A program made the translations under genes and the position numbers. Source: Epithemia pelagica (taxonomy: Eukaryota > Protista > Bacillariophyta). Taken from it: DNA of 64,000 bases. The first letter of the stretch is position 1. Each line of letters opens with the position of its first letter. The notes under the pieces were generated by a model. That model was not told the origin of the DNA, searched no databases, and saw only the letters and a list, made by a program, of their open reading frames with translations. Below, in pieces: positions 1 to 64,000 of the stretch. The stretch covers positions 1,426,001 through 1,490,000 of the forward strand of contig OX337236.1 of NCBI GenBank assembly GCA_946965045.2. The letters are read 5' to 3'.

Positions 1-539
1 ATGATTCAAAATCGACTCCAAATCCCCCATTCTCATGAAACAAGTATTCAACATGGGCTTTGGAACACAAGTTAGGATCCCAAAGCCCATTGTCAAACCT
101 CTGACGCATTGTTTCAAAGACTTCTTGAAAACGCAGTTCACTTACAAAGAAGAAACCCAACAATCAGCAAGAAATGAGCTTCGGACGAGACAAAGCGTTT
201 GATTGATGGATAGTAGCCGTGCGAAAGGTAGAGGCGCAATGGCCGAATGGAAAACACAAGATGAGACAAAATGAGATGCCGCCACCATTTTTGTTGCAAA
301 GTGTGTTCGCTCCACACAACCACACAGTAGTTTCTTCATCTCAATCACCCCGCTTGGTCGTGTCTAGTCGTAGGTGTATAAAGCGTCGAGACTTAAGCCT
401 TAGAATTGAAAATTTGTATGTGAACACCACGTCAACGGACGTCGGAGTATATCGCAAGAGGCATAAAACGAAGCCATCCCAAGGCAATATTTGTATTTTA
501 TATATATTCTAGAAAGATCCCGGATGGGCCGGATTTGTA

Positions 540-1170
540 CTATACTATTTGGATTACTCGTATGTGTCACTTTATGGTTCTAAAGTAGTGCGTATTATTG
601 TACATGGGTCTCTGCCGGCGCTCTCGCACCTCCATGGCAAAACTATGAAACGATGGGAATGGTGGATATCCATGATGTCCATGGGTATCCACCATTCCCA
701 TTATTCCGACGCCATTTCTCGAGCTGTGGAGCTTTTCACTCAGAGCCATACCAGCATCCATTAGACCTCAATGCACCCTAAACATCGCCCAAGAGACATA
801 TGGGATTGGGGCATTGTGGCTCTCAGGATATGCTTGGGAAAGTCGTGAAATCATCAAAAAAGCGTTGATATCCACACTTTCCCAAGCATATCCTGAGAGC
901 CACGATGCCCCAATCCCATATGTTTCATGGGGGATCTTGAGGGTCCATTGGGGTCTAACAGATCCTGGTGTGGTTTTGTCTGAGGTCCTTCAAGGCCTGA
1001 GAAAATGGCGTCGGAAAATTTGACTTGTTGGGATTCCCAGTTTCCACAGGAAATCTGTGATTTTGTGAGTATCGTGGGTATCCATGGATATCCATCGGGT
1101 GTACAGAATACTGATGTACACTACTTACGTATTCATAAGTTCTACTGTAGGTACTCTAAGTAGTGTGTCT
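540..1170. repeat. Nested imperfect inverted-repeat (foldback) region centred near 860
   Basis: 48-bp arms 796-843/876-923 with one T:G mismatch; pairing continues imperfectly to 761/958 and 704/1016, and more weakly to ~540/1170. Separate 22-bp hairpin 653-674/680-701 with one T:G mismatch. Confidence 0.85.
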
Positions 1171-1243
1171 TACCTCATCAACGATATCACGATTCGTCTT
1201 CAGCCTCACACACAATTCTCCCAACAATCCAACAAAAACGACG

Positions 1244-2167
1244 ATGAACGCCATTGCTCCAGAGCTGTTTCAGGAACTGGGAGCAAGCATCTTGCGCAAG
1301 AGAATCTCCGAGACGGAGACCTTTCGGCGTCTCTGGGCCAACAAGTTTGGGGCCTCGCCATCCATGTGCAGCATCCTATGGGTTCGTTTGGAGGATGAAC
1401 GAGAGCATGAGATGCCAAACAATCCACAACCCAAGCATCTTTTGTGGGCTCTCATGCTTCTTCGGACCTACGCAGATGAGCCTGATATGGCTAAGGATGC
1501 TGGAGGGGAGGATGGTGGAAGAGTGGACCCCAAGACATTTCGGAAGTGGAGCTGGCATTTTGTCCGTGGGCTTTCGTTTCTCGAACCGCTTGTAATTCGC
1601 TGGGAAAATCGATTCAACAATGACATCTACAACGATTCTACAGTTTCTGTGGATGGAACAGACACGAGGGTTCCCAGTTATCGGCCCTTTTGGAAGGGTT
1701 GGTTTTCGCACAAGTTCAACGGCCCTGGAACTCGTTGGGAGATTGGCCTGTCCATCCGCAGCCGTGACATTGTGTGGGTGCATGGACCCTTCCCTTGCGG
1801 GCGTTGGCCAGATCTTAAAATTTTCCGCCACGCAATGAAGTCTTTCCTACATGACAACGAGAAGGCAGAAGCGGATGATGGATATGTGGGCGAACCTACA
1901 AAAATTCTCACGCCCGAAGTGAACTCGCGGACAGCAGCGGACGTGGAGCTACGACAGTGCGTCCGCAACAGACATGAAACAATCAACAGGCGCCTAAAGG
2001 AATGGAAGTGCATCAAAGAATGCTTAAAGCATTCATTGGACAAGCACTCTGCCATGTTTCGGGCAGTTGCTGTGATTGTTCAGCTTTCTGTCGAAAATGG
2101 AGAACTCACTCTTTTCGACGTTGACTACGATGACAGACATTTTTCGATGCCTGCTGGTTATGCTTAG
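1244..2167 (+). CDS. PIF/Harbinger (DDE_Tnp_4-like) transposase, ~307 aa
   Basis: Motifs VSVDGTD, WFSHKFNGPGTRWEIG, VHGPFPCG.WPDLKIF, EADDGYVG and RHETINRRLKEW; first ATG at 1244 within ORF 1163-2167. Confidence 0.85.
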   Translation: MNAIAPELFQELGASILRKRISETETFRRLWANKFGASPSMCSILWVRLEDEREHEMPNNPQPKHLLWALMLLRTYADEPDMAKDAGGEDGGRVDPKTFRKWSWHFVRGLSFLEPLVIRWENRFNNDIYNDSTVSVDGTDTRVPSYRPFWKGWFSHKFNGPGTRWEIGLSIRSRDIVWVHGPFPCGRWPDLKIFRHAMKSFLHDNEKAEADDGYVGEPTKILTPEVNSRTAADVELRQCVRNRHETINRRLKEWKCIKECLKHSLDKHSAMFRAVAVIVQLSVENGELTLFDVDYDDRHFSMPAGYA

Positions 2168-2548
2168 GAGTAATAATACCTTCATACTATCCAATATCCA
2201 ATCGCCCTACTCCCCATAACACACGCCTAAGATACAGCCATACAATGACTCATAGTAACTTGTGTAGGAAAGACAGACACTTTGAATGACAGCAAGCTAA
2301 CTATCGTCTATATTCTAGTGCAGACAAAAACGAATACCACTGCCCATGATATGCCCTTTAAACGAGCAATCTTGTCTTCACTTGAACCATGAGGGAAGAA
2401 TTATGCCATCCACCCAGTATGGTCTCTCCTCTCTCCGCCTCCCAGATCCCAGAGGGACCAGATGGACTCATGTGGTTTTGTTGCTTTGGTGGCTCACAAA
2501 ACGCCGACTCCCAAACCGCAAGAGGAACGCAGCAAACAATCAAACAAC

Positions 2549-3478
2549 ATGGCAAAGAAATCTACAAAGGCTTTTAATTGGAAGGGGGAGCAAGGCGAAT
2601 ACATTCGCAAGCAGATTAGTGAAGGCAAGATGCCTCCTAATCCCTCCCGAGAACAGTACAAGGCAGTCTACGAAGCTTCGGAAGGAGAGGTGCTGAAGTT
2701 CCAGAACTTCAACTCCTCGTGGAAGAACGCCCAATGCAACCTGAAAGCTGCTGAGGATGTGGCTCTCTCAACGGGAGCCCGGCGTGGAGAGGCAGAGCAT
2801 GTTGGGTTTATGTCTCCGGGGGGTGGATTGATGGGTCAAGCTGGTCATGCCACTGCATTCTTTGGTTCTGCCACTCCTGGTGGTGCAAGTGTCAGCATGA
2901 AAACACCACGCTCTGCAAAGACAGGGGGGACAAAGAAGGGTAAGATGCATGCCAGTGGAGACCTCTACTGGCCAACGATGAACTCTTATTGGCATGACAA
3001 GGACAAGAATCTTCGCCTTTGCTTCTTCATTCTTCTTCCATCGGGAACACGGGCGGAGGATATGTCAGTTTCCATTGCTCCTGGTGGTATGAAGATTCGG
3101 ATCGTCCACAAATGGCCCGAGTATCTTTTCGACCCTCAGCGGCTTTTCGAGGGCCAGTTGGATCGTGGTGGTGGCGTCGCTTCTAATGCTTCAAGTGCCA
3201 AAGCTGCTGGCATCGTTGAAACAAAAGAGAAACTCAAACAGGATGACAGTAAAGTCGTCACCACCAACCTAACAATCCACCTAGAGAAGAAGGTCGAGAA
3301 TAACATGATTGACATCAAAGGTGATGTTGTGTCTCGGCCCATGTTATACAAGCTCGATGGGGATGGGCCCAGTGGGGCTGCCTTACCTACACTTGTCATG
3401 CTCATTTCTTGCATGGTTGAGCGTGCAACTGAAGGATATGGTGGTGACAATGATGACGACGTTCAAGACTATGAGTAG
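2549..3478 (+). CDS. Transposon partner protein (ORF2): helical N-terminus and possible HSP20/alpha-crystallin-like C-terminal fold
   Basis: ORF 2462-3478; ATG in ACAACATGG context at 2549. Directly downstream of the transposase; beta-strand-like segment LCFFILLPSG..DMSVSIAPGGMKIRIVHKWP. Confidence 0.6.
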   Translation: MAKKSTKAFNWKGEQGEYIRKQISEGKMPPNPSREQYKAVYEASEGEVLKFQNFNSSWKNAQCNLKAAEDVALSTGARRGEAEHVGFMSPGGGLMGQAGHATAFFGSATPGGASVSMKTPRSAKTGGTKKGKMHASGDLYWPTMNSYWHDKDKNLRLCFFILLPSGTRAEDMSVSIAPGGMKIRIVHKWPEYLFDPQRLFEGQLDRGGGVASNASSAKAAGIVETKEKLKQDDSKVVTTNLTIHLEKKVENNMIDIKGDVVSRPMLYKLDGDGPSGAALPTLVMLISCMVERATEGYGGDNDDDVQDYE

Positions 3479-3857
3479 AGAGCCTATAGCATAATTGATG
3501 GTTTAAGAAGCTTTCCTCTAGTAACAACCCATGCGCTTTTGTCTAGGTATCTAGTAATATCCATGACATCTTATTTCCCCTAGCTTCAGACGATGGTTCC
3601 GCGCCACGCTCTTGACATGAGCGCGGGAAACGGAGGTGCCGGCGATTCCCTCCGCGGCCACATTTTTTGTCATTTTTTCTTCTACACATCGCAGTGAAAC
3701 CGTGACGATACCCAAATATAGAAACACATTCATTGAAAGTAGATCGATCTCCGACAGCTACAAGCCCCATCATAGAGCGTTTCGCAACCATCCATCATAG
3801 CTTCTGGATTGGAACGTCCAGGTACAATTTGATTGTCCTGCTTCAAAGCGCGGTACA

Positions 3858-6800
3858 ATGTCATCATTTCCACAAGGTGAAACTGGAGGAAGATCGTCGC
3901 GAGGAGCGTCACGATATCAACGTCAATTTGGGAACTTTCGAAGTCTCCGACAGAGGGGACAACTCAATCTAAAAAATGAGGATGATGATGGTCCCAAGAG
4001 TAAAGCGGCTTTCGCAGCACAGATGCGTCGGGCCAAACAAGTCAAGGGCAATGCTCTTGATAGAAATGTGATGAGGGTCGAAGAGTTCATGCCATCATCT
4101 TCGTCCACTGGAGCGCCTGATTCCAATGCTTCACTTTCCAGTAAACAGAAATCCCGACGAGGATGGCTCTACAATGTTCTGCCCACAACTGTAAGAAAAA
4201 AACCTCTGCGCATACATGTTGAAGTTTGTTCAAGTCGCTTGAGTTCATGAGAAACTTACTCTCTTCCGTTTCCCCTCTCTTCAAACTGTAGGTAACATGG
4301 TCAGATGAACGGGGTGGGAGTGCTGAACGTGCTGGTGTGGATCTTTACTTTTGCAGCAATGGAAATGCTGCGTCGAACAACAGGTCCTCAAGCCAATGTT
4401 TCAAAACCACACTGCTGTATCGCCCCTACTTTTACCTGCTCCCTCAAATCAACCCTCATACCAACTCTTCTACCAGTGCCAGTAGCGATGAAAGCACCGA
4501 CTTGGCCATGGAATTAGTCCGAACCGCCTTGTTGCGTGTTTATGAAGAACGAGGGTTACACTCGGTGGAAATCGTCTACCGCATGGATTTGGACGAGCCA
4601 AATCATTTGAGTCCTCAACGGACAAAAGGAAGACCTATCTTTAAGCTTGTCTTTGATACTGTTTCTCAACTCATGGATGTACGCGAAGCAGTACTCCGAG
4701 AGCATGTTAAGCCAAATCAAAAGAAGAAAGGAAGCTCTGGCCAAGCCCTCGCAGACCTAGGAATGGACTTCCAAAATAGCTTTGGACGCGATACCACGAC
4801 TGGTGCGAGAATTTCCTCTGCCACTGGAGGTTTGGAAGACAATCCTCTGTCAAGTTTAATTGATATTCGTGAGTATGATGTTCCATATGTCGTGCGAGTC
4901 TGTACGGACATGGACATTCGGTGTGGGACATGGTATACCGTTGTTTTGGACAATGACGATGTCCAACTTACGGAACCCGATCGTGAAAGCAAAGCTTGTC
5001 CCATCACGCTTGCCTTCGACATTGAGTGTACAAAGGCGCCACTAAAGTTCCCGTCTGCCGAAGTGGATCAAATCTTTATGATCTCGTACATGGTCACTTC
5101 GGGAGATAATTCTAGCCAGGGATACCTTATCGTGAGCCGAAGCATTGTTTCACAAGATATTGAGGATTTCGAATACACACCTAAACCAAACTACCCCGGA
5201 CCCTTCAAGATTTTCAACGAGCCCGACGAAAGAACACTTCTTCAACGTTTCTTTTCAGAGTATCGGCGCCACGGGCCCCAAATAGTGGTAACATACAACG
5301 GTGACTTTTTCGATTGGCCATTTGTCGAGGCTCGGGCAAAGGTACACGGTATGGATTTATGGGAAGAGACTGGTGGCGTTGCCGTGGACACTGCTTCATC
5401 GCAGTACCGCGGTCGCTCGACCGTTCATCTTGATGCCTTTCATTGGGTGCAACGCGATTCTTACTTGCCGCAAGGGTCTCAAGGCCTCAAGGCGGTCACA
5501 CGAGAAAAGTTAAGCTACGATCCCGTTGAAGTAGATCCAGAAGATATGCTCCCTTTTGCACAGGAAAGACCTGTACACATGGCCACCTATTCTGTGTCGG
5601 ATGCCGTCGCCACATGGTACCTATACGAAAAGTATGTGCACCTTTTCATCTTTAGCTTATCTACCATCATCCCGATGGGGCCCGAAGATGTTTTGTCGAA
5701 AGGAAGTGGTACCCTTTGTGAAACGTTGCTTATGGTTCAGGCCTTCAAAGGTTCCATTATTTGTCCAAATAAACAGACGGAAAAGTTGGAGCAATTTCAT
5801 AAGGGACACCTGCTAGAAAGTGAAACGTACATTGGTGGAAAGGTGGAGTGTCTCGAAGCTGGTGTTTATCGAGCAGATATCGAGTACGACTTTAATCTCA
5901 AGCCAAGCGCCTTTGACGAATTGATTCAAAACATTGATCGCGACTTGGTTTTCGCGATCGAGGTTGAAGGCAAGAAGAAAAAAGAGGACATGCTAAACTA
6001 CAATGAAGTTCGTCAGGAAATTATTTCCAAGCTTGAGCTTCTTCGAGACCGCCCTGTTCGCCGTGAAAAACCCTTCATCTACCATTTGGACGTAGGTGCT
6101 ATGTACCCAAACATTATTCTGACGAACCGATTGCAGCCCAGTGCAATTGTGGATGATGCTACGTGCGCTGCCTGTGACTATAATAGGTCCAAGAACAACT
6201 GTAAACGACGCATGAAATGGATATGGAGAGGTGACTATAACCCTGCGTCCCGACAAGAGTACGAGCAAATGAAAGAACAGTTGACTCGTGAACCAGCACG
6301 AGACGACCTTACATTCGGCCGACTACCTGAAAAAGAACAATCTGAGCTTGTGGCTGAGCGCCTGAAAACATACAGCCGCAAGGCCTACATGAAAACGAAA
6401 ATAACACAGGAAGAGGATCGAGAAGATACTGTCTGCATGAGGGAAAATGATTTCTATGTTAGTACGGTTCGAACCTTTCGAGATCGCCGTTACGTGTTCA
6501 AGGGGTTAAAAAAACAATGGGGGAAAAAATCGTCGGGTGCCAAGGATCCGGCGGAAAAGAAGCACTGCGAAGACAAGGTTTTGGTGTATGATTCCCTTCA
6601 AGTTGCCCATAAGTGCATTCTCAACAGTTTCTACGGCTATGTGATGCGTAAGGGTGCTCGATGGCGCTCGATGCCGATGGGAGGTATTGTAACCAAAACA
6701 GGGGCTGATATTATTACACAGGCTCGCATTTTGGTGGAACAGATTGGTCGTCCTTTGGAACTTGATACCGATGGTATATGGTGCATTCTTCCGAAAAGCT

Positions 6801-9800
6801 TCCCTGATGTTGTCAAAATGAAAGCCCGTGACGGTTCCAGCCTGAAGATCGAATACCCATGTGTCATGTTGAATGCAGATGTGAACGCCAAGTTTACAAA
6901 CCACCAATACCAGGAACTCAAGGACGCGACAACCGGATCTTACGAGACAAAAAGTGAGTGCTCCATCTTTTTCGAAGTGGATGGTCCGTACCGTTGTATG
7001 GTTTTGCCAGCGAGTACTGAAGAGGGCAAACTTCTGAAAAAGCGATATGCTGTATTCAACTTTGACGGCTCTCTCGCCGAGTTAAAAGGTTTTGAATTAA
7101 AACGTAGAGGTGAACTTGAACTCATTAAAACCTTCCAATCAGAGGTGTTTGATCGATTTCTTGAAGGAGACAACCTTAAAGAATGCTACACGGCTGTGGC
7201 CGAGGTGGCAAACTATTGGATTGACGTACTCGATACGCGTGGAGAAACATTGGACGACGACGAGTTAGTGGGTCTCATCAGCGAGAATCGAAGCATGAGT
7301 CGCCAATTGGAAGAATACGGTGACCAGAAAGGAACTTCACAGACAACCGCACGGAGACTTGGTGAGTTTCTGGGTGCTGACTTCATCAAGGATAAGGGGC
7401 TCAACTGTAAATTTATTATCGCCGAGCAACCCTTTGGAGCGCCTGTGACAGAACGGGCGATCCCCACAGCCATTTGGAAAGCCGAGCCGTCCATTATGAA
7501 ACATTTCCTCAGAAAATGGCTCAAATCACCAGGACTTGAAGGAGATGCTCTTGATATCCGAAATGTACTAGATTGGGACTACTACCTTGAACGCCTGGGC
7601 AATACCGTTCGCAAGATTATTACAATTCCGGCGGCCCTTCAAAGGGTCGATAATCCTGTATCACGGGTTGAGCATCCATCGTGGCTTAACAGCAAGGTCA
7701 AAAAGATGAAGGACACCCTCAAACAAAGCGACATTAGGTCCATGTTCGGACGAATCCAGTCATATGAAGGCACCTCCAACGCAATCACGAAGCCTTCTGC
7801 TATGGTTGTCGACATGGAAGATATTGGGAATCCTCAACAAGCCATTGGAAAGCGACCTCTTGTCCATTATTCGAAGAGCCACCGAAGAAACTCAGACAAG
7901 GATACTCCGTTGTCTGAAGAAACAAAGAGAAGGATGGACTTGCACAAAGACAATTTTCAAGATTGGCTCAAGCAGAGGAAAAATCAGTGGCGGAAATCGC
8001 GGCATGACAGAGCAAAATCTTCGGGTAAAGGAATTGGGCAAGAAAAGCGCCCGCGAACTACTACATTGGAGGGGTTTGTTCGAGAAGCTGCGATGACCCT
8101 GGAACAAAACGAATGGCATATCCTGGAAATTCGCGATATGTCAGGGTATGACGGAGTCGGTTCTTCATCGGGAGATTTCAGCGTACTTGCTATGGTCGGG
8201 AAAAACACGTTGCAAAAGGCAACTATCTCCGTCCCTCGTACAGTATTTATTTCAGCAAAGGCTGAGCTAACGACTGAGGCGAACTCCCCATTTGAGGATT
8301 TCAAACGTGTTGAACGGATCTTGCCTGAAGGACAAGTTCCATCATTCCTCTACCAAATCTCAATGCCTGAGCATGTTTTCCGCCGAACAAACTGGTTAAC
8401 CCACATAAAGCCATCCTCTCAAGGGAATGGACGATTGGAAGATGTCGTTGAGAAGATGTTCGAGTCAGGTGTTCCATTGAAAGCTGTCGCAATGGCAGAG
8501 CTAGGGTCCGTGGCTCGTTTGAAGACATCGAACACCACACGCAAGAAGTACGTCCTTTCGGATTTTGCACGAGTTGAGAAACCAAGTGAGGGTGAATACT
8601 TGCCTGCCTCGATATCCTACAGAAGATTTTTCCTTTATGTTCGAATTCACCCACGGTCGAAGACTGGCATCGTGGCTTTGCTCACAATCAATGGAGGAAG
8701 TGGATCCTTTTCTTCGAGTCAGAAGAGTGAAGACGACACAATTATTCCCAATCATGTCGACATAACTAGACCAGCTAACTCAGGACACACGAACATCTTC
8801 GACATTGGAGGTGACTGCCGCATTTGGATTGTGAAACCAAAACAAAGAAATTCACAGCGTTCTCTTTCTGTCAAGCAATGTGAGGGGGCGTATAAGACCT
8901 TGATTCGAACTATCTGCGAATCCGCACAAGACACCGACTATGCTGCCATTTCTCAATCCAGCGATGTCGGAATCTCCTCTTTGAACTTCGTCGCTACAGA
9001 AGAACTGGCCTTAGCGGCAGCGAATGAGGTGATCAACAATGCAAGCAGATCTGGAAGCGGAGCATCCATGCTTCTTGTCAATACAAGTAAACCAATGGAA
9101 AGTCTGCGGAGGTTTGTTTCCACCATTGGTTCTCTCCCAACCATCGATATACCGTTTCCTCCGGGTCGGGCTCATGATCCATTTTCATCGAGTCTTCCTC
9201 CGCTCCATTGGGAAGAACCCGCAGTTAGGCTGTGCATGGAAGCCTACTTACATATGATGGTGGTTTCATTTCCAAAGAAGATGTCTTACGCCAGATATGG
9301 GCAAATTCCGTTGGGCTGCATTTCTGCCGACGAAAACTTCTCGCTGTTTGAGACATCCATGACTCGTATTCTTCGACGTAGCAGGGGCATCTCGTGGGCA
9401 AGCACCTTTACCGGGAAACCGGACGTCGGCGTCGACGTCCGATCCTGTGTCAAACGTGGTTTTGGGTGTTCTGAACTTTCTAGTCAACAGCATTCCTTTT
9501 CGCAAGATGAAATATGGGGAGACGACGACGCACTATTGAGTCCAGTTGTTCGGCGTCCAGGTTGCTATCGCGCCATCTGTGTGGATCTGGATGTTCATGA
9601 TTTGGCGATTGCAGCGTTGACATCGTCGATTTATGGTGATGGCCCGATAACTGCGGAACAGAGACACGCCACATCCCCAACCAGCGTAGCCCTTTTCAAT
9701 CCTATGTTCGGTCAGAAAGGTGCACCATTGGGCGATGAAATGTCCACTAAGTTTTCAATCTCCATGCTCAAGACGCTTGTGACGTCCTGGATCCGCGACG

Positions 9801-11095
9801 TTTTCAATTCGGAGAGCTTTGTGGCTGATGAAATTCTGCGTCACATATATCGTATAGTGTCAAGTCAAGACACATTGTACCATGATCCAGCTTTGCATCG
9901 AGTTCTTCATTCGCTGATGAAGTCTACTTTTACGCGGCTCCTTACGAAACTTCAAAGCCTTGGATGTTCAGTTGTTCATGCTACATTCCAGAAAATCACA
10001 ATCGCTACTAACAAGATCAGTCTATCTGATGCTGAAGAACACATTGACTTTATTGTAAAAACTATTCAAGGGGGTTCAGACTCTGAAGATAATGACGTTT
10101 TGTCACGAGTCTCGTTGAGACCCCGACAATTTCATACGCATTTTCTTTTCTTGGACGAATACAATTTTGGAACTTTACATCTGGACCGGGTTGCTCTGAG
10201 TGAAGTAGATCAAGAGCAAACTAAATTTGTCCGCGATCATGGCAACGACAAGTATGTCGTAGTGCCCTCTGTTGTAACGGCTTGGAGCTTAATGAGCTAT
10301 CTAGGAACAGAGACAGCTCAAGAGTACTTCAAAGCAATCATGGGTCGATTCTCGATGGATCCATTCCTCAAACAGGTCGAACTCAGCAGTAAGGATGGAT
10401 TGTTGTTGTTTGGGGCTGGAAAGGCTTTCAGTGAGCTGCAAACGTTCATCAAATTGATGATTTCAACCAATTTTGCGGAATATTTAACTCGTGCAGTTGG
10501 AGAGATCTACCGTGATGGTGTGGAAGACAATAGTGCACCTGGTCCTGAGGCAGCATTGGCATTCATCTCCAGCATTATCGCTGTTTTGGAGGTCGACTCT
10601 GACATTGAAAATGAAGTTCAGGCTCTAAAGAGAAGCTTGCTTTCTCAGGTGGGAGTGGCCGAGTACGCTGTCAGATGGGAGAATCCTTGTCCCGTTTTCA
10701 TGCTCCCGGATGTCTTTTGTGAAGAATGTTCAGAAAGTCGAGACGTGAACCTTTGTTTCACCCCTCCAGGATACGAGGAAGAAGATTCGGGGTCTTCTTG
10801 GGTATGCGCTGATTGTGGGACGCCATATAATTCAAATATTATTGAACACCGTCTAATTAACATCCTTCACCGGAAGTTGGTTCGGTACCAGGTACAAGAT
10901 TTGCGGTGCTCCAAGACACAGCGAATCCCACATCGGTCTTTGGTATCGCTTTCGGATTGCGCGGCGCCGCTTAAGACCGACATTAGTCGGGAATTCATGG
11001 AATCAGAAATCGGCCTCCTGCTTGGTTTAGCCGAAACACACTCTTTGGAACATTTGAAAGAAAGTTCAGAAGAAATCCTCTCAGCTTTCCGATGA
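3858..11095 (+). CDS. POLE: DNA polymerase epsilon catalytic subunit; exons 3858-4190 and 4292-11095 (~2378 aa)
   Basis: RRGWLYNVLPT in exon 1; GT-AG intron 4191-4291 keeps the frame. Exonuclease motifs AFDIECTK and YNGDFFDWPF; polymerase motifs LDVGAMYPNIILTNRLQP, KCILNSFYGY and ELDTDG; C-terminal Cys motifs. Confidence 0.97.
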
Positions 11096-11462
11096 AAAAT
11101 CAAACGTTCATTTCCAAGGGAAGAATGGAGGGAGATAAACCGTTCCACATTGGATTGAAGGCTGTAAAATGTAAAAAGTAAAAAGGCATTGTTTTGAGAT
11201 TCCCGTTTTCTATTTTACTCTCCCTTCAGATTTAGATGGGAAATGAGTCTGAATATAACAGTCGCGAAAAGAAGTCTCGAGAACCGTTCTGCTTTTGATG
11301 GCAATGGTGAGTGGTGAGCCTTGAATGGATCATAGGATATCCAATAAAAGTTAATCATTTGAATTGCTCTCTTCTGGCTCGAAATGGAAAGTCATGCCCT
11401 TCTGAAACTCTCATTTGCGTCGAGGACGGGAATTTCCGGGTATTTAAAAAGGTTCCCCTGAC

Positions 11463-11486
11463 TGTACATGTACATGTACATGTACA
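11463..11486. repeat. (TGTACA)4 microsatellite with a palindromic unit, just upstream of the TruA ATG
   Basis: Read directly from the sequence. Confidence 0.9.
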
Positions 11487-11493
11487 GAGCCAA

Positions 11494-12654
11494 ATGTCTA
11501 TTCGTCGGCTTCACAAATACACGCGTTATGCTCTGAGTGTCCAATACAATGGGTCATCCTTCCTCGGAGTCTCCCATAATCCGGGCACTGAGAACATGAT
11601 TCTACCCTCAGGGCATGACTTTCGCGGTCTGTACTCCGTCGAGGGCACATTACGTGTGGCGCTAAACTCTCTATTAAATGGAGGCGACAACGAAGACAAT
11701 GCCGATGTGACCTCGAAACAGGATGAATTCCCATGTTTTGAAAATCTCAGAGTGAGCAGTCGCACAGATCGAGGAGTTCATGCTCTACACAATACTCTAC
11801 ATGTCGATATTCGTCCTCAAAAAGTTTTTAATGAACGAAATCGAGGACAAGAACAGCCGTGGGGAGTGAAATCTCTGCTTCATGGTCTAAACTTTCATCT
11901 CAGACGGCAAGTCACGGAGTATAATGGTCGATCTGGGAATGATATGGCCTCCAATCACCTACGCGTACTGAATGTGAAACTGGCTCCAGACTCAATGCCA
12001 AATCGGTTCTACGATTCCAGTAGATGCCTCGATGAAAACGATCCTTTGTCGATTCCAACTATAGATTGGAATGCTCGGTACTCTGCGACAGATCGAACCT
12101 ATGCTTACCGGATTTTGATGGGAGGCAATCAGATCGACCATGGCAACAAAGTCCATTTGAATTGGAGTGTCCCTTTTGAGCACGACAGATCTTGGCACAT
12201 TGCAGGAGAATTGGATGTTTCGCAAATGCGTCAAGCGGCTGTTCATCTTACTGGCACACACGACTTTTCAACCTTTCGGAGCTTGAAGTGCCAGCGCCAC
12301 TCCCCGGTGGTTACCTTGTACACAGTTGAAATCCATTCACAACCCTGGTCGATCCTATCGCCACCACAATTACTGCAACAAAACGGACTCGATGAAGGCA
12401 GCTGCCTCAGTCCTTATTCCTACTATGGGAATGATTTGCAGATTGTTACAGTCCTGGTTCGAGGTAATGCATTTTTGTATAGAATGGTACGAAACATTGT
12501 GACATGCCTGGTGGCTGTGGGCAAGGGGCAACTTACACCCGGAGATGTACGGGATCTTTTGGAGGCGCGGAAACGTTCGGAACTTCAACACAACATGGCA
12601 CCGCCGAATGGTCTCTTTCTCGTTCAAGTTCGACATGGTGACTTTTTCATCTGA
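11494..12654 (+). CDS. truA: tRNA pseudouridine synthase, TruA family
   Basis: YALSVQYNGSSF, catalytic SSRTDRGVHA, WNARYSATDRTYAY, HLTGTHDFSTF, GNAFLYRMVRNIV and APPNGLFL. ATG at 11494 (the ORF-track start is GTG). Confidence 0.92.
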   Translation: MSIRRLHKYTRYALSVQYNGSSFLGVSHNPGTENMILPSGHDFRGLYSVEGTLRVALNSLLNGGDNEDNADVTSKQDEFPCFENLRVSSRTDRGVHALHNTLHVDIRPQKVFNERNRGQEQPWGVKSLLHGLNFHLRRQVTEYNGRSGNDMASNHLRVLNVKLAPDSMPNRFYDSSRCLDENDPLSIPTIDWNARYSATDRTYAYRILMGGNQIDHGNKVHLNWSVPFEHDRSWHIAGELDVSQMRQAAVHLTGTHDFSTFRSLKCQRHSPVVTLYTVEIHSQPWSILSPPQLLQQNGLDEGSCLSPYSYYGNDLQIVTVLVRGNAFLYRMVRNIVTCLVAVGKGQLTPGDVRDLLEARKRSELQHNMAPPNGLFLVQVRHGDFFI

Positions 12655-13048
12655 AACGACTATTTCGCTTGTCGGGGAACGTATGCTAAACCTGAGAAAT
12701 CTAGATCAGGATGCCGCATGATGTTGCTTCCTTTTCCCTTCATTATTCTAGCATTATGATTTACGATGGGAATGGTATTCTCCTAAGAGTATCTTTAGCC
12801 TCTGAGCATGAAGATGAAGTCGTCAAGTTTTATTAGGTGGAGTAGTCTTGATGTAAGACATAGACTCTGACCTTTGTTTGTGCGACCACAACTGGAACAT
12901 AAGCCCCGAGCATATCGTAAGTTATTCCAGACATTCCAGAGTCCAGAGATTCTGTATCTACACTTATTTCGAAGATGTTCATCACGGTCGCCATCATGCA
13001 TGGGCATAGTTTCGCATTGTTGTTATCCTTTTAGCTTAACAAGCCACC

Positions 13049-13936
13049 ATGAAGGTTAACGCAAATTTCCGTTTGTTCGCTGCGTCCAGTTTCGACGCCA
13101 ACAAATATATCCCGTCCCCATCCTACGGCGTGAATAGATTTATGCTGGATCGCATCGGAGATGAGAAAGCCCGAGCTACAACTATTGTGGAATACAAACC
13201 AAATTCAAAGTTTCCAGAACACACTCACATTGGTGGGGAGGAGTTTCTGGTTTTGGAAGGAACTTTCAAAGACCAGTTTGGAGAATTTCCCGCCGGTGTA
13301 AGGATGTCCTTATCGAAGTGTCGTCGCTTTGATGTGACACACACGAAGCACTTACTGTCAGGGCCTCACCCTTTTTTAATCTGATTGTTTCAGACATATG
13401 TAAGAAATCCGATCGACAGTAAACATGCTCCCTGGGTGGATGACGATGGCTGCACAATTTTTGTTAAGCTGTTGCAGATGGCAGACACTGGTGAAGGGAC
13501 AACACCTCTGCACGTTGACTTGGAGAAAGCCAAAGAGACTGCGAAAGAGTCAGATGAGCTTGGAAAAGTTGCTGAACTTTACAAGAATGATCAAACTGGG
13601 GAACGTGTGCAAATGTGTTGGCTGGAACTCGACAAAGAAGTAGGAAGCTTCGATGTTGAGACCACGGGTGGTGAAGAGTTCTTTGTCATGAACGGTTCAA
13701 TAATATGTCAAGGCACTGAGTATAAGAAATGGGGATGGTTGAGATTCCCTGTAATATCTGTTGAAGAGCGCAAAACCCTTAAAGCTGGAGCGGATGGAGC
13801 TCAAGTTTACAGGAAGACCGGACATCTCACAGACAAAGCTCTCTCGATGGAGAAGATCAAGATTGCTGTTGATTCGAAAGAGGAACCGGAAAATGAACCA
13901 GAAAGCAAAAGGCAGAAAATTGAAAAGACTGACTAG
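13049..13936 (+). CDS. ChrR-like cupin protein; exons 13049-13297 and 13394-13936 (~263 aa)
   Basis: FPEHTHIGGEEFLVLEG. The GT-AG intron 13298-13393 rejoins FPAG|TYVRNP, followed by GCTIFVKL; a second degenerate cupin has GGEEFFV. Confidence 0.8.
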
Positions 13937-14022
13937 CAATCTCAAGATGGGAGTAACATGAATTATGAGATCTAAGTACGAACAGAGCATCAAACTTGGG
14001 GCAATCCAAACCCTTTTTTCTT

Positions 14023-14991
14023 CTAGATCGACTCTTGGTAGTTGAGAGTCACAAGCATCTTTGTCACATTTTCGGAACAATTGCCATGTCGAAGCGCCAG
14101 ATCACTGGCCTTCAGTCCTTCAGCATTTACTTCCACCGCCGACGTGGGCCATTGGCCTAGCAGAAGCTCAAACACGGCTGGTGTCGCCCCATGCTGTGCT
14201 GCCACATGAAGGGGCAAGTTGCCTTTGCTGTCAGTAACATGCAACGCGTCAGGAAAACATGCTAGAGGGTGACGGACGACATCTTCTCCTGCTTTGCTTG
14301 ACAGTGCAACCATCAAGGGCGTTTGACGAAATTTGTTGGTTAGCTCAAGAAATTCTCTGCCAACATGGTTGGTGAGCAAGGCGACAACATCGAGAGGTGC
14401 ACCGTTTTCAATGGCAATATGCAATGGATAGCCTCCGTCTCGCACAAACTCTTCAGTTTGCATCATTCTCAAGTCAATCGTGTCAACTGTTTTCAGGCCT
14501 GCATTAGGGTCAATGATGTGATTTGCGTGATGTCCTTCAAGGGATGACCTTTTCTTAACCAATTCTCCAATCTTCGTATGATGGAGCAAAGCGTATGGGT
14601 TTGAATAAATGAGAAAGGCGAGGACATCGTGATTTCTGGTGGGAAATGTACAGGCAACATGAAGGGGAAGATAGCCGTGTTTGTTCGCTACCGACAAGAC
14701 GTAGGGGTTCGCCTCGACAAGAATTTCGACTGATGCTCTAGTGCAATCCGAATTGCGGCAGAGTAAATGAAGTGGGGTGTCCCCATTCATGTCGCGATCA
14801 GATACAGCCATGTGATTTGCCTCAACTAGGGACTTGAGAGCCACAATGTCGGGATCATTGAGACACAGAAGATGCAAGGGAGTAGCTCCATGATCATCCG
14901 TTTGGAACGCATCATCGTTTCGGTTGGCAAGCTGAATAATGGCGTCAGTGTCATTATGCTTGCACGCTTCGTGTAGGGTCGACCAGGTCAT
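14023..14991 (-). CDS. Ankyrin-repeat protein
   Basis: Repeated G.TPLH/G.LPLH motifs (GATPLHLLC, GDTPLHLLC, GYLPLHVAC, GNLPLHVAA); first ATG at 14991. Confidence 0.88.
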   Translation of the reverse strand: MTWSTLHEACKHNDTDAIIQLANRNDDAFQTDDHGATPLHLLCLNDPDIVALKSLVEANHMAVSDRDMNGDTPLHLLCRNSDCTRASVEILVEANPYVLSVANKHGYLPLHVACTFPTRNHDVLAFLIYSNPYALLHHTKIGELVKKRSSLEGHHANHIIDPNAGLKTVDTIDLRMMQTEEFVRDGGYPLHIAIENGAPLDVVALLTNHVGREFLELTNKFRQTPLMVALSSKAGEDVVRHPLACFPDALHVTDSKGNLPLHVAAQHGATPAVFELLLGQWPTSAVEVNAEGLKASDLALRHGNCSENVTKMLVTLNYQESI

Positions 14992-15732
14992 TTTTCTCAA
15001 TGAGGGTGTATGGGATATAGAATACGAGCGCAATTTTATGCGAATCTTGCAATTTTCAATTCATCTCTTTGCTTTCAAGGATGAGAAGCTTGAGAAGCTT
15101 TTCCTCAGAGCCTGACATGACATGATTGACATTTCTGTTCGCATCTCCTCCGCTGTCGTGAGCTTCGTTCCTGCATTGCTGATTGTTGTGTTTCCTTTCC
15201 CCTCAGAAACCCGAAGCAGTAAAGGGTGCCTGATGGTGTTGATTGATGGTGTATTCAATTGTTGTCAATTGTTGTCAATTGTCAGTTGTCAGCTAGGTGT
15301 GCGCACTGCGCACGCACACCAATGCGAATGAGGATGCGAATGATGCGATGATCGATGATGTGATACTCGCTCGCTGGGCATAAATCAGCATACAAGGCAA
15401 TGAATCTGCACCTCCACCCTCCACCTCCACCTCCACCCTGCCTCCGCCTCCTGTGCCCCAGATGGTTACATAGAATATGAGTATTGTATGGATATTGTAC
15501 TCGTAGATATAGTTGACATACACTTCTTAAACATCGAAGATAACAGATCAGAAAGACGATAAGTGATTAGAGCTACTATAGGACACAGAGTACTCTCTAC
15601 TACCACCACTATAAAAGAGAGAGTAAGAGTACTCGTACAAGACGCGGAACATCAAGCCGCCATGAAACAAGCAGAGAAGCCAAAATAACAAACACACGAA
15701 CGCGAATTGAGGAATACGAACAATGATCAGTG

Positions 15733-16395
15733 ATGGTTAACGCAGAGAGCAACGCAATATCCTCGAAGAGCAACAAGAGAAGGCTTGGAGTAGGTGATGA
15801 ACGTTCCGCAAATGCTTGCTGCACGAGCGCCTTTAGCCGGGCACCTTCTCCTTTGATGATGGTGGAGGAGCAAGAATCGCATTCCTTCCGAACTCCACTG
15901 ATCGAGTCCATAATTGTGGAGGACAACAATAAACGACCAAGATTGATGATATGTGATTCGAATGACAGTAGTGACACAGATTCCAGTCCAAGCTCAGCGC
16001 CATCCTGTTCACTACTGTTGCTGAGAAGTGATCTGGAAGAAAATGCAAACCGAATACTGCACAGGAATCGATCCTCATTAATGTCGATAAGTTCGACCCT
16101 CACTGAAGTTTCAAACTCTGACCAACCGGCAACAAGATTATCAGAATCATCACTTATGATTTTGGAGACTGAAGAATCTCTTTTCGATGTTGTGCCACAT
16201 AATTCACGTGATTTTGCAGTTCAACACTCTGGACCAGAACGCTTGGACTCTCTCACAAATTTTGTCGAAGACTGCTCGTTGAACAACAACAAACGCGCAA
16301 GGCGAAGAGGGAATATCTACTCAACCCCATCTTCAGTTCCTCCAGAATATTTTGAACGTTACGTCTCGAACACGATGCATGATCCAAATGCGTAG
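15733..16395 (+). CDS. Hypothetical Ser-rich protein
   Basis: ~220-codon ORF in a gene-sized gap; no recognisable domain. Confidence 0.5.
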   Translation: MVNAESNAISSKSNKRRLGVGDERSANACCTSAFSRAPSPLMMVEEQESHSFRTPLIESIIVEDNNKRPRLMICDSNDSSDTDSSPSSAPSCSLLLLRSDLEENANRILHRNRSSLMSISSTLTEVSNSDQPATRLSESSLMILETEESLFDVVPHNSRDFAVQHSGPERLDSLTNFVEDCSLNNNKRARRRGNIYSTPSSVPPEYFERYVSNTMHDPNA

Positions 16396-16890
16396 TGGTT
16401 TTGCCCATACCGCCTGGGTAGAATCTGCTGCTACACTGTGGGAACGACCTTACCAGATCAAAGCGGCAATAAAAGAGCTCAACTTGCACTGGTGGCAATC
16501 TTACGGTCTCGACAGAGCGCATGGAAGCAAAAAAGACGAACTTTGTCCTCGAGCCTCCAGTCAAATGACTTGCATTTGACTTCGCAATTCTTCCAGTAAT
16601 GCTCCGCGTACGTCTCCCGATAGTCTTCTTTGTAAAAAAGGACATCTTTTTGTTGCACTCTCTTGATTCGGCAATTGCTCCGAACCAAAGACCGTAGCCC
16701 ACCGTCATCCTCTATTGCTCCTAGAGGAGTAGGACTACAAAAGCATAAACCATAGCAACTCTAGCAACGGATCGTCCGCCGTCCGTTTTGTTATTTTGCG
16801 CAAGAAAACACGCAACGGCCACAATGCGTTCACATCCCATATCTACGGATATTGTCCCATTGCAGATTGCAGATACGCCGCAACAAAAGA

Positions 16891-17176
16891 ATGAATGCAG
16901 CAACAGAGAGTGCGACAGCAGTGGGTGCTGCACTGGGTCCTCCAATCTCTCGTGGTGTGGAATATAGATGTGGGGACTGTGGTGCCAAAAATATCATCAA
17001 AGCTGGAGATCCTGTGCGATGTCGCCAATGTGGGTTTCGAATTCTGTACAAGACAAGGACTAAGCGATGTAAGTGCGAAGCTATTGCCGGAATACTCGTT
17101 TGAAAACAATGAGACTAACTTTGTCAAGTATATCTGGCCCATACTTTCAATAGTAATCCAGTTTGAGGCGCGGTGA
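16891..17176 (+). CDS. RPB12: RNA polymerases I/II/III shared subunit RPABC4 (Rpb12); exons 16891-17068 and 17154-17176
   Basis: Zn ribbon [24 protein letters not shown] intron 17069-17153 gives the canonical C-terminus RTKRLIQFEAR. Confidence 0.95.
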
Positions 17177-17643
17177 CCGAGTCTGAATGAATTCTATGCA
17201 TTTTAACCAGTTGTACGTAGGGATACGGAGAAGGCAAGACAGCTTCGGGACGAACTCTTTGATCATGTTACTTGGGTGGAACAGGATCCTCGTTGTGAAA
17301 AGCAAGATTCTAATGTGGACTCATGTTTCTACTTTATTCAGAGTAACGATCGCGACATGTGGTTTGTTTGATCTTTAATCTAGGATTACTGTAACACTGA
17401 ACTGCCGCACATGTAGGGATCCTGTTTGCATGAAAGCTGAAAGTATTCCACGCATGCCTGATGGTGAAGCTGAAACTTGAACTGTCGAAATATTGCAGGT
17501 CGAGTCTTCCATTCATGGTTTTTGTCACCGATGCCAGATCAATTTCTTGTGAAACCGTCCCGTCAACTAAACAATGGGAATGCCACTTGTCCTTGGGCAC
17601 AAAGACTGTAACGAGCCACAACCTTCATTCCTGGTCAGGCCAT

Positions 17644-19137
17644 TCATGTTTCTTCCACTCTTCCTGAATAGGATTGTCCAACGTGCGTTCCACGGTTTGT
17701 CACCCGAAGCATTATGAGGGTATCGCCCTTGTGACAAATCGATCCTTCGTTCTGAGAATCTGTAATGGTCTCGCCATCAACGTTATTGATGTTTTTTGGG
17801 GACCACCGGGGCCTCGTCGGCAAGTCCGCCAAGCTCACCGAGTCACCATTTTGAGTTCCTAGTCGCACGGTCTCTGCTTGCTGAAGAAGAACTTGCGCAT
17901 CGTAGCAGACCGCTTTTGCTGCCGTTCCATCTCCATTGTCACTTGCGTCGTCCTTGTATGACGCTTTAGCAGACGCTGATTCTAGGCCCACCACAACACA
18001 GGGGCGGAGTTCCATTTTAAGTCGTCCCACTGGCACGCTTCGACTGGTGTTCGACCGGCAATTGTATACGAGAACATGATCACCTGCCTGCAATTCACAC
18101 AAATATTTTGTGGTCTTGCCATCACTCATGAGAACATAGGAGTGGACAGGACCGGCGTTTACACGAAAAGGACGACTGGGCACAAAGACCGAGGGTGAGG
18201 CTTCGCTCAACACCAACGCCATGGTTTTGGCGGATGATCCAATCCAGCATCCTTCCGTTGGCTGTAGCAACTGTACAAAATCTATACACACACGGTCCGC
18301 GAGGACAGAAATGGCGGGCCCCTCATTACGACTGGAGAGTTTGCAACAACGAGCTGAAATAATCTCAGCCTCAGTTTGCTTTTTGGGTTCATCAAAAGGA
18401 GGTACTTCAAGGTGTAGCTCCCGCTGCTGCTCATTGCGTTCCTTTTTGGCTTGCAAGACAGCTTGCCACAGAGAATGAGGAGCATTGTATGAGACACATA
18501 GGGCGTCCACACCGAGTTCGAGAGAACGGGCCAATCCCAGGACATCCTCTTCATTTTGTACGCGCACGGCAAGTTTCGTTCCTGCTTGACGAGCAAATGC
18601 CACTAGATTCTCGACTGGGATCATTTTCCAGCATTTGCCTTCATCAGCAATCTCCACCAACAACCATGGCACCGATCCCAGCAATGCCATGGCTCGATCA
18701 AGGTCCGCAACACCCTTCACTGGTACAAACGCACCCGTAACAACTGAAGCATCTCCAGGAGTGTTTGGATTGATCAACATGGTGTTTCCATCTTTTCCTG
18801 ATCGCTGCACAAATATTTCAGTGGTGTTGTCCTCTTTATCAAGATTTGGATCAAGGCTGGTAGAACCTTTCGTTTCTTCGTTCAAGAGCAAGAGGTCAGC
18901 TTGCTGTAGGCGGGCATGTGGAGCACCAGTGCTCGAATCATGATAATCGTCCACCAACGAATGAGACAAGGGGTTTCGTCCATCCAACCAAATTTTCATA
19001 TCGGCGATCAAGGTTTGTTCCGCTCGCAATTCTAAACGATCTCGATGCTTGGACAATGACGTTGCGAAAACAAACCCTTGAGTTTCTTCAGAGGCGATTA
19101 CCAAGAAAATCGCAGTCAGAAGAAAACAGCAGCCCAT
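17644..19137 (-). CDS. 3-dehydroquinate synthase II (archaeal-type) family protein, probably plastid-targeted
   Basis: DRVCIDF..EG..IGSS, SRPFRVNAGPVHSYV, KYLCELQAGDHVL, VGRLKMELRP and LQQAETVRL; hydrophobic signal peptide followed by QG-F. Confidence 0.88.
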   Translation of the reverse strand: MGCCFLLTAIFLVIASEETQGFVFATSLSKHRDRLELRAEQTLIADMKIWLDGRNPLSHSLVDDYHDSSTGAPHARLQQADLLLLNEETKGSTSLDPNLDKEDNTTEIFVQRSGKDGNTMLINPNTPGDASVVTGAFVPVKGVADLDRAMALLGSVPWLLVEIADEGKCWKMIPVENLVAFARQAGTKLAVRVQNEEDVLGLARSLELGVDALCVSYNAPHSLWQAVLQAKKERNEQQRELHLEVPPFDEPKKQTEAEIISARCCKLSSRNEGPAISVLADRVCIDFVQLLQPTEGCWIGSSAKTMALVLSEASPSVFVPSRPFRVNAGPVHSYVLMSDGKTTKYLCELQAGDHVLVYNCRSNTSRSVPVGRLKMELRPCVVVGLESASAKASYKDDASDNGDGTAAKAVCYDAQVLLQQAETVRLGTQNGDSVSLADLPTRPRWSPKNINNVDGETITDSQNEGSICHKGDTLIMLRVTNRGTHVGQSYSGRVEET

Positions 19138-20610
19138 CGAGATAGAAGAGAACGTACAGGATGATGCTCTCTATCGGAGACCGTCAACCCAGGGAGAGGA
19201 TTTGCTGGGCTGGCTCATTCCGATGGCCCAGTGGCTGATACTTCATTTGGAGACGTGATCTCAAATCTAATCTATCCCAACAACTCCAATCTTCAATCGG
19301 AAGTCGGAAGCAGCGTGGAGGTGGAGGTGCAGTGCGGAGGTGCGCGTCGTACCACGCCCCCAACCGAACCCACCATTGGACGTGACCTGTACTACCTCGC
19401 AGTATTTGGTGGATGTTTCAATAGAAGGTACTGTACGAACAATGACCACGACCGCTAAACTGAGTTCGAGAATCCCCCCAATTCGAACTCTTCGCGCAAC
19501 GACAACGATGAACAACAATGAATGTCACGATGCCTTTCAAGACCATGCAGTCCATACGATCCGACCAACGTGAAAGCGAGAAGGTTCAAGCTTCAATCAA
19601 CTTTTTCCAACTAGTTATAATTTACTAACGTCTCCATCTATTTCTGGTTGCTCTTTATCAAGAGCTCCATGATTTTTCGGAGGGGCAGAAACCACACGGC
19701 GTAATAACCCGATGAATCAAGGGCAGAGCGTTCCGGGGTCAGGAGGCCGTTTTCCCTTCTCAGCAGTAAGGTACCTTCAAAACAACATTGGTTCTTGAAA
19801 TGTACCACACCAAGGACTCCTTATAAGAAAATCCTGATCAGCTTCGGAGATTGATCTCATTCGCGATTCCACAAGTATTCTTCTTGTAAGTTGTTGGCGC
19901 ATTCCTTCACAGCCATTCTCATCCAGAGTCATTCATTTCTTAGTTCTCTGGAAAATCACCCGTTTACCAAAAGGTCAGGTTGAGGAGGTGGAATCGTTTC
20001 CAATTCCTCGTTCGAGCGAACTTCTTCCCGCAACTTGCACTTCTTGAGATCAAACTTTCGCGTGATGTAGAATATTGCCGCAGCTGAAAGAACAAAGATC
20101 ATGGTTATACGCTCTCAGTTGGCCAATCGAACTTTCCCTTCGTTTTCTCGTTGCTCTGTCGAAGATCAACAACTTTGGCGGCTATTTCCTCGCTCATGCA
20201 GATGACTTTTTATGAGAAAGCGAAGAAAGTATTCAGTACTCAGTACGACCGACCGTCGTCCACCAAGGACAAATGCTGTAATAGTAGTAGTATAGCGAAA
20301 GCAGTACTCGTCATGCAATTGCAACTTGCAACATTCAGCTTTATTCCCCAGCGGGGGAGCGTACAATACTCAGCTGCCGATATCAACCATATGTCGTGAC
20401 TTATGCATCAACAAATCTGGATCACGATCAAACAAGACTATCACGCGCTGAGGCGTTGATAAGGCACACAGAATTTTGCGGAGCATCGGTCGAAGTTCAA
20501 AACCCGACGGCATGGCATCATGCTGGCGTGTCGAAAATTCGTGTCGCAAAAATGTCGCGTCCCCCAATCCCCAATGGATTTCTGGGAGTACGATTGCTAT
20601 CCACAATCCC

Positions 20611-20723
20611 TACCCCCTAGCGAAATGGTGAGTCCTGGTCGTGAATGAGAGTGTGCGCATTCTGAGTATCAGAATGCTCTCGGTCTGTCTGTCAACCTGG
20701 ACTCTCCCTTCCGCTAGGGGGTA
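20611..20723. mobile_element. 113-bp foldback MITE with a 10-bp target-site duplication
   Basis: Perfect 12-bp TIR TACCCCCTAGCG (imperfect to ~30 bp); central 9-bp stem 20657-20677 on the same axis; CCACAATCCC on both flanks (20601-20610, 20724-20733). Confidence 0.85.
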
Positions 20724-21019
20724 CCACAATCCCCACACAAAGAAATGAGCACAATCATGTTTCAGGATTTGACAACACCTCCAGAATAGCTACCGATCAC
20801 AACAAGGATATTGAGTTCTCTGCTGTCTCTGGATTGTTTCCTCACCTCTTCTTTCTATGGTAGACGATGACAGACCACCTAGAATATTTATCATAAGGAA
20901 TTCATGCCGCTAACCGACTGTATCTCAACGATCAAATCCCGTTTGTAAAAGAGTTCTCCGTCTCGACGGCTCGTCCAGACATGATGGATTTATGAGAGGG
21001 TCCACCTGCAATCAACTTA

Positions 21020-23911
21020 TCAATTTTTCGTCTTGCTGAACGACGCGTAGAAGTCTAGCATTTCTCTTGTGATTTGGCGCTCTGTTGTTCTGACGACCTG
21101 AAGCAAGTGCTTCATCTTTATTTTTGGATGCGCATTATAGCTTTCAAACTCTTCTGTATCGATTGCACCAATACTTTCTTCCAGTGCCAAAAGTGCAGCC
21201 TCTCTACAAATACCAGTGATTTCAGCTCCTGAATATCCTTCACTGACCTCATCGGCTGCCAGACGACCAAAATCCACATCTTCATCACATGCTCGCTTCT
21301 GGAGTGCGACCTGAAACACTTTTTCACGGCTTCTCTGATCTGGTAATCCCACGTACACCATTCGATCAATCCGACCCGGTCGCGTCAGAGCACTGTCCAA
21401 GAGATCGGGTCGATTTGTTGCACCAATCACCAATACACGTTGCTGTTGTCCTCCATGCTCATCAGCGACCACTCTTCCCGTCGAAACAACACCATCCAGT
21501 TCCGTTAGCAGCTGTGACAACATGCGACTCCCAGTTGAGTTGTCGCTGGAACCCCGTTTGGTTGCGATGGCGTCAATCTCATCAAAGAATATTATAGACG
21601 GACTTGCCATTCGAGCTCGTCGAAACAAAGACGCCAGAGCGCGTTCGCTTTCTCCAAGCCACTTGCTCAACAGTTCAGGTCCTTTTACAGCAAGAAAATT
21701 CATTTTACCTTCCGTGGCTAGCGCTCTTGCAATCATTGTCTTTCCCGTACCTGGGGGGCCGTAAAGAAGTATACCACGCGGAGCAGGGATCTTGAGCTTC
21801 TCAAAAAGTTCTTGTCTCGAAAGTGGCATTTCAATTGATTCTTTAAGAGTTTCCTTCACTTCATCCATACCACCGATATCTGACCACAGAACTTGTGGAA
21901 TCTCTACTGTTACTGACTTGATTGCGGAGGGTGTGACAGTCCTCATTGCATTCGATAAATCTAGTTTGGTCAGTTCCAATCTTTGCAGCGGATCGGACTG
22001 TTTTCCAAGTAGCGATAAACGTACAGCTGCCTTAACGACGAGCACACAATCAGCCCCGTTGTAACCTTTTGCGTTTTTGGCTAAATCCAACAAGTCAGCA
22101 TTTGATATGGATGATTGAGCGAAGCCTGTTTTATCCAGATGAAATCGGAGAATATCCGCACGTTGTGAGGCTTCGTCGGGAATAGGCACTTCAACTTCGT
22201 AGTCCAACCTTCCAGGTCTTCGCAATGCCGGATCCAGGACACTTGGATCATTAGTAATGGCCAAGACTACAGTCGGAGCATCTCCCCTTGCCGGATGTCC
22301 CACACCATCCATCAAGGCCAACAAGGTTGCAGCGAGCTGGTCAGCTCCTGGTTGGGAGGTCGGTCCTCCTCTTCGAGAGCAAATCATGTGTACATCATCG
22401 AATATCAACAACCTGGGGCCATCACTAGTTAAAGTCGGGCGAAAGTATTGACTCAACTCTCGTTCCGCTTCCCCCACGATTGTAGTCTTGGTCAGGAGAG
22501 ACATGCAGCTGATAAAGTCCACACGACATCCATACTCCAGCCTGAGCTCACTGGCAATTTGCTTCGCCAAGCATGTTTTCCCTGTCCCACTGGGCCCATG
22601 GAGCAACAGCCCGCGAGGCGGAAGAATGTTCTTGGAATACGAAAACAATTCAGGCCGTGTCAAGGGTACAAGGAGATGATTTTTTACTTTCTGAACCACA
22701 GGCGAGATACCCGCAACGTATTGTTCGGGTACCTCGGGGTCCGAATGTATTTGCTCCACTTCTTGCGATGGATCCGAAAAGAAGAACTTCGTGCTCTCCT
22801 CAACTAGAAACAATTCTACCTTTATCGATTGGATGCTTTGGATCAGGTGGTCTTGTGTCTCCGCCATTGAGTTGTCGTCATTGAGATGCATTTTACAAAA
22901 AGTTTCTTCGAGACTGACCGACTCGGACTCAAATGGCTTGGTACCCTCCATCCTTAAAGCAATGAGCTCAATAGTTCTCCCTTGAAAAGAAGTTGACAAG
23001 GTTTCACCAACTTGAACAAATCGACCATTGTGAGTCGCCCGTACAAGTCGCTCCAGTAGATCGTGATAGTTCACCATGTTTGCATTCGAGAAGACACCAT
23101 TCGGCACAGATAAGTAAATCTTTTTTGCTGAAGTAATCTTCACTGTTTTGCTGGTGATTATTTTCGAACCTAACGTTGAATCGACAGGAACAATCCATAG
23201 TGTGCTGTGTTGTATTGGAGGAGTTGGCTTCTTGCTGCTGGAATTTCTCTTTTCCCTCTCGCTTGATAAAAAACCCTTGAATGAAATACCCTTATCTCGA
23301 GCAATGGGAGTGGAAGTGTACTCTTGTTCTGGTTCCTTTTTTGTTGGAGTTGTCACTGGAATCTCAGTTTGATGCTGCTTCGTATCTTGCTTCCACAAGA
23401 ACGTTGCCAAGGATGATGGGAAAATTTGTACATGTCCACGAGGGAGTTGTGCTGTTTCAACACCCCCGGAGTTGGGTGGAATGGAAAACGGAGAAGAAGG
23501 AGCGGTGGAAAAAGACTGGGAAACATCGCGTACAATTTGAATCATACATACACTACCGGACAAAACATCAAAGCTTGGTTTGGTATCATGATCCTTCAGT
23601 CGAACAGTTCCGCCACATGGAAATAGAAAAACATATTGCCCTGGGAAAATACCCAACCGCCTTCCATCTGATTGCGAAATAGCCAAGAACGGAGTACGAG
23701 ATAGGTGCAGATGTTTCGGTGACGATAGCCCCTGTTGACTACCAGGGACACAACGAACAAAAAGATGATCGACTATGTCAAGGGTCTCGCTGGAACTCCC
23801 AACCTGTTGCTTGCTCAACGACGAAGGAGGCGAAAAAGCTTCGGAATGGCCAGAGACTCGCGGAGACTCATACGGAACCGATCGTTGCGGCTTTTTCTTC
23901 TTCTTGCCCAT
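21020..23911 (-). CDS. AFG2: Double-AAA ATPase, AFG2/SPATA5 (Drg1)-like
   Basis: Two Walker A motifs (GPSGTGKT, GPPGTGKT), KGPELLSKWLGESERA, IIFFDEIDAIA, and RRPGRLD/RPGRIDR. Confidence 0.8.
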   Translation of the reverse strand: MGKKKKKPQRSVPYESPRVSGHSEAFSPPSSLSKQQVGSSSETLDIVDHLFVRCVPGSQQGLSSPKHLHLSRTPFLAISQSDGRRLGIFPGQYVFLFPCGGTVRLKDHDTKPSFDVLSGSVCMIQIVRDVSQSFSTAPSSPFSIPPNSGGVETAQLPRGHVQIFPSSLATFLWKQDTKQHQTEIPVTTPTKKEPEQEYTSTPIARDKGISFKGFLSSEREKRNSSSKKPTPPIQHSTLWIVPVDSTLGSKIITSKTVKITSAKKIYLSVPNGVFSNANMVNYHDLLERLVRATHNGRFVQVGETLSTSFQGRTIELIALRMEGTKPFESESVSLEETFCKMHLNDDNSMAETQDHLIQSIQSIKVELFLVEESTKFFFSDPSQEVEQIHSDPEVPEQYVAGISPVVQKVKNHLLVPLTRPELFSYSKNILPPRGLLLHGPSGTGKTCLAKQIASELRLEYGCRVDFISCMSLLTKTTIVGEAERELSQYFRPTLTSDGPRLLIFDDVHMICSRRGGPTSQPGADQLAATLLALMDGVGHPARGDAPTVVLAITNDPSVLDPALRRPGRLDYEVEVPIPDEASQRADILRFHLDKTGFAQSSISNADLLDLAKNAKGYNGADCVLVVKAAVRLSLLGKQSDPLQRLELTKLDLSNAMRTVTPSAIKSVTVEIPQVLWSDIGGMDEVKETLKESIEMPLSRQELFEKLKIPAPRGILLYGPPGTGKTMIARALATEGKMNFLAVKGPELLSKWLGESERALASLFRRARMASPSIIFFDEIDAIATKRGSSDNSTGSRMLSQLLTELDGVVSTGRVVADEHGGQQQRVLVIGATNRPDLLDSALTRPGRIDRMVYVGLPDQRSREKVFQVALQKRACDEDVDFGRLAADEVSEGYSGAEITGICREAALLALEESIGAIDTEEFESYNAHPKIKMKHLLQVVRTTERQITREMLDFYASFSKTKN

Positions 23912-24102
23912 CGCTCATGTGACGGTCGTTAGAATGTGGACGAAAAGACGCGGTTTCATAATCCGCGACTGAGCATCTTGGGGCTTGGGGTTAGCAGTAG
24001 CAGCTAGCTAGGTAGGTAGCTGCCTCTTGTTCCTCTTCTAGTGGGAGTACTCCTAGGAAGAAAGCTTCACGGTCTATTCCAATGACTTTGCGTCCATCTC
24101 AG

Positions 24103-27100
24103 TTACTGGTTTTTTGGCAATCCTTCTTTCCTGCGCTGTTCTCTGATCCATCGTGATGTCTTCACACGTTCCTCGTACTCATGTGCAAGACTTACTTTGT
24201 CGCCATCGTGTAACATGTCCCTGATATGGTCAATATTACCTCGTAGTTTCGGATCTGGTTCATACTTTTGAATTGAGCCTTCCTTCTTTTGAACCAGATC
24301 TCCATATGCTGCTGCGTACCCCGGTGGAAGTTGCTCGTTCTCCGCAAGCTGCTGGTCACCACTTTTCTCATCATGTTCACCATGTCGTACTTCATGTTGC
24401 GTTTGATGTTCCCGTTGATTGGCAACTCCCGGACGAAAGACAACATTGGGACGGCGTCCATGACGAACGTTTTCCTGTATGTGCTGCTCCACAGAGATGT
24501 GATGCTGTAGTTTGAGCTTGGTCCGTTCTCCATAAAACTCGAGCGGATGATTCAGCTGGTTCCACTCCCGTCGACAAAGAGAAGTAATCTGAAACTCAGC
24601 CGATGGGTCCTTGTCAAAACCATCATTCTCTAACACCACTCTGAATCTCGTTCGGGTGGCAGCATTGTCGGTTACCGGCTGCCCCAAGCCCCGTTGATCA
24701 TCCTGTAACAAACGTCTATCCATGAAGACATCAATTGCACCATCTTCGAGAGAAGCCGAACCTTGAGCGTGTTCGCTCAACACAGTCAACCTTGTTTGAT
24801 TATCTTGAATAGCCGCATGAGCTGGCATGGGAAAGACCTGGCTTTGAATGGGAAGATCACTCCGTCGGTGATGCGTATCGAAATTAAAACCATTCAGGTC
24901 AGTATGGAAAACTCCGTTGCTCTTTATATCTGTGGAGAAACGCACAAACCATTCCTGATTATTGTCTTGCAAATTGATTTCGTAAATAAAATCGAACACG
25001 ACAGCTTTCTTTTCATCTGATATCGTTCGTTCGATAACTGTTCGTCGCCAAAACTTTGTCTGCACTACGTAACCTCCATTTTGAACACTCGCATTTTTTT
25101 GTGAATAAGGGATTTGGTGGTCCGGGAAAAACAGGTAAGCTCCTCCCTTCTTAACGACCCACACAAGCCACTGCTCTCTGATGGGCCAGATCATCAAACC
25201 CGTTTCATTGTGGAATTGCGGTTTCGCACCAGTCAACGACCCGGGTATATCACAAGGCAGAGTGACCTTTTGTACTTGTCCACCTTCAATTGGAATATTT
25301 CCACATGTTTGTACATCGTCCAAAAGTGGATTGTACGCAAAAACGGACTCACCGTCACCACACATGTTTTCGGAAAGTCCCCTTGGTCCATCAGACTGCC
25401 AACAAGCTTCAATCTTTCTTGGTTTATCGACGGGCTTCTGGTCCTGGTTGCGTTCATCGGACAAACTGGTGTTTGTGCGGTTGGGACTGCTTTGGATGGC
25501 TACAAGGGCAGCCAATTCTGTGTTGCGTTGCTGGAGCTTTTCGAGAATTTTAGTCTGAGTGACTTGGATGGCTTTGTACATTCGTTTGGCATAGTCTTGA
25601 ACAACGGGTGTTCGGGCAGTGCCTGTGACACCGTCGTGATGTTGAAATAAACTGATCTGACGCCGTGGCATTTGCAATTCCTGTCTGGAGGCACCCAAAG
25701 AGGTGGCTGCGTAAAGAACACGTTCTAACTGCCGGTCCAAAGCTTTGTCAAATACTCGACTAGTGAAGTAGCCACTCCAGTAATCCTGATTCACGTCAGC
25801 ATAGGTGAAGAATGATCCTTTCAAGATAGGTGGTGTGAATTGTCCCCGAATAGCCTCGAAATATTGGGACAAGGTTCCAAACTGCACTTTCACACCGCTG
25901 ACGTTTTGGTTTATGTAGTCGAATATCCTTTGGTAGTTTGTATATTGTAGAGAGGCTTCTTTGGAAGTCTGGTAGAAATCATCACCAAGTGGAACTAGTA
26001 ATGCTTTCCCTCGATAGAGGTTGGATTTCTTTAAATATTGATCCAACAATGTCATTGACCTCTCCTTGATATTAGAGTTGTCGATCGACCGAGGCTTGAT
26101 TTTCCATGGGCAAGCGCCTTTCGATCCAATCGGAGACCGGGCAAAGTCGAACTGGCAACACACGGACGGATCTGGACCACATGTGTGTGGAACATCGTAG
26201 GAGTAGAACGGCATAAGGTGAGTGAACATGTCATATTCACCCGTACTGTCCCAGGTTTGTCGCCAGTAAAACTCAAGTTGTTTATTTTTGGCAAATTCCT
26301 TTTTGACGGCATAATGCACCCGTTGGATCAAGATCCCTTCTAAACCAAATTGGGTCTTCAACATATAAGGGAGAGTGGGAGAGTAACCAAATGGGTCAAT
26401 GCTCCAGCCATATTTGGGGAGAAATTCGGGACCAATGTTATGCGCTATCCAATCGAATCCTTCTTGCATTTGAATTTCTAAGGCTTCCCAATTCGAATTT
26501 GCTTCATCGGGTTGGACCCACCCACCAGTTACAAACTCCAACTGTTTGTTTTCGAGCAAGCGACGAACCGACTTCCGTTTGACTTCCGTTTGTTCCTCCC
26601 ACCACCACGAAAAGTACGAAATTTCTGCCCAAATAAACTTCCGCTTGGAATCCTCTTCCAAAGCCTTGATAACACTACTGATTATATCCTTTGTCTGTGA
26701 TTGAAAATATTCATCAAAGGTTTTGAGCCATCCAGGATCGCAATGTGAATGAGGCACCACAAAAATTTGCAATTCGTCTTCCGACAATGAGCTGTTGGAG
26801 AGTTGTCGGGGTTGGATATCAAATCCCTGTTTCCAAACACCACCATCAGGGTTGTCGAACGGTAAGGTGCGCGACAATTCTCGCATATCGATGATCTCGG
26901 CACTATCGTGGGGAGCTTCTTGAGGTCTAGAACCAGTATTGGCATTGACGCTTTCGGAAGCCATCCTTTCAACAGAAACCTCTCTTTGTCGGATGGTGTG
27001 AAAGTCTTGTTTCAACTCGTCACCACCACCGCCGCTTGGACGAGGAAAGGTGAAAGGTGAACGGTGGGCATTGTTTGCCAAAGCATACGATGAAGGTGCC

Positions 27101-27525
27101 TCTGGCTGCTGGTCGTGGGATTTTCTATGTATGTCCTTTCGATCTCCTGAGTCCGCATCTTGTTTTCCAGAGGTATGCTTCACATCATTATGCATCGTCT
27201 GTGGCAAAACGCTGCTATCATAACCTTCCAAATAGAGCATAAAGAAAGCAGTGACCGAGAAAAACACAACCAAGAAGATAAGCAACGCCATCACCATGAT
27301 CGTCACGACCGAAGGAATCTTGAAGGGTTCACGCTTAGTTCTGACCCGTCGGCGTCGGACTGGACGGCTTTCACCAGTGTTGGCAGCGCTACTTCCGGTT
27401 CTTTCGATGTACAAGTTTGATGGCCCCGACGCTAGAGCAGGCGCTCTCACTTCATTGTAAGTGCGGGTGATAGATTCACCGGACTTTCCCACAGACGAAG
27501 CTGACCTCACTACACCTCTTTTCAT
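24103..27525 (-). CDS. Golgi alpha-mannosidase II (GH38), type II membrane protein
   Basis: N-terminal TM helix; VVPHSHCDPGWLKTF, GWSIDPFGYS, HTCGPDPSVCCQFDF, PLGDDF and FQHHDGVTGTA. Confidence 0.93.
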   Translation of the reverse strand: MKRGVVRSASSVGKSGESITRTYNEVRAPALASGPSNLYIERTGSSAANTGESRPVRRRRVRTKREPFKIPSVVTIMVMALLIFLVVFFSVTAFFMLYLEGYDSSVLPQTMHNDVKHTSGKQDADSGDRKDIHRKSHDQQPEAPSSYALANNAHRSPFTFPRPSGGGGDELKQDFHTIRQREVSVERMASESVNANTGSRPQEAPHDSAEIIDMRELSRTLPFDNPDGGVWKQGFDIQPRQLSNSSLSEDELQIFVVPHSHCDPGWLKTFDEYFQSQTKDIISSVIKALEEDSKRKFIWAEISYFSWWWEEQTEVKRKSVRRLLENKQLEFVTGGWVQPDEANSNWEALEIQMQEGFDWIAHNIGPEFLPKYGWSIDPFGYSPTLPYMLKTQFGLEGILIQRVHYAVKKEFAKNKQLEFYWRQTWDSTGEYDMFTHLMPFYSYDVPHTCGPDPSVCCQFDFARSPIGSKGACPWKIKPRSIDNSNIKERSMTLLDQYLKKSNLYRGKALLVPLGDDFYQTSKEASLQYTNYQRIFDYINQNVSGVKVQFGTLSQYFEAIRGQFTPPILKGSFFTYADVNQDYWSGYFTSRVFDKALDRQLERVLYAATSLGASRQELQMPRRQISLFQHHDGVTGTARTPVVQDYAKRMYKAIQVTQTKILEKLQQRNTELAALVAIQSSPNRTNTSLSDERNQDQKPVDKPRKIEACWQSDGPRGLSENMCGDGESVFAYNPLLDDVQTCGNIPIEGGQVQKVTLPCDIPGSLTGAKPQFHNETGLMIWPIREQWLVWVVKKGGAYLFFPDHQIPYSQKNASVQNGGYVVQTKFWRRTVIERTISDEKKAVVFDFIYEINLQDNNQEWFVRFSTDIKSNGVFHTDLNGFNFDTHHRRSDLPIQSQVFPMPAHAAIQDNQTRLTVLSEHAQGSASLEDGAIDVFMDRRLLQDDQRGLGQPVTDNAATRTRFRVVLENDGFDKDPSAEFQITSLCRREWNQLNHPLEFYGERTKLKLQHHISVEQHIQENVRHGRRPNVVFRPGVANQREHQTQHEVRHGEHDEKSGDQQLAENEQLPPGYAAAYGDLVQKKEGSIQKYEPDPKLRGNIDHIRDMLHDGDKVSLAHEYEERVKTSRWIREQRRKEGLPKNQ

Positions 27526-27577
27526 TGTCGGAGAGGTGAAGCACCAATGCTTAGTTGTTTAGGAGTAGGGAACCTTA

Positions 27578-28267
27578 GGGGGTATGTTATCGGGCGCGCG
27601 GAGCATGTGCGGAGCATGATATGGGCGGAGAAAGGCCAATCCAACCCGGATATAGAGCTTTCCTCCGCAAAATTTACATGCGGAGGAAGAGTGCGGGTGG
27701 AGCAAGGTTGGAAGCAAAATCACTCGCCCACACACCACACACTCAATGCGTCGAACAGTCGAAGTCTTCCGATGATGGATTTATCATGGACAAAAGAGAC
27801 GACAGAGTCTATCTAGGCACTAGTATTGTAGACAAGTACATATAGTCGGTCAACTGTTGCTGCCTTGGTCTTTCGGAGTCTTTTCCATCCACCAGGAGGT
27901 TGTGTTTCCATAGAGCATGGAAATTGGCGTGTCTTTCCATCATGAGCTCGTAGGGCCAACAGAACAACAGGTGAAATATACAATGGATACTCTAAATGAT
28001 AAGTAGTCTATAAAGGGAATGATTATTGTGTCCGGAAACCATCCCTTTGCTTGCCATGGTCTTCCTGAATTTGCTCTTCATACTTAAGGCGACCCATACG
28101 CGTTTCCGTGACGGTCGGGGATTTTGAGCGCGCCCGTCGCGCATGCTCCGCATCTCTACATCCGCCCACCGATAATATCGACGCGCGGAGCATGCATCGG
28201 GGAGCATGCATTGCTCCCCCCATATCCATACTCCGCCCATGCTCCGCGCGCCCGATAACATACCCCC
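27578..28267. mobile_element. 690-bp Tourist-like (PIF/Harbinger) MITE
   Basis: Perfect 30-bp TIR GGGGGTATGTTATCGGGCGCGCGGAGCATG; TTA TSD at 27575-27577 and 28268-28270; six subterminal GGAGCATG/CATGCTCC motifs; no convincing ORF. Confidence 0.93.
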
Positions 28268-28609
28268 TTAGTAGTTGTTGGAGATGCGAAGCCTTTTGGT
28301 CATTACAACGGGCAATGGTCACAAGCGTAAAGTCATGAAAGTTTTGTGCGACTGATGTGTCCTCAGTCTTTATCTCCACCTCTATTGTACATTGTACGGC
28401 CTATGTAAAGCGAGTCCGTAGGAAAAGGATTACTCCTACTCCTAGTTGCCATTTTTGAGGGGAAGTGCGTGTCTCCTAAACGAGAAACCTGTCGACTTAT
28501 CCCGCCTTTTCCATATGAGAACTGAAGGGTTCTTATAGCTCCTGGAAAAGTGGTTTGTATCCTATTAGCAAGCACGAATGTAGCTCCTCGTGCATTCTGA
28601 TAGATATGA

Positions 28610-29547
28610 TTAAGATTCAATCAACCCAACACCGCCTCCATGACGTTTGTAAACAACATTAACCCTTTTCGTGTCTTCATTTGTGAATACATAGAAGTCA
28701 TGATCCACATAATCCAAAGCGAAGATAGCTTCCTCAAGATTGATGGGTTTGTCAAGCTGAAACGAATTGATTTTTGTGACATCTGGTGCTTCTGGGTCAA
28801 CGAAATCATCTTCTTCATCGTCGTCTTGGCCAATTCCTTCCGCAGTAAGTTGTTCCTCCAGAGCTTCCAATGCAACTTGTAAATCATCGCCCATGGAAGA
28901 ACCACCGTGCCAGCCCTTCTGTCGACGCTCCTTGTATTTACGAAGCTTGCGGGTGAGCGCATGGGCTACCGAGTCAATCGACGAATACATATCAGGAGAT
29001 TCCACAGTGCAAATGATAGTAGTCCCCTTCACGTTAGTCACTACTTCGGCACGATGCTTGTTCTTTACCTGTTGAGAAGATCCACACAAAAAAGAAGAAA
29101 TGATCAGCCCATTTTGCACTCAGAGTTAATCCAGAAAGAGAAAACGTTCTTCACCTTCGGGTTTTTGCTAACGGAGAGAATGACATCACACTCGCGCACA
29201 CTGCCGGTTCCCGAAAGTTTTTCAAGTGTTGCCCGAATGCGTTTGTCCACGTAGCTTGACAGCGCTTCAGTAACCTCAAGGTTCTTTCCTTCAATGACCA
29301 GAGGTACTGGCGAGGAGTCCTCAGCACTCGTGGCATCAGCCGCACCATCAACCTCAGGTGAAGGCGTGGAAAAGACTCGAGAAACACGGGGATAGGAGAG
29401 CTGGGAGAATGTTGACATCTCGATGTTATCGTGTGGACGACAGCCTGTACCAACTTGACGAGAAGGATGAGGGACAGTGAAACCATGAGTTTCTCCTGTT
29501 GATCCGAACAGGATCAAAATGTAGGGGGCAAATGAGCTTGCTTTCAT
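28610..29547 (-). CDS. PSRP1: Plastid ribosome hibernation factor (PSRP1/long HPF, S30AE family); exons 29547-29155 and 29068-28610
   Basis: Signal peptide followed by HG-F; IEGKNLEVTEAL..YVDKRI, DMYSSID.V...L.RKLRKYKERR, and C-terminal EEAIFALDYVDHDFYVF..VNVVYKR..GGVGLIE; GT-AG intron 29154-29069. Confidence 0.92.
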
Positions 29548-29787
29548 CGTCGATGATATGTAGGTATCCGTTCTTGGTGACTTGATTGGAACTGTTTTAT
29601 GAGACGACGCCGTCGAAATCTGTGGTCTTCTCTGATTTTCTTCAGAAGATCAATGAGAAGCCTGCAATCTGTCGATTTGCTACCCCATTCTATGCACTAT
29701 GCCTACTCGGAGTGGAAGTAGCACACACTAGCTAAGGCTAGGAGTACGTGCTCCTAGGAGTACCTCCTAGAGGCAATGATATTCATA

Positions 29788-31488
29788 TTATATGTCATCT
29801 CTATTTTCAATAATAGAATCCCACCATCGTCTTGATGTCATTTCAAAGATGCGGCTGGCTGCTCGTTCAAAGGCGACATGAAGCTCCTTCACGCTGGCAA
29901 CTGTATTTCCATCCCGCAAATGTTGTTCGGCCAGAGATTCCTTTGTCTCTAAACCACTTCGGAAAATATCGTGCGGGTCTTTTGCAGAGACTGTCGAGCA
30001 CAGTAACGCAGTGGATTTTGATTCATAAAGTTCATCTATCAGAATGACGAAGCGACGGGCACGATCTAAATCGCTGATTGTTGTAGCAGTGTCGTACAAG
30101 AGGGTGGGAATTTCTCGAACAGCAACGATTGCAAAATTTTGGGCCAAGGTTCGGTAATCGGACGCCCCCATCTCAACCTCACATAGTTCATGAAACCGAA
30201 AGTCAGCCAACCAACCCTCTTCATCTCCTCTTTCAATGTGCAGGCATCGTCGCCCACTGACCTCTAAAGTAACTGAAGAGGATGGTATGCTTTGTCGAAG
30301 CTGTGATAGAACCTCGTCAAAAGCGTTCATGTGATTGCCCACTGCATGGGATCCACCGTAAAAGAAGCTCTCCAGAGACGACTCCAACGAAAGAGCCACT
30401 CGGTAGTCAGTGTCGGAATTCAGAGTATGGACGATACAGTGTTTTTCCAGCAAATCAATAAAGGGGAGAAAGTAGCTCCGATTCAGGCCGCCTTCATAGA
30501 GCTGGGATGGCAGTCGATTCGACGTGGCCACAACCACGGTACCCATTTTCCACAGGACCGAAAAGAGCTGTGAAAGGATCAGCGCATCAGCAATATCAGT
30601 AACTTGAAACTCATCCAAACACAAAAGAGATAGTTCCTGGCCAAGATGTTGAGCGACACGGCGTATCGGATTATTTTTGGGATTGGTATCGACGGCGAAG
30701 TTTCTTCCCTCCTTTTCAAGTTGTTCCTTTTTGAGATTGTGGATTCGTTCGTGAACATGAGACATAAAAGCGTGAAAATGAAACCGTTTCTTTGCTCCTT
30801 CTGTCTGGACATTCTCATAAAAGACATCCATCAGCATCGACTTACCCACTCCAACCGGCCCATAAATATACAGCCCACGAGGTATTTGAGACCGAATGAT
30901 TGGCGGAACCTCGGTCTCCGTTTTTGAGTCAGGATGCTTTGATCCTGGAAGCAAGTTGTCCGCACGGAGCATTCTTCTGCTTACGTCGTCTTTTCTAGCA
31001 AAATTCCCTTCCCGGAAGGATTCGTTTTTGCTTGGGACCGACTTAACCTTGGACAATGACGGATTATTCTTCTTTTCCACTTTCTGCTGGTCAAGTGCCT
31101 GCATACATAGTTCCGCTGTTGCATGGTTGCAATACCCTGACAACACGGTTTGCAGCCGTTCTAGCCTTCGTGCAGCTCGTCGTTGAATAGGATCACTTCG
31201 CCATATCCCCTGTGAAATCTTGTCCTCCAACACCTCTGTCAGCAGTAGCCCCCCTTTACCTTTAGGATCATGGGACGCATCATATGACAATGACAGACAA
31301 GAACGAGAATATAGCCTATGACTCCTATCACTAGTCCCGTCTTGGCGCGTTGGCCAAGTTTCAAGAGATCGACATTTCAGCTTATGGGAATACAATCTGG
31401 TGGTTGTTTCTCTTGTGTTGTAACTACGATGAGGTACCCCTACCACTGACAACAACCTCCGCAGCGATTTCGATGACGAGTTGTTCAT
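29788..31488 (-). CDS. AFG1: AFG1/LACE1 (ZapE)-family ATPase
   Basis: RGLYIYGPVGVGKSMLMD, RFHFHAFM, LCLDEFQVTDIADALIL and TSNR.P..LYEGGLNR. Confidence 0.92.
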   Translation of the reverse strand: MNNSSSKSLRRLLSVVGVPHRSYNTRETTTRLYSHKLKCRSLETWPTRQDGTSDRSHRLYSRSCLSLSYDASHDPKGKGGLLLTEVLEDKISQGIWRSDPIQRRAARRLERLQTVLSGYCNHATAELCMQALDQQKVEKKNNPSLSKVKSVPSKNESFREGNFARKDDVSRRMLRADNLLPGSKHPDSKTETEVPPIIRSQIPRGLYIYGPVGVGKSMLMDVFYENVQTEGAKKRFHFHAFMSHVHERIHNLKKEQLEKEGRNFAVDTNPKNNPIRRVAQHLGQELSLLCLDEFQVTDIADALILSQLFSVLWKMGTVVVATSNRLPSQLYEGGLNRSYFLPFIDLLEKHCIVHTLNSDTDYRVALSLESSLESFFYGGSHAVGNHMNAFDEVLSQLRQSIPSSSVTLEVSGRRCLHIERGDEEGWLADFRFHELCEVEMGASDYRTLAQNFAIVAVREIPTLLYDTATTISDLDRARRFVILIDELYESKSTALLCSTVSAKDPHDIFRSGLETKESLAEQHLRDGNTVASVKELHVAFERAASRIFEMTSRRWWDSIIENRDDI

Positions 31489-31758
31489 GGTGGGAAATGC
31501 GTTCGACAAAATGTTGTCACGGAAAGATTCACTGACCACAACCCAAAATTACTCGTGACTCGCGGAAGCTACCTTCTGCTCTCCAATAGAAGATGTATGT
31601 GTCTTACAGCTTAAGCTATTGCTCAGCTAGGAATGATGCTTGAATGGTTTAATGTGCTTGGATAAGACGGAAAACTGTGGGTAATATGAACCTAAGAGCT
31701 CGCCAATATTTGCTTTGCTCGGAATCAGAATTGTTGTGATTCATCAATACTTCAATGA

Positions 31759-32935
31759 CTAGGCAGAAGATGACAAACACTTTTCAATCAGTTGGTCGGC
31801 GGCTTTGGCAGTCACCTTTCCATACTCAGTATAGGACTCGTACGGAGCCTGCGTAGATGGATTGACGGCGGTGATGGCAGCCGGTACCCAGGGATTGCCA
31901 TCAGCATGCAAATACGCGCCCTGCAAATCAGCTTCTGTGTTAAAGTCTGGATCAAGACAGGCACGGAGACCTGCTACAGCCCCTTGAGACGGAACGTACT
32001 GGAAAAAGTAAAAGCCGTAGTAATAAATCTTGGCTGCGATTCCAATATCGGCTCCAAAGTTGGAAGCAATTGATCCGGGATGCAAGGAAGTGAAATTCAA
32101 CTCCGGATGCAACGACTGGTTGTAGCGATTGATTGCAATGATGGCCTCCTTAGCTCTTCCATACATGAACGCGGCACCTTCCATTAGAGGGTCAAGGGGA
32201 AAGTCAATTGTCCCATCCTCTTTTTCCACGACACGTCCAGGTGGAGCTCCGCATTGTTTCGGAAATTCTACAAGACGAGTTGGGTCAAAGTCAGTTCCGA
32301 AAATGTGTGCAATTGAGGCAATGTCGACAATTCTTGGTTTGTAGTCCGGTGTGGCCGCGTTCTTTAAAACAGGCAACAAAAGATCCGTCAAGTAATGGAC
32401 AGTCAAAAAGTTGCGTCCAACGTTACCTTCAATTCCATCCTTGGTTAAGATTGGCTTGGCGCATGCCACACCTGCATTGTTGAGCAGGACATGCAATTTT
32501 CCGTCGTATTTTTCCTTGGCAAGTTTGGTTACAAAATCAGCAGCAGACTTTGCGGTTTGGAGAGAGTCCAAGTCGAAGGCCGTCTCGTACAAGACAGGTT
32601 TCTCGATCTAACGTCTCACGGCTTCCTTCTCAATAGATTCAATGGCTGACTTGAGTTTGCCTTCGTTGCGACCCAACAATTCCAGCCTGTAACGCGAGTT
32701 CTTCTGCGGCATTGTAGCCAGATCCACCAATCGGTACACCCGTCACCACTGCCAGTTTGCCAGTCTGCTTGGCGTTGGGGGCCTCCTTAAGAAGTTTTGA
32801 CACATACGTTTTCGCGTACGGTTGAGTCCACGCATTCTGAATCGCAAAAGGAAGCTGGTATGTCAGAACAAACTTGTAAGTCTTTTCGCATTCCTCAGCC
32901 GGGCGGACTGTCACGGATCCCCCAACAAAAGGCAT
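31759..32935 (-). pseudogene. Short-chain dehydrogenase/reductase interrupted by a frameshift (~32680) and an in-frame TAG (32610-32608)
   Basis: LAVVTG, LLNNAGV, RIVDIASIAH, YGRAK and SLHPG motifs. The segment LLGRNEGKLKSAIESIEKE is out of frame with the N-terminus and is followed by a stop. Confidence 0.65.
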
Positions 32936-33503
32936 AGCGACTTGGCGTAGCTCTCTTTCTTTGCAACTGTTGACTTTCTCGAACTATGGCAACGGTTGAT
33001 GATTTCGACGTTGTCTATCGTGTTTTGCGTGGCCGAATCTTTTTTTGCGAAGCGTTTGGATCTTTCTCGTGTATCCTTTTCCGACGTCATTATCCCAAGT
33101 CTCCCAACGATCAGTCGCGAACTATCGCGATCAATTCCTGTCCGCGGATGTAGTGTGTGTGCAGCAGTCAGTATGAAGTATGATGTGTATTGTACTCGTA
33201 TATTGCAGTGTGGGACGTGAGCACTAGGTTTAACCTTAACCTTATTCGTTCACAAAGTCATCGCGCATTGCGCGCACGGGCACACGGGCACGGGCACAGC
33301 ACATATGGGCCCGGAGGCATCGGAAATCTTTCGCCTGTCCTACGTCAGTCGCCAAACCTCGTTTGATGGACGACCAACCGAGTTTGACAATGGGGGGTGC
33401 GAATGCGAAGTATGGTATAGATCTTTTGTCCAGAGAAAGATTCCTCCTGCCACACATTGCTAAGGTCGTCCAAGTCCAACCTTAACAACTTCTGCCTGGA
33501 AGC

Positions 33504-36503
33504 ATGTTGATTTTTCTATCGGCGTTTTCGTCATCGATTGGTTTGTCTATGTTGTATTCTATGATTTTGCTCTGTGGAGCATCCGCTTTCCAGCAACGAT
33601 TGGCACTCCAACAACTTTCACAAGCTTACAGGATCCGTCGTGCACCATTTGTTGCCACGACAGCGCTACAACGAGGATCCTACGGAACCCCGACGACTTG
33701 GTTGAGTATTGATCCGTATAAGCATTCATCACTTATGTTTTCCACCATGACTACGGAGAACCAAAACAACATGACCATGTCGTTTGGCGACAAGAGCAAG
33801 GACGATATCAGTGAAAGTGACAGGACGATGGTTCAAGAACGTTTTCTTACCAACCAAGAATTGGTCATGCAACGTGTCGCAGCTTCACGAGCACGAAGAG
33901 AAGCACGGCTCCGATCCCTGGAACAAACTGCAAACCGAAACTTTCAATTGAAAGAGCTGATTGAAAAGCAACATCACAATGGCGAAAGTGGAGGTGCAAC
34001 AAATCGAGCATCATCCATCGACCGTTCTTTGTATGCTCTGAAGGTGACAGTGTCAAGCGAGCTGCGAAAGCAAATGAAGTTGAGTGGGCGAGAGAAACGA
34101 GGTCGTGTCTTCTTGGAAGCTGACAGTCAAGCTGTTCGATCTCTCAGCACCTTAAAAGGTGAACTTGCGGGAGTTTTTCGCAAAATGCCAAAAGATTCCT
34201 TTGTTTTGGCCGCGGGCCTTCCAGTGCTGGCCCCGGATGGCTCCATTCTTCCTACTGCCGAAACAGCAAAGAGAGGGGACAATCATACCATCGGCAGCAC
34301 TACGAACAATGGTACTGACTCTGGCAATACTTTTTGGGACATTAATAGTGATGAAGACGTGGAAAAAACGTTTGCTGCGGCCGACAAGTTCTTTGACGAA
34401 AATAAAAATAGCCTGTTGAAGCGACCATCCATTATGATTCTTGTCAAACGAGATCCTAATGCACCACCACCACCTCCCCCTCCGGCATACCTTGACGACA
34501 TGGCCGATCCCTCTGAAACGACATCCATGACAATGTTATCATTTTATGCCTTTCCGCCAGGTGAAGGCATTGTCGACCCTGAACAATTTGCAACCGATTT
34601 AAGGAAGCAATGGCTACCCTTCCATGTACTGGGACGAGTATACGTTGCAAAAGAAGGGGTCAATGCACAAATGAGCTGTCCGACAAATGTTTTGACAAAT
34701 TTTATCCAATGTTGCAAATCTATTCCTGAGTTGGCGTACATGGAAAATGGAGTCAATATTGATCCAGTGACATTGTCAATGGAGGAGTATGCAGTCGCTG
34801 GCACCCCATCGGAAGGTGGACAACCGAGTCCGCCATTTCGCCGGTTGCATATTCGTGTGCGGAGTCAGGTAGTTGCCGATGGATTGGATAAGTCTTTGGA
34901 CTGGCAGTCAGCCGGCTATGATATGCCGCCCATGGAATGGCATGAAACCCTTCAAAAGATAAAGCAACAAAAGCAAAATGATAACCAAGACAAAACAGCA
35001 GTCGAAACACCCGTTATTCTGGACTGCCGCAATTCCTATGAAACGGACGTGGGAATATTTGAGGGTGCAGAACCTCTGGGCACAGTAAATTTTAGGGATA
35101 GCTGGGATGTGCTTCGGGAGCGATTGGCTGACACGCCGAAGGATGCTCCAATTATGGCATATTGTACGGGAGGCATTCGCTGTGTCAAGGTTGGTGCCTA
35201 TTTGACACAAGAAATGGGATTCACCAATGTTTCTCGCCTGGCTGGAGGAATCATTGCCTATGATAGGACATTAAATGAAGGTAATCCCGATGAAGACTCA
35301 CTCTTTAAGGGAACCAACTTTGTCTTTGATGGAAGATTGGGAAGGCCGATAACTGAAGATTCCATGGGTACCTGTATCACTTGTGGTGTTGAAACATCCT
35401 TGATGAGTAATTGCCGCAATAGTAACTGTCACAAACGTATGGTTCAGTGCGAAAAGTGCCGTACAAAGTACCATGGGACGTGCTCCACCGCCTGTCGCGA
35501 TCGAGTTCTTCATGGGTCGTCCATGTCTGCTCCAGAGGGGTCAAACAATGTTGACATAGACGATGAGGCAACAAAGCAAGGCGCAAGCTATGCGTCCTTG
35601 GATGAGTATAGCGCTGGCCAGTCGACTCCACCGCCGTCTTTGTATCGGGAAATGGAGTTTAATACAAAAGCGTTGATTCCAACGGGTTCTCATATGGTGT
35701 CAGGAGAAATGCAGGGACGTTTGTTGAAGCAACTGGCAGCAATGACACGACATGGTCGTGTTCTCGAAATGGGAACGTTTACTGGATATGCAACGGCCTG
35801 TTTGTTCGAAGGGGTTTGCCAACTCGCTGGATCACTTGATGCCTCCTCCGAGCTTGGTCCGTACGTCATGAGTATGGAAAGAGATGTCAAAGCTTTTAAT
35901 GTTGCAGTGGCCCACATGCAAGTTGTAACACATCTGGGCTTTGGCGAAGAAGCTACCGAATGCATTTGCGCACTTCGCAGTGCTGATGATAATCTTGTCC
36001 CACTCATCGAAGAGGAGACCGTGTCGTTGGTCTCGGAATCTGGAGCAAAATGTGATCTTATACATGTGTCCGATGCCTTGGCCACTTTAGAGGAGATGGC
36101 CGATGGTCGAGGTGACCTTGCTCCAGAGGCTCCGTTTGATCTGGTGTTTGTCGATGCGGACAAAACTCGACTGATTGATTATGCCAATGCTTGTCTAGCC
36201 AGCGACAGTTTGCTTCGTAAGGGTGGACTCATTGTTGTGGACAATGTGTTGTGGAAAGGGGCAGTCTTAGAAATGACTGCTAGCAATACTCATGACCCCA
36301 TGAATACGGAAGATACCGGTGACAGCGACGATATGAAAAGAGGCGAGCACTATCACGACGCTGCCGAGTTGAAGCGAAATCGCCGCACTCGCAAGCTTGC
36401 CAGCAAAATGCATCAATTCAATACAGCCATATCGAATGACAGTCGCGCCGAGGTTCTGGTACTCCCTCTTCGTGATGGTCTCAGCATCATTCGAAAGAAG
36501 TAG
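33504..36503 (+). CDS. Fusion protein: TrhO/UPF0176 rhodanese-type tRNA U34 hydroxylase plus cation-dependent O-methyltransferase (TrmR/CCoAOMT family), plastid presequence
   Basis: One 999-aa ORF. Presequence ASA-F. TrhO part: SFYAF, GRVYVAKEGVNAQ, ILDCRNSYETDVGIFEGA, YCTGGIRC, LAGGIIAY, KGTNFVFDGR and a Cys-rich tail. O-MT part: MVSGEMQGRLL, RVLEMGTFTGY, FDLVFVDADK, GGLIVVDNVLWKG and LPLRDGLSIIRK. Confidence 0.9.
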   Translation: MLIFLSAFSSSIGLSMLYSMILLCGASAFQQRLALQQLSQAYRIRRAPFVATTALQRGSYGTPTTWLSIDPYKHSSLMFSTMTTENQNNMTMSFGDKSKDDISESDRTMVQERFLTNQELVMQRVAASRARREARLRSLEQTANRNFQLKELIEKQHHNGESGGATNRASSIDRSLYALKVTVSSELRKQMKLSGREKRGRVFLEADSQAVRSLSTLKGELAGVFRKMPKDSFVLAAGLPVLAPDGSILPTAETAKRGDNHTIGSTTNNGTDSGNTFWDINSDEDVEKTFAAADKFFDENKNSLLKRPSIMILVKRDPNAPPPPPPPAYLDDMADPSETTSMTMLSFYAFPPGEGIVDPEQFATDLRKQWLPFHVLGRVYVAKEGVNAQMSCPTNVLTNFIQCCKSIPELAYMENGVNIDPVTLSMEEYAVAGTPSEGGQPSPPFRRLHIRVRSQVVADGLDKSLDWQSAGYDMPPMEWHETLQKIKQQKQNDNQDKTAVETPVILDCRNSYETDVGIFEGAEPLGTVNFRDSWDVLRERLADTPKDAPIMAYCTGGIRCVKVGAYLTQEMGFTNVSRLAGGIIAYDRTLNEGNPDEDSLFKGTNFVFDGRLGRPITEDSMGTCITCGVETSLMSNCRNSNCHKRMVQCEKCRTKYHGTCSTACRDRVLHGSSMSAPEGSNNVDIDDEATKQGASYASLDEYSAGQSTPPPSLYREMEFNTKALIPTGSHMVSGEMQGRLLKQLAAMTRHGRVLEMGTFTGYATACLFEGVCQLAGSLDASSELGPYVMSMERDVKAFNVAVAHMQVVTHLGFGEEATECICALRSADDNLVPLIEEETVSLVSESGAKCDLIHVSDALATLEEMADGRGDLAPEAPFDLVFVDADKTRLIDYANACLASDSLLRKGGLIVVDNVLWKGAVLEMTASNTHDPMNTEDTGDSDDMKRGEHYHDAAELKRNRRTRKLASKMHQFNTAISNDSRAEVLVLPLRDGLSIIRKK

Positions 36504-36782
36504 GCCATTGTGTATCTATGCGATGAAAGGTTTTCCCGCATCGTCCACGACCTAATTGAGTCGGTTTGTATTCCAGTCGTGCGTCCTGAGTCCCGAGGCC
36601 AAACGTGAACAATCTACGTCTCCGATACAAATATATCCGCGTTCCTCTTTTGGCATCTCATAAAATCGTGATCCAGTATGAGAATAAAGGACATTGAAAA
36701 GAACAAGAAATCTGGATCATTGGCTAAACGCACCAAGATAAAATAGAAGGAAGGCGTAGAAAATATCTGCTCCTATAACATA

Positions 36783-38150
36783 ATGCTTCTTCAGGAGGCC
36801 GCGTTGGAGCAACACGTCTTAAACGTCATGTCGCAGGGCCACATACGTGTGGCCGTGATGGGAAATGTCGACTCCGGTAAATCGACTCTAATTGGTACCC
36901 TACGACATAGTCAACTTGACGATGGTAATGGTGTCAATCGAAAGCTTGTCACTAAGTTTCGTCATGAACTCGAGTCCGGAAGAACAAGCACCGTCACTAC
37001 CCACTTGTTGGCATTTGATAAGGAGGGACAGATGATTGTTCCTCCCAGAAACGCAGGACGATACACCGAAGCCATACTTGCAAGAGAGGCGGATGGACGC
37101 GCAGTATCCTTGATGGATGTGGCTGGTCACGAGAAGTACTTCAAAACGACAATTTCCGGTTTGTCCCGTGGTATGGCTGACTACGCTCTTGTCTTCGTGA
37201 ATGCTTCTCAAGGAGTGACCTACATGACGAATCATCATTTGAGTCTGTGCCAAATGTGTGGAATCCCCGTCATTGTGGTGATAACTAAGGTGGACTCGGC
37301 CCCTGCGGACGTTCTCCGTCACACACGAAGCACTGTGGCCGCTGCTATCCGTTCGTCCAACATTGGTAAATCGCGATTCGCTGTTCGGAAAACTGCGGAT
37401 ATCGCTCACGTTAAAGACAAGATTCATGCAGTGACCCCAGTGTTGGATGTGTCTTGTGTTTCAGGTGAAGGTCTTGATCTTCTGCGTGAGATACTCAAGT
37501 CGTTGCCCAAGCGTCGGATGCATTCCAAAAAGATAAACCGTTCCTTTGAGTTTTTGTTGGAGGAAGTTTTCAACGTGACTGGAGTTGGAATGGTCTTGTC
37601 TGGATTCGTCAATGCCGGAAAGGTTAAACGGGGCGATGTCGTGTGTGCTGGCCCATTGTCTGGCGGGTCTTTCATCAGGACAACTGTGAAGTCGATTCAT
37701 GTTGCCCAAACCCCCGTAGATGAGGCTTGGGCAGGCCATTCGGCCTGTTTTGCTGTATCTATGACGAAGAAGCAAAGGAACATGCTTTCTCGCAAGGGAA
37801 CTGTGATTTTGAGTGAACCAATGCAGGAATCGGCAGTTGGTTTCACCGCCGATATTTGTTTGGCAACGGGAGACTCTGTCACGATGGTCAAAGGGCAAAC
37901 CCAGACTACAATGCATATTTTGCATTCCAAGCAATCGTGTCGACTCGAGGACTTTGAAATTGTGGATGACTGCGGAATGATGGAAAGCTTCGACAAATCT
38001 GTCCTTCGTCCTGGACAGCGTGCGATTGCAAGGTTCAAGTTTCTGCAGGGACCTCAATAAATTCGAACAGGAATGCGCGTCATTATTCGCGATGGCCATG
38101 TCCGTGGAGTCGGTATGATTGAAGAAGTGCATATGAAAAAGAAAACTTGA
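36783..38150 (+). CDS. GTPBP1/2-like translational GTPase; in-frame TAA at 38058-38060 precedes 29 more conserved-looking codons
   Basis: VAVMGNVDSGKSTL, RHELESGRTS, DVAGHEKY and TKVD; after the stop the frame reads IRTGMRVIIRDGHVRGVGMI. Confidence 0.85.
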
Positions 38151-38511
38151 ATGGAATAAAGAGCAAATCTATGGTACATGTACGTGATGTCGGCACTGGA
38201 AAGAAATGCACAAGAAAAACTCAAGCAAACTATATAGCTATCCCAAAGCAAATGTAGACATTGTGTGTTTGCCTTCAATGCACTGGTACAGTGAATGACA
38301 CTATAATATGTTGCTTTGCTCATGCAGCTTATCGTTTCCAGAGACAACTACGTTACAGGATAAACTTTCTGCTCTGGCCCCTGTAGTGTTCCGTACCATC
38401 ATTTGTGGCGTTAGTTACGATCAGATTTGTCGCATCATGAAAGAACAACGATTGTATATGTAAGCACTATTCCTGCGCATTTCTGTTCATCAGGTTGCTA
38501 TTTGCCTGACT

Positions 38512-39411
38512 TTAGATCGCTTGAGTGGTGGTAGAAGAGACGCTCGCTCTACCGTTCTCGTTCGCCGCATTCTGGATTTGTTCCGAGGCCCAGGAGGCAC
38601 AGCGACTGGCTGTATCGACACTTTTTTCGACGACTTTGTGGCGTTGGCAAAAGTCGGCAACCGATGCAGCGCACCATGTGAAAAAGTCTTTCGTCTTGAC
38701 CAAAATGTTGTGTTTTTGATCCATTTCCTTGGCTTTCTCCCATGCTTGGCCTGTGGCCTCCTTGCAACGCTCTACGACGTTGTGTTTCTCATCGATTTCT
38801 ACTGCGCGATCCCTTGCGTTCAGGGCCACGTCTCCCACAGCCCGAGCCGAGTCGCCCACAGCCCCTTCATTTTTGGTTGCATACGCGGCTCCGAATCCCA
38901 GCAGAATGCCAATTATTGGTCCACAAAAGAGACTGTCGATGCGATGAAGAAGAACACAAATAATAGAACGTTTATCAGCTGGCTGGCTCTAAAGAACAAT
39001 AGATGATAAGAAAAATGTGACATACCTTCCAAGAATCCCCGTGGCAACGCCTGCTCCCATCATGCGAGCTTTTTCTTTCTTTTCTTTCTCGGTAAGAACC
39101 GGTTGTCCGTCCTCCGGCATTGGATACTGTTGTTGTAACGGATCCGACGACAAAGAATCTGGAGGAAAAGACGTGCTTTGGTCAGCCTGTCTGACCAACA
39201 ATGGCTGCTCTTCACTGGCAACCACGTGAACATTGTTAGCGACTAAAAGTCCGTCATTCTCCATTGTTATGGAGGGTGCTTCCACAGCTGGAACGAGAGG
39301 AGGATCATTTGCGCCGTAGTGGGAAGACATGTCGCCGTGGTTGCTGTTGTCGTCTTTCCTGTGGTTACTATCGTCACTGTCTACGGAAGAGAATTTGTTG
39401 GAAACGGCCAT
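38512..39411 (-). CDS. Hypothetical membrane-associated protein; exons 39411-39026 and 38932-38512
   Basis: Phase-2 GT-AG intron 39025-38933 joins the two ORFs through a Gly-rich hydrophobic segment (GAGVATGILG|SLFCGPIIGILLGFGAAY). Confidence 0.72.
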
Positions 39412-39646
39412 GGAGATGGGTGATGCGAATGGTTTTACTTCTTCTTCTGAAGTTGTTAGAGAAAACCGACGAGGATCGGGAAGAATCGGGAATCGGGATC
39501 ACCGCATTCCCCCGCGCACGACTAAACTATGAGCGAGTGAAAAGCGATCTACTAGGGACCCGGATGTAGACTTTCATTTTTTGTCCTGCTGATAAAACAG
39601 GAATCAGAATGGCCAGCAACGGCTTCTTGGGAGGGGAACATGCAAC

Positions 39647-41642
39647 ATGAACGTAATAATTGCCGTTGACTTGGGAAGTAGTAGCGTGAAATGCAGTGCA
39701 TATGCTTTTTCTAACAAAAATGAAAGTAACAATGGCGAATCGCGCTTGTCGTCTTCTCCTCCAGTTATGGCAATCTCAGGAGCTCATGCCTCCAAATCCA
39801 TGAGAGCCGTATGCCCGCATACAGGTCATATCGAGAATGTGAACGAACTTCTCGTGGCTGCGGATCAATGTCTGGAAAATGTGCTTTCGGTGTTGCATTC
39901 GTCCAAGGATAAGAATGAGTACAAAATTGTCGCCGTTGGATTTTCCTCCTTCTCAATGAATCTTGTGGGCATCAATGCTATTGGGGCACCCGTGGGCAAA
40001 GAAGCAACCATGACGTATGCATGCAATACTGATCAAGTGGTGCAAGAAGTGGATCGCTTGAAACGGTGAGAAGAAAATGACATGATTTTGTGTCAAGATA
40101 CTACCATGAAGGATGTACTCATCTGTTCATGGTATTCTTTCTGGATTCAGGGATCTCTGCAAGGAGGATCAACGATCCATCTACCAAACTACAGGTACTC
40201 CACTGCATTCAGGCTATGCATTACCTCAACTACGCGTACTTTATGATACAAAGCCAGACCTAGCGAATGAAATCCATGTCTGGCAAACACTATCAAACAT
40301 TCTCATCGCGCGATGGTCAATCGATCCACAACAACAAAAGTCCACTGCTGTGCAGTTGCGCAATCTCCCCTTGTCGTATTCGGAAGCGAGTTGGACAGGA
40401 TTGTTCAATTTTCGTACAGGACAGTACGAGAAATCAGTCATGGCTCTCTTGCCATCGTCAGAGTGTCAAAAGTCCTTGCCTCCACAGTTGTGTGATTTTG
40501 ACGAGGATGATGAACAGTCGTCCTCACACATTCGTAGGCAGTGGGCTGCCAAATTTCGTTCGTCCTGGCCAGAAATCTTGTCGTCTGATTCTGATACTTT
40601 ATTTTTTCGGGGATTGGGCGATGGAGCATGTGCCAACATTGGGTCCAAGTGCAGCATTCCACATCGCATCGCCTGTACGATCGGAACATCCGCGGCGGCT
40701 CGTGTTTGCATTCCACATCCAATTGCAACACCGAAATCAGAAGCACTAGCGTCACATCAACAATCTTTCCCATCCCTTTATAAACTTGAGGTTCCACATG
40801 GGCTTTTTTGTTATCGGATTGATCGGAATCACGTTTTGTTGGGTGGTGCTCTAACCGACGGAGGCAGTGTGATTGAATGGATTCGACAGTTGCTTAATTT
40901 AACGGATAAGCAATCATTTCAACAGTGCATGGATCAAGTCGAAGGTTCGATTCGAAAGGCAGAAATGGACGCCAATGAGCAACTAAGCAAATCTCTTCAC
41001 TGTCCTCGTACGGCACTGACAACGGTTCCTTTTCTGAGCGGAGAACGCAGTACGGGGTATCGAGGTGGCTCAGTCGGTGTGATGTACGGGTTGTCGCGGG
41101 AAACAACACCAACGGACATGGTACAATCTTGTCTGGAGGGTGTCACGCTTCGCTTGGGTGCCATTGTACAACGGATTCAACAAGTCTTGCAGACTTTGCC
41201 GACAAGGACAACTTCGCCTGTATCCAAGCGAACAAAGACTGATCCACGTATTCTGGTCAGTGGGAAAGCGCTGGAATTGAATCATGCATGGCGGCAAATG
41301 ATTGCTAATTGTACAGGTTTGGATGTGCTACTCGACAAATCAACCGTGGATGGAACGAGTCGCGGAGTGGCAATGATGATTGGTTCCCGACTTGCTCAAG
41401 GATCATCGTCCGTGTCTCCCAAATCGTCCTTTCCGGAGCCGTCACTTTTTGTGGAGCCTCTCGAAGTTGAGATAACCTCAGAGGAGGAGGCGGGTCCCCT
41501 ACAACAAGGTCATGATCTGCACCATAACCATCACACACCACAATCTGACAGTGCGGCTTACTGGAAGTATTTGGAACATCATCAAGAAGCTGTTATTGCG
41601 GCCGTCTCACCCCTCTACAACCATAACACCAATGGGAAGTGA
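39647..41642 (+). CDS. FGGY-family carbohydrate kinase, gluconokinase-like; exons 39647-40065 and 40151-41642
   Basis: IAVDLGSSSVKC, TGTPLH, SEASWTGLFN, GDGACANIG, TIGTSAAARV, FCYRID, PFLSGER and GTSRG; GT-AG intron 40066-40150. Confidence 0.88.
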
Positions 41643-41831
41643 TGACATGAAAGCACACTGTATACAAAAGTAAGCAACAATTTGCAGTCCGTGAATACAA
41701 GGAAGTGCAAACGTCCTGCACTTTCGTCGCATAGTCGCATGTTGGGATTTGACGCATCATACTGAAGGCCATGAGAGATACTCTTTTTGTTTACCCTTTC
41801 CCTAGAATAGCATATCCAGCAACATCTAAAT

Positions 41832-42599
41832 TTATCGGTAATACAACTGTTGAGGGAGGGCGGATTCTTCGAGGCCGAACTGGTCAGTAAGGATGTCCGA
41901 AAGTTCCAAGAATGAGCGCGGTCCCAGTGCAAGATGAGACTTCATGGACTCGCGTCGTTTCCCTCCCGTAGAAACTAGCCATTGATCATGGACCATCCCA
42001 TTGAGGCACTGCTCAGCCATGTCCAGTGAGTAATTTGGCATAGAAGAAGCCGTGTCGCCCTCATCGTCTTGGCTGGAAGAATTGCGATTGCGCAGCTCAT
42101 TCTTGAGGTTGATAAGTGTGGAACGTGGAGCTGTTGCATGATGAGCCAAATGTTCCAGAATGGCACGTCGATGTTTCATTGCCATGGGTCCTCCCAAACA
42201 TGGCTTAACGAAGGCGATGCGAGAGGCACTCTGCTGAGTTGATGAATCACCTCCATTCGGAGTATGCTTGTGGATCATGGCCAAATACTTGGTGGTAGTT
42301 CTGCTTCGTTGCGACAATGATGGAGAGGCAGCTTCGTTATCATCATCGTCGTCCTGGGTGTTCTGAGTTCGAGCGGATGCATGGGGAAATACAATGCCGA
42401 CGATCTCTAGATTGGCCATTTGCAACGCCGAATTGCACTTGACCAAGCTATCTTGCAACGATGAAGCATCTTCAATTTGTCCTTTCGCATGGTAACCCTT
42501 CCACAGTTCCTGAACGCGTTCTTCTGTCATGCAGGTTTCGGCTAAAAGCCGCTGGTTCAACAACTTCTCACCCAATGAAAGCGGTGCAGTGTCTCTCAT
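41832..42599 (-). CDS. NSE1-like winged-helix protein (SMC5/6 subunit candidate), no RING finger
   Basis: Helical pattern ending in L..MVHDQWL...LALGPRSFLEL, reminiscent of Nse1; divergent from CDC27 across a ~275-bp spacer. Confidence 0.5.
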   Translation of the reverse strand: MRDTAPLSLGEKLLNQRLLAETCMTEERVQELWKGYHAKGQIEDASSLQDSLVKCNSALQMANLEIVGIVFPHASARTQNTQDDDDDNEAASPSLSQRSRTTTKYLAMIHKHTPNGGDSSTQQSASRIAFVKPCLGGPMAMKHRRAILEHLAHHATAPRSTLINLKNELRNRNSSSQDDEGDTASSMPNYSLDMAEQCLNGMVHDQWLVSTGGKRRESMKSHLALGPRSFLELSDILTDQFGLEESALPQQLYYR

Positions 42600-42874
42600 G
42601 ATTCCCAACGATGATTGCCAACTTCGGTCTTCGGTGTGAAAATGTCAAGGCGTGGGAAAACTTGCCGCCATTGTGATTTTCTTGCATGGTTTCGGCGCCA
42701 ACATGCGCGCGGGACGATGGCGCGGGAGAGGCGTGGCAGGCGTTTCCTCCTCACGCCATCTGGGCGATCGGTCACCCCTCTTTCTCCGACATGACACCCC
42801 GCCTTTTCTTCCTCCATCATACTTTTTCTCACGCCCACAAACTGAACTTGGCGAAGACAAAGAGACAATCGACG

Positions 42875-45709
42875 ATGGCCACGGTCGCGACGGCTCCCTC
42901 GGCGGTGTCAGAATCAAACGTAGCCACTCTAACAGGAGAAAATGGATCTTCGATTAGCAAGGAAAGAGCTGGGAATGAGAAACATCATCAACAAACTCAC
43001 AACTTAAGCCAGCTTGAGTTCTACACAATGCTGGTCGAACGGTCCTTGAACGTGCAGTTGTTGGACAATGCCTTGTGGATTGCAGAACGATGTGCCGCCG
43101 AATATCCTTCAAGTCCTCAGGCTATCTATCAGCTGGCATTGTGTCATTATCGCTGTGGAAACTTCAAAGCAGCACGACATGCCCTGGAACATCGCATTTA
43201 CACCGGGCTGGACGACGACGGAAATGGCAGTCATTACAGCATTGGCCGCAAAATGGATTATTTGGAAGCTCTTTGTTGTTATGAACTCAAAGATTACAAC
43301 TATGCGGAAGAATGTCTTTTGCGCAAAACTCGTTCAAAGTTCAGAGAACTGCAAAGCATCAACAACAATGCTCACATCTCCTCCTTTGACGATTGGACAA
43401 TGTACACACTTACACCCTCGAATCCGCTTATTCCCATGGGAGCAGCAGGCTTTTGCTTGCTTGGAAAAATATTACTGAGTTCCAACCGCAAAAAGCGAGC
43501 CATTCGATACTTTCGAGTGTCATTGCAACTCGATCCCTTTTTGTGGACCAGTATTGAAGCTTTGGCCCAATTGGGAGCCTACACAAACTCTGACAGCAAC
43601 AGGGACAACACCACAACCACATCCGCACCCTCTCAAACTTCTGGTGCAACAAGGACTCGTCCCACCCAGAAAACAACATCAAAGAACACTAAGGATCAGT
43701 TGGAAACGGACAACGACGAGAACCAAGAAAATGATCGTATTATTCACAAAGGTCCCTCGCAAGCTGAGGAGGATGATACTCTTCCACCCTTTCAATTGTC
43801 GAGAAAATCTATTGATGGACCTAGCAGCATTCTAATGGATGGTGCGGGTGGAACTCGCTTGTTTGGAGCTGAAACGCCCTCGGCATCCTTTACCCCAATG
43901 GTGGTTGCCGGTGCAACAAACCACGAGGAAGAAATCGATCCCTCATCTTCCTTACTGCCTCACTTTAACTCGAACACCGGACGAGGTGAGAGAGACGATC
44001 CTATAAGACGCAACAGTCACAATGCGACCTTGACAATGCAAACACCGGGTTTAACGCCCATTGCTCCCACCAGCGTCTCTCGTGTGCACCTTCCTGGGAA
44101 TCATGCTCCGGAAACTCCTTATCCACCACCATCAGGAGGAGGAGCAGCAGCAGCAGCTGCTGGTGGCGATTGGAGCAACAATCGAAGTTCGTCTGCTATG
44201 GGTGCCTCTTCTTTTTCATTCCTTGCACCTCGTCAAACACACATTAACACCACAGCAAGAACATCAAGAGGGAACGAACACGATGCCATTACTCCTGAAC
44301 AGCATGATGATTATGATGGAGAAACCAGCAATGTACGCATGATGACTCTGCCTCCTCCAGAAACTCCGCGGGTTGGTGGGAGAAATAGCACTGTCGAGCA
44401 GCACGAATTCCCCATGACGAATTCCAGGGTCGACGAAAGTGACCATCACATTCGCAATCACATGTTCTCGTCGTCATCCATGGCTTGGAACGCTTCAGAA
44501 CAACAAATGCGACAGCAAAAGACGACGACAAGTACCGAAGACGAAAATTTCCACGAGAACCAGGATGAAAAGGGTCTCTCCAAAACGGTCCTCAAACAAA
44601 AGAAGAGGAAACCTGTTTTTGCGGACGCGTCCAATCCTGTCTCATCCACGACCGACAAGGATCAGACTTATACCAATAGTGAGGCAAATGCCATTGCCTT
44701 TGAGACAGTTCTTCGCTTGTTCCAGACAGCCGCTACATTTTATCAACAGGTTTGTCAGTATCGTTGCAAAGAGGCGTTGCAAACCCTGCGTCAATTTTCG
44801 AGACGACAGCAAGAGACCGGCTGGGTATTGCATCAACAAGGTAGGGCACATTTGGAAATGAACGAGTTCGCTGCCTCTCAGCGATGCTTGGAGCTGATGC
44901 AAGCAAAAGACCCCTGTCGTCTCGATGGTTTGGATCTCCTCTCCACAGTGTATTGGCATTTAAAGAAGGGTGTCGAACTATCGCACTTGTCGCAAAGGGT
45001 TGTTGCAGCCAATCGTCTCTCTCCAGTGACATGGTGCGTTGTGGGTAATTGCTTTTCGTTGCAAAAAGATCACGAAACAGCCCTTGTCTTTTTCCGACGG
45101 TCGTTGCAAATCGATCCCAACTGTACCTACATTCACACACTCTGTGGCTACGAATACATGGCAAATGAAGATTATGATAAAGCTATATCGTGCTTCCGAC
45201 AGGCGTTGAAGGTCAATGACCGACACTACAATGCGTGGTATGGCTTGGGTGCCATTTTCCATCGACAAGAAAAGTTCGATATGGCGGAATACCATTTTGA
45301 ACGTGCGATGCAACTTCATCCCACTAGTAGCATTTTGTTGTGCAATCTGGGTATTGCACAGTATGCCAATGGCAAAGCGTACCATGCCCTCGATACCTTG
45401 GCGCAAGCCTTTGCCCTTGATCCACAAAACCCTCAAGCCCGCTTTCAACGGGCGAGCATCTATGCCGCCTTGCACCGTCCAGCAGAGGCATTAGCGGAAT
45501 TGCTCAAGGTACGCGACTCCGCACCCCGAGAGGCCGCGGTCCATTTTGCCATGGGCAAAGTGTTGAAACGGCTTGGCCGACCACAAGAAGCTATAACGTC
45601 GTTCCTCACGGCCATGGATCTTGATCCAAAAGACAACCAAATCATAAAGTCTGCCATGGACAAGGTGGGGGAACCTGACGTGAGTGAAGAGTCCATGTCG
45701 ACATTCTAA
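42875..45709 (+). CDS. CDC27: Anaphase-promoting complex subunit CDC27/APC3
   Basis: N-terminal TPRs, long disordered linker, and C-terminal TPRs SPVTWCVVGNCFSLQKDHETAL, YIHTLCGYE and RHYNAWYGLG. ATG at 42875 preferred over the ORF-track start. Confidence 0.93.
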   Translation: MATVATAPSAVSESNVATLTGENGSSISKERAGNEKHHQQTHNLSQLEFYTMLVERSLNVQLLDNALWIAERCAAEYPSSPQAIYQLALCHYRCGNFKAARHALEHRIYTGLDDDGNGSHYSIGRKMDYLEALCCYELKDYNYAEECLLRKTRSKFRELQSINNNAHISSFDDWTMYTLTPSNPLIPMGAAGFCLLGKILLSSNRKKRAIRYFRVSLQLDPFLWTSIEALAQLGAYTNSDSNRDNTTTTSAPSQTSGATRTRPTQKTTSKNTKDQLETDNDENQENDRIIHKGPSQAEEDDTLPPFQLSRKSIDGPSSILMDGAGGTRLFGAETPSASFTPMVVAGATNHEEEIDPSSSLLPHFNSNTGRGERDDPIRRNSHNATLTMQTPGLTPIAPTSVSRVHLPGNHAPETPYPPPSGGGAAAAAAGGDWSNNRSSSAMGASSFSFLAPRQTHINTTARTSRGNEHDAITPEQHDDYDGETSNVRMMTLPPPETPRVGGRNSTVEQHEFPMTNSRVDESDHHIRNHMFSSSSMAWNASEQQMRQQKTTTSTEDENFHENQDEKGLSKTVLKQKKRKPVFADASNPVSSTTDKDQTYTNSEANAIAFETVLRLFQTAATFYQQVCQYRCKEALQTLRQFSRRQQETGWVLHQQGRAHLEMNEFAASQRCLELMQAKDPCRLDGLDLLSTVYWHLKKGVELSHLSQRVVAANRLSPVTWCVVGNCFSLQKDHETALVFFRRSLQIDPNCTYIHTLCGYEYMANEDYDKAISCFRQALKVNDRHYNAWYGLGAIFHRQEKFDMAEYHFERAMQLHPTSSILLCNLGIAQYANGKAYHALDTLAQAFALDPQNPQARFQRASIYAALHRPAEALAELLKVRDSAPREAAVHFAMGKVLKRLGRPQEAITSFLTAMDLDPKDNQIIKSAMDKVGEPDVSEESMSTF

Positions 45710-45929
45710 GCAACTCTAGAAATAAAGAATAGGTAGGAAGGAATTTTGACGCTCGTTGTTCGACCTTCTCCTATGAATATATAACGATGCTAGGTAGTCG
45801 TGCAATCGGAGTAAACCTTACTCCTAGGAGTTATTTGGCCCTATGTGGTGAGACCCCTGAAAGTGTCAGCAGACACTAGATTCTTGTTCCATTCAATAGA
45901 CAGCGAGGCTAGCATTTGCAATTATCTTA

Positions 45930-47087
45930 CTACTCTTGCATACTATCCACCGAGTAGGATCTTCGTTTGCGTTTTCCACTGGAAGGACATTCTCGGCTGA
46001 GCGGGGTCGCTTGTTGTTGTCCAAATCTGGCCTCCACCAAAAGACGGACAATATCCGCATTTCGCGCTTGACTGGCTGTCGTGAGAGCCTTCCATCCCTG
46101 GGCATCAAACACAGAAGCTCCGTTCACAAGCAGTAGCTTTACAATCTCCACGTTCTTGTTCTCGCAAGCCAAACTAAGGGCGTTATGTCCATCTTGATTC
46201 ACGTGGTGAATGCTGCCTTCTCCACTGAAACCATTGTTGTCGCGACCCGAACTGGCAACGTTGAAATAGTACATGTACTCAAACAGACGTTTGATCACGT
46301 CCACGCGATTCCACCGTAGTGCCTCTAGCAAGGGAGTGTTTCCCTTGTCATTGACGGCAAAGAGATTGGCGCCATTTTGCAACAAGACATCGACAACGGG
46401 CATGGCGTTGCGAGAGGCGGCTAGATTCACCAAGCTACGGCGACACGCAAAGTGCAAGGGGGTTTGACCCTCGGCAGCAATCAAGTTGACATTTGCCTGG
46501 TGTTGGACCAACAAGTACGTGGCCATGGGGGAATGATTGATACGGGCAGCCCAATGAATGGGAGCTAGACCAAGCGGTCCATATCCTTGATCAATCGGAA
46601 TGATACATGGATAAGTTTCAATCAAGTGTCGTGCAATATCCAAGTTTCCATTACATATGGCACACATATGAGGGGGGTTCCCATCTCGATCCAAATGGCT
46701 CAGAACCGAAGCAGGGGAAGTGTCCTCCCTCCCATGTTGGTCAACGTCGGTGGTTGGCGAAGCAGCCGCCAAATAAATGGCAACCTCGGATCGTCCCATA
46801 GCGCAAGCCACATGAAGAGGCGTATTAATATTAAGATCTTCCTTGTGAAAAAGATTGGCATGCCCTTGTTCAACGAGGCATTTGACCACATTCAAGTAGC
46901 CGTTCTGACTTGCGGCAAGCAAGGCCTCGTATAAGACCTTCGTGTTGGATTTATGTGTGCTTCGTTCCAATTCATGGATTCGCCGAGGGCGATCACGATG
47001 GTCTGGACTTTGGACATGAGCTTGGTTTTGCAACATGGACCGAATGAGATTCAAGTCTCCGTTCTTGGATGCTGTGACAAGGTTCAT
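45930..47087 (-). CDS. Ankyrin-repeat protein
   Basis: NTPLHVAC, GLAPIHWAA, GQTPLHFAC, GNTPLLEAL and GHNALSLAC. Confidence 0.88.
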   Translation of the reverse strand: MNLVTASKNGDLNLIRSMLQNQAHVQSPDHRDRPRRIHELERSTHKSNTKVLYEALLAASQNGYLNVVKCLVEQGHANLFHKEDLNINTPLHVACAMGRSEVAIYLAAASPTTDVDQHGREDTSPASVLSHLDRDGNPPHMCAICNGNLDIARHLIETYPCIIPIDQGYGPLGLAPIHWAARINHSPMATYLLVQHQANVNLIAAEGQTPLHFACRRSLVNLAASRNAMPVVDVLLQNGANLFAVNDKGNTPLLEALRWNRVDVIKRLFEYMYYFNVASSGRDNNGFSGEGSIHHVNQDGHNALSLACENKNVEIVKLLLVNGASVFDAQGWKALTTASQARNADIVRLLVEARFGQQQATPLSRECPSSGKRKRRSYSVDSMQE

Positions 47088-48118
47088 GGTCCCGCACGAG
47101 AGTGGAAGAGTAGGCGTTATGAATGATGAATTTGGGTGGAGAGTCGATAATCTCTTTTTGTTCCTAACAATTTGCAAGCTCATGGAAGTCGAACCCGCAT
47201 TACAACTAGGCTATGGTCGACTTTTTATCGTTGACTCTGTGCCGTTGGGTGTTGGGTGGTTACCATATAGATATCCGTAATCCGTATATCTACTTTGTGG
47301 CGGCATCATTGGACCAACGACCAACGGGATCAGTGTGTTCGAATCAAACGGAGTAGTATGAATCAAATTGTACTATTCGTCATTCGCGCCAAAATCCGGA
47401 TGGGACAATGCGCATGCTCTCGTACACAAGGCAAGGCCAGGTAACGAACTGTCCGAAGCAACAACTGTCAAAAGACCGCGCGTACCGAAGAATTCAAAAT
47501 CCCAACCAAAAACAAAAGACCGCGCGTGCCGACCAAACCAACAATCAGAATAAGGCAACACCAACAAAACTACCGGTAGGTAGACTATACGCAGACAACG
47601 GAGTGAACAGCCAGAACTAAGTTCGAAAGAGACATCTCTCCCCAACATCTTGCTTTCGTTTCTCGCTCGTTCATTCAAACCTTTCGCCGTAGTAATGCAG
47701 CTGAAATTCGAATGTACCGATTACCTATGACAGTTCTACACGCGTAACCGTTTGGTGTTGTGGGTCCCTTGGCGACAGTTGATGCTTAGAAGACCTCAAA
47801 GTCTAATCGTAATGGAGACATGATGAAGAGGTCCCGTACTCCACATAAATAAGATTGCCTCTAGTATGATTTCCCACCGAGCAGTAAAATTATCGCACCC
47901 AATCATGGGCCAACAGCGGATCGCTTTCTCCCCTCGATCTCGACGGAGTATCTGTTGCCTTGATTACCTGGCCGGCATTGAGAGTCGTCTCATTTACTAA
48001 GACGAAACCTGCATCCGATCCGGCACTAGGTTTGGTCACCACAAACACTTACAACTTTGTAGCGATGACGTATCGAGCGATGCCGTCAAATTGAGCGGTG
48101 GTAGGTAGTGCTGTTTTG

Positions 48119-50158
48119 TCAGTATGAGTAGTCTTGAATTTCAATAACGTCTGCATTTTGAATTGTGTCTTCAAAGCCCTCTTGGATCTCCTCGCACAAC
48201 TCTTCCCTTGTTTGTACAGACTCTTTTAGCTGACATGCAACTATCAGTGTCTGAATGCCAAAACCAAGCTCATACACTCGATGTGATCTACACCATTGGA
48301 TGACAGAGTCCTGGGCCCAATGGGAGTAAATCTTTGTTGCCAGCACATTCCAATCATCCGCTGGCTCGTACGTCTTTATTTCGATCAACACTTTTGACCA
48401 AAGGGGAGCATCCTCCTCCTCCTCCTCGTACTCTTTGGAATCATTCTCCATTGCTGTTTCCTGAAGACGATCAGAGACAACATCTTCTTGTTTCGAAGGT
48501 AAGAGTTTGTTAATTTGGTCCAAGGTATCTTTAATCGCGTCATTCACTCTTCGAACCAAGTCCGACTCTTCGCCACGACAAATAGTGTATTGTTGACCTG
48601 CTTGTTGCAGCAAATCGACAGCATCCTTGAGCAATCTAGTGTCCTGCATCATGGAATGCGCACACTCCTCCATAGCCCAGCCTTTGGTGACAAAGTACGA
48701 AGGGAACAGGACTTCCGACAATTGCACTAGACGCTGATATGTAGCGACAACGTAGTTGCTTTCTCCACGTTCCAGGGATTGCATACAGCTTTTCCATTCG
48801 CGAACCGAGTCGAGTCTTCCATCCTCCGTGGGCGACAAACAACGCGCACATTGACAACAAAAGAACTTGTATCTTGTCAACGACTCGTTGCGCTCAGCTG
48901 TTCCTTCTTCAAGGTTGGAGACATAGCTAATGCAACATTCTTGATTCATAGATATATGTTCCACAGCTCTGAAATCCAGTACAGCGTCACGATCGTTCCA
49001 GCCATGTGTGACGTTTTCGAGACAAGAATGATTGAACATACTTGGCATCCCAGGAAACAGTCCCACCGCACCGGAGCCAAGACCAATGGCATTGATGTTG
49101 ACTGATAGAAACAAATGAACAAGAGTTTGTACAGAGATATCATCGGATACCAATTTGTTCTCCAGCATCCATTCTGACAGACGCGTCGCTTGGTCTAAAA
49201 AAGAGTTTTCCTCGACAGCACTCTCTGTCTTGAAGTCATCTAGGTGATCTTGCAGGTCCATCATCTTCAACCACTCCGTACGATTATTTTCTTTCAATAG
49301 GACAGCTCTGTACACCAGCTGCGCCTTGAAGCATGGTACGCCAATGGCTGTACTTTGGTCCAAGAGACTCTGTAGATTGGAGCATTCCATTTCGTGCAAG
49401 CTTTTAAACTCGCGTTGGCAGGCACGAGAGCAATAGGACCAAACTTGGCACTTGGGACACATCAATGTTAACTCTCGAACAGTATCACGCGTGGTCTTTC
49501 GACCGCAGTGAAAACAGACAGAATCAGAAGCTAAATCGTAGACAGCCATACAATAAGGGCGTGTGGAAACGAGTATCTGACCAGGTTGTGCTGGCTCTTT
49601 ATTTTTCCACACAACGAATCTTCCACGAGAATCACCTTCGGTTGGAACAGAAACATGTAGGCTTCTGTCCTCCAAAGCCTTTCTCATCGCTCCAATATTC
49701 TTTTCAACGGAGTCCATCTCATCTTTCTTCTTGCTCCTGTTACTCTGAATTGCCGCTAAGACCTCTGGTCGTTGGTAGTATCCATATTTCCATCTCAGTG
49801 CTTCCATGAGCGTCCATTGGTGCCGTGAAACCAGGCCATGATTGTCTTGATCCGTCAAAGGCTTGAGTAAATTACGTCGTATCAAGGTCAACAGACGATA
49901 ATCAGGAACTTTGGGTAGTTTCCTCAAGAGCGGCTGCCAGCCTCGTACTTGCTCGAACACATCAAAGTCAGTTGGTTGCCAGTTATCCAGAGCAACATTG
50001 GACAAGACAGGATGGGTTCGGAAGCGTTGCCAAAGATCCTCGTCAATCGGATGCAAATCATAAAAGAATTCTTGTGGAGAAAATGTCCCTTCTACAATGG
50101 CACTGTGGTATCGATCGAACCATTCGTGTGCAGCTTCAGCCCAATCCGATGTATTCAT
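48119..50158 (-). CDS. SET/MYND (SMYD-like) lysine methyltransferase with a C-terminal EF1-beta-like domain
   Basis: Split SET (RGRFVV..GQILV...FNHSC..ECCISYV), MYND (CFHC..CPKC..YCSRACQ..H..EC), post-SET CQCARC; the C-terminal ~90 aa resemble the EF1B exchange domain. Confidence 0.85.
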   Translation of the reverse strand: MNTSDWAEAAHEWFDRYHSAIVEGTFSPQEFFYDLHPIDEDLWQRFRTHPVLSNVALDNWQPTDFDVFEQVRGWQPLLRKLPKVPDYRLLTLIRRNLLKPLTDQDNHGLVSRHQWTLMEALRWKYGYYQRPEVLAAIQSNRSKKKDEMDSVEKNIGAMRKALEDRSLHVSVPTEGDSRGRFVVWKNKEPAQPGQILVSTRPYCMAVYDLASDSVCFHCGRKTTRDTVRELTLMCPKCQVWSYCSRACQREFKSLHEMECSNLQSLLDQSTAIGVPCFKAQLVYRAVLLKENNRTEWLKMMDLQDHLDDFKTESAVEENSFLDQATRLSEWMLENKLVSDDISVQTLVHLFLSVNINAIGLGSGAVGLFPGMPSMFNHSCLENVTHGWNDRDAVLDFRAVEHISMNQECCISYVSNLEEGTAERNESLTRYKFFCCQCARCLSPTEDGRLDSVREWKSCMQSLERGESNYVVATYQRLVQLSEVLFPSYFVTKGWAMEECAHSMMQDTRLLKDAVDLLQQAGQQYTICRGEESDLVRRVNDAIKDTLDQINKLLPSKQEDVVSDRLQETAMENDSKEYEEEEEDAPLWSKVLIEIKTYEPADDWNVLATKIYSHWAQDSVIQWCRSHRVYELGFGIQTLIVACQLKESVQTREELCEEIQEGFEDTIQNADVIEIQDYSY

Positions 50159-50405
50159 AGCAACGCAGGGACACCAACCGCACGTCGATGTTCCGTGATC
50201 TGGGATATCTAAGATCCACAACACGCGACATTGGACATCAAAAGATGATCGTGTCGCTCATTGTACTCCCCCAAACGGTGTTGATTAGGGTTCAGGTTTC
50301 AGGTTAAAGTGGGGACTACTCTGGAATCATGATGTCTTGCTAGCAAGCACTTAGAGGTAGGTAATCGTCTATTCCTACTTCCTACTCCTAATGAATGTGA
50401 TTGAA

Positions 50406-50441
50406 ACCGCCAAGGCGGTAAAGGACGGCTGAGTTCAGTAT
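50406..50441 (-). other. Helentron 3' end: subterminal inverted repeat plus GC-rich stem-loop
   Basis: Element strand reads ATACTGAACTCAG-CCGTCCTTT-ACCGC CTTG GCGGT-TT. Confidence 0.8.
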
Positions 50442-50502
50442 CAGTAGTACAGTGGACAGGACTATTCTATTTATCCTTGGCAGCACTTACTAGAAATGAA
50501 AG

Positions 50503-53500
50503 TTAATTATGTCTTTCAACGAGCTGAACCGCGGGTGGCGGACGTTTAGTTGTCCGGAAATGTACATGAAACTCTTTACATTCAGCAGACATTCCACGAC
50601 ATTTGTCGGCTATAAGTGGTTTTGCAAGGAAAAGGCCTTTGAGCTGGCAAACTCTCGACAAACAAACATAGTTCCAATTGCCCGTGTAGTCCCAGTTCGA
50701 TATGTAAAGAAATTCGATTGATCTCCCTTGTAGCTTATGAACAGTCCTTGCATTGGACACATTGAGAGGAAGCTGCGTCATTTTCATCGTTTTCCTCACT
50801 CGTTTCATGCCGAACATGGGGAGTGGGAACTACACTTGTTGAGTAACAGTCTGAGGCTTCAAAAGAACAACATGGTTCTGGTTTCCATCAACCACTTTCA
50901 CCTTGATTCCCTCGATTTGAGTGACCTTAAGACTCCAAACATAATATCCATCAATCAATATTTTCTCCAAATCAGTTAATGTCACCCCTTGCTTAAGGAG
51001 AACGCCATTGAATTCACACATGGCTCCATTAGCAATACATGACTCAACGTCTTTGTTTTCATTGATACACAACGGTCTTCCATAATACAGTTTCAAAAGT
51101 GGATCATATCTCTTGTTGTCTCGTCCTTGCCAGTGACCCTCACCACAGGTGGCATACAGGATATCTTCACTTGCCTTGTTGAAATCAACATAGTCATTTC
51201 TTGTTCCCGCTTTTTTCCACTTCAAGTTGGACGCTTTGATACAGATTGTGTGCATGGGAGGGTCAACATTAGGATCTTTTGAATGGGTATTTTCCAGATG
51301 TTTAGCAAAAATGGCATCATTGATTGCTGCTCGATCAAGATTAGTTTTCGTTGCATAAACCACATTTGGAGGAATGTCTTTCTCTGTTGGTCCATGTTTA
51401 GATCCAACAACACGAGTATTGATTGTCGCCACATCACCATTGCTTGGTCCCTCATCTCGAAATGTCTCAAGAATTGTCCCCCATGGTGGATCAAGGCGAA
51501 ACCTGTGATTTGTCTTAAGTTCAAGGAATGTGTGTACCCAGTCATACCATTTCACGAAGTCCTTAAAAAGGAATAATGGTTGGGCTTTGACTGGTTTCAG
51601 TTGTGTGAAATCACCTGCAAAGACAAGAGCAATTCCACCAAAGGCTGCATCCGGCTGCAATATTTGTCGCAATTTGTGATCAAGAGTATCAACGACTTCT
51701 TTTGAGGCAAATGAAATTTCATCAACGATCAACAGATAAGCATTTTTCCATTGCTCTGGTTCCTTGGTAATTGCTCTGTTTAGTGCACAAGCCATAGCAG
51801 TTGTTTCTCCGTTTATCCCAACTGCTGCAGCACCTGTAAGAGCAGTAACGACAATAGTTCTCTTGTCATACCTGATGTGGAGGTTGTAGCACAAATTTTT
51901 GGCGTATTGTACAATTGTTTTGATAACGTGGCTTTTCCCAGACCCCCCTGCTCCTGATAGAAATGCAATGAATTGGTTTCCCCTGTTGACGTTTTGCAAT
52001 GTCTTTTGAATGTTGTCAAGTTTCCGTCGTTTCCGTGTAGGCATTGCTTCAGGATTTGTATTTGAATTTCGGTTTGCCTCATCATGCAAACACACTATAA
52101 AAGCAGAAATGATTGCTTCGAATGCATAGCGCTGATCCATATCGTCTCTGAAATGGTGGGCTGCATATTCGCGTATATTTTTCAATGTCCCAATCGCTTT
52201 GATATCTTGCTGTCCATCACCAGCTGTAATTCTCTCTGTCCGTGAAATTGCCAATTCATGAAGAGCTGCTTTGGTTACATGATGAGAAAAGGACGTTTCA
52301 GGGGTGGACTCAAGACCCACATGTGAAGCTGAGGTGTCTTCCAGGAGCTGTAGAACATTTCCTGTAAAGCCGTTGTCTTCATCTATAACAGGTGTAACAA
52401 TGTTTTGAATGCCACAGTTTGACGTTCCACATTTGCGAATGATACATGATGGAATCTGATAAATGTTGGTTGGCGACCTCAAGTCAAGTCCTTTCTCATT
52501 CATGTCATTGACCGTCTCAATAAGCTCCTCAAAGGCACTGTCAAAATCTTTGTGAAGAGCACTATCCTCATCATTTTCATTATCATATTTGTCATGGACA
52601 CAACAGTTGTCAGTTGGCTTTTGTGTTTCTTTTTCCAGAGGATCCACTGGTCTTCCAGAATTTAGACTGTTCCGACAATCTTGAATGTTAGCAAGAATTT
52701 GCCGATGCTCAGCTGTGATCATTCCACTCTGAAGTGCTGCTTGGAAACATTTAACAAATGAACCATCCTTTGTCAAATCTCCTGGAAAGGATCTGAATGA
52801 ATGGAACAAGATGTTTGCTTTTTTTGCATAAAGTTCCATGTAATGATGTTCCTCGTGCAAGATATCATCCGGCATTTCTTCTGTTTCAATGTTTCGATTC
52901 CCAAAATATTTGGTGTCAACAAAATCTTTGTAAGTCACAAGTGATATCTTTGTATGTTTTGCGGCTGTTACACCAAGATGGTCTTTTGAAGGGTGTTCCT
53001 TGATCCATTCCAAGCTTTTTGATGTTTTCCTGGTCACTGTGAAGTTGGACAGAAAATCATACGAACAAACATCTTCAAGTTCTTCTGGGCAGAACAAGTA
53101 ATTTGCAACATCTGACGTCAGAAAGGTGTTTCCATCAATCAAATCAAGGGACAAATCTTGCAAGGTTGCTTTTTCAAAATTTTTGAGATTCACATATGCA
53201 AAATCATGTGAATAACGAAACCTTGAGCCATTATTTTGCACCAAGTAAGAAGCCATCGGTGCACTGCATATATGTGCAGAAGTGGACAGCAACATTGCCC
53301 CAATTAATGCCCTCATTCCAGAAGTTTCACGGTCTTGCTCAACCGTCTCAATTTCTGTCGAATTGGTAGTCTGCTCAAGTTCAAGCAATCTTTCCCGCAT
53401 TTTTTGTATCATTTGTTTAGCTGCATTTGTAAACAGTGAACTGTCTTCTTCTTGAGTATTCTTAGAAATGTAACATGTCATATACATGACACTTCCTCCG

Positions 53501-56313
53501 TCAACAGCTGTCACAACATTAGTATTGCAACCAAAAATCTGGCTTGCATGACAATTGTGAATATTGACAAATGCATCATGGTGTTTTCGATTTGCTTCCA
53601 GTGTGAACAATTGTCTGGATTGATCATTGCCTTTCCAATCAAACCACTTTGTTGAATCTTCTGAAAACTTCAACTCTGTTTTTTCACACTCTGCACACGG
53701 AATATGCATACGACACTCGTCTCCTTTCTTGAAACAAGAAATAGCATGTTTTGAGCGATGCAAATTGAGTAATACTGTCAGAACAAAGGTGCCATCAGTT
53801 GTCATTCTCTTGGGATGTAAGATCTGCTGACGCATCAGGAACAATTCCATTGAATTTGTGAGTGGAACATTGAAGGATGAAGCTTGTGCCATTGGGTCAT
53901 TCTGTGGTTGTTGTTCTTGAAAAGCCATGGCTGGGAGAATGTTTTTCAATCTGGAAAGAACAAGAGCTTCACTTGTCATTGCTGTGTTGCAGTTTGCGCA
54001 TCTGACAATTGATTTCCCACCAAGGGATGTTACACCAATCTTTGTTCGCAAATTCCGAATGTCTTGTTTGGAACATGGGTGGAAGGCACGTGAGACACAA
54101 GCATCATTTACACAAGGCGGAATAGTTTCGCCATGCATATGTGTGCTCATGACCTTTGATGCATAGTCAACTAAGAGCTTCGAAAAGTGTTCTCTTGTTG
54201 CCTGATTGGCAAGTCCTTTCAATAACTTTGACCACTTTAACAACCATAAGAGAAAATGATCATGAAGTGTTTTTCTTCCTTGCTCCTCAACTGTATCACA
54301 CCACGCAAGCAAATCACCAAATAAACCTTCATCAATTTTGTTCATTCTCTTTTTCATATCCCAGCCAAGGAGATGCTCAATCGTTATTGCAATCACATTT
54401 TCAAAGTCAATACCACACATTCCCGGGTGAATCTGTCTAATGCGAGCACAGTCAAGGATGAATTCTTGTTGATCCAAAGTTGAAGTTGTAGCTGGGTTAG
54501 GTGGAATTGCTTCACCAACCTTTTTGTTCACCATTACACGCAGTCTGAAATTTACGGCATCTTCTGGTGTAATTGTAAACATCACATTTGGCAAACCAAA
54601 TTTTGCAATCATTGCTAGCATATTTTGTCGTGCTTTTCTGGCAGCTCCTGCAGTGTGTCCCATAGAAGATGCGACAGCTTTCATCTTTCTCAAAAACTGG
54701 TCACTAGGACCTGATCCCTGGGCATTTTCAAGATGGCGCTTGATTGCATCTTGAATCTGTTTGTCAGTGATTGTAGCAAATGATTCTGCTTGTGTATCAC
54801 TGGTTCGCAAATATGAATTTGAGACCATTCTTTGACGCTCAAACATATTGTGCGCGACACATACAAAATCAGCATGGTGAAAAAACTTGCTTGAGTGTCG
54901 CATCAGATGCCCAAAGTAACTCATTCTAACATGGGGATTTCCATCTTTATCATAGGCACCAATCCCATAGGGAAACTGTAAAGGAAATGCCTTCAGAAGA
55001 TTAGAACCTTGTTAGTCTTTCAACAAGGTTTTCGAAGGTCTTGAAATCAATGTTGCATCTTTATTGTCATGGTCTGCCAAAAGACGATCAAGCGTCATTT
55101 GCTTGAAATCATCCTGGGAGGAGAACCCTCCATTTTTCTGCTGAGGTTCATCAGAATCAGGGAAGACCGCCGTGATTTCAAAAACTTGCTCAACATTGGA
55201 CGTTGAGGCAGGTGCGTCATCACTTTTGTCAATGACAATTGGTTTTACAAGATGTTCTGGTGGCAAATCAAAGTCATGGTACAAATGATTGTGTTGTTTC
55301 AACCATTGTAGCGCTTTTTTGACCAAATTCCATCGAACGTTTGTGCGCTGACGAGTCAAAGCTTTCTGTGTAGGTGTGAAAGGACCTGTTAAAACAACAG
55401 CAATTTGAGGCAGAAGAGGCGATTCATTGCTATTAAGTGGCGGTTGATCTGTGTCATCATTTTCATTCATAATGTCGCTGATGCCACTATTATTGTCTTG
55501 AATGTCATTTCCAACATCACTGACATTGTCATCATCACTATCATCCATGTCGTGATCAAAAAGTTCTGTCCATGGAGCAGGAATGTCTTGGCCAGTATGT
55601 TCACTTTGTTGTTCGCCATGATTAGGAAGTGCACTGTCAGCTTGTCCTGTTGCTGACAGACACCAATTTATAACCCCATTGACAGCTTTGAGGTCATTGT
55701 AATACAAGGAGTGCCAACCCTTAATTGATTTATGTGATCCTGCCGTGAATGAAAAAACGTGTTTGTTTGTCCTCGCCGGCGAAATGAGTGCGAGTTCGAC
55801 CTCATTCAGAGTTTGCAAGCAAAGAGGTGTAGGACCAATCATAAAGCCATTGATGATAGCATTTTTGGGAATTTTATCAGGGTCACTATTCCTTTTTTTC
55901 ATGTAAATGATGCAATGGTAACATTCTGAGCAACATCCAAATCCTTCAGATTGTCCCTTTTTGATTGCATAAGAGGACGGTGAAAGAACCAAGCTTTGCA
56001 GCGGACGATACTTTCTGTTGGAATGAGAGGAATTGTAACACGTTTGTGTGTAATGTTTCTTGATCTGTTTCTGGCTCTCTAGTCCGGTACCATCGTGTGA
56101 AAAGTCAAGATTAGACTTCATGAATTTTGGTTTTATTTTCTCATGAAGAATATCATCAATCTTCAGGCATTTCTCTGACCCAACCTTGATGAATTGATCA
56201 CAGACACAACATACTTTTGGGAAAAACAAGTCTCCTTTCTTAGTCAAAAGAGAATCCCGACTTGCCACTGCTCTGGCTATTCTTTTTTGGATCGAGGTGT
56301 CTCTAGCTAACAT
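50503..56313 (-). pseudogene. Helitron-type Rep (HUH)-PIF1 helicase ORF, ~1936 codons, with two in-frame stops (55014-55012 TAA, 50832-50830 TAG)
   Basis: The three track ORFs share one frame. Rep motifs FPLQFPYGIG, FGLPNVMFTITPED, VEEQGRKTLHDH and YMTCYISK; helicase motifs GAGGSGKS, IVDEISF, FAGDFTQLKPV, NHRF, TVHKLQG and YVCLSRV. No endonuclease domain. Confidence 0.93.
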
Positions 56314-56443
56314 TTCTTGGTAATGCAGATCTTGCTGGTTACAACTGGTGACAACTTAGGCCAAATGAGTATTGTGAGAAGAGAAGTCAAAGGTAAGTGA
56401 CACAGTCAGTAGATAGGTCTTCTACCTAACTGTCACGAACCAA

Positions 56444-57311
56444 CTGACAACTACATGTGGTTTCTGTGCTAAGGCAGCTATGCATACTCTTTGGAACATG
56501 TGGTTCGTGTATTAACAAGCTCCAAAATTTTTCTGCGACCTAACTGGCGATACGAGATTCAGAGGAATGTCTACCAACTGCAACTTCCGGTAATGGACTT
56601 AAAACGTAGGTAATCCTTCTACTACTCAGAGTATCCTCACGATATAACATTTTAAATTTTCACACAGTAATACCTCTTATATGATCATACTAGGTATAGA
56701 TTAATTTAATATGAGGAAAACATCCAGAGTCACGGATGTCGGAGGATTTGGTAGATGTCGGATGATGTCGGATGATGTCGGAGGATGTCGGATGATGTCG
56801 GATGATGTCGGATGTTTTTATCGCCAAAAGAATATGCACTCTCCAGCAGATGGGATTCTTCACGAGAAATCACAAGGTTACAAGTCACTGATTGACGGTA
56901 GGCCCATCAACTGAAGGAGCACCGCTGGATTTTGAGGCAAACCATGTTTGCGCGCGAGCCCGAAACGACATCAAACGACATCAAACAACATCAAACAACA
57001 TCAAACGACATACAAACGACATACCAACGACATACCTTTCGACATTCCCGTTTGTTCCATACTAGAGAATGGTAAATCATATTCTATGGTATCATAATAC
57101 GTACTTTGTATTAATATCGATCCTTTGTTTTGGTTTCGTCCGTTGGGTATTGGGAGAGAATATGCGACTCACGTGTAGTTACCGGAAGTTGCTGACCTGC
57201 ATATGGGTTCTGTGCTAACGGAGCTATGCATACTCTCTGTGACATGTGGTTTGTGTATTAGGCTGTGAAATTGTTCTGCGACCAAACTGTTGATCCGAGA
57301 TTCCAAGGAAT
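56444..57311. repeat. Symmetric repeat cassette upstream of RepHel: direct repeat, 14-bp IR, two opposed 10-bp arrays, 14-bp IR, direct repeat
   Basis: DR ~56444-56568 and ~57192-57311; IR GCAACTTCCGGTAA 56580-56593/57179-57192; GATGTCGGAT array 56754-56813; AAACGACATC array 56963-57047. Confidence 0.88.
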
Positions 57312-57529
57312 TAGTTTCATTGGATCACTTTTGAATGATCGCAATATTTCCTTACTTATCATTTGCGCTCAATTCATTCGATTGCATGGAATCTGAACTT
57401 TGTGGCACCACCACCATAGCATTAGGTTAATTTGAATGTGCTGCAGAAAAGAACGAAATGATGTAGGAAGTTGCTGTGTTTGTTCGACTTCTGTTATAGT
57501 TTTGTCGAAACCTTTGCGAAGAAAGCATA

Positions 57530-58018
57530 ATGCCCCGTCATCGTGTAGGTCTCCGTTATCGTGCCGGGTTTTTCCCTCATCCAGGCATGCCTGGTTATCC
57601 GGTACGGACTATCATCGAGGCAGGCTGTGCGTTTAAACCTGTTGATTGTATCGTTTATTTCAGTGAGCATGATTTTTACATCCGTCTGTGTGTCATCCAA
57701 AAGTATTCCAAGGCAATTGATGTGTTGCGATGTATCGCAGAAAGGCTTCGATCACGACTCTGTGATATTCGACTTTGTCAGGAAAATGGTAAACGTATTG
57801 CTATGAAGGCTTACGTCTATGACAACGATGATGATCTCATTGACGGGGTTGTTATGGCAATTGGAATGGTGATTCAGATGAGAATGATGATTCAGATGAG
57901 AATGATGATTCAGAAGAAGAGGAACATGAATACAAGGTTAATGAAGAGAGCGACGAAGGGAGCGACGAGCAAGACGAGGAGGATGATGTGGAATATATGT
58001 TATGAACGAGATATGTAA
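57530..58018 (+). pseudogene. Small cargo ORF whose Asp/Glu-rich tail lies in a shifted frame
   Basis: ~105 ordinary codons; from ~57871 a different frame reads DSDENDDSDENDDSEEEEHE..., including an 18-bp tandem repeat. Confidence 0.4.
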
Positions 58019-58220
58019 GTATCTTGGTTATTTGTAATACCAAGAGAGTAAAACTAATAGTCTATTGATTGTCTAGCGCAAGCACACATACGGTTTGGAC
58101 TCATGTTATAATGGCAGACGCATGGACGCGCAGTCTTAGTATAGTTGCTAGTGTTGTGGAATCGATGAACCAAACGAGAACCATACGTTCTTGTCTCATC
58201 CATGATTTAAAGCTAGTAAC

Positions 58221-59075
58221 GGATCATGGCGGAGTGGGTATTGTCGTGTGACTACTAGGGAATAGCATCCACAGTCTGTTTGGCGGGGTTCGTGGTGGCG
58301 GTTGGTTTGCGATGGCCTCGGCTCCTGGATCGAGAGGAGCTTTCCTCTTACGTACCAGAGGAATTCCCTACTCCGTTTTTGCGTTGCCCCACCGACAATA
58401 CTGATGATATTGACAATGACAAGACTCTGTTTTTTTTAAGAGTGGTGCCAAACCAAGGAAGACATTTCTTGGACGATTTCTGCTTGGCCACTCCTTTCGT
58501 GTCTTTCTCGTGTTGTCGTCTTGGTGAATTGGGGCGGTGTTGGTTTTGGCTTGGAGGATCATGGTGGAGTGGGTATTGTCGTGTGATTACAGCCAATATT
58601 CGTGGTGGCGGTTGGTTTGCAATGGCCCCGGCTGCCGGGTCGAGGGGAGCTTTCCTCTTTTGTATCAGAGGAACCTTTTTGCGTTGCCCCACCGACAATA
58701 CTGTTGATGTTGATAATGGCAAGACTGTGGACGATTGCGAGCATCCTTGGGACGAGGCAACCACTGTGGTAATCGTTGTGGAACCAGTGTGCCTCGTGAC
58801 GACGGACGACCAAAGACGGATTCATCCTCATTGCCATCCATTTAATCAAAGTCCAATTCATCTCAAGCCATCAGTTTCTGGTCCAAGTCCATTCGTTGCT
58901 TGGGAGGTGCATCCAAACTTGCTTGTTTTGTTCTGGTTTCTTTCAAGAGTAGTTCCAAACGACTGGTTGTGGTTCCTGTGGAAGATTGACGAAAAAATTT
59001 CTTGGACGGATTCTGCTTTGCCACTCGTTTCGTATCCTTCTCGTGTTGTCGTCTTGGTGAATTGGGCTGGTGCTA
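58221..59075. repeat. Diverged internal duplications in a decayed low-complexity ORF region
   Basis: ~58221-58430 resembles ~58556-58730; ~58488-58545 resembles ~59020-59075. Confidence 0.8.
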
Positions 59076-59579
59076 CTACTCGTCCTCCTCGTTGGCGTTA
59101 GGATAGGCTTGTACCAAAATGCCAATCCAAATGAGCCAAAATGCGTCCATGCGGTTGGATTCCGTACAAACTCATGAATCGTAGAATGCTTCACGGCCGT
59201 TCCTTCACCGTTGTTCGGTAGGAGTGGATACTTCCGAACTAAAGTTCCGCCTCTGTTGTGCTCACCAAATTTACGATAAAGAGAAGCGCCTCCTTACACG
59301 AACGAAAGAAATGCAACGAACGTTCGCCATGGGAGCACTTTTTGCGCGCCCATGATGTTGGTCGTCGTTGGGTGTTGGGTGTGATCGTTGGCTACGTGAT
59401 TGGGCACTTGCTAAATAGAAGAGAAAAGTAGGGTAGAGTATGAATCAAAAAGACAAAACCGTGTCACCGGCCGGCCCAGTGGAATCAAACATCAGCAGAG
59501 CTCACAGCAAGGACTTCCACTCTACCAGCGGGGATACGTCTATGGCCATGAACCCCAAACATGGCGAATCTTAACTTTG

Positions 59580-59670
59580 TGCTGAAGTGGGGGGAATCGA
59601 ACCCCTGACCTGTTCGATCAAGTGTGGATCTAAGACCCGAACCACTATCTCACCCAAGGTGCACTACACG
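59580..59670 (-). tRNA. tRNA-like sequence (pseudo-tRNA or tRNA-derived); anticodon uncertain, best reading Lys(CTT) with a 12-nt intron
   Basis: Clear B box/T arm AGGTC-AGGGG-TTCGATT-CCCCC; anticodon-like stem TTCGG/TCGAA; acceptor TGTAGTG/CACTTCA pairs 6 of 7; D arm non-canonical. Confidence 0.45.
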
Positions 59671-60627
59671 CTGGGTTTTTTTGTAATATTAAGATCCAAA
59701 GTGCACTAAAATCGTACTCCTACCTAGTTCTTGCTAGTAGGAGCTCTATTGTGCCTAACATAGAGGCACTACCTGCGTGCACCAATTGAAACCTTAACCC
59801 TAATGATACTATTCCATAGTGCTGACCAGCAGTTTTCTCCAACCTGTTGCGGTGTATAACCAACCACCCACATCTGGATGTGGTTCTGGATGTGATGCCG
59901 CATACAAGGCGGCCGAATCATCCAGTCGTTGCATGAAATTGTCGTGGACGTCATCTGGATTGCTCCTGGGAGGAGGAGCATAATCATTGTTGTTGTCGGT
60001 TGATGGGCCCTCGTTTCGTTCACAATCCCTCCAACAAGATGGAGTGCTCTGATTTCCAACGATTGGTATCTCTGTGTTGCTGTGCAGTCGCTCTCTCGAT
60101 CTCTTGGTCGAACAGAAGTCAACCAACCTCTGACTGAGCTATCGACGTCTCTCGTATTCGTGTGCAAAGTCCAACAGCCAACAGCCATCACACAAGATCC
60201 TTGTCTGTCCTTGTTCACGCTTTTCCTGCACCGGCGGTGTCAAAGTTGTTGTCAAACGTCGAACCGCCTCTCTTGCCATAAATCTTTATCTTCCAAGATC
60301 CCACTATTATCATCACCATCATGTTCAAGGCCTTTTTGCTGCACAAAACTCGACCGATGATTGATCCATTCCAAAGCAGAACTGACACAACAAATTTCGT
60401 TTCTCCGAGTTGGCCAAGGGAAACAAACCAGACATGTGCACGGTGCACTTTCCTCATTGTGATCATCCTCGTGCTTACAAACGAGATCATCCCGACAAAA
60501 AGGTGACCAATGGAGTATTTTCTTGTCCAGAAGCCGTCGAAATTTTATTCCTTCTCCCTTTGCCCTCATTGTGCGAGCCATGGTAAATTCTGGGGAAGGG
60601 CGTGATTGGGCTCATTACCAGAGTGCA

Positions 60628-61340
60628 AGATGCTCATATCCATCGACGAGAGTAGTTACGATCGTGTGCGTCTACAGAGCCTGCTTTCATTGGCGGGAAA
60701 GTGATACTCCTATGTGCATCTGAATCTTAGAATGTAGAGAGCCCGCCAACAAGAAAGAGTACTCTGAGACCATAGACAAGAGCCAAAACAAGTAAGAGTA
60801 GTATCGGTCTGTTGAGTCCTAGTTCGAAAGCGGAAGTTCCCTTAATAGAGGAAATTTCTACTCCTATATCCATTTGAATCTTAGCATGTAGAGAGCCCGC
60901 CAACAAGATGGACTTCTCTGATTTCCATACACAAGAGGCAAACAGATGCTCATATCCATCGACGAGAGTAGTTACGATCGTGTGCGTCTGCGGAGCCTGC
61001 TTTCATTGGCGGGAAAGTGATACTCCTATGTGCATCTGAATCTTAGAATGTAGAGAGCCCGCCAACAAGAAAGAGTACTTTGAGACCATAGACAAGAGGG
61101 AAAACAAGTAAGAGTAGTATCGGTCTGTTGAGTCCTAGTTTGAAAGCGGAAGATCCCTTAATAGAGGATTTTTCTACTCCTATATCCATTTGAATCTTAG
61201 CATGTAGAGAGCCCGCCAACAAGATGGAGTTCTCTGATTTCCATACACAAGAGGCAAACCAGTGAGAGTATTGGTCTGTTGAGTGCTGCTTCCAAGGCCA
61301 AACATCCCGTAATAGAGGAAATTTATACTCCCATGTGCAT
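60628..61340. repeat. Higher-order tandem repeat: two near-identical 316-bp units (60628-60943, 60944-61259), each a dimer of ~154/162-bp monomers, plus a partial copy
   Basis: TACTCCTA recurs at 60705, 60859, 61021 and 61175; the block TGAATCTTAG.ATGTAGAGAGCCCGCCAACAAGA recurs four times. Confidence 0.93.
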
Positions 61341-61520
61341 TTGAATTACAAATAGCGATGGGAGTATACCATGAAAACATTTTTCTCGGTTCTTGAACGG
61401 TTCCAATTGGAGAAGTGTTGAGGATCGAGAAAACACGATTTTCTCGATGCAGCCTCATCTCCTCAAGCCAAGTCCAACAATCAACTCATATTTCCTTCCT
61501 CGACAAACAACATCCGCATC

Positions 61521-62328
61521 ATGACTCCACCAGCAAAAAAGGCAAGTTTGATTGTTGCGTCGTTCTATCACTACATGGCATTCATCCATGCTCACCTTTC
61601 TTTTTTCTTCTCCTCACCAGGAAACAATCAAGAAGTTCAAGTTCACGGCAACGAAGAAGAAAGGTGTTGCTCCTTCTCCGAGTAGATCGAAGCCCAGGGT
61701 CTCTGAGATCCATTCGGAACGTTGTGGCCCTAACTCACAGTTTATTGTTGCTTACATGAAGCTCGCAGGGACCAAAACAGAGCGGTCGGGATACATGAAT
61801 CCTGTATTTGATCTGATTAAAGAAAAGGAAAAGTGCCTTTTTGATGAGTTTGATGTGCGAATTCAAAAACTGTATCGTCGTCTCTCACCTGAGAAGGATG
61901 AACCGATGATGAATGGCAACCCGGACAAGTCCGGAACCGAATACCCCTGGCCGTGCGTTGTTGGATTCTGTGACGACGCTGACAATGACACAAAGAAAAA
62001 GACTCTGACCAAAAATTTGTGTAAGACCATTGCCGAGGTGATGGAGAAGAATGACAAAGAAAACGGATACAATCGCACTTACAGCTACAACACTCCTGAC
62101 TTGGATCACACCGGCAATATTCCTCGCCCTTTGGATAATCTGTTTCAAGATGAAGAAGTCAATGCTCTTGTTCAAAACTACTTCGAACTCGGTGATGACA
62201 ATGATCTGTTCACCTATCTTGGTGGCGAAGACGATGGTGTGGCAGACCAGGCTTTTTCGCGTGATGAATACGGCATGTACTCCAGACTCCAGAAGTGCAG
62301 TGAATCGCTGGAAATACCCGACTGGTAG
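61521..62328 (+). CDS. Intact unknown cargo gene (~242 aa); exons 61521-61541 and 61621-62328, GC-AG intron
   Basis: ATG at 61521, donor AAG|GCAAGT, polypyrimidine tract plus CAG at 61620; frame preserved; basic N-terminus and globular-looking remainder. Confidence 0.7.
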
Positions 62329-62976
62329 GCTCCAAGACAACAAAGTCGACGAGAAGGAGTCCGAAGAAACGACCCCTGAGAATTGAGCGATTGTGATATG
62401 TGTACTGAAATACAATATGAGTGCCAATCGAGAGATATAAGGGCTTCTGCTTTTATCGTATACCAATATGCTATTATCAATACCACATGCATCCTGGTCA
62501 GCAGAACGAACGAAGAAAAACAAAATTCATAATATATGCTTTCCTAGTCAATTTATAATTCTTTGTTGCTGTATGATGAGAATATGAATTTAACTCTGCC
62601 GTTGTAGCGATTCATGCCCGTTATCGAACACAGCAATTCTCTCTAACGTCTTGCTACCTGTTCCTACGAGCTTTCAAACAAAAAGTCTTGTTTCAGTCAT
62701 TCCAGAACGGTTGGGCGTCTTACATTACTACTAGAGATTCGTCAAGGGTAAGTCCCCACTCACATTTTACGCGGTTGGAGGTGCACCTCCAAATCATACC
62801 ATGACTGACCATTAAAATATTCATTGCTATATCATTGCCATATATATTTAACCGTTTCATCAACCGCCATGTTTGCTCAATTGTACTTTTTACTCTAGTG
62901 TCCGTCCGTTTTCGGAACAGCTGGTCTTTCTGGAAATTCCCACCCCAGACCCCAAGCCTTCCGGCCCACCCGTCCC

Positions 62977-62998
62977 GTTCATACTGAACTCAGACGAA
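62977..62998 (-). other. Helentron 5' end: subterminal inverted repeat with overlapping hairpin
   Basis: Element strand reads TT-CGT-CTGAGTTCAGTAT-GAAC. Confidence 0.75.
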
Positions 62999-63119
62999 CA
63001 ATCCACCTCGCGCGTCGTTTCTCTTGTAAAGCAGACTGTAAGGCTGAGATTGCTCTATTGTTTATTCTTCTATTCTAAATCTGGGACATGATTCGGGTAT
63101 GCATCAGGTGAGGGCAAGG

Positions 63120-64000
63120 CTACAAGGCTAGTAGCGATGGCTCCAATCGACCTTCTTCATGTGCCAGTCTCAGTTTGGACAGTGCTTTTTGACAAAGCCG
63201 TCTTCCATATTCAGCAGAAACCTGCATTCTCTTTCCGACCTCATCAAAACTCATTGCTTCTCCCCATTTGCCACGAGTTGCCACTTTAGGAAAGGAGGAA
63301 GTTGACACCTGATCGTTCTTCTCGGCATCATGGTCATTCGTCAACCCGTACCTCCAACTTAAAGCCTCGGCTTCCTTGGGTCTGAGAAATTTGCCCAGTT
63401 CTCTTCTTAACAGTTCCGAATCAATCGATGACGAGGACAACGAGGTCAATGAAGATGTCATCTGAACATCGGATTCGAGATCTTTACCTTGTTGCATCCA
63501 CGTCTCAAAGGACAACATGCCTCCTCTTCTTCGTCGTCTCTGTACTTGCATCGCTCGTGCCAGCTGCGCTTCCGAAAGTCCAGCGGCTTCGGCCAACTCT
63601 CGGGCTTCTTTCGCTTCCATCCAGGCCTTTTCGTCGCCAAAAGCATCGCCATCCACTGAAAGGCCCAATGTTTTGGATGCCATGGCTAATTTGTTGACGG
63701 CTGTCGTCACATGTGCCGGTACACGCACCAAATCGTCACGTTCGGCGATACAACGGAGGACGGCAGCTCTGATCCAATATACTGCATAGGTCGAAAATCG
63801 GCCTCCAATCTCAGGATTCCAACGATCCACTGCTCGGCTCAGTCCAATAGCGCCTTCTTGAACCAGATCGTCAATACTCAAACTTTGCAAGCTTCGCTTC
63901 TTGTGTTTTGGTGTTCCCACAACGTCTTTAACGACGTAGTACACAAGACCCATGTTCCGTGTGATCAGAGACTCTCGTGCTTTATGGCCAGCGTCCAAGG
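63120..64000 (-). CDS. Nucleus-encoded sigma-70 family factor (probably plastid); 5' part lies outside the window
   Basis: Region 2: NMGLVYYVV, DLVQEGAIGL.RAVDRW...GGRFSTYAVYWIR; region 4: RYGL..MSFDEVG..M.VS.E..R....AL.KLR. Confidence 0.92.
   Translation of the reverse strand, partial: LDAGHKARESLITRNMGLVYYVVKDVVGTPKHKKRSLQSLSIDDLVQEGAIGLSRAVDRWNPEIGGRFSTYAVYWIRAAVLRCIAERDDLVRVPAHVTTAVNKLAMASKTLGLSVDGDAFGDEKAWMEAKEARELAEAAGLSEAQLARAMQVQRRRRRGGMLSFETWMQQGKDLESDVQMTSSLTSLSSSSIDSELLRRELGKFLRPKEAEALSWRYGLTNDHDAEKNDQVSTSSFPKVATRGKWGEAMSFDEVGKRMQVSAEYGRRLCQKALSKLRLAHEEGRLEPSLLAL

What the first reader, a model, noticed from the sequence alone, without database searches (positions are those of the whole stretch)
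33504..36503. Plastid-targeted TrhO + TrmR-family fusion: candidate single-protein pathway for tRNA wobble 5-methoxyuridine
Seen: one uninterrupted ORF with a bipartite plastid presequence (ASA-F), a complete TrhO/UPF0176 module (~34520-35500, YCTGGIRC) and a complete cation-dependent O-methyltransferase (~35590-36503) with the SAM motif EMGTFTGY and metal ligands in DADK and VDN. Established: bacterial TrhO hydroxylates tRNA U34 to ho5U using O2, and Bacillus TrmR, a member of this O-MT family, methylates ho5U to mo5U; these are consecutive steps that widen wobble decoding. Inference: the fusion is a Rosetta-stone link implying mo5U34 on plastid family-box tRNAs, where decoding is usually attributed to unmodified-U superwobble. 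O2 dependence could couple plastid translation to photosynthetic O2. I know of no description of this fusion but could not search.
Basis: partly seen in the sequence, partly recalled or inferred. Interest (0 to 1): 0.85.

Follow-up and report, generated by a model that had tools for sequence, protein, structure and literature searches.

The report
Diatom TrhO–O-methyltransferase fusion gene
A diatom nuclear gene really does join a tRNA uridine hydroxylase to an O-methyltransferase behind a plastid-type targeting signal, but a 2019 paper already reported this fusion, so the only open question is whether it makes 5-methoxyuridine on plastid tRNAs.

Summary
Window 33504-36503 (+) is one uninterrupted 999-aa ORF. 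It encodes a signal peptide ending GASA|F, a transit-like stretch, a complete TrhO (UPF0176_N, rhodanese with CTGGIR, Rhodanese_C) and a complete cation-dependent Methyltransf_3 O-methyltransferase.

The fusion is not new. Sakai et al. 2019 (PMC6599085) reported yceA(trhO)-trmR fusions in Phaeodactylum and Phytophthora and used them as a clue to identify TrhO.

Here the fusion turns up in over 100 diatom proteins, including full-length transcripts. It also occurs in red algae, a chromerid, a raphidophyte, a pelagophyte, a chrysophyte and Paulinella. Plastid-less Pythium and Plasmodiophora have it too, so the family is not tied to plastids.

The methyltransferase domain is not closest to Bacillus TrmR. 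A profile of 87 fusion domains scores Coxiella, Synechocystis and Legionella O-methyltransferases at 176-184 bits and TrmR at 121. It does carry a basic patch that aligns with TrmR's RNA-contact arginines, and the nearest standalone bacterial relatives lack that patch.

Most likely function: consecutive U34 to ho5U to mo5U modification of plastid tRNAs. That is inferred, not shown.

The parts
33504..33587 (+). Signal-peptide-like N-terminus (residues 1-28), predicted cleavage GASA|F
   Evidence: Hydrophobic core with Kyte-Doolittle mean 2.17, followed by [ASGC]F. Motif position. No SignalP or ASAFind was available.
33588..33809 (+). Transit-peptide-like stretch (residues 29 to about 102), starting with Phe
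   Evidence: Residues 29-95 hold 16 Ser/Thr, 6 basic and only 2 acidic residues. This stretch is not conserved in sequence among orthologues.
33810..34523 (+). N-terminal module (residues about 103-340): a long basic helix (about 117-162), a PB1-like beta-grasp domain (about 172-321) and a poly-Pro linker (321-327)
   Evidence: AlphaFold2 model has mean pLDDT 86.1. VIA-align gives PB1 domains as the top 8 hits, Z 8.4-9.9, e.g. 1wmh_B with 82/82 residues at rmsd 2.1. Foldseek matches are weak, E 0.03. There is no Pfam hit. A profile HMM finds the module ahead of TrhO in many non-diatom lineages.
34530..34871 (+). TrhO N-terminal acylphosphatase-like domain (UPF0176_N, residues 343-456)
   Evidence: Pfam PF17773, E 2.2e-15. 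It aligns with PDB 9j5o TrhO.
34995..35261 (+). TrhO rhodanese domain (residues 498-586) with the active-site loop CTGGIR at residues 554-559 (nt 35163-35180)
   Evidence: Pfam PF00581. The motif is located. Residues C, T, second G and R of CXGGXR are essential in E. coli TrhO.
35307..35498 (+). Rhodanese_C Cys-rich domain of TrhO (residues 602-665)
   Evidence: Pfam PF12368, E 1.5e-17. It aligns with the C-terminal part of 9j5o.
35601..36500 (+). Cation-dependent class I O-methyltransferase domain (residues about 700-999). SAM motif EMGTFTGY 755-762, beta2 Glu792-Arg793, metal/catalytic Asp884, Lys887, Asp913, Asn914
   Evidence: Pfam PF01596, E 4e-26. AlphaFold2 model has pLDDT 92.6. Foldseek hits to PF01596 structures reach E 5e-14. 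D884, K887, D913 and N914 are invariant in 87 fusion domains.
35937..36047 (+). Structured insertion in the O-methyltransferase (residues 812-848), seen only in the diatom sequences among the lineages aligned
   Evidence: Present only in the diatom rows of alignment A1. Modelled as helix plus strand with pLDDT mostly 87-98.
36366..36395 (+). Basic patch ELKRNRRTRK (residues 955-964) at the start of the last long helix; equivalent of TrmR's RNA-contact loop
   Evidence: With the last 55 residues as query, TrmR 5zw3 is the best PDB hit, at a non-significant E-value (0.015). It is the only hit aligned through the patch, pairing R961 with TrmR R178 and K964 with R181. R961 is Arg in 64/87 fusion domains. 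The patch is missing from the 80 closest bacterial O-methyltransferases.

Best explanation
This is an ORF with no intron apparent from the DNA, in a diatom nuclear genome, encoding a bifunctional tRNA wobble-uridine modification enzyme. After import, most likely into the plastid stroma via the signal peptide and Phe-initiated transit peptide, the TrhO part would hydroxylate U34 of family-box tRNAs to ho5U using O2. TrhO comprises the acylphosphatase-like domain, the rhodanese domain with CTGGIR and the Cys-rich C-domain. The fused Mg2+/SAM-dependent O-methyltransferase would then methylate the 5-hydroxyl to give mo5U. Its basic patch would hold the anticodon stem-loop as TrmR's Arg178/Arg181 loop does. 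The PB1-like N-terminal module probably mediates oligomerisation or docking. Shown here: the ORF, the domain architecture, intact catalytic residues, conservation of the fusion and a presequence of plastid type. Inferred: the substrates, the product and the compartment. The fusion was already published in 2019 for Phaeodactylum and Phytophthora.
For: The ORF and motifs are confirmed. Domain calls come from Pfam, NCBIfam and PDB searches. The TrhO CXGGXR residues required in E. coli are all present. The O-methyltransferase metal and catalytic residues D884, K887, D913 and N914 are invariant in 87 fusion domains. The basic patch aligns to TrmR R178/R181 (Ryu 2018), and the 80 closest standalone bacterial O-methyltransferases lack it: 0.96 Lys/Arg versus 5.8 in diatoms. 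The fusion is conserved in more than 100 diatom proteins, including MMETSP transcripts marked complete. It is also found in Porphyridium, Vitrella, Chattonella, Pelagomonas, Epipyxis and Paulinella. Of 56 orthologues with a long presequence, 29 pass a crude signal-peptide plus [ASGC]F rule, against 14% of shuffled controls. Sakai 2019 linked the same fusion to the xo5U pathway.
Against: There is no RNA data for this organism, and no localisation or modification data for any diatom. The O-methyltransferase profile scores TrmR-type structures (109-121 bits) below catechol-type O-methyltransferases (168-184 bits), COMTD1 and CCoAOMT. NCBIfam TrhO scores 149.7, below its curated cut-off of 170. 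The residue at the TrmR Arg90 position is Ala. Several centric-diatom orthologues have a signal peptide without an obvious Phe at +1. The fusion exists in plastid-less Pythium and Plasmodiophora. Land-plant plastid U34 is generally reported as unmodified.
Confidence: 0.6

Rival explanations
1. The chemistry is the same (U34 to ho5U to mo5U), but the enzyme works mainly or also in mitochondria or another compartment. The plastid reading of the presequence would then be wrong or incomplete.
For: The fusion family occurs in plastid-less Pythium oligandrum, with no N-terminal extension. It also occurs in Plasmodiophora brassicae, with a short Arg-rich N-terminus before TrhO, and in Phytophthora. 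Some centric-diatom orthologues lack Phe right after the hydrophobic core. Only a crude rule was available for targeting.
Against: This protein has a textbook GASA|F junction and a Ser/Thr-rich, acid-poor continuation. The [ASGC]F junction recurs in many orthologues well above the shuffled expectation. The fusion is present in red algae and in several lineages with red-type plastids.
Confidence: 0.2
2. The O-methyltransferase domain does not methylate ho5U34. It acts on another substrate (a small catechol, a protein, or another nucleoside), and the TrhO part stops at ho5U or feeds a different derivative.
For: By sequence profile and by fold the domain is no closer to TrmR than to catechol or CCoA O-methyltransferases. 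The Arg86 equivalent is Arg in only 46 of 87 fusion domains, and the Arg90 position is Ala here. The 80 nearest bacterial relatives are standalone genes with no trhO within 3 kb.
Against: Covalent fusion to TrhO persists across very distant eukaryotic lineages. A conserved basic patch sits at the position of TrmR's RNA-binding loop and is absent from standalone relatives. TrmR proves that this fold can methylate ho5U.
Confidence: 0.15
3. The ORF is two genes or two transcripts, or an assembly artefact, rather than one protein.
For: There is no RNA run for this organism. The laid contigs cannot show transcripts.
Against: There is no stop or frameshift over 3 kb. Two independent long contigs span the whole stretch, and indels occur only outside the ORF. 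Full-length fused ORFs appear in transcriptomes of other diatoms and in many genomes.
Confidence: 0.02

Closest known systems
yceA(trhO)-trmR fusion genes of Phaeodactylum tricornutum, Phytophthora sojae and P. ramorum (Sakai et al. 2019, Nat Commun, PMC6599085)
   Same: The same two-enzyme architecture, TrhO followed by a Methyltransf_3 O-methyltransferase, in a diatom. The same Rosetta-stone reasoning was used there as a clue for choosing yceA as the TrhO candidate.
   Different: This is the orthologue in another diatom. The paper gives one sentence and a figure panel (and calls the organisms bacterial). It does not describe the presequence, the PB1-like N-terminal module, the insertions or the wider distribution, and it does not test the eukaryotic enzyme.
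Bacterial TrhO (E. coli YceA; PDB 9j5o, 4f67)
   Same: The three-domain layout, the CTGGIR active-site loop and the Cys-rich C-domain match. E is 4e-25 to 9j5o over residues 12-334 of the query piece.
   Different: The diatom TrhO part has inserts, for example between the N-domain and the rhodanese domain. It scores below the NCBIfam equivalog cut-off (149.7 versus 170). It is embedded in a 999-aa protein.
Bacillus subtilis TrmR/YrrM (PDB 5zw3/5zw4; Ryu et al. 2018, PMC6158493)
   Same: Same fold, SAM site and Asp-Asp-Asn Mg2+ site plus Lys. A basic stretch aligns with RNA-contact residues R178/R181.
   Different: Overall similarity is lower than to many non-tRNA O-methyltransferases: 121 bits against up to 184. 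Ala sits at the Arg90 position. There are two insertions, 812-848 and about 925-954.
Standalone cation-dependent O-methyltransferases of Coxiella (3tr6), Synechocystis SynOMT (3cbg), Legionella (3r3h), Leptospira (2hnk) and the Bacteroidota/Sorangium genes found here
   Same: These are the highest-scoring solved or genomic relatives of the O-methyltransferase domain.
   Different: The aligned 3cbg, 2hnk, 3tr6 and 5lhm chains and the Bacteroidota/Sorangium genes do not extend into or lack the basic patch; 3r3h was not examined at this position. The Bacteroidota/Sorangium genes have Ile/Glu at positions 793/796, are not fused to TrhO and have no trhO within 3 kb.

Membership tests
TrhO (tRNA uridine(34) hydroxylase, UPF0176) | Three-domain architecture: UPF0176_N + Rhodanese + Rhodanese_C | tested here: met
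   Pfam hits at 343-456, 498-586 and 602-665, all above gathering scores.
TrhO (tRNA uridine(34) hydroxylase, UPF0176) | CXGGXR loop with the Cys, Thr, second Gly and Arg that are essential in E. coli (C200, T201, G203, R205) | tested here: met
   CTGGIR at residues 554-559. The requirement comes from Sakai 2019.
TrhO (tRNA uridine(34) hydroxylase, UPF0176) | Score above NCBIfam's curated equivalog cut-off (NF001133) | tested here: not met
   149.7 bits against a cut-off of 170, E 9e-44. The model is built for bacterial proteins, and the diatom domain carries inserts.
TrhO (tRNA uridine(34) hydroxylase, UPF0176) | O2-dependent formation of ho5U34 on tRNA | not testable with these tools
   Needs a biochemical or genetic assay.
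TrmR (tRNA 5-hydroxyuridine methyltransferase, Bacillus type) | Methyltransf_3 fold with SAM motif, Asp-Asp-Asn metal site and catalytic Lys | tested here: met
   PF01596, E 4e-26. D884, K887, D913 and N914 are invariant in 87 fusion domains. The model has pLDDT 92.6 and matches PF01596 structures.
TrmR (tRNA 5-hydroxyuridine methyltransferase, Bacillus type) | TrmR-specific RNA/SAM-contact arginines Arg86, Arg90 and Arg178 (Ryu 2018) | tested here: inconclusive
   R961 aligns to R178 and K964 to R181. R793 follows the beta2 Glu as R86 does, but this mapping rests on position only. The R90 position is Ala797, with Lys796 beside it. A PDB search with that segment gave no hit.
TrmR (tRNA 5-hydroxyuridine methyltransferase, Bacillus type) | Closer in sequence to characterised TrmR than to other PF01596 subfamilies | tested here: not met
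   The profile of 87 fusion domains scores 3tr6 at 184, 3cbg at 179, COMTD1 at 153 and CCoAOMT at about 137-144 bits. TrmR-type chains 5zw3, 2gpy and 8k1f score 111-121. The single-sequence search gives the same order.
TrmR (tRNA 5-hydroxyuridine methyltransferase, Bacillus type) | Methylation of ho5U34 to mo5U | not testable with these tools
   Needs an assay or LC-MS.
Diatom plastid-targeted proteins (bipartite presequence, ASAFAP-type) | N-terminal signal peptide followed by Phe at +1 of the cleavage site and a transit-peptide-like region | tested here: met
   GASA|F at residues 28/29, a hydrophobic core, and a Ser/Thr-rich, acid-poor continuation. This was tested with a home-made rule only, not SignalP or ASAFind.
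Diatom plastid-targeted proteins (bipartite presequence, ASAFAP-type) | Experimental plastid localisation | not testable with these tools
   No localisation data were found.
PB1 domain (beta-grasp) | PB1 fold | tested here: met
   The top 8 VIA-align hits are PB1 domains with Z 8.4-9.9 and full-length coverage. Atlas neighbours also carry PB1.
PB1 domain (beta-grasp) | Sequence membership in Pfam PF00564 | tested here: not met
   No Pfam hit in residues 1-340 at E 0.01. Foldseek E-values reach only 0.03.

The most novel reading that the evidence does not exclude
Family-box tRNAs in the plastids of diatoms, and possibly of other red-lineage algae, carry mo5U34 made by this single imported bifunctional enzyme. 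Four-way decoding there would then rely on a bacterial-type xo5U modification rather than on unmodified-U superwobble. Because TrhO needs O2, the modification level could follow photosynthetic oxygen. The PB1-like module would be a eukaryote-specific addition that assembles or docks the enzyme.
Probability: 0.4. Interest if true: 0.7.

Novelty: already known. Interest (0 to 1): 0.38.

Why it matters
xo5U wobble modifications are treated as bacterial. Organellar four-way decoding is usually ascribed to unmodified U34. A conserved, apparently plastid-directed TrhO-O-methyltransferase gives a concrete, cheap test of whether algal plastids keep a bacterial-type wobble modification. The test would be a knockout plus LC-MS in a transformable diatom. 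The fusion as a clue is not new, since it helped identify TrhO in 2019.

Tried and rejected
1. RNA evidence. The look-up of sequencing runs found no run recorded as RNA. The four runs laid are contigs and cannot show transcripts. One run's contig begins 99 nt upstream of the ATG and that run gives no cover over the intergenic stretch, which hints at RNA but proves nothing.

2. Standalone relatives of the O-methyltransferase. The search for homologous proteins with the domain alone returned only fragments of diatom fusions among its 120 listed rows.

3. Bacterial relatives. The genome-contig scan uses peptide patterns taken from the fusion alignment. Firmicute TrmR does not fit those patterns, so no TrmR sequence was obtained. 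For that reason I could not build a rooted tree placing the domain among PF01596 subfamilies. The tree I did build only shows eukaryotic fusion domains separated from Bacteroidota/Sorangium genes with SH-aLRT 87, and its deep branches are unresolved.

4. A PDB search with the 28-residue beta2 segment, meant to align Arg86/Arg90 directly, gave no hit.

5. A fold search of the O-methyltransferase model does not discriminate. TrmR ranks 49th with a TM-score equal to the top hits.

6. The protein-atlas feature search of the N-terminal module gave nothing.

7. Earlier scan notes hold nothing on this gene.

8. Gene neighbours are unrelated: a short-chain dehydrogenase upstream and an EF-Tu-like GTPase downstream. 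I did not use them.

Full report
**What is in the sequence**

Window 33504-36503 (+) is a single 999-codon ORF with an ATG start. An in-frame stop lies 18 nt upstream.
- GASAFQQ at residues 25-31
- YCTGGIRC at 553-560
- EMGTFTGY at 755-762
- DADK at 884-887
- VDN at 912-914

Pfam calls four domains: UPF0176_N (343-456), Rhodanese (498-586), Rhodanese_C (602-665) and Methyltransf_3. The best Methyltransf_3 stretch is 849-999, E 4e-26, and related models pick up the N-terminal half of the fold at 714-773.

The best NCBIfam family is the TrhO equivalog, at 149.7 bits and E 9e-44. This is below its curated cut-off of 170. The solved TrhO 9j5o aligns over the whole hydroxylase part at E 4e-25. The C-terminal part hits 43 solved cation-dependent O-methyltransferases.

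**Is it one gene?**

No run recorded as RNA holds this stretch. Four runs kept as contigs do cover it. Two contigs of 17.9 and 19.4 kb span the whole region without joints.

Inside the ORF the runs differ from the window only by five substitutions: three synonymous, plus L834I and R905H. All three indels lie outside the ORF.

The word-index search returned more than 100 proteins with the same fused architecture at 46-67% identity. These come from pennate and centric diatoms: Epithemia, Amphora, Pseudo-nitzschia, Cylindrotheca, Nitzschia, Seminavis, Fistulifera, Mayamaea, Cyclotella, Stephanocyclus and Thalassiosira. Several are MMETSP transcripts marked complete. A split gene or an assembly artefact is very unlikely.

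**Already published**

Sakai et al. [quoted passage not shown] They used this as one reason to pick yceA as the second tRNA hydroxylase, now called TrhO. JGI annotation also names many of these proteins 'predicted sulfurtransferase/predicted O-methyltransferase YrrM'.

In the searched library I found no paper reporting mo5U in diatoms, and none of the listed papers mentioning 5-methoxyuridine and algae dealt with algal tRNA. I did not find any paper characterising the eukaryotic fusion protein, and Sakai et al. did not test it. A preprint on Arabidopsis chloroplast tRNA modifications does not mention ho5U derivatives. A coconut tRNA survey lists ho5U, with a TrhO homologue predicted to be chloroplastic.

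**Distribution**

The exhaustive representative search found 365 clusters at E up to 1e-30. Many of these are non-diatom proteins holding both halves. Named members are:
- Vitrella brassicaformis, Chattonella subsalsa and Paulinella micropora
- Pythium oligandrum, Porphyridium purpureum and P. aerugineum
- Plasmodiophora brassicae, Pelagomonas calceolata and Epipyxis

The fusion is thus old and widespread in red algae and in lineages with red-type plastids. It also exists in plastid-less oomycetes and in Plasmodiophora. There the protein starts directly with TrhO (Pythium) or behind a short Arg-rich N-terminus (Plasmodiophora). The family is not intrinsically a plastid enzyme.

**Targeting of this protein**

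Residues 1-28 have a hydrophobic core and end in GASA, followed by Phe. The next 67 residues hold 16 Ser/Thr, 6 basic and 2 acidic residues. This is the pattern known for diatom plastid import.

Among 56 orthologues with at least 35 residues ahead of the conserved part, 29 pass a crude rule of hydrophobic window plus [ASGC]F. Shuffled presequences pass at 14%. By eye, further orthologues have an AF junction that the rule misses. Several Thalassiosirales proteins have a signal peptide with no Phe directly after it.

I had no SignalP or ASAFind. I rate plastid targeting of this protein as likely (about 0.65-0.7), but not shown.

**The hydroxylase half**

All four residues of the CXGGXR loop that are essential in E. 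coli TrhO (Cys, Thr, second Gly, Arg) are present as CTGGIR. The basic strand that aligns with the tRNA-binding sheet region is also basic here, as seen in the 9j5o alignment. I did not map E. coli K112 and R114 residue by residue.

**The methyltransferase half**

In an alignment of 87 fusion O-methyltransferase domains, Asp884, Lys887, Asp913 and Asn914 are invariant. These are the equivalents of TrmR Asp133, Lys136, Asp159 and Asn160. The beta2 acidic residue is always Glu or Asp. The domain models with pLDDT 92.6 as a class I O-methyltransferase.

It is not specifically TrmR-like overall. The 87-sequence profile scores as follows:
- Coxiella 3tr6: 184 bits
- Synechocystis 3cbg: 179
- Legionella 3r3h: 176
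- Leptospira 2hnk: 170
- SafC: 168
- Human COMTD1: 153
- Plant CCoAOMT: about 137-144
- TrmR-type chains 5zw3, 2gpy and 8k1f: only 111-121

Foldseek cannot separate these structures.

The domain does have one TrmR-like feature. With the last 55 residues as query, TrmR is the best PDB hit, although the E-value (0.015) is not significant. It is the only hit aligned through the stretch ELKRNRRTRK. That alignment pairs Arg961 with TrmR Arg178 and Lys964 with Arg181. Both of those TrmR residues contact the anticodon stem-loop backbone (Ryu 2018).

Arg961 is Arg in 64 of 87 fusion domains. Arg793, next to the beta2 Glu as TrmR Arg86 is, is Arg in 46 of 87. The Arg90 position is Ala here, with Lys beside it.

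The 80 closest bacterial genes found by pattern scan are mostly Bacteroidota, plus Sorangium, at 24-32% identity. They have on average 0.96 Lys/Arg in the patch columns, against 5.8 in diatoms and 2.9 in other eukaryotic fusions. They carry Ile and Glu at positions 793 and 796, and have no trhO within 3 kb.

My reading is that this is a general-type cation-dependent O-methyltransferase that has, or has kept, an RNA-binding surface. This fits a tRNA substrate but does not prove orthology with TrmR.

Residues about 103-340 form a conserved module. Pfam finds nothing there.

With an 84-sequence alignment, AlphaFold2 gives pLDDT 86. The model shows a 45-residue helix followed by a beta-grasp domain with one disordered loop. 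The representative-wide structural search puts PB1 domains in the first eight places, with Z 8.4-9.9. An example is Par6 PB1, 82 of 82 residues at 2.1 Å. Foldseek E-values are weak, at 0.03.

A profile HMM finds the core of this module in front of TrhO in many non-diatom proteins as well. Its role is unknown. PB1 domains usually mediate protein-protein contacts, and TrmR works as a dimer, so oligomerisation or docking is my guess.

The diatom O-methyltransferase also has a structured insert (812-848), seen only in the diatom sequences among the lineages aligned. A poorly modelled acidic loop (about 925-954) sits just before the basic patch.

**Verdict**

The gene is real, and the two-step U34 to ho5U to mo5U reading is the best explanation. 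It is an orthologue of a fusion already reported in a diatom, so the finding is not novel as stated. What remains open and testable is whether the product sits on plastid tRNAs. Four-way decoding in organelles is usually attributed to unmodified U34, although Alkatib et al. note a possible unknown modification on plastid tRNA-Ala(UGC). The idea of coupling to photosynthetic O2 is speculation with no evidence for or against it here.

Noticed in passing
window 33810-34523 (residues about 103-340): A conserved N-terminal module with no Pfam hit: a long basic helix plus a PB1-like beta-grasp domain. It precedes TrhO in diatoms and in many other algal lineages.
   Followed up: yes
P0399 (Pythium oligandrum), P0310/P0510 (Plasmodiophora brassicae): The TrhO-O-methyltransferase fusion also occurs in plastid-less eukaryotes. 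Pythium has no N-terminal extension. Plasmodiophora has a short Arg-rich N-terminus that looks mitochondrial.
   Followed up: partly
P0295, P0297, P0324, P0302 (representative-search hits): These are TrhO proteins of 630-750 aa, some with a signal peptide plus AF junction and the N-terminal module. They have no Methyltransf_3 and carry a C-terminal extension of 70-340 aa (most over 190) with no Pfam hit.
   Followed up: partly
window 32848-33404: Run X3 gives no contig cover over the intergenic stretch between the divergent upstream gene and this ORF. Its next contig starts 99 nt before the ATG and runs on through the next gene. This could mean X3 is an RNA library, but the record does not say.
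   Followed up: no
window 31759-32935 (-): Two adjacent minus-strand ORFs (31759-32592 and 32639-32935) read like the two halves of one short-chain dehydrogenase/reductase, separated by about 46 nt. This is probably a short intron.
   Followed up: no
window 36783-38060 (+): The downstream gene encodes a 425-aa EF-Tu-family GTP-binding protein (GTP_EFTU, GTP_EFTU_D2 weak). It has no evident link to the fusion gene.
   Followed up: no
PMC6599085, results text and Fig. 3 legend: The 2019 paper calls Phytophthora sojae, P. ramorum and Phaeodactylum tricornutum 'three bacterial species'. All three are eukaryotes, which may be why the eukaryotic side of the fusion was never followed up.
   Followed up: no

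Follow-up and report, generated by a model that had tools for sequence, protein, structure and literature searches.

Between a sigma-factor gene and a SET/MYND gene of the window (the whole stretch of DNA that was analysed, 64,000 nucleotides) an element of 12,598 bp is inserted, 242 bp upstream of the SET/MYND start codon. Its removal leaves a spacer, as the initial annotation had noted, but the distance between the start codon of SET (50158) and the stop codon of the sigma-factor gene (63120) would then be approximately 360 bp, and not approximately 300 bp. Its features, in window coordinates, are:

50401..62998, minus strand: whole Helitron2-type element, 12,598 bp, delimited by similarity loss at both ends, alignment with the C4 copy and termini counts
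50406..50419, minus strand: 3' terminal hairpin ACCGCCTTGGCGGT, ACCGCC/GGCGGT, separated by 5 nt from the terminal 3' base (…TTTCAA-3')
50426..50441, minus strand: 3' asymmetric (subterminal) inverted repeat, ending 25 nt from the 3' end, directly upstream of the hairpin
50830..56313, minus strand: RepHel gene, single 1,827-codon frame with DUF6570, HUH Rep and PIF1-like helicase (Pfam)
51931..51954, minus strand: helicase Walker A, GAGGSGKS; G991, G994, G996 and K997 invariant in 20 homologs
53470..53484, minus strand: catalytic tyrosine pair Y481-x3-Y485, invariant columns in 20 homologs
54256..54288, minus strand: HUH motif EEQGRKTLHDH; E213-H223 invariant in 20 homologs
56581..57191, no strand: nested 611-bp MITE; TIR of 13 bp, CAACTTCCGGTAA; target duplication of 3 bp, CTG
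57530..58018, plus strand: ORF-Y, accessory gene 2, antisense to RepHel, predicted ubiquitin/SUMO-fold domain and acidic tail
58221..59072, no strand: internal direct repeats of ~300-530 bp, no conserved coding sequence
60627..61346, no strand: tandem repeat of 154-bp and 316-bp units, copy number differing between copies
61654..62386, plus strand: accessory gene 1 (ORF-X), on the strand opposite RepHel, with a 7-bp insertion recognised against copies that are free of it
62380..62998, minus strand: 5' terminal module, ~619 bp, retained in nearly all family members, non-autonomous ones included
62972..62998, minus strand: 5' terminus TTCGTCTGAGTTCAGTATGAACGGGACGG, including the 5' inverted repeat at 62981-62996

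The RepHel product matches Helitron_like_N and PIF1 in Pfam as well as PIF1 structures in the PDB, and the Walker B motif is likewise invariant in the 20 homologs. In the window copy the frame is interrupted by a TAA at 55012-55014, a codon that reads TAT in C4; the ORFs 55012-56313 and 50830-54924 on either side are in the same frame. DUF6570 is present in almost every RepHel relative longer than approximately 1,600 aa. The gene had been described as endonuclease-free, and indeed an AP (Exo_endo_phos) domain was found neither in the 1,364-aa ORF nor in 53 homologs. Only 430 bp separate the stop codon of RepHel from the element's 3' terminus.

The ends of the element and its copies

As evidenced by the comparison of 20 + 20 copies, similarity breaks off abruptly at TTGAAACCGCC... 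(50401) and ...CAGACGAA (62998). The right end given in the initial annotation thus stands, while its left end, 50404, lies 3 nt too far inward; in the copy alignments the true left end is 50401, so that TTGAA is part of the element rather than of the flank, and for this reason the empty site that had been predicted was wrong. Note that the register of the element is uncertain by 1 nt, with 50400-62997 as the alternative span.

The inverted 13-mer CTGAGTTCAGTAT reported at both ends is found at 50429-50441 (+) and again at 62981-62993 (-), and nowhere else in the window, where shuffles expect 0; the inverted repeat lengthens to 16 nt with 1 mismatch. The stem-loop ACCGCCAAGGCGGT seen downstream of RepHel is also real and is located at 50406-50419. 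This 3' hairpin is exact in 31/33 copies, the remaining 2 differing in loop bases only, and the 3' inverted repeat is conserved across the 33 copies; short-type subfamilies have only 47 terminal nt of 3' sequence in common with the element. At the opposite end the 5' repeat begins 2-5 nt from the end of the element and pairs with downstream bases to form a 5' hairpin (fold z = -3.3), whose inner stem, GTTCA/TGAAC, is kept in the sister families with 51% and 70% RepHel identity. In the hairpin of the 51% family a single base pair has changed in a compensatory way, T5>A being matched by A26>T.

Across the genome the 3' terminus is present 33 times and the 5' terminus 39 times, with 0 hits for reversed controls. 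Matching the two termini by their coordinates yielded at least 27 correctly oriented pairs, 3.7-18.9 kb apart, on 13 contigs and with unrelated flanks. A search for other copies with both ends, non-autonomous derivatives included, was thus successful, and internal deletion derivatives of 3.7-8 kb retain both termini exactly. Along all 12.6 kb (window 50400-63000) C4, another copy, matches the element at 99.3% identity, and the 5' region is shared by three more RepHel copies, so that 56.3-63.0 kb does travel as one unit with RepHel, as had been proposed. Copies ending near 56.4-57.3 kb, named in advance as evidence to the contrary, were not found; that stretch is the nested MITE, missing from three copies. 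The other evidence so named, a 57-63 kb block at the orthologous locus but no RepHel, was not encountered either. C4 shares both the MITE and a deletion in ORF-Y with the window copy, and the last transposition therefore postdates those lesions. The element is real, recently mobile and present in multiple copies. A complete RepHel frame was kept in 0/5 of the RepHel-bearing copies examined, and no autonomous source element was identified in the assembly. A search for head-to-tail (circular or tandem) element junctions found none.

Both ends had been described as abutting TT. In the orientation of the element it does start with TT, but the 3' end is followed by T and then C/T. The flank profile, T/A at -2 (21/21), G/A at -1 (21/21), T at +1 (20/20) and T/C at +2 (20/20), reads W-R / element / T-Y in 20-21 copies; no repeated flank bases were seen, and flanks are alike over no more than these 1-2 conserved bases. 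No empty site was found for the element's own family: the SET protein and a C4-flanking gene each occurred on only one contig of one ENA assembly, ERZ21939226, in the search for another strain or haplotype, an all-against-all comparison of 38 flanks for paralogous repeats gave nothing at any junction, the flank at C5:1720559 was unique in the genome, and no rRNA was present in flanks of the family. One copy of the 51% sister family, with a homologous 5' end, lies in a 28S fragment, where it is cleanly inserted; of 14 copies of 28S this is the one that is occupied and the rest are empty, with A-T-C as the empty site; for the target of our element this insertion serves as an analogy only. The register (±1 nt) and the missing target duplication consequently rest on flank alignments and this one sister-family insertion. 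One cleavage motif would account for the three junctions: R^T-Y for an element beginning with TT, T^Y for one beginning with TC.

The 5' region and its accessory genes

The 5' part of approximately 6.7 kb had been regarded as cargo. It is mostly not captured host DNA, and consists of two conserved accessory genes, repeats and a nested MITE. What had been termed a repeat cassette does move with the element, but its identity is that of the 611-bp MITE, which is missing at precisely its insertion point in the copies C17, C4b and C11 and has at least 25 solo copies elsewhere in the genome. Tandem and direct repeats fill approximately 3.5 kb between ORF-X and ORF-Y, and tblastx of the direct repeats (58221-59072) against the sister families yielded no match. 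The other ORFs of the 5' region, 58280-59101, 59769-60218 and 60252-60581, match nothing in Pfam, are not conserved in the sister families and were treated as non-coding. The tRNA-like sequence previously suggested could not be found, the only match to tRNA or other RNA families within the element being a 15-nt sub-threshold tmRNA-end match at 59591-59605.

ORF-X combines a basic N-terminus with a conserved core of approximately 210 aa. In the window copy a 7-bp insertion near 62287-62293 throws the last ~30 codons out of frame, and in C4b the 5' part of the gene is missing. Homologs are found upstream of RepHel in the sister families, with 54% identity in the 70% family and 37% in the 51% family, and a profile search retrieved 54 remote homologs. 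In 4/5 contigs examined, from ocean metagenomes, the homolog adjoins a DUF6570/Helitron_like_N gene on the opposite strand. The dN/dS ratio is 0.18, and the AF2 model reaches a pLDDT of 89.5. Pfam gave no match to ORF-X, Foldseek against PDB and BFVD returned nothing below 1e-3, and the best score in a wide VIA search was a Z of 4.9, with several KH domains at Z 3.4-4.9, under the stated chance level of the tool.

ORF-Y (57530-58018) is the one gene that the initial annotation had taken to be intact. The full gene, however, encodes 280 aa, and the window copy of it has been frameshifted: a deletion of ~363 bp near 57850 puts the tail out of frame, and the intact gene is found in the C17 and C4b copies. 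Homologs show 57-59% identity in the 51% family and 28-34% in the 70% family, and dN/dS is ~0.22. The AF2 model of the domain, built on only 6 sequences, has a pLDDT of 76-87. Foldseek aligned it to SUMO1 with a TM score of 0.80 (SUMO1/2 at TM 0.75-0.84, rmsd 2.0-2.5 Å, probability 1.00), and the top VIA matches, at Z 8.7-10.2, were all ubiquitin-like, so the model assigns the domain to the ubiquitin/SUMO (beta-grasp) fold. A conjugatable ubiquitin-like modifier carries a C-terminal Gly-Gly after the fold. No Gly-Gly follows the ORF-Y domain, which runs instead into an acidic tail of ~160 aa, and from its sequence ORF-Y is therefore predicted not to be a classical modifier.

Both genes occur in three Helitron2 families of the same genome, between which RepHel identity is 51-70%, and their frames are open in nearly all copies. 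Searches of this genome gave no stand-alone host paralog of either. These comparisons argue that ORF-X and ORF-Y belong to the Helitron2 clade and are kept by selection rather than being fresh host captures. The window copy itself, with a nonsense codon in RepHel, an insertion in ORF-X and a deletion in ORF-Y, is dead in all three genes, and any later movement would need the proteins in trans.

Classification and competing explanations

We consider it highly probable (roughly 0.93) that the element is a Helitron2-type (HLE2, endonuclease-free) rolling-circle transposon, one of many young copies, that carries selected accessory genes and is dead in all three in this copy. The layout of subterminal inverted repeats plus stem-loop to which the initial annotation pointed fits the published definition of Helitron2/HLE2 (PMC3627910, PMC5148889), and DUF6570 is a published marker of HLE2 (PMC11417382). 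The element has the HUH motif, two tyrosines and a PIF1-like SF1 helicase, asymmetric inverted repeats of 13-16 nt (8-16 nt in the definition), the 5' repeat terminal and the 3' repeat 25 nt in (20-30 nt in the definition), and a hairpin at either terminus, the one at the 3' end following the 3' repeat. An AP endonuclease C-terminal to the helicase is absent, and the element is thus not a Helentron in the strict sense. Nor does it show the 5'-TC ... hairpin ... CTRR-3' structure between A and T of HLE1, its 3' end being ...GGCGGTTTCAA(T). It is very unlikely to be a canonical Helitron (HLE1) or a strict-sense Helentron: a 5'-TC start in one register is as in HLE1 and the helicase weakly matches Helraiser (E = 2e-7), but asymmetric inverted repeats, a 5' hairpin and DUF6570 are present, and phmmer found no match between the Rep domain and that of Helraiser.

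With Helitron2 (PMC3627910) and HLE2 as defined in HELIANO (PMC11417382) it shares 13-16-nt asymmetric repeats, a 5' repeat that forms a hairpin, a 3' repeat 25 nt from the end and upstream of the 3' hairpin, T as the 5' base and as the host base past the 3' end, and a transposase of DUF6570, Rep and PIF1-like helicase. It differs in its diatom-like algal host, in a 6.7-kb 5' region with two conserved accessory genes outside any Pfam family, and in a sister-family empty site with a single T (A-T-C), not TT. FoHeli1 and FoHeli2 of Fusarium oxysporum (PMC5148889) likewise have Helitron2-type termini, hairpins at both ends, a 12-bp inverted repeat, an equally ambiguous start (TC or TTC) and recent, near-identical copies, but they measure 5-6 kb, have ATTTT as their 3' end and TNAT before the insertion point, and their description mentions no ORF-X-like or ubiquitin-like gene. 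Those Helentrons that encode VTD/OTU deubiquitinase domains (PMC9741609) are HLE2 with a link to the ubiquitin system, but contain a C-terminal AP endonuclease and protease domains within RepHel; here there is no endonuclease, and a separate gene with the predicted ubiquitin/SUMO fold replaces the deubiquitinase. The non-autonomous DINE-1-like derivatives (PMC4067079) also contain internal tandem repeats. The Proto-Helentron of Phytophthora, HLE2-reverse (PMC11417382), is a long HLE2 with DUF6570 and extra genes in a stramenopile host, but our element has the canonical HLE2 layout with the stem-loop at the 3' end. No diatom Helitron2 family was found described in the open literature, and an undescribed family is plausible.

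The inverted 13-mer taken alone is weak evidence: by our estimate ~1.5 exact inverted 13-mers are expected over all position pairs in 14.5 kb, 127 inverted pairs were listed, and a single exact one is roughly at chance level. This, and a GC content of 44-49% in the 5' block, higher than the 39-42% of RepHel, could suggest that only the RepHel half (50.4-56.4 kb) is a transposon and that 56.3-63.0 kb is host or unrelated DNA with a distant 13-mer by chance. We regard this as already refuted by the sequence comparisons, with C4 colinear through 12.6 kb between unrelated flanks, the block common to three more RepHel copies, no copy ending at 56.4-57.3 kb, and all 39 copies of the 5' terminus stopping at the same base. 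An origin of the copies through segmental duplication or gene conversion, and not transposition, is extremely improbable. Neither an empty site nor a circular or tandem junction was found, as such an origin would allow, but the end pairs lie in dissimilar flanks on 13 contigs, the deletion derivatives preserve the termini exactly, and the 28S insertion of the sister family is clean.

Helitrons often capture host genes, and ORF-X and ORF-Y might be pieces of host genes picked up recently, cargo in the true sense that does nothing for the element. Both are damaged in the window copy, whose lineage nonetheless transposed, and C4b has lost the 5' part of ORF-X. We nevertheless consider this reading unlikely, given their occurrence in three families with RepHel identity of only 51-70%, open frames in nearly all copies with dN/dS of ~0.2, ORF-X relatives adjoining DUF6570-RepHel genes on independent metagenome contigs, and no stand-alone host paralog in own-genome searches. 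On the preferred reading, with both genes retained as part of the Helitron2, our best guess is that they act as cofactors, or as host-interference factors via the ubiquitin/SUMO system.

Proposed transposition and significance

Read 5' to 3', the Helitron2 comprises the terminus TTCGTCTGAGTTCAGTAT... with its hairpin, ORF-X, repeats, ORF-Y, MITE, RepHel, the 3' repeat, a hairpin and TTTCAA-3'. By analogy with Helitron and HUH biology, RepHel would make a nick at the 5' end in one strand, which the helicase would then peel away 5' to 3', and the 3' inverted repeat with its hairpin would be the signal for cutting a second time. In single-stranded and probably circular form the element would finally join a W-R-T-Y target with no target duplication.

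The element provides a full-length Helitron2 reference for a diatom-like genome, where Helitrons have so far only been listed by repeat maskers, and defines the minimal parts acting in cis, a 5' module of ~620 bp and a 3' end of 47 nt. Correct masking has become possible for approximately 30 elements of 4-19 kb in this 60-Mb genome. Nor is the 5' half junk cargo: two genes accompany such a transposase across families, and ORF-X is also found beside DUF6570-RepHel genes on four independent metagenome contigs. Both ORF-X and ORF-Y would escape Pfam-based surveys such as HELIANO. The gene with the predicted ubiquitin/SUMO fold adds to the ubiquitin link of HLE2 (cf. the Helentron deubiquitinases, PMC9741609). 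Tentatively, and as a possibility we hold to be less probable than its converse, the endonuclease-free Helitron2 clade of diatoms and ocean metagenomes may be a three-gene system that needs RepHel, ORF-X, whose confidently modelled fold has no clear relative, and a non-conjugatable, acidic-tailed SUMO/ubiquitin-fold protein, the latter two assisting transposition as cofactors or acting as decoys that divert ubiquitin/SUMO-based control by the host. If true, such a system with its cofactors or decoys would parallel the deubiquitinases carried by Helentrons.

Termini of the element and its other copies

The initial annotation had placed the element at 50404-62998, pointing to an exact inverted 13-mer and a stem-loop. 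Both are present. The 64-kb window contains the 13-mer CTGAGTTCAGTAT at two positions only, 50429-50441 (+) and 62981-62993 (-), and the inverted repeat reaches 16 nt if one mismatch is allowed. The palindrome ACCGCCAAGGCGGT occupies 50406-50419, in the interval from the proposed left end to the 13-mer. By our estimate, chance would give about 1.5 exact inverted 13-mers over all position pairs in 14.5 kb, and the repeat analysis lists 127 inverted pairs. Taken alone, the inverted 13-mer is not strong evidence for an element, and it is the other copies that settle the matter.

The window corresponds to C9:1426001-1490000 in a eukaryotic assembly of 60.5 Mb (23 contigs), in which a 141-nt probe spanning the left end found 34 places and a probe spanning the right end at least 40. 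As evidenced by the alignment of 20 + 20 copies, similarity ends at one common base on both sides; on the plus strand of the window the element begins with TTGAAACCGCCAAGGCGGT at the left flank and ends with ACTCAGACGAA at the right flank. Because similarity stops there, TTGAA belongs to the element and the left end is 50401. Both annotated ends are real, multi-copy and sharply bounded, with the left one moved from 50404 to 50401. In pattern counts the 3' terminus occurred 33 times, 31 times exactly and twice with changes confined to the hairpin loop, and the 5' terminus 39 times, while reversed control patterns for both gave 0 matches. Combining the coordinates of these counts, we obtained at least 27 pairs of termini that share contig and strand and are correctly ordered, 3.7-18.9 kb apart. 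A comparison of the flanks of different copies showed no relatedness between them.

Along the minus strand of the window, which is the orientation of the element, the termini are 5'-TTCGTCTGAGTTCAGTATGAACGGGACGG ... ATACTGAACTCAGCCGTCCTTTACCGCCTTGGCGGTTTCAA-3'. Pairing of the 5' repeat with bases downstream of it gives a hairpin (-8.6 kcal/mol, z = -3.3), and the 3' repeat terminates 25 nt short of the 3' end, immediately upstream of a hairpin with a GC-rich stem of 5-6 bp. Two sister Helitron2 families in the same genome, termed the 51% and 70% families after the identity of their transposase, RepHel, to that of the element, have homologous 5' ends with a conserved inner stem, and the 5' hairpin of the 51% family shows a compensatory change, T5>A with A26>T (n = 1).

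It had further been proposed that everything from 56.3 to 63.0 kb moves with RepHel as one unit. The features found in this 5' region are:

56581-57191, nested MITE of 611 bp with a perfect 13-bp TIR, CAACTTCCGGTAA, and a 3-bp target duplication, CTG
57530-58018 (+), accessory gene ORF-Y
58.2-59.1 kb, direct repeats of ~300 bp, without conserved coding sequence
60627-61346, tandem repeats with 154-bp and 316-bp units, without conserved coding sequence
~61654-62386 (+), accessory gene ORF-X, antisense to RepHel

The proposal is borne out by a copy at C4:639628-652210 (C4a), which aligns with window 50400-63000 in one uninterrupted block (12,602 columns, 99.3% identity), the 89 differing columns being evenly spread across RepHel and the 5' half. 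The 5' region is also present, at 98-99.5% identity and with few indels, in three more RepHel-bearing copies:

C17:310584-323910 (copy C17)
C4:2146039-2157681 (copy C4b)
C11:690224-702794 (copy C11)

We encountered neither of the observations named in advance as speaking against a single unit, namely copies ending near 56.4-57.3 kb or the 57-63 kb block at the orthologous locus without RepHel. Shorter members, for example on contigs C3 (5.8 kb), C13 (4.4 kb), C16 (6.8 kb) and C5 (7.5, 8.1 and 4.2 kb), are internal-deletion derivatives that retain both termini. A whole-genome DNA search with the 5' half returned solely Helitron copies and the MITE, and no parental host locus. The MITE is missing from three element copies and occurs elsewhere in the genome in at least 25 solo copies of 84-98% identity; its interior holds two 10-bp microsatellite arrays in opposed orientation, GATGTCGGAT and AAACGACATC. 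A search of the element for tRNA or Rfam families found none.

Another subfamily has only the ~619-bp 5' module and the last 47 nt in common with the element, and these therefore likely delimit the cis-acting ends. One 14-kb family member (L061+L062, G000:C2:5374502-5388480) whose similarity is limited to the 5' 619 bp and the 3' 47 nt also has a second, truncated 5' end (E11-290), and inside it lies a gag-pol frame of the copia type (1,898 aa; rve, RVT_2). The doubled 5' end recurs in two other C2 elements, so that the retroelement may be carried within a Helitron.

Target site and register of insertion

Flanking bases of aligned copies, in element orientation
Position -2: T or A, 21/21
Position -1: G or A, 21/21
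Position +1: T, 20/20
Position +2: T or C, 20/20
Position +3: T, 13/20

The flank bases are unrepeated, and there is therefore no sign of a target duplication. We looked for an empty site for the element's own family and found none. A copy of the 51% family sits within a broken 28S gene (L064/L065, G000:C8:1563205-1575831; RepHel 51% identical). Intact 28S copies read ...CTTCTTCTA directly followed by TCGACTAGAGG at the insertion point, and the occupied copy reads ...CTTCTTCTA, then the element from TTCGACTGAG to GGGTACTG, then TCGACTAGAGG. Note that the 28S target has a single T (A-T-C) and fits the W-R-T-Y pattern likewise. By analogy with this site, the window element may be read either as TT...CAA inserted at R^T or as TC...CAAT inserted at T^Y, with a length of 12,598 bp under both registers. 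Insertion of Helitron2 before 'T or C' has been described (PMC5148889), in agreement with the TC...CAAT register, and the TC/TTC start ambiguity described there for FoHeli is the same as the one met here. The empty site given in the initial annotation was wrong, as it included TTGAA, which belongs to the element; on the plus strand of the window it is predicted to read ...AATGAATGTGA directly followed by CAATCCACC..., with a single A at the junction. The 28S target TCGACTAGAG is similar to the 51%-family element's own 5' end, T-TCGACTGAG; this likeness could be due to chance, or the target could imitate the site of 5' cleavage, as in IS200/IS605.

Transposase and classification

The ORFs at 55012-56313 and 50830-54924 lie in one frame and are split only by a TAA at 55012-55014, where the C4 copy reads TAT, so that RepHel is a single frame of 1,827 codons. 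Its Pfam domains are DUF6570, Helitron_like_N and PIF1. Across 20 homologs there is no variation in the HUH motif EEQGRKTLHDH, the Y481-x3-Y485 pair or the Walker A and B motifs of the helicase, all of which are intact in the window copy. No endonuclease domain was found in RepHel or in 53 relatives, and DUF6570, which is almost exclusive to HLE2 according to HELIANO (PMC11417382), is present in almost every relative longer than ~1,600 aa. The HLE1 transposase Helraiser gave a weak phmmer match to RepHel, confined to the helicase. Among named relatives, the closest are proteins of the diatom Nitzschia inconspicua annotated as 'PIF1-like helicase' (44-54% identity). A MAG protein 47% identical to the RepHel helicase, P0017, bears the label 'AAA family ATPase [Fusibacter sp.]', which probably reflects eukaryotic DNA sorted into a bacterial bin. 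The complete frame has been lost in all five RepHel copies of the element's family. Besides this family, the genome contains three or more others with RepHel, at identities of about 70%, 51% and 36%, and the 51% family comprises at least 7 copies, some with uninterrupted RepHel frames of ~1,890 aa.

The layout of asymmetric repeat and hairpin seen here defines Helitron2 (PMC3627910; PMC5148889) and corresponds to the 'canonical HLE2 structure' of HELIANO (PMC11417382). By every structural criterion tested the element is a member of Helitron2/HLE2, and the lack of an endonuclease sets it apart from Helentrons in the strict sense. The initial reading is supported and the feature is real, with corrections to the left end and the empty site. 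Helitrons with extra genes, including RPA, OTU, UCH, VTD and HSP20, are already known (PMC11417382), as is a link to ubiquitin through Helentron deubiquitinases (PMC9741609). Our literature search found no description of a diatom Helitron2 family, nor of ubiquitin-fold or ORF-X-like accessory genes.

Accessory genes and history of the window copy

ORF-X is open in copies C4a, C17 and C11, and its 3' part alone is left in C4b; in the window a 7-bp insertion shifts the last ~30 codons. Homologs lie upstream of RepHel in both sister families, on RepHel's own strand in the 70% family (54% identity) and on the opposite strand in the 51% family (37% identity), and almost all of them are stop-free. 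pN is far below pS, with a dN/dS of 0.18 where computable. ORF-X matched no Pfam family, and a profile search of 1.84 billion proteins retrieved 54 remote homologs. On 4 of the 5 contigs examined, the homolog adjoins a divergently transcribed DUF6570/Helitron_like_N gene, the fifth contig being too short to judge. An AlphaFold2 model from 44 sequences (pLDDT 89.5, pTM 0.84) found no convincing match in structural searches. In two copies only (L048:901-1945 in C17, and L053 in C11), an insert of ~1 kb with GGAACAYCGCGAAATTGC as an inverted repeat at its borders is located at element position 617, and ORF-X runs on into it.

Intact ORF-Y, as found in C17 and C4b, has a 280-aa product in which a long acidic tail follows a conserved domain of ~115 aa. 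Its homologs are 57-59% identical in the 51% family and 28-34% in the 70% family, and dN/dS is ~0.22. Residues 35-115 are modelled as a beta-grasp fold (pLDDT 76-87) that matches SUMO1/2 in Foldseek with a probability of 1.00, a TM of 0.75-0.84 and an rmsd of 2.0-2.5 Å; in a VIA search (Z 8.7-10.2) the top 50 hits were all ubiquitin-like. A Gly-Gly after the fold was looked for and is absent. The coding sequence of the acidic tail (window 57864-57914; tails in L048/L050) consists of short tandem repeats that expand and contract, and the length of the tail varies among copies and among families.

With respect to its neighbours, the element is upstream of the SET/MYND gene, 242 bp from the start codon (50158), and downstream of the sigma-factor gene, 121 bp from the stop codon (63120); its removal would leave ~360 bp between the two. 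The SET/MYND gene at 48119-50224 (-) combines MYND, SET and EF-1 guanine-nucleotide-exchange domains. The window copy and C4a differ by 0.7% and have in common the MITE and a ~363-bp deletion in ORF-Y that frameshifts the tail. Private to the window copy are the TAA in RepHel and the 7-bp insertion in ORF-X, and private to C4a are two 1-bp deletions in RepHel. As the ORF-Y deletion is shared and the other lesions are private, the common ancestor was without a normal ORF-Y at its last transposition. ORF-Y is either dispensable in cis or was provided in trans.
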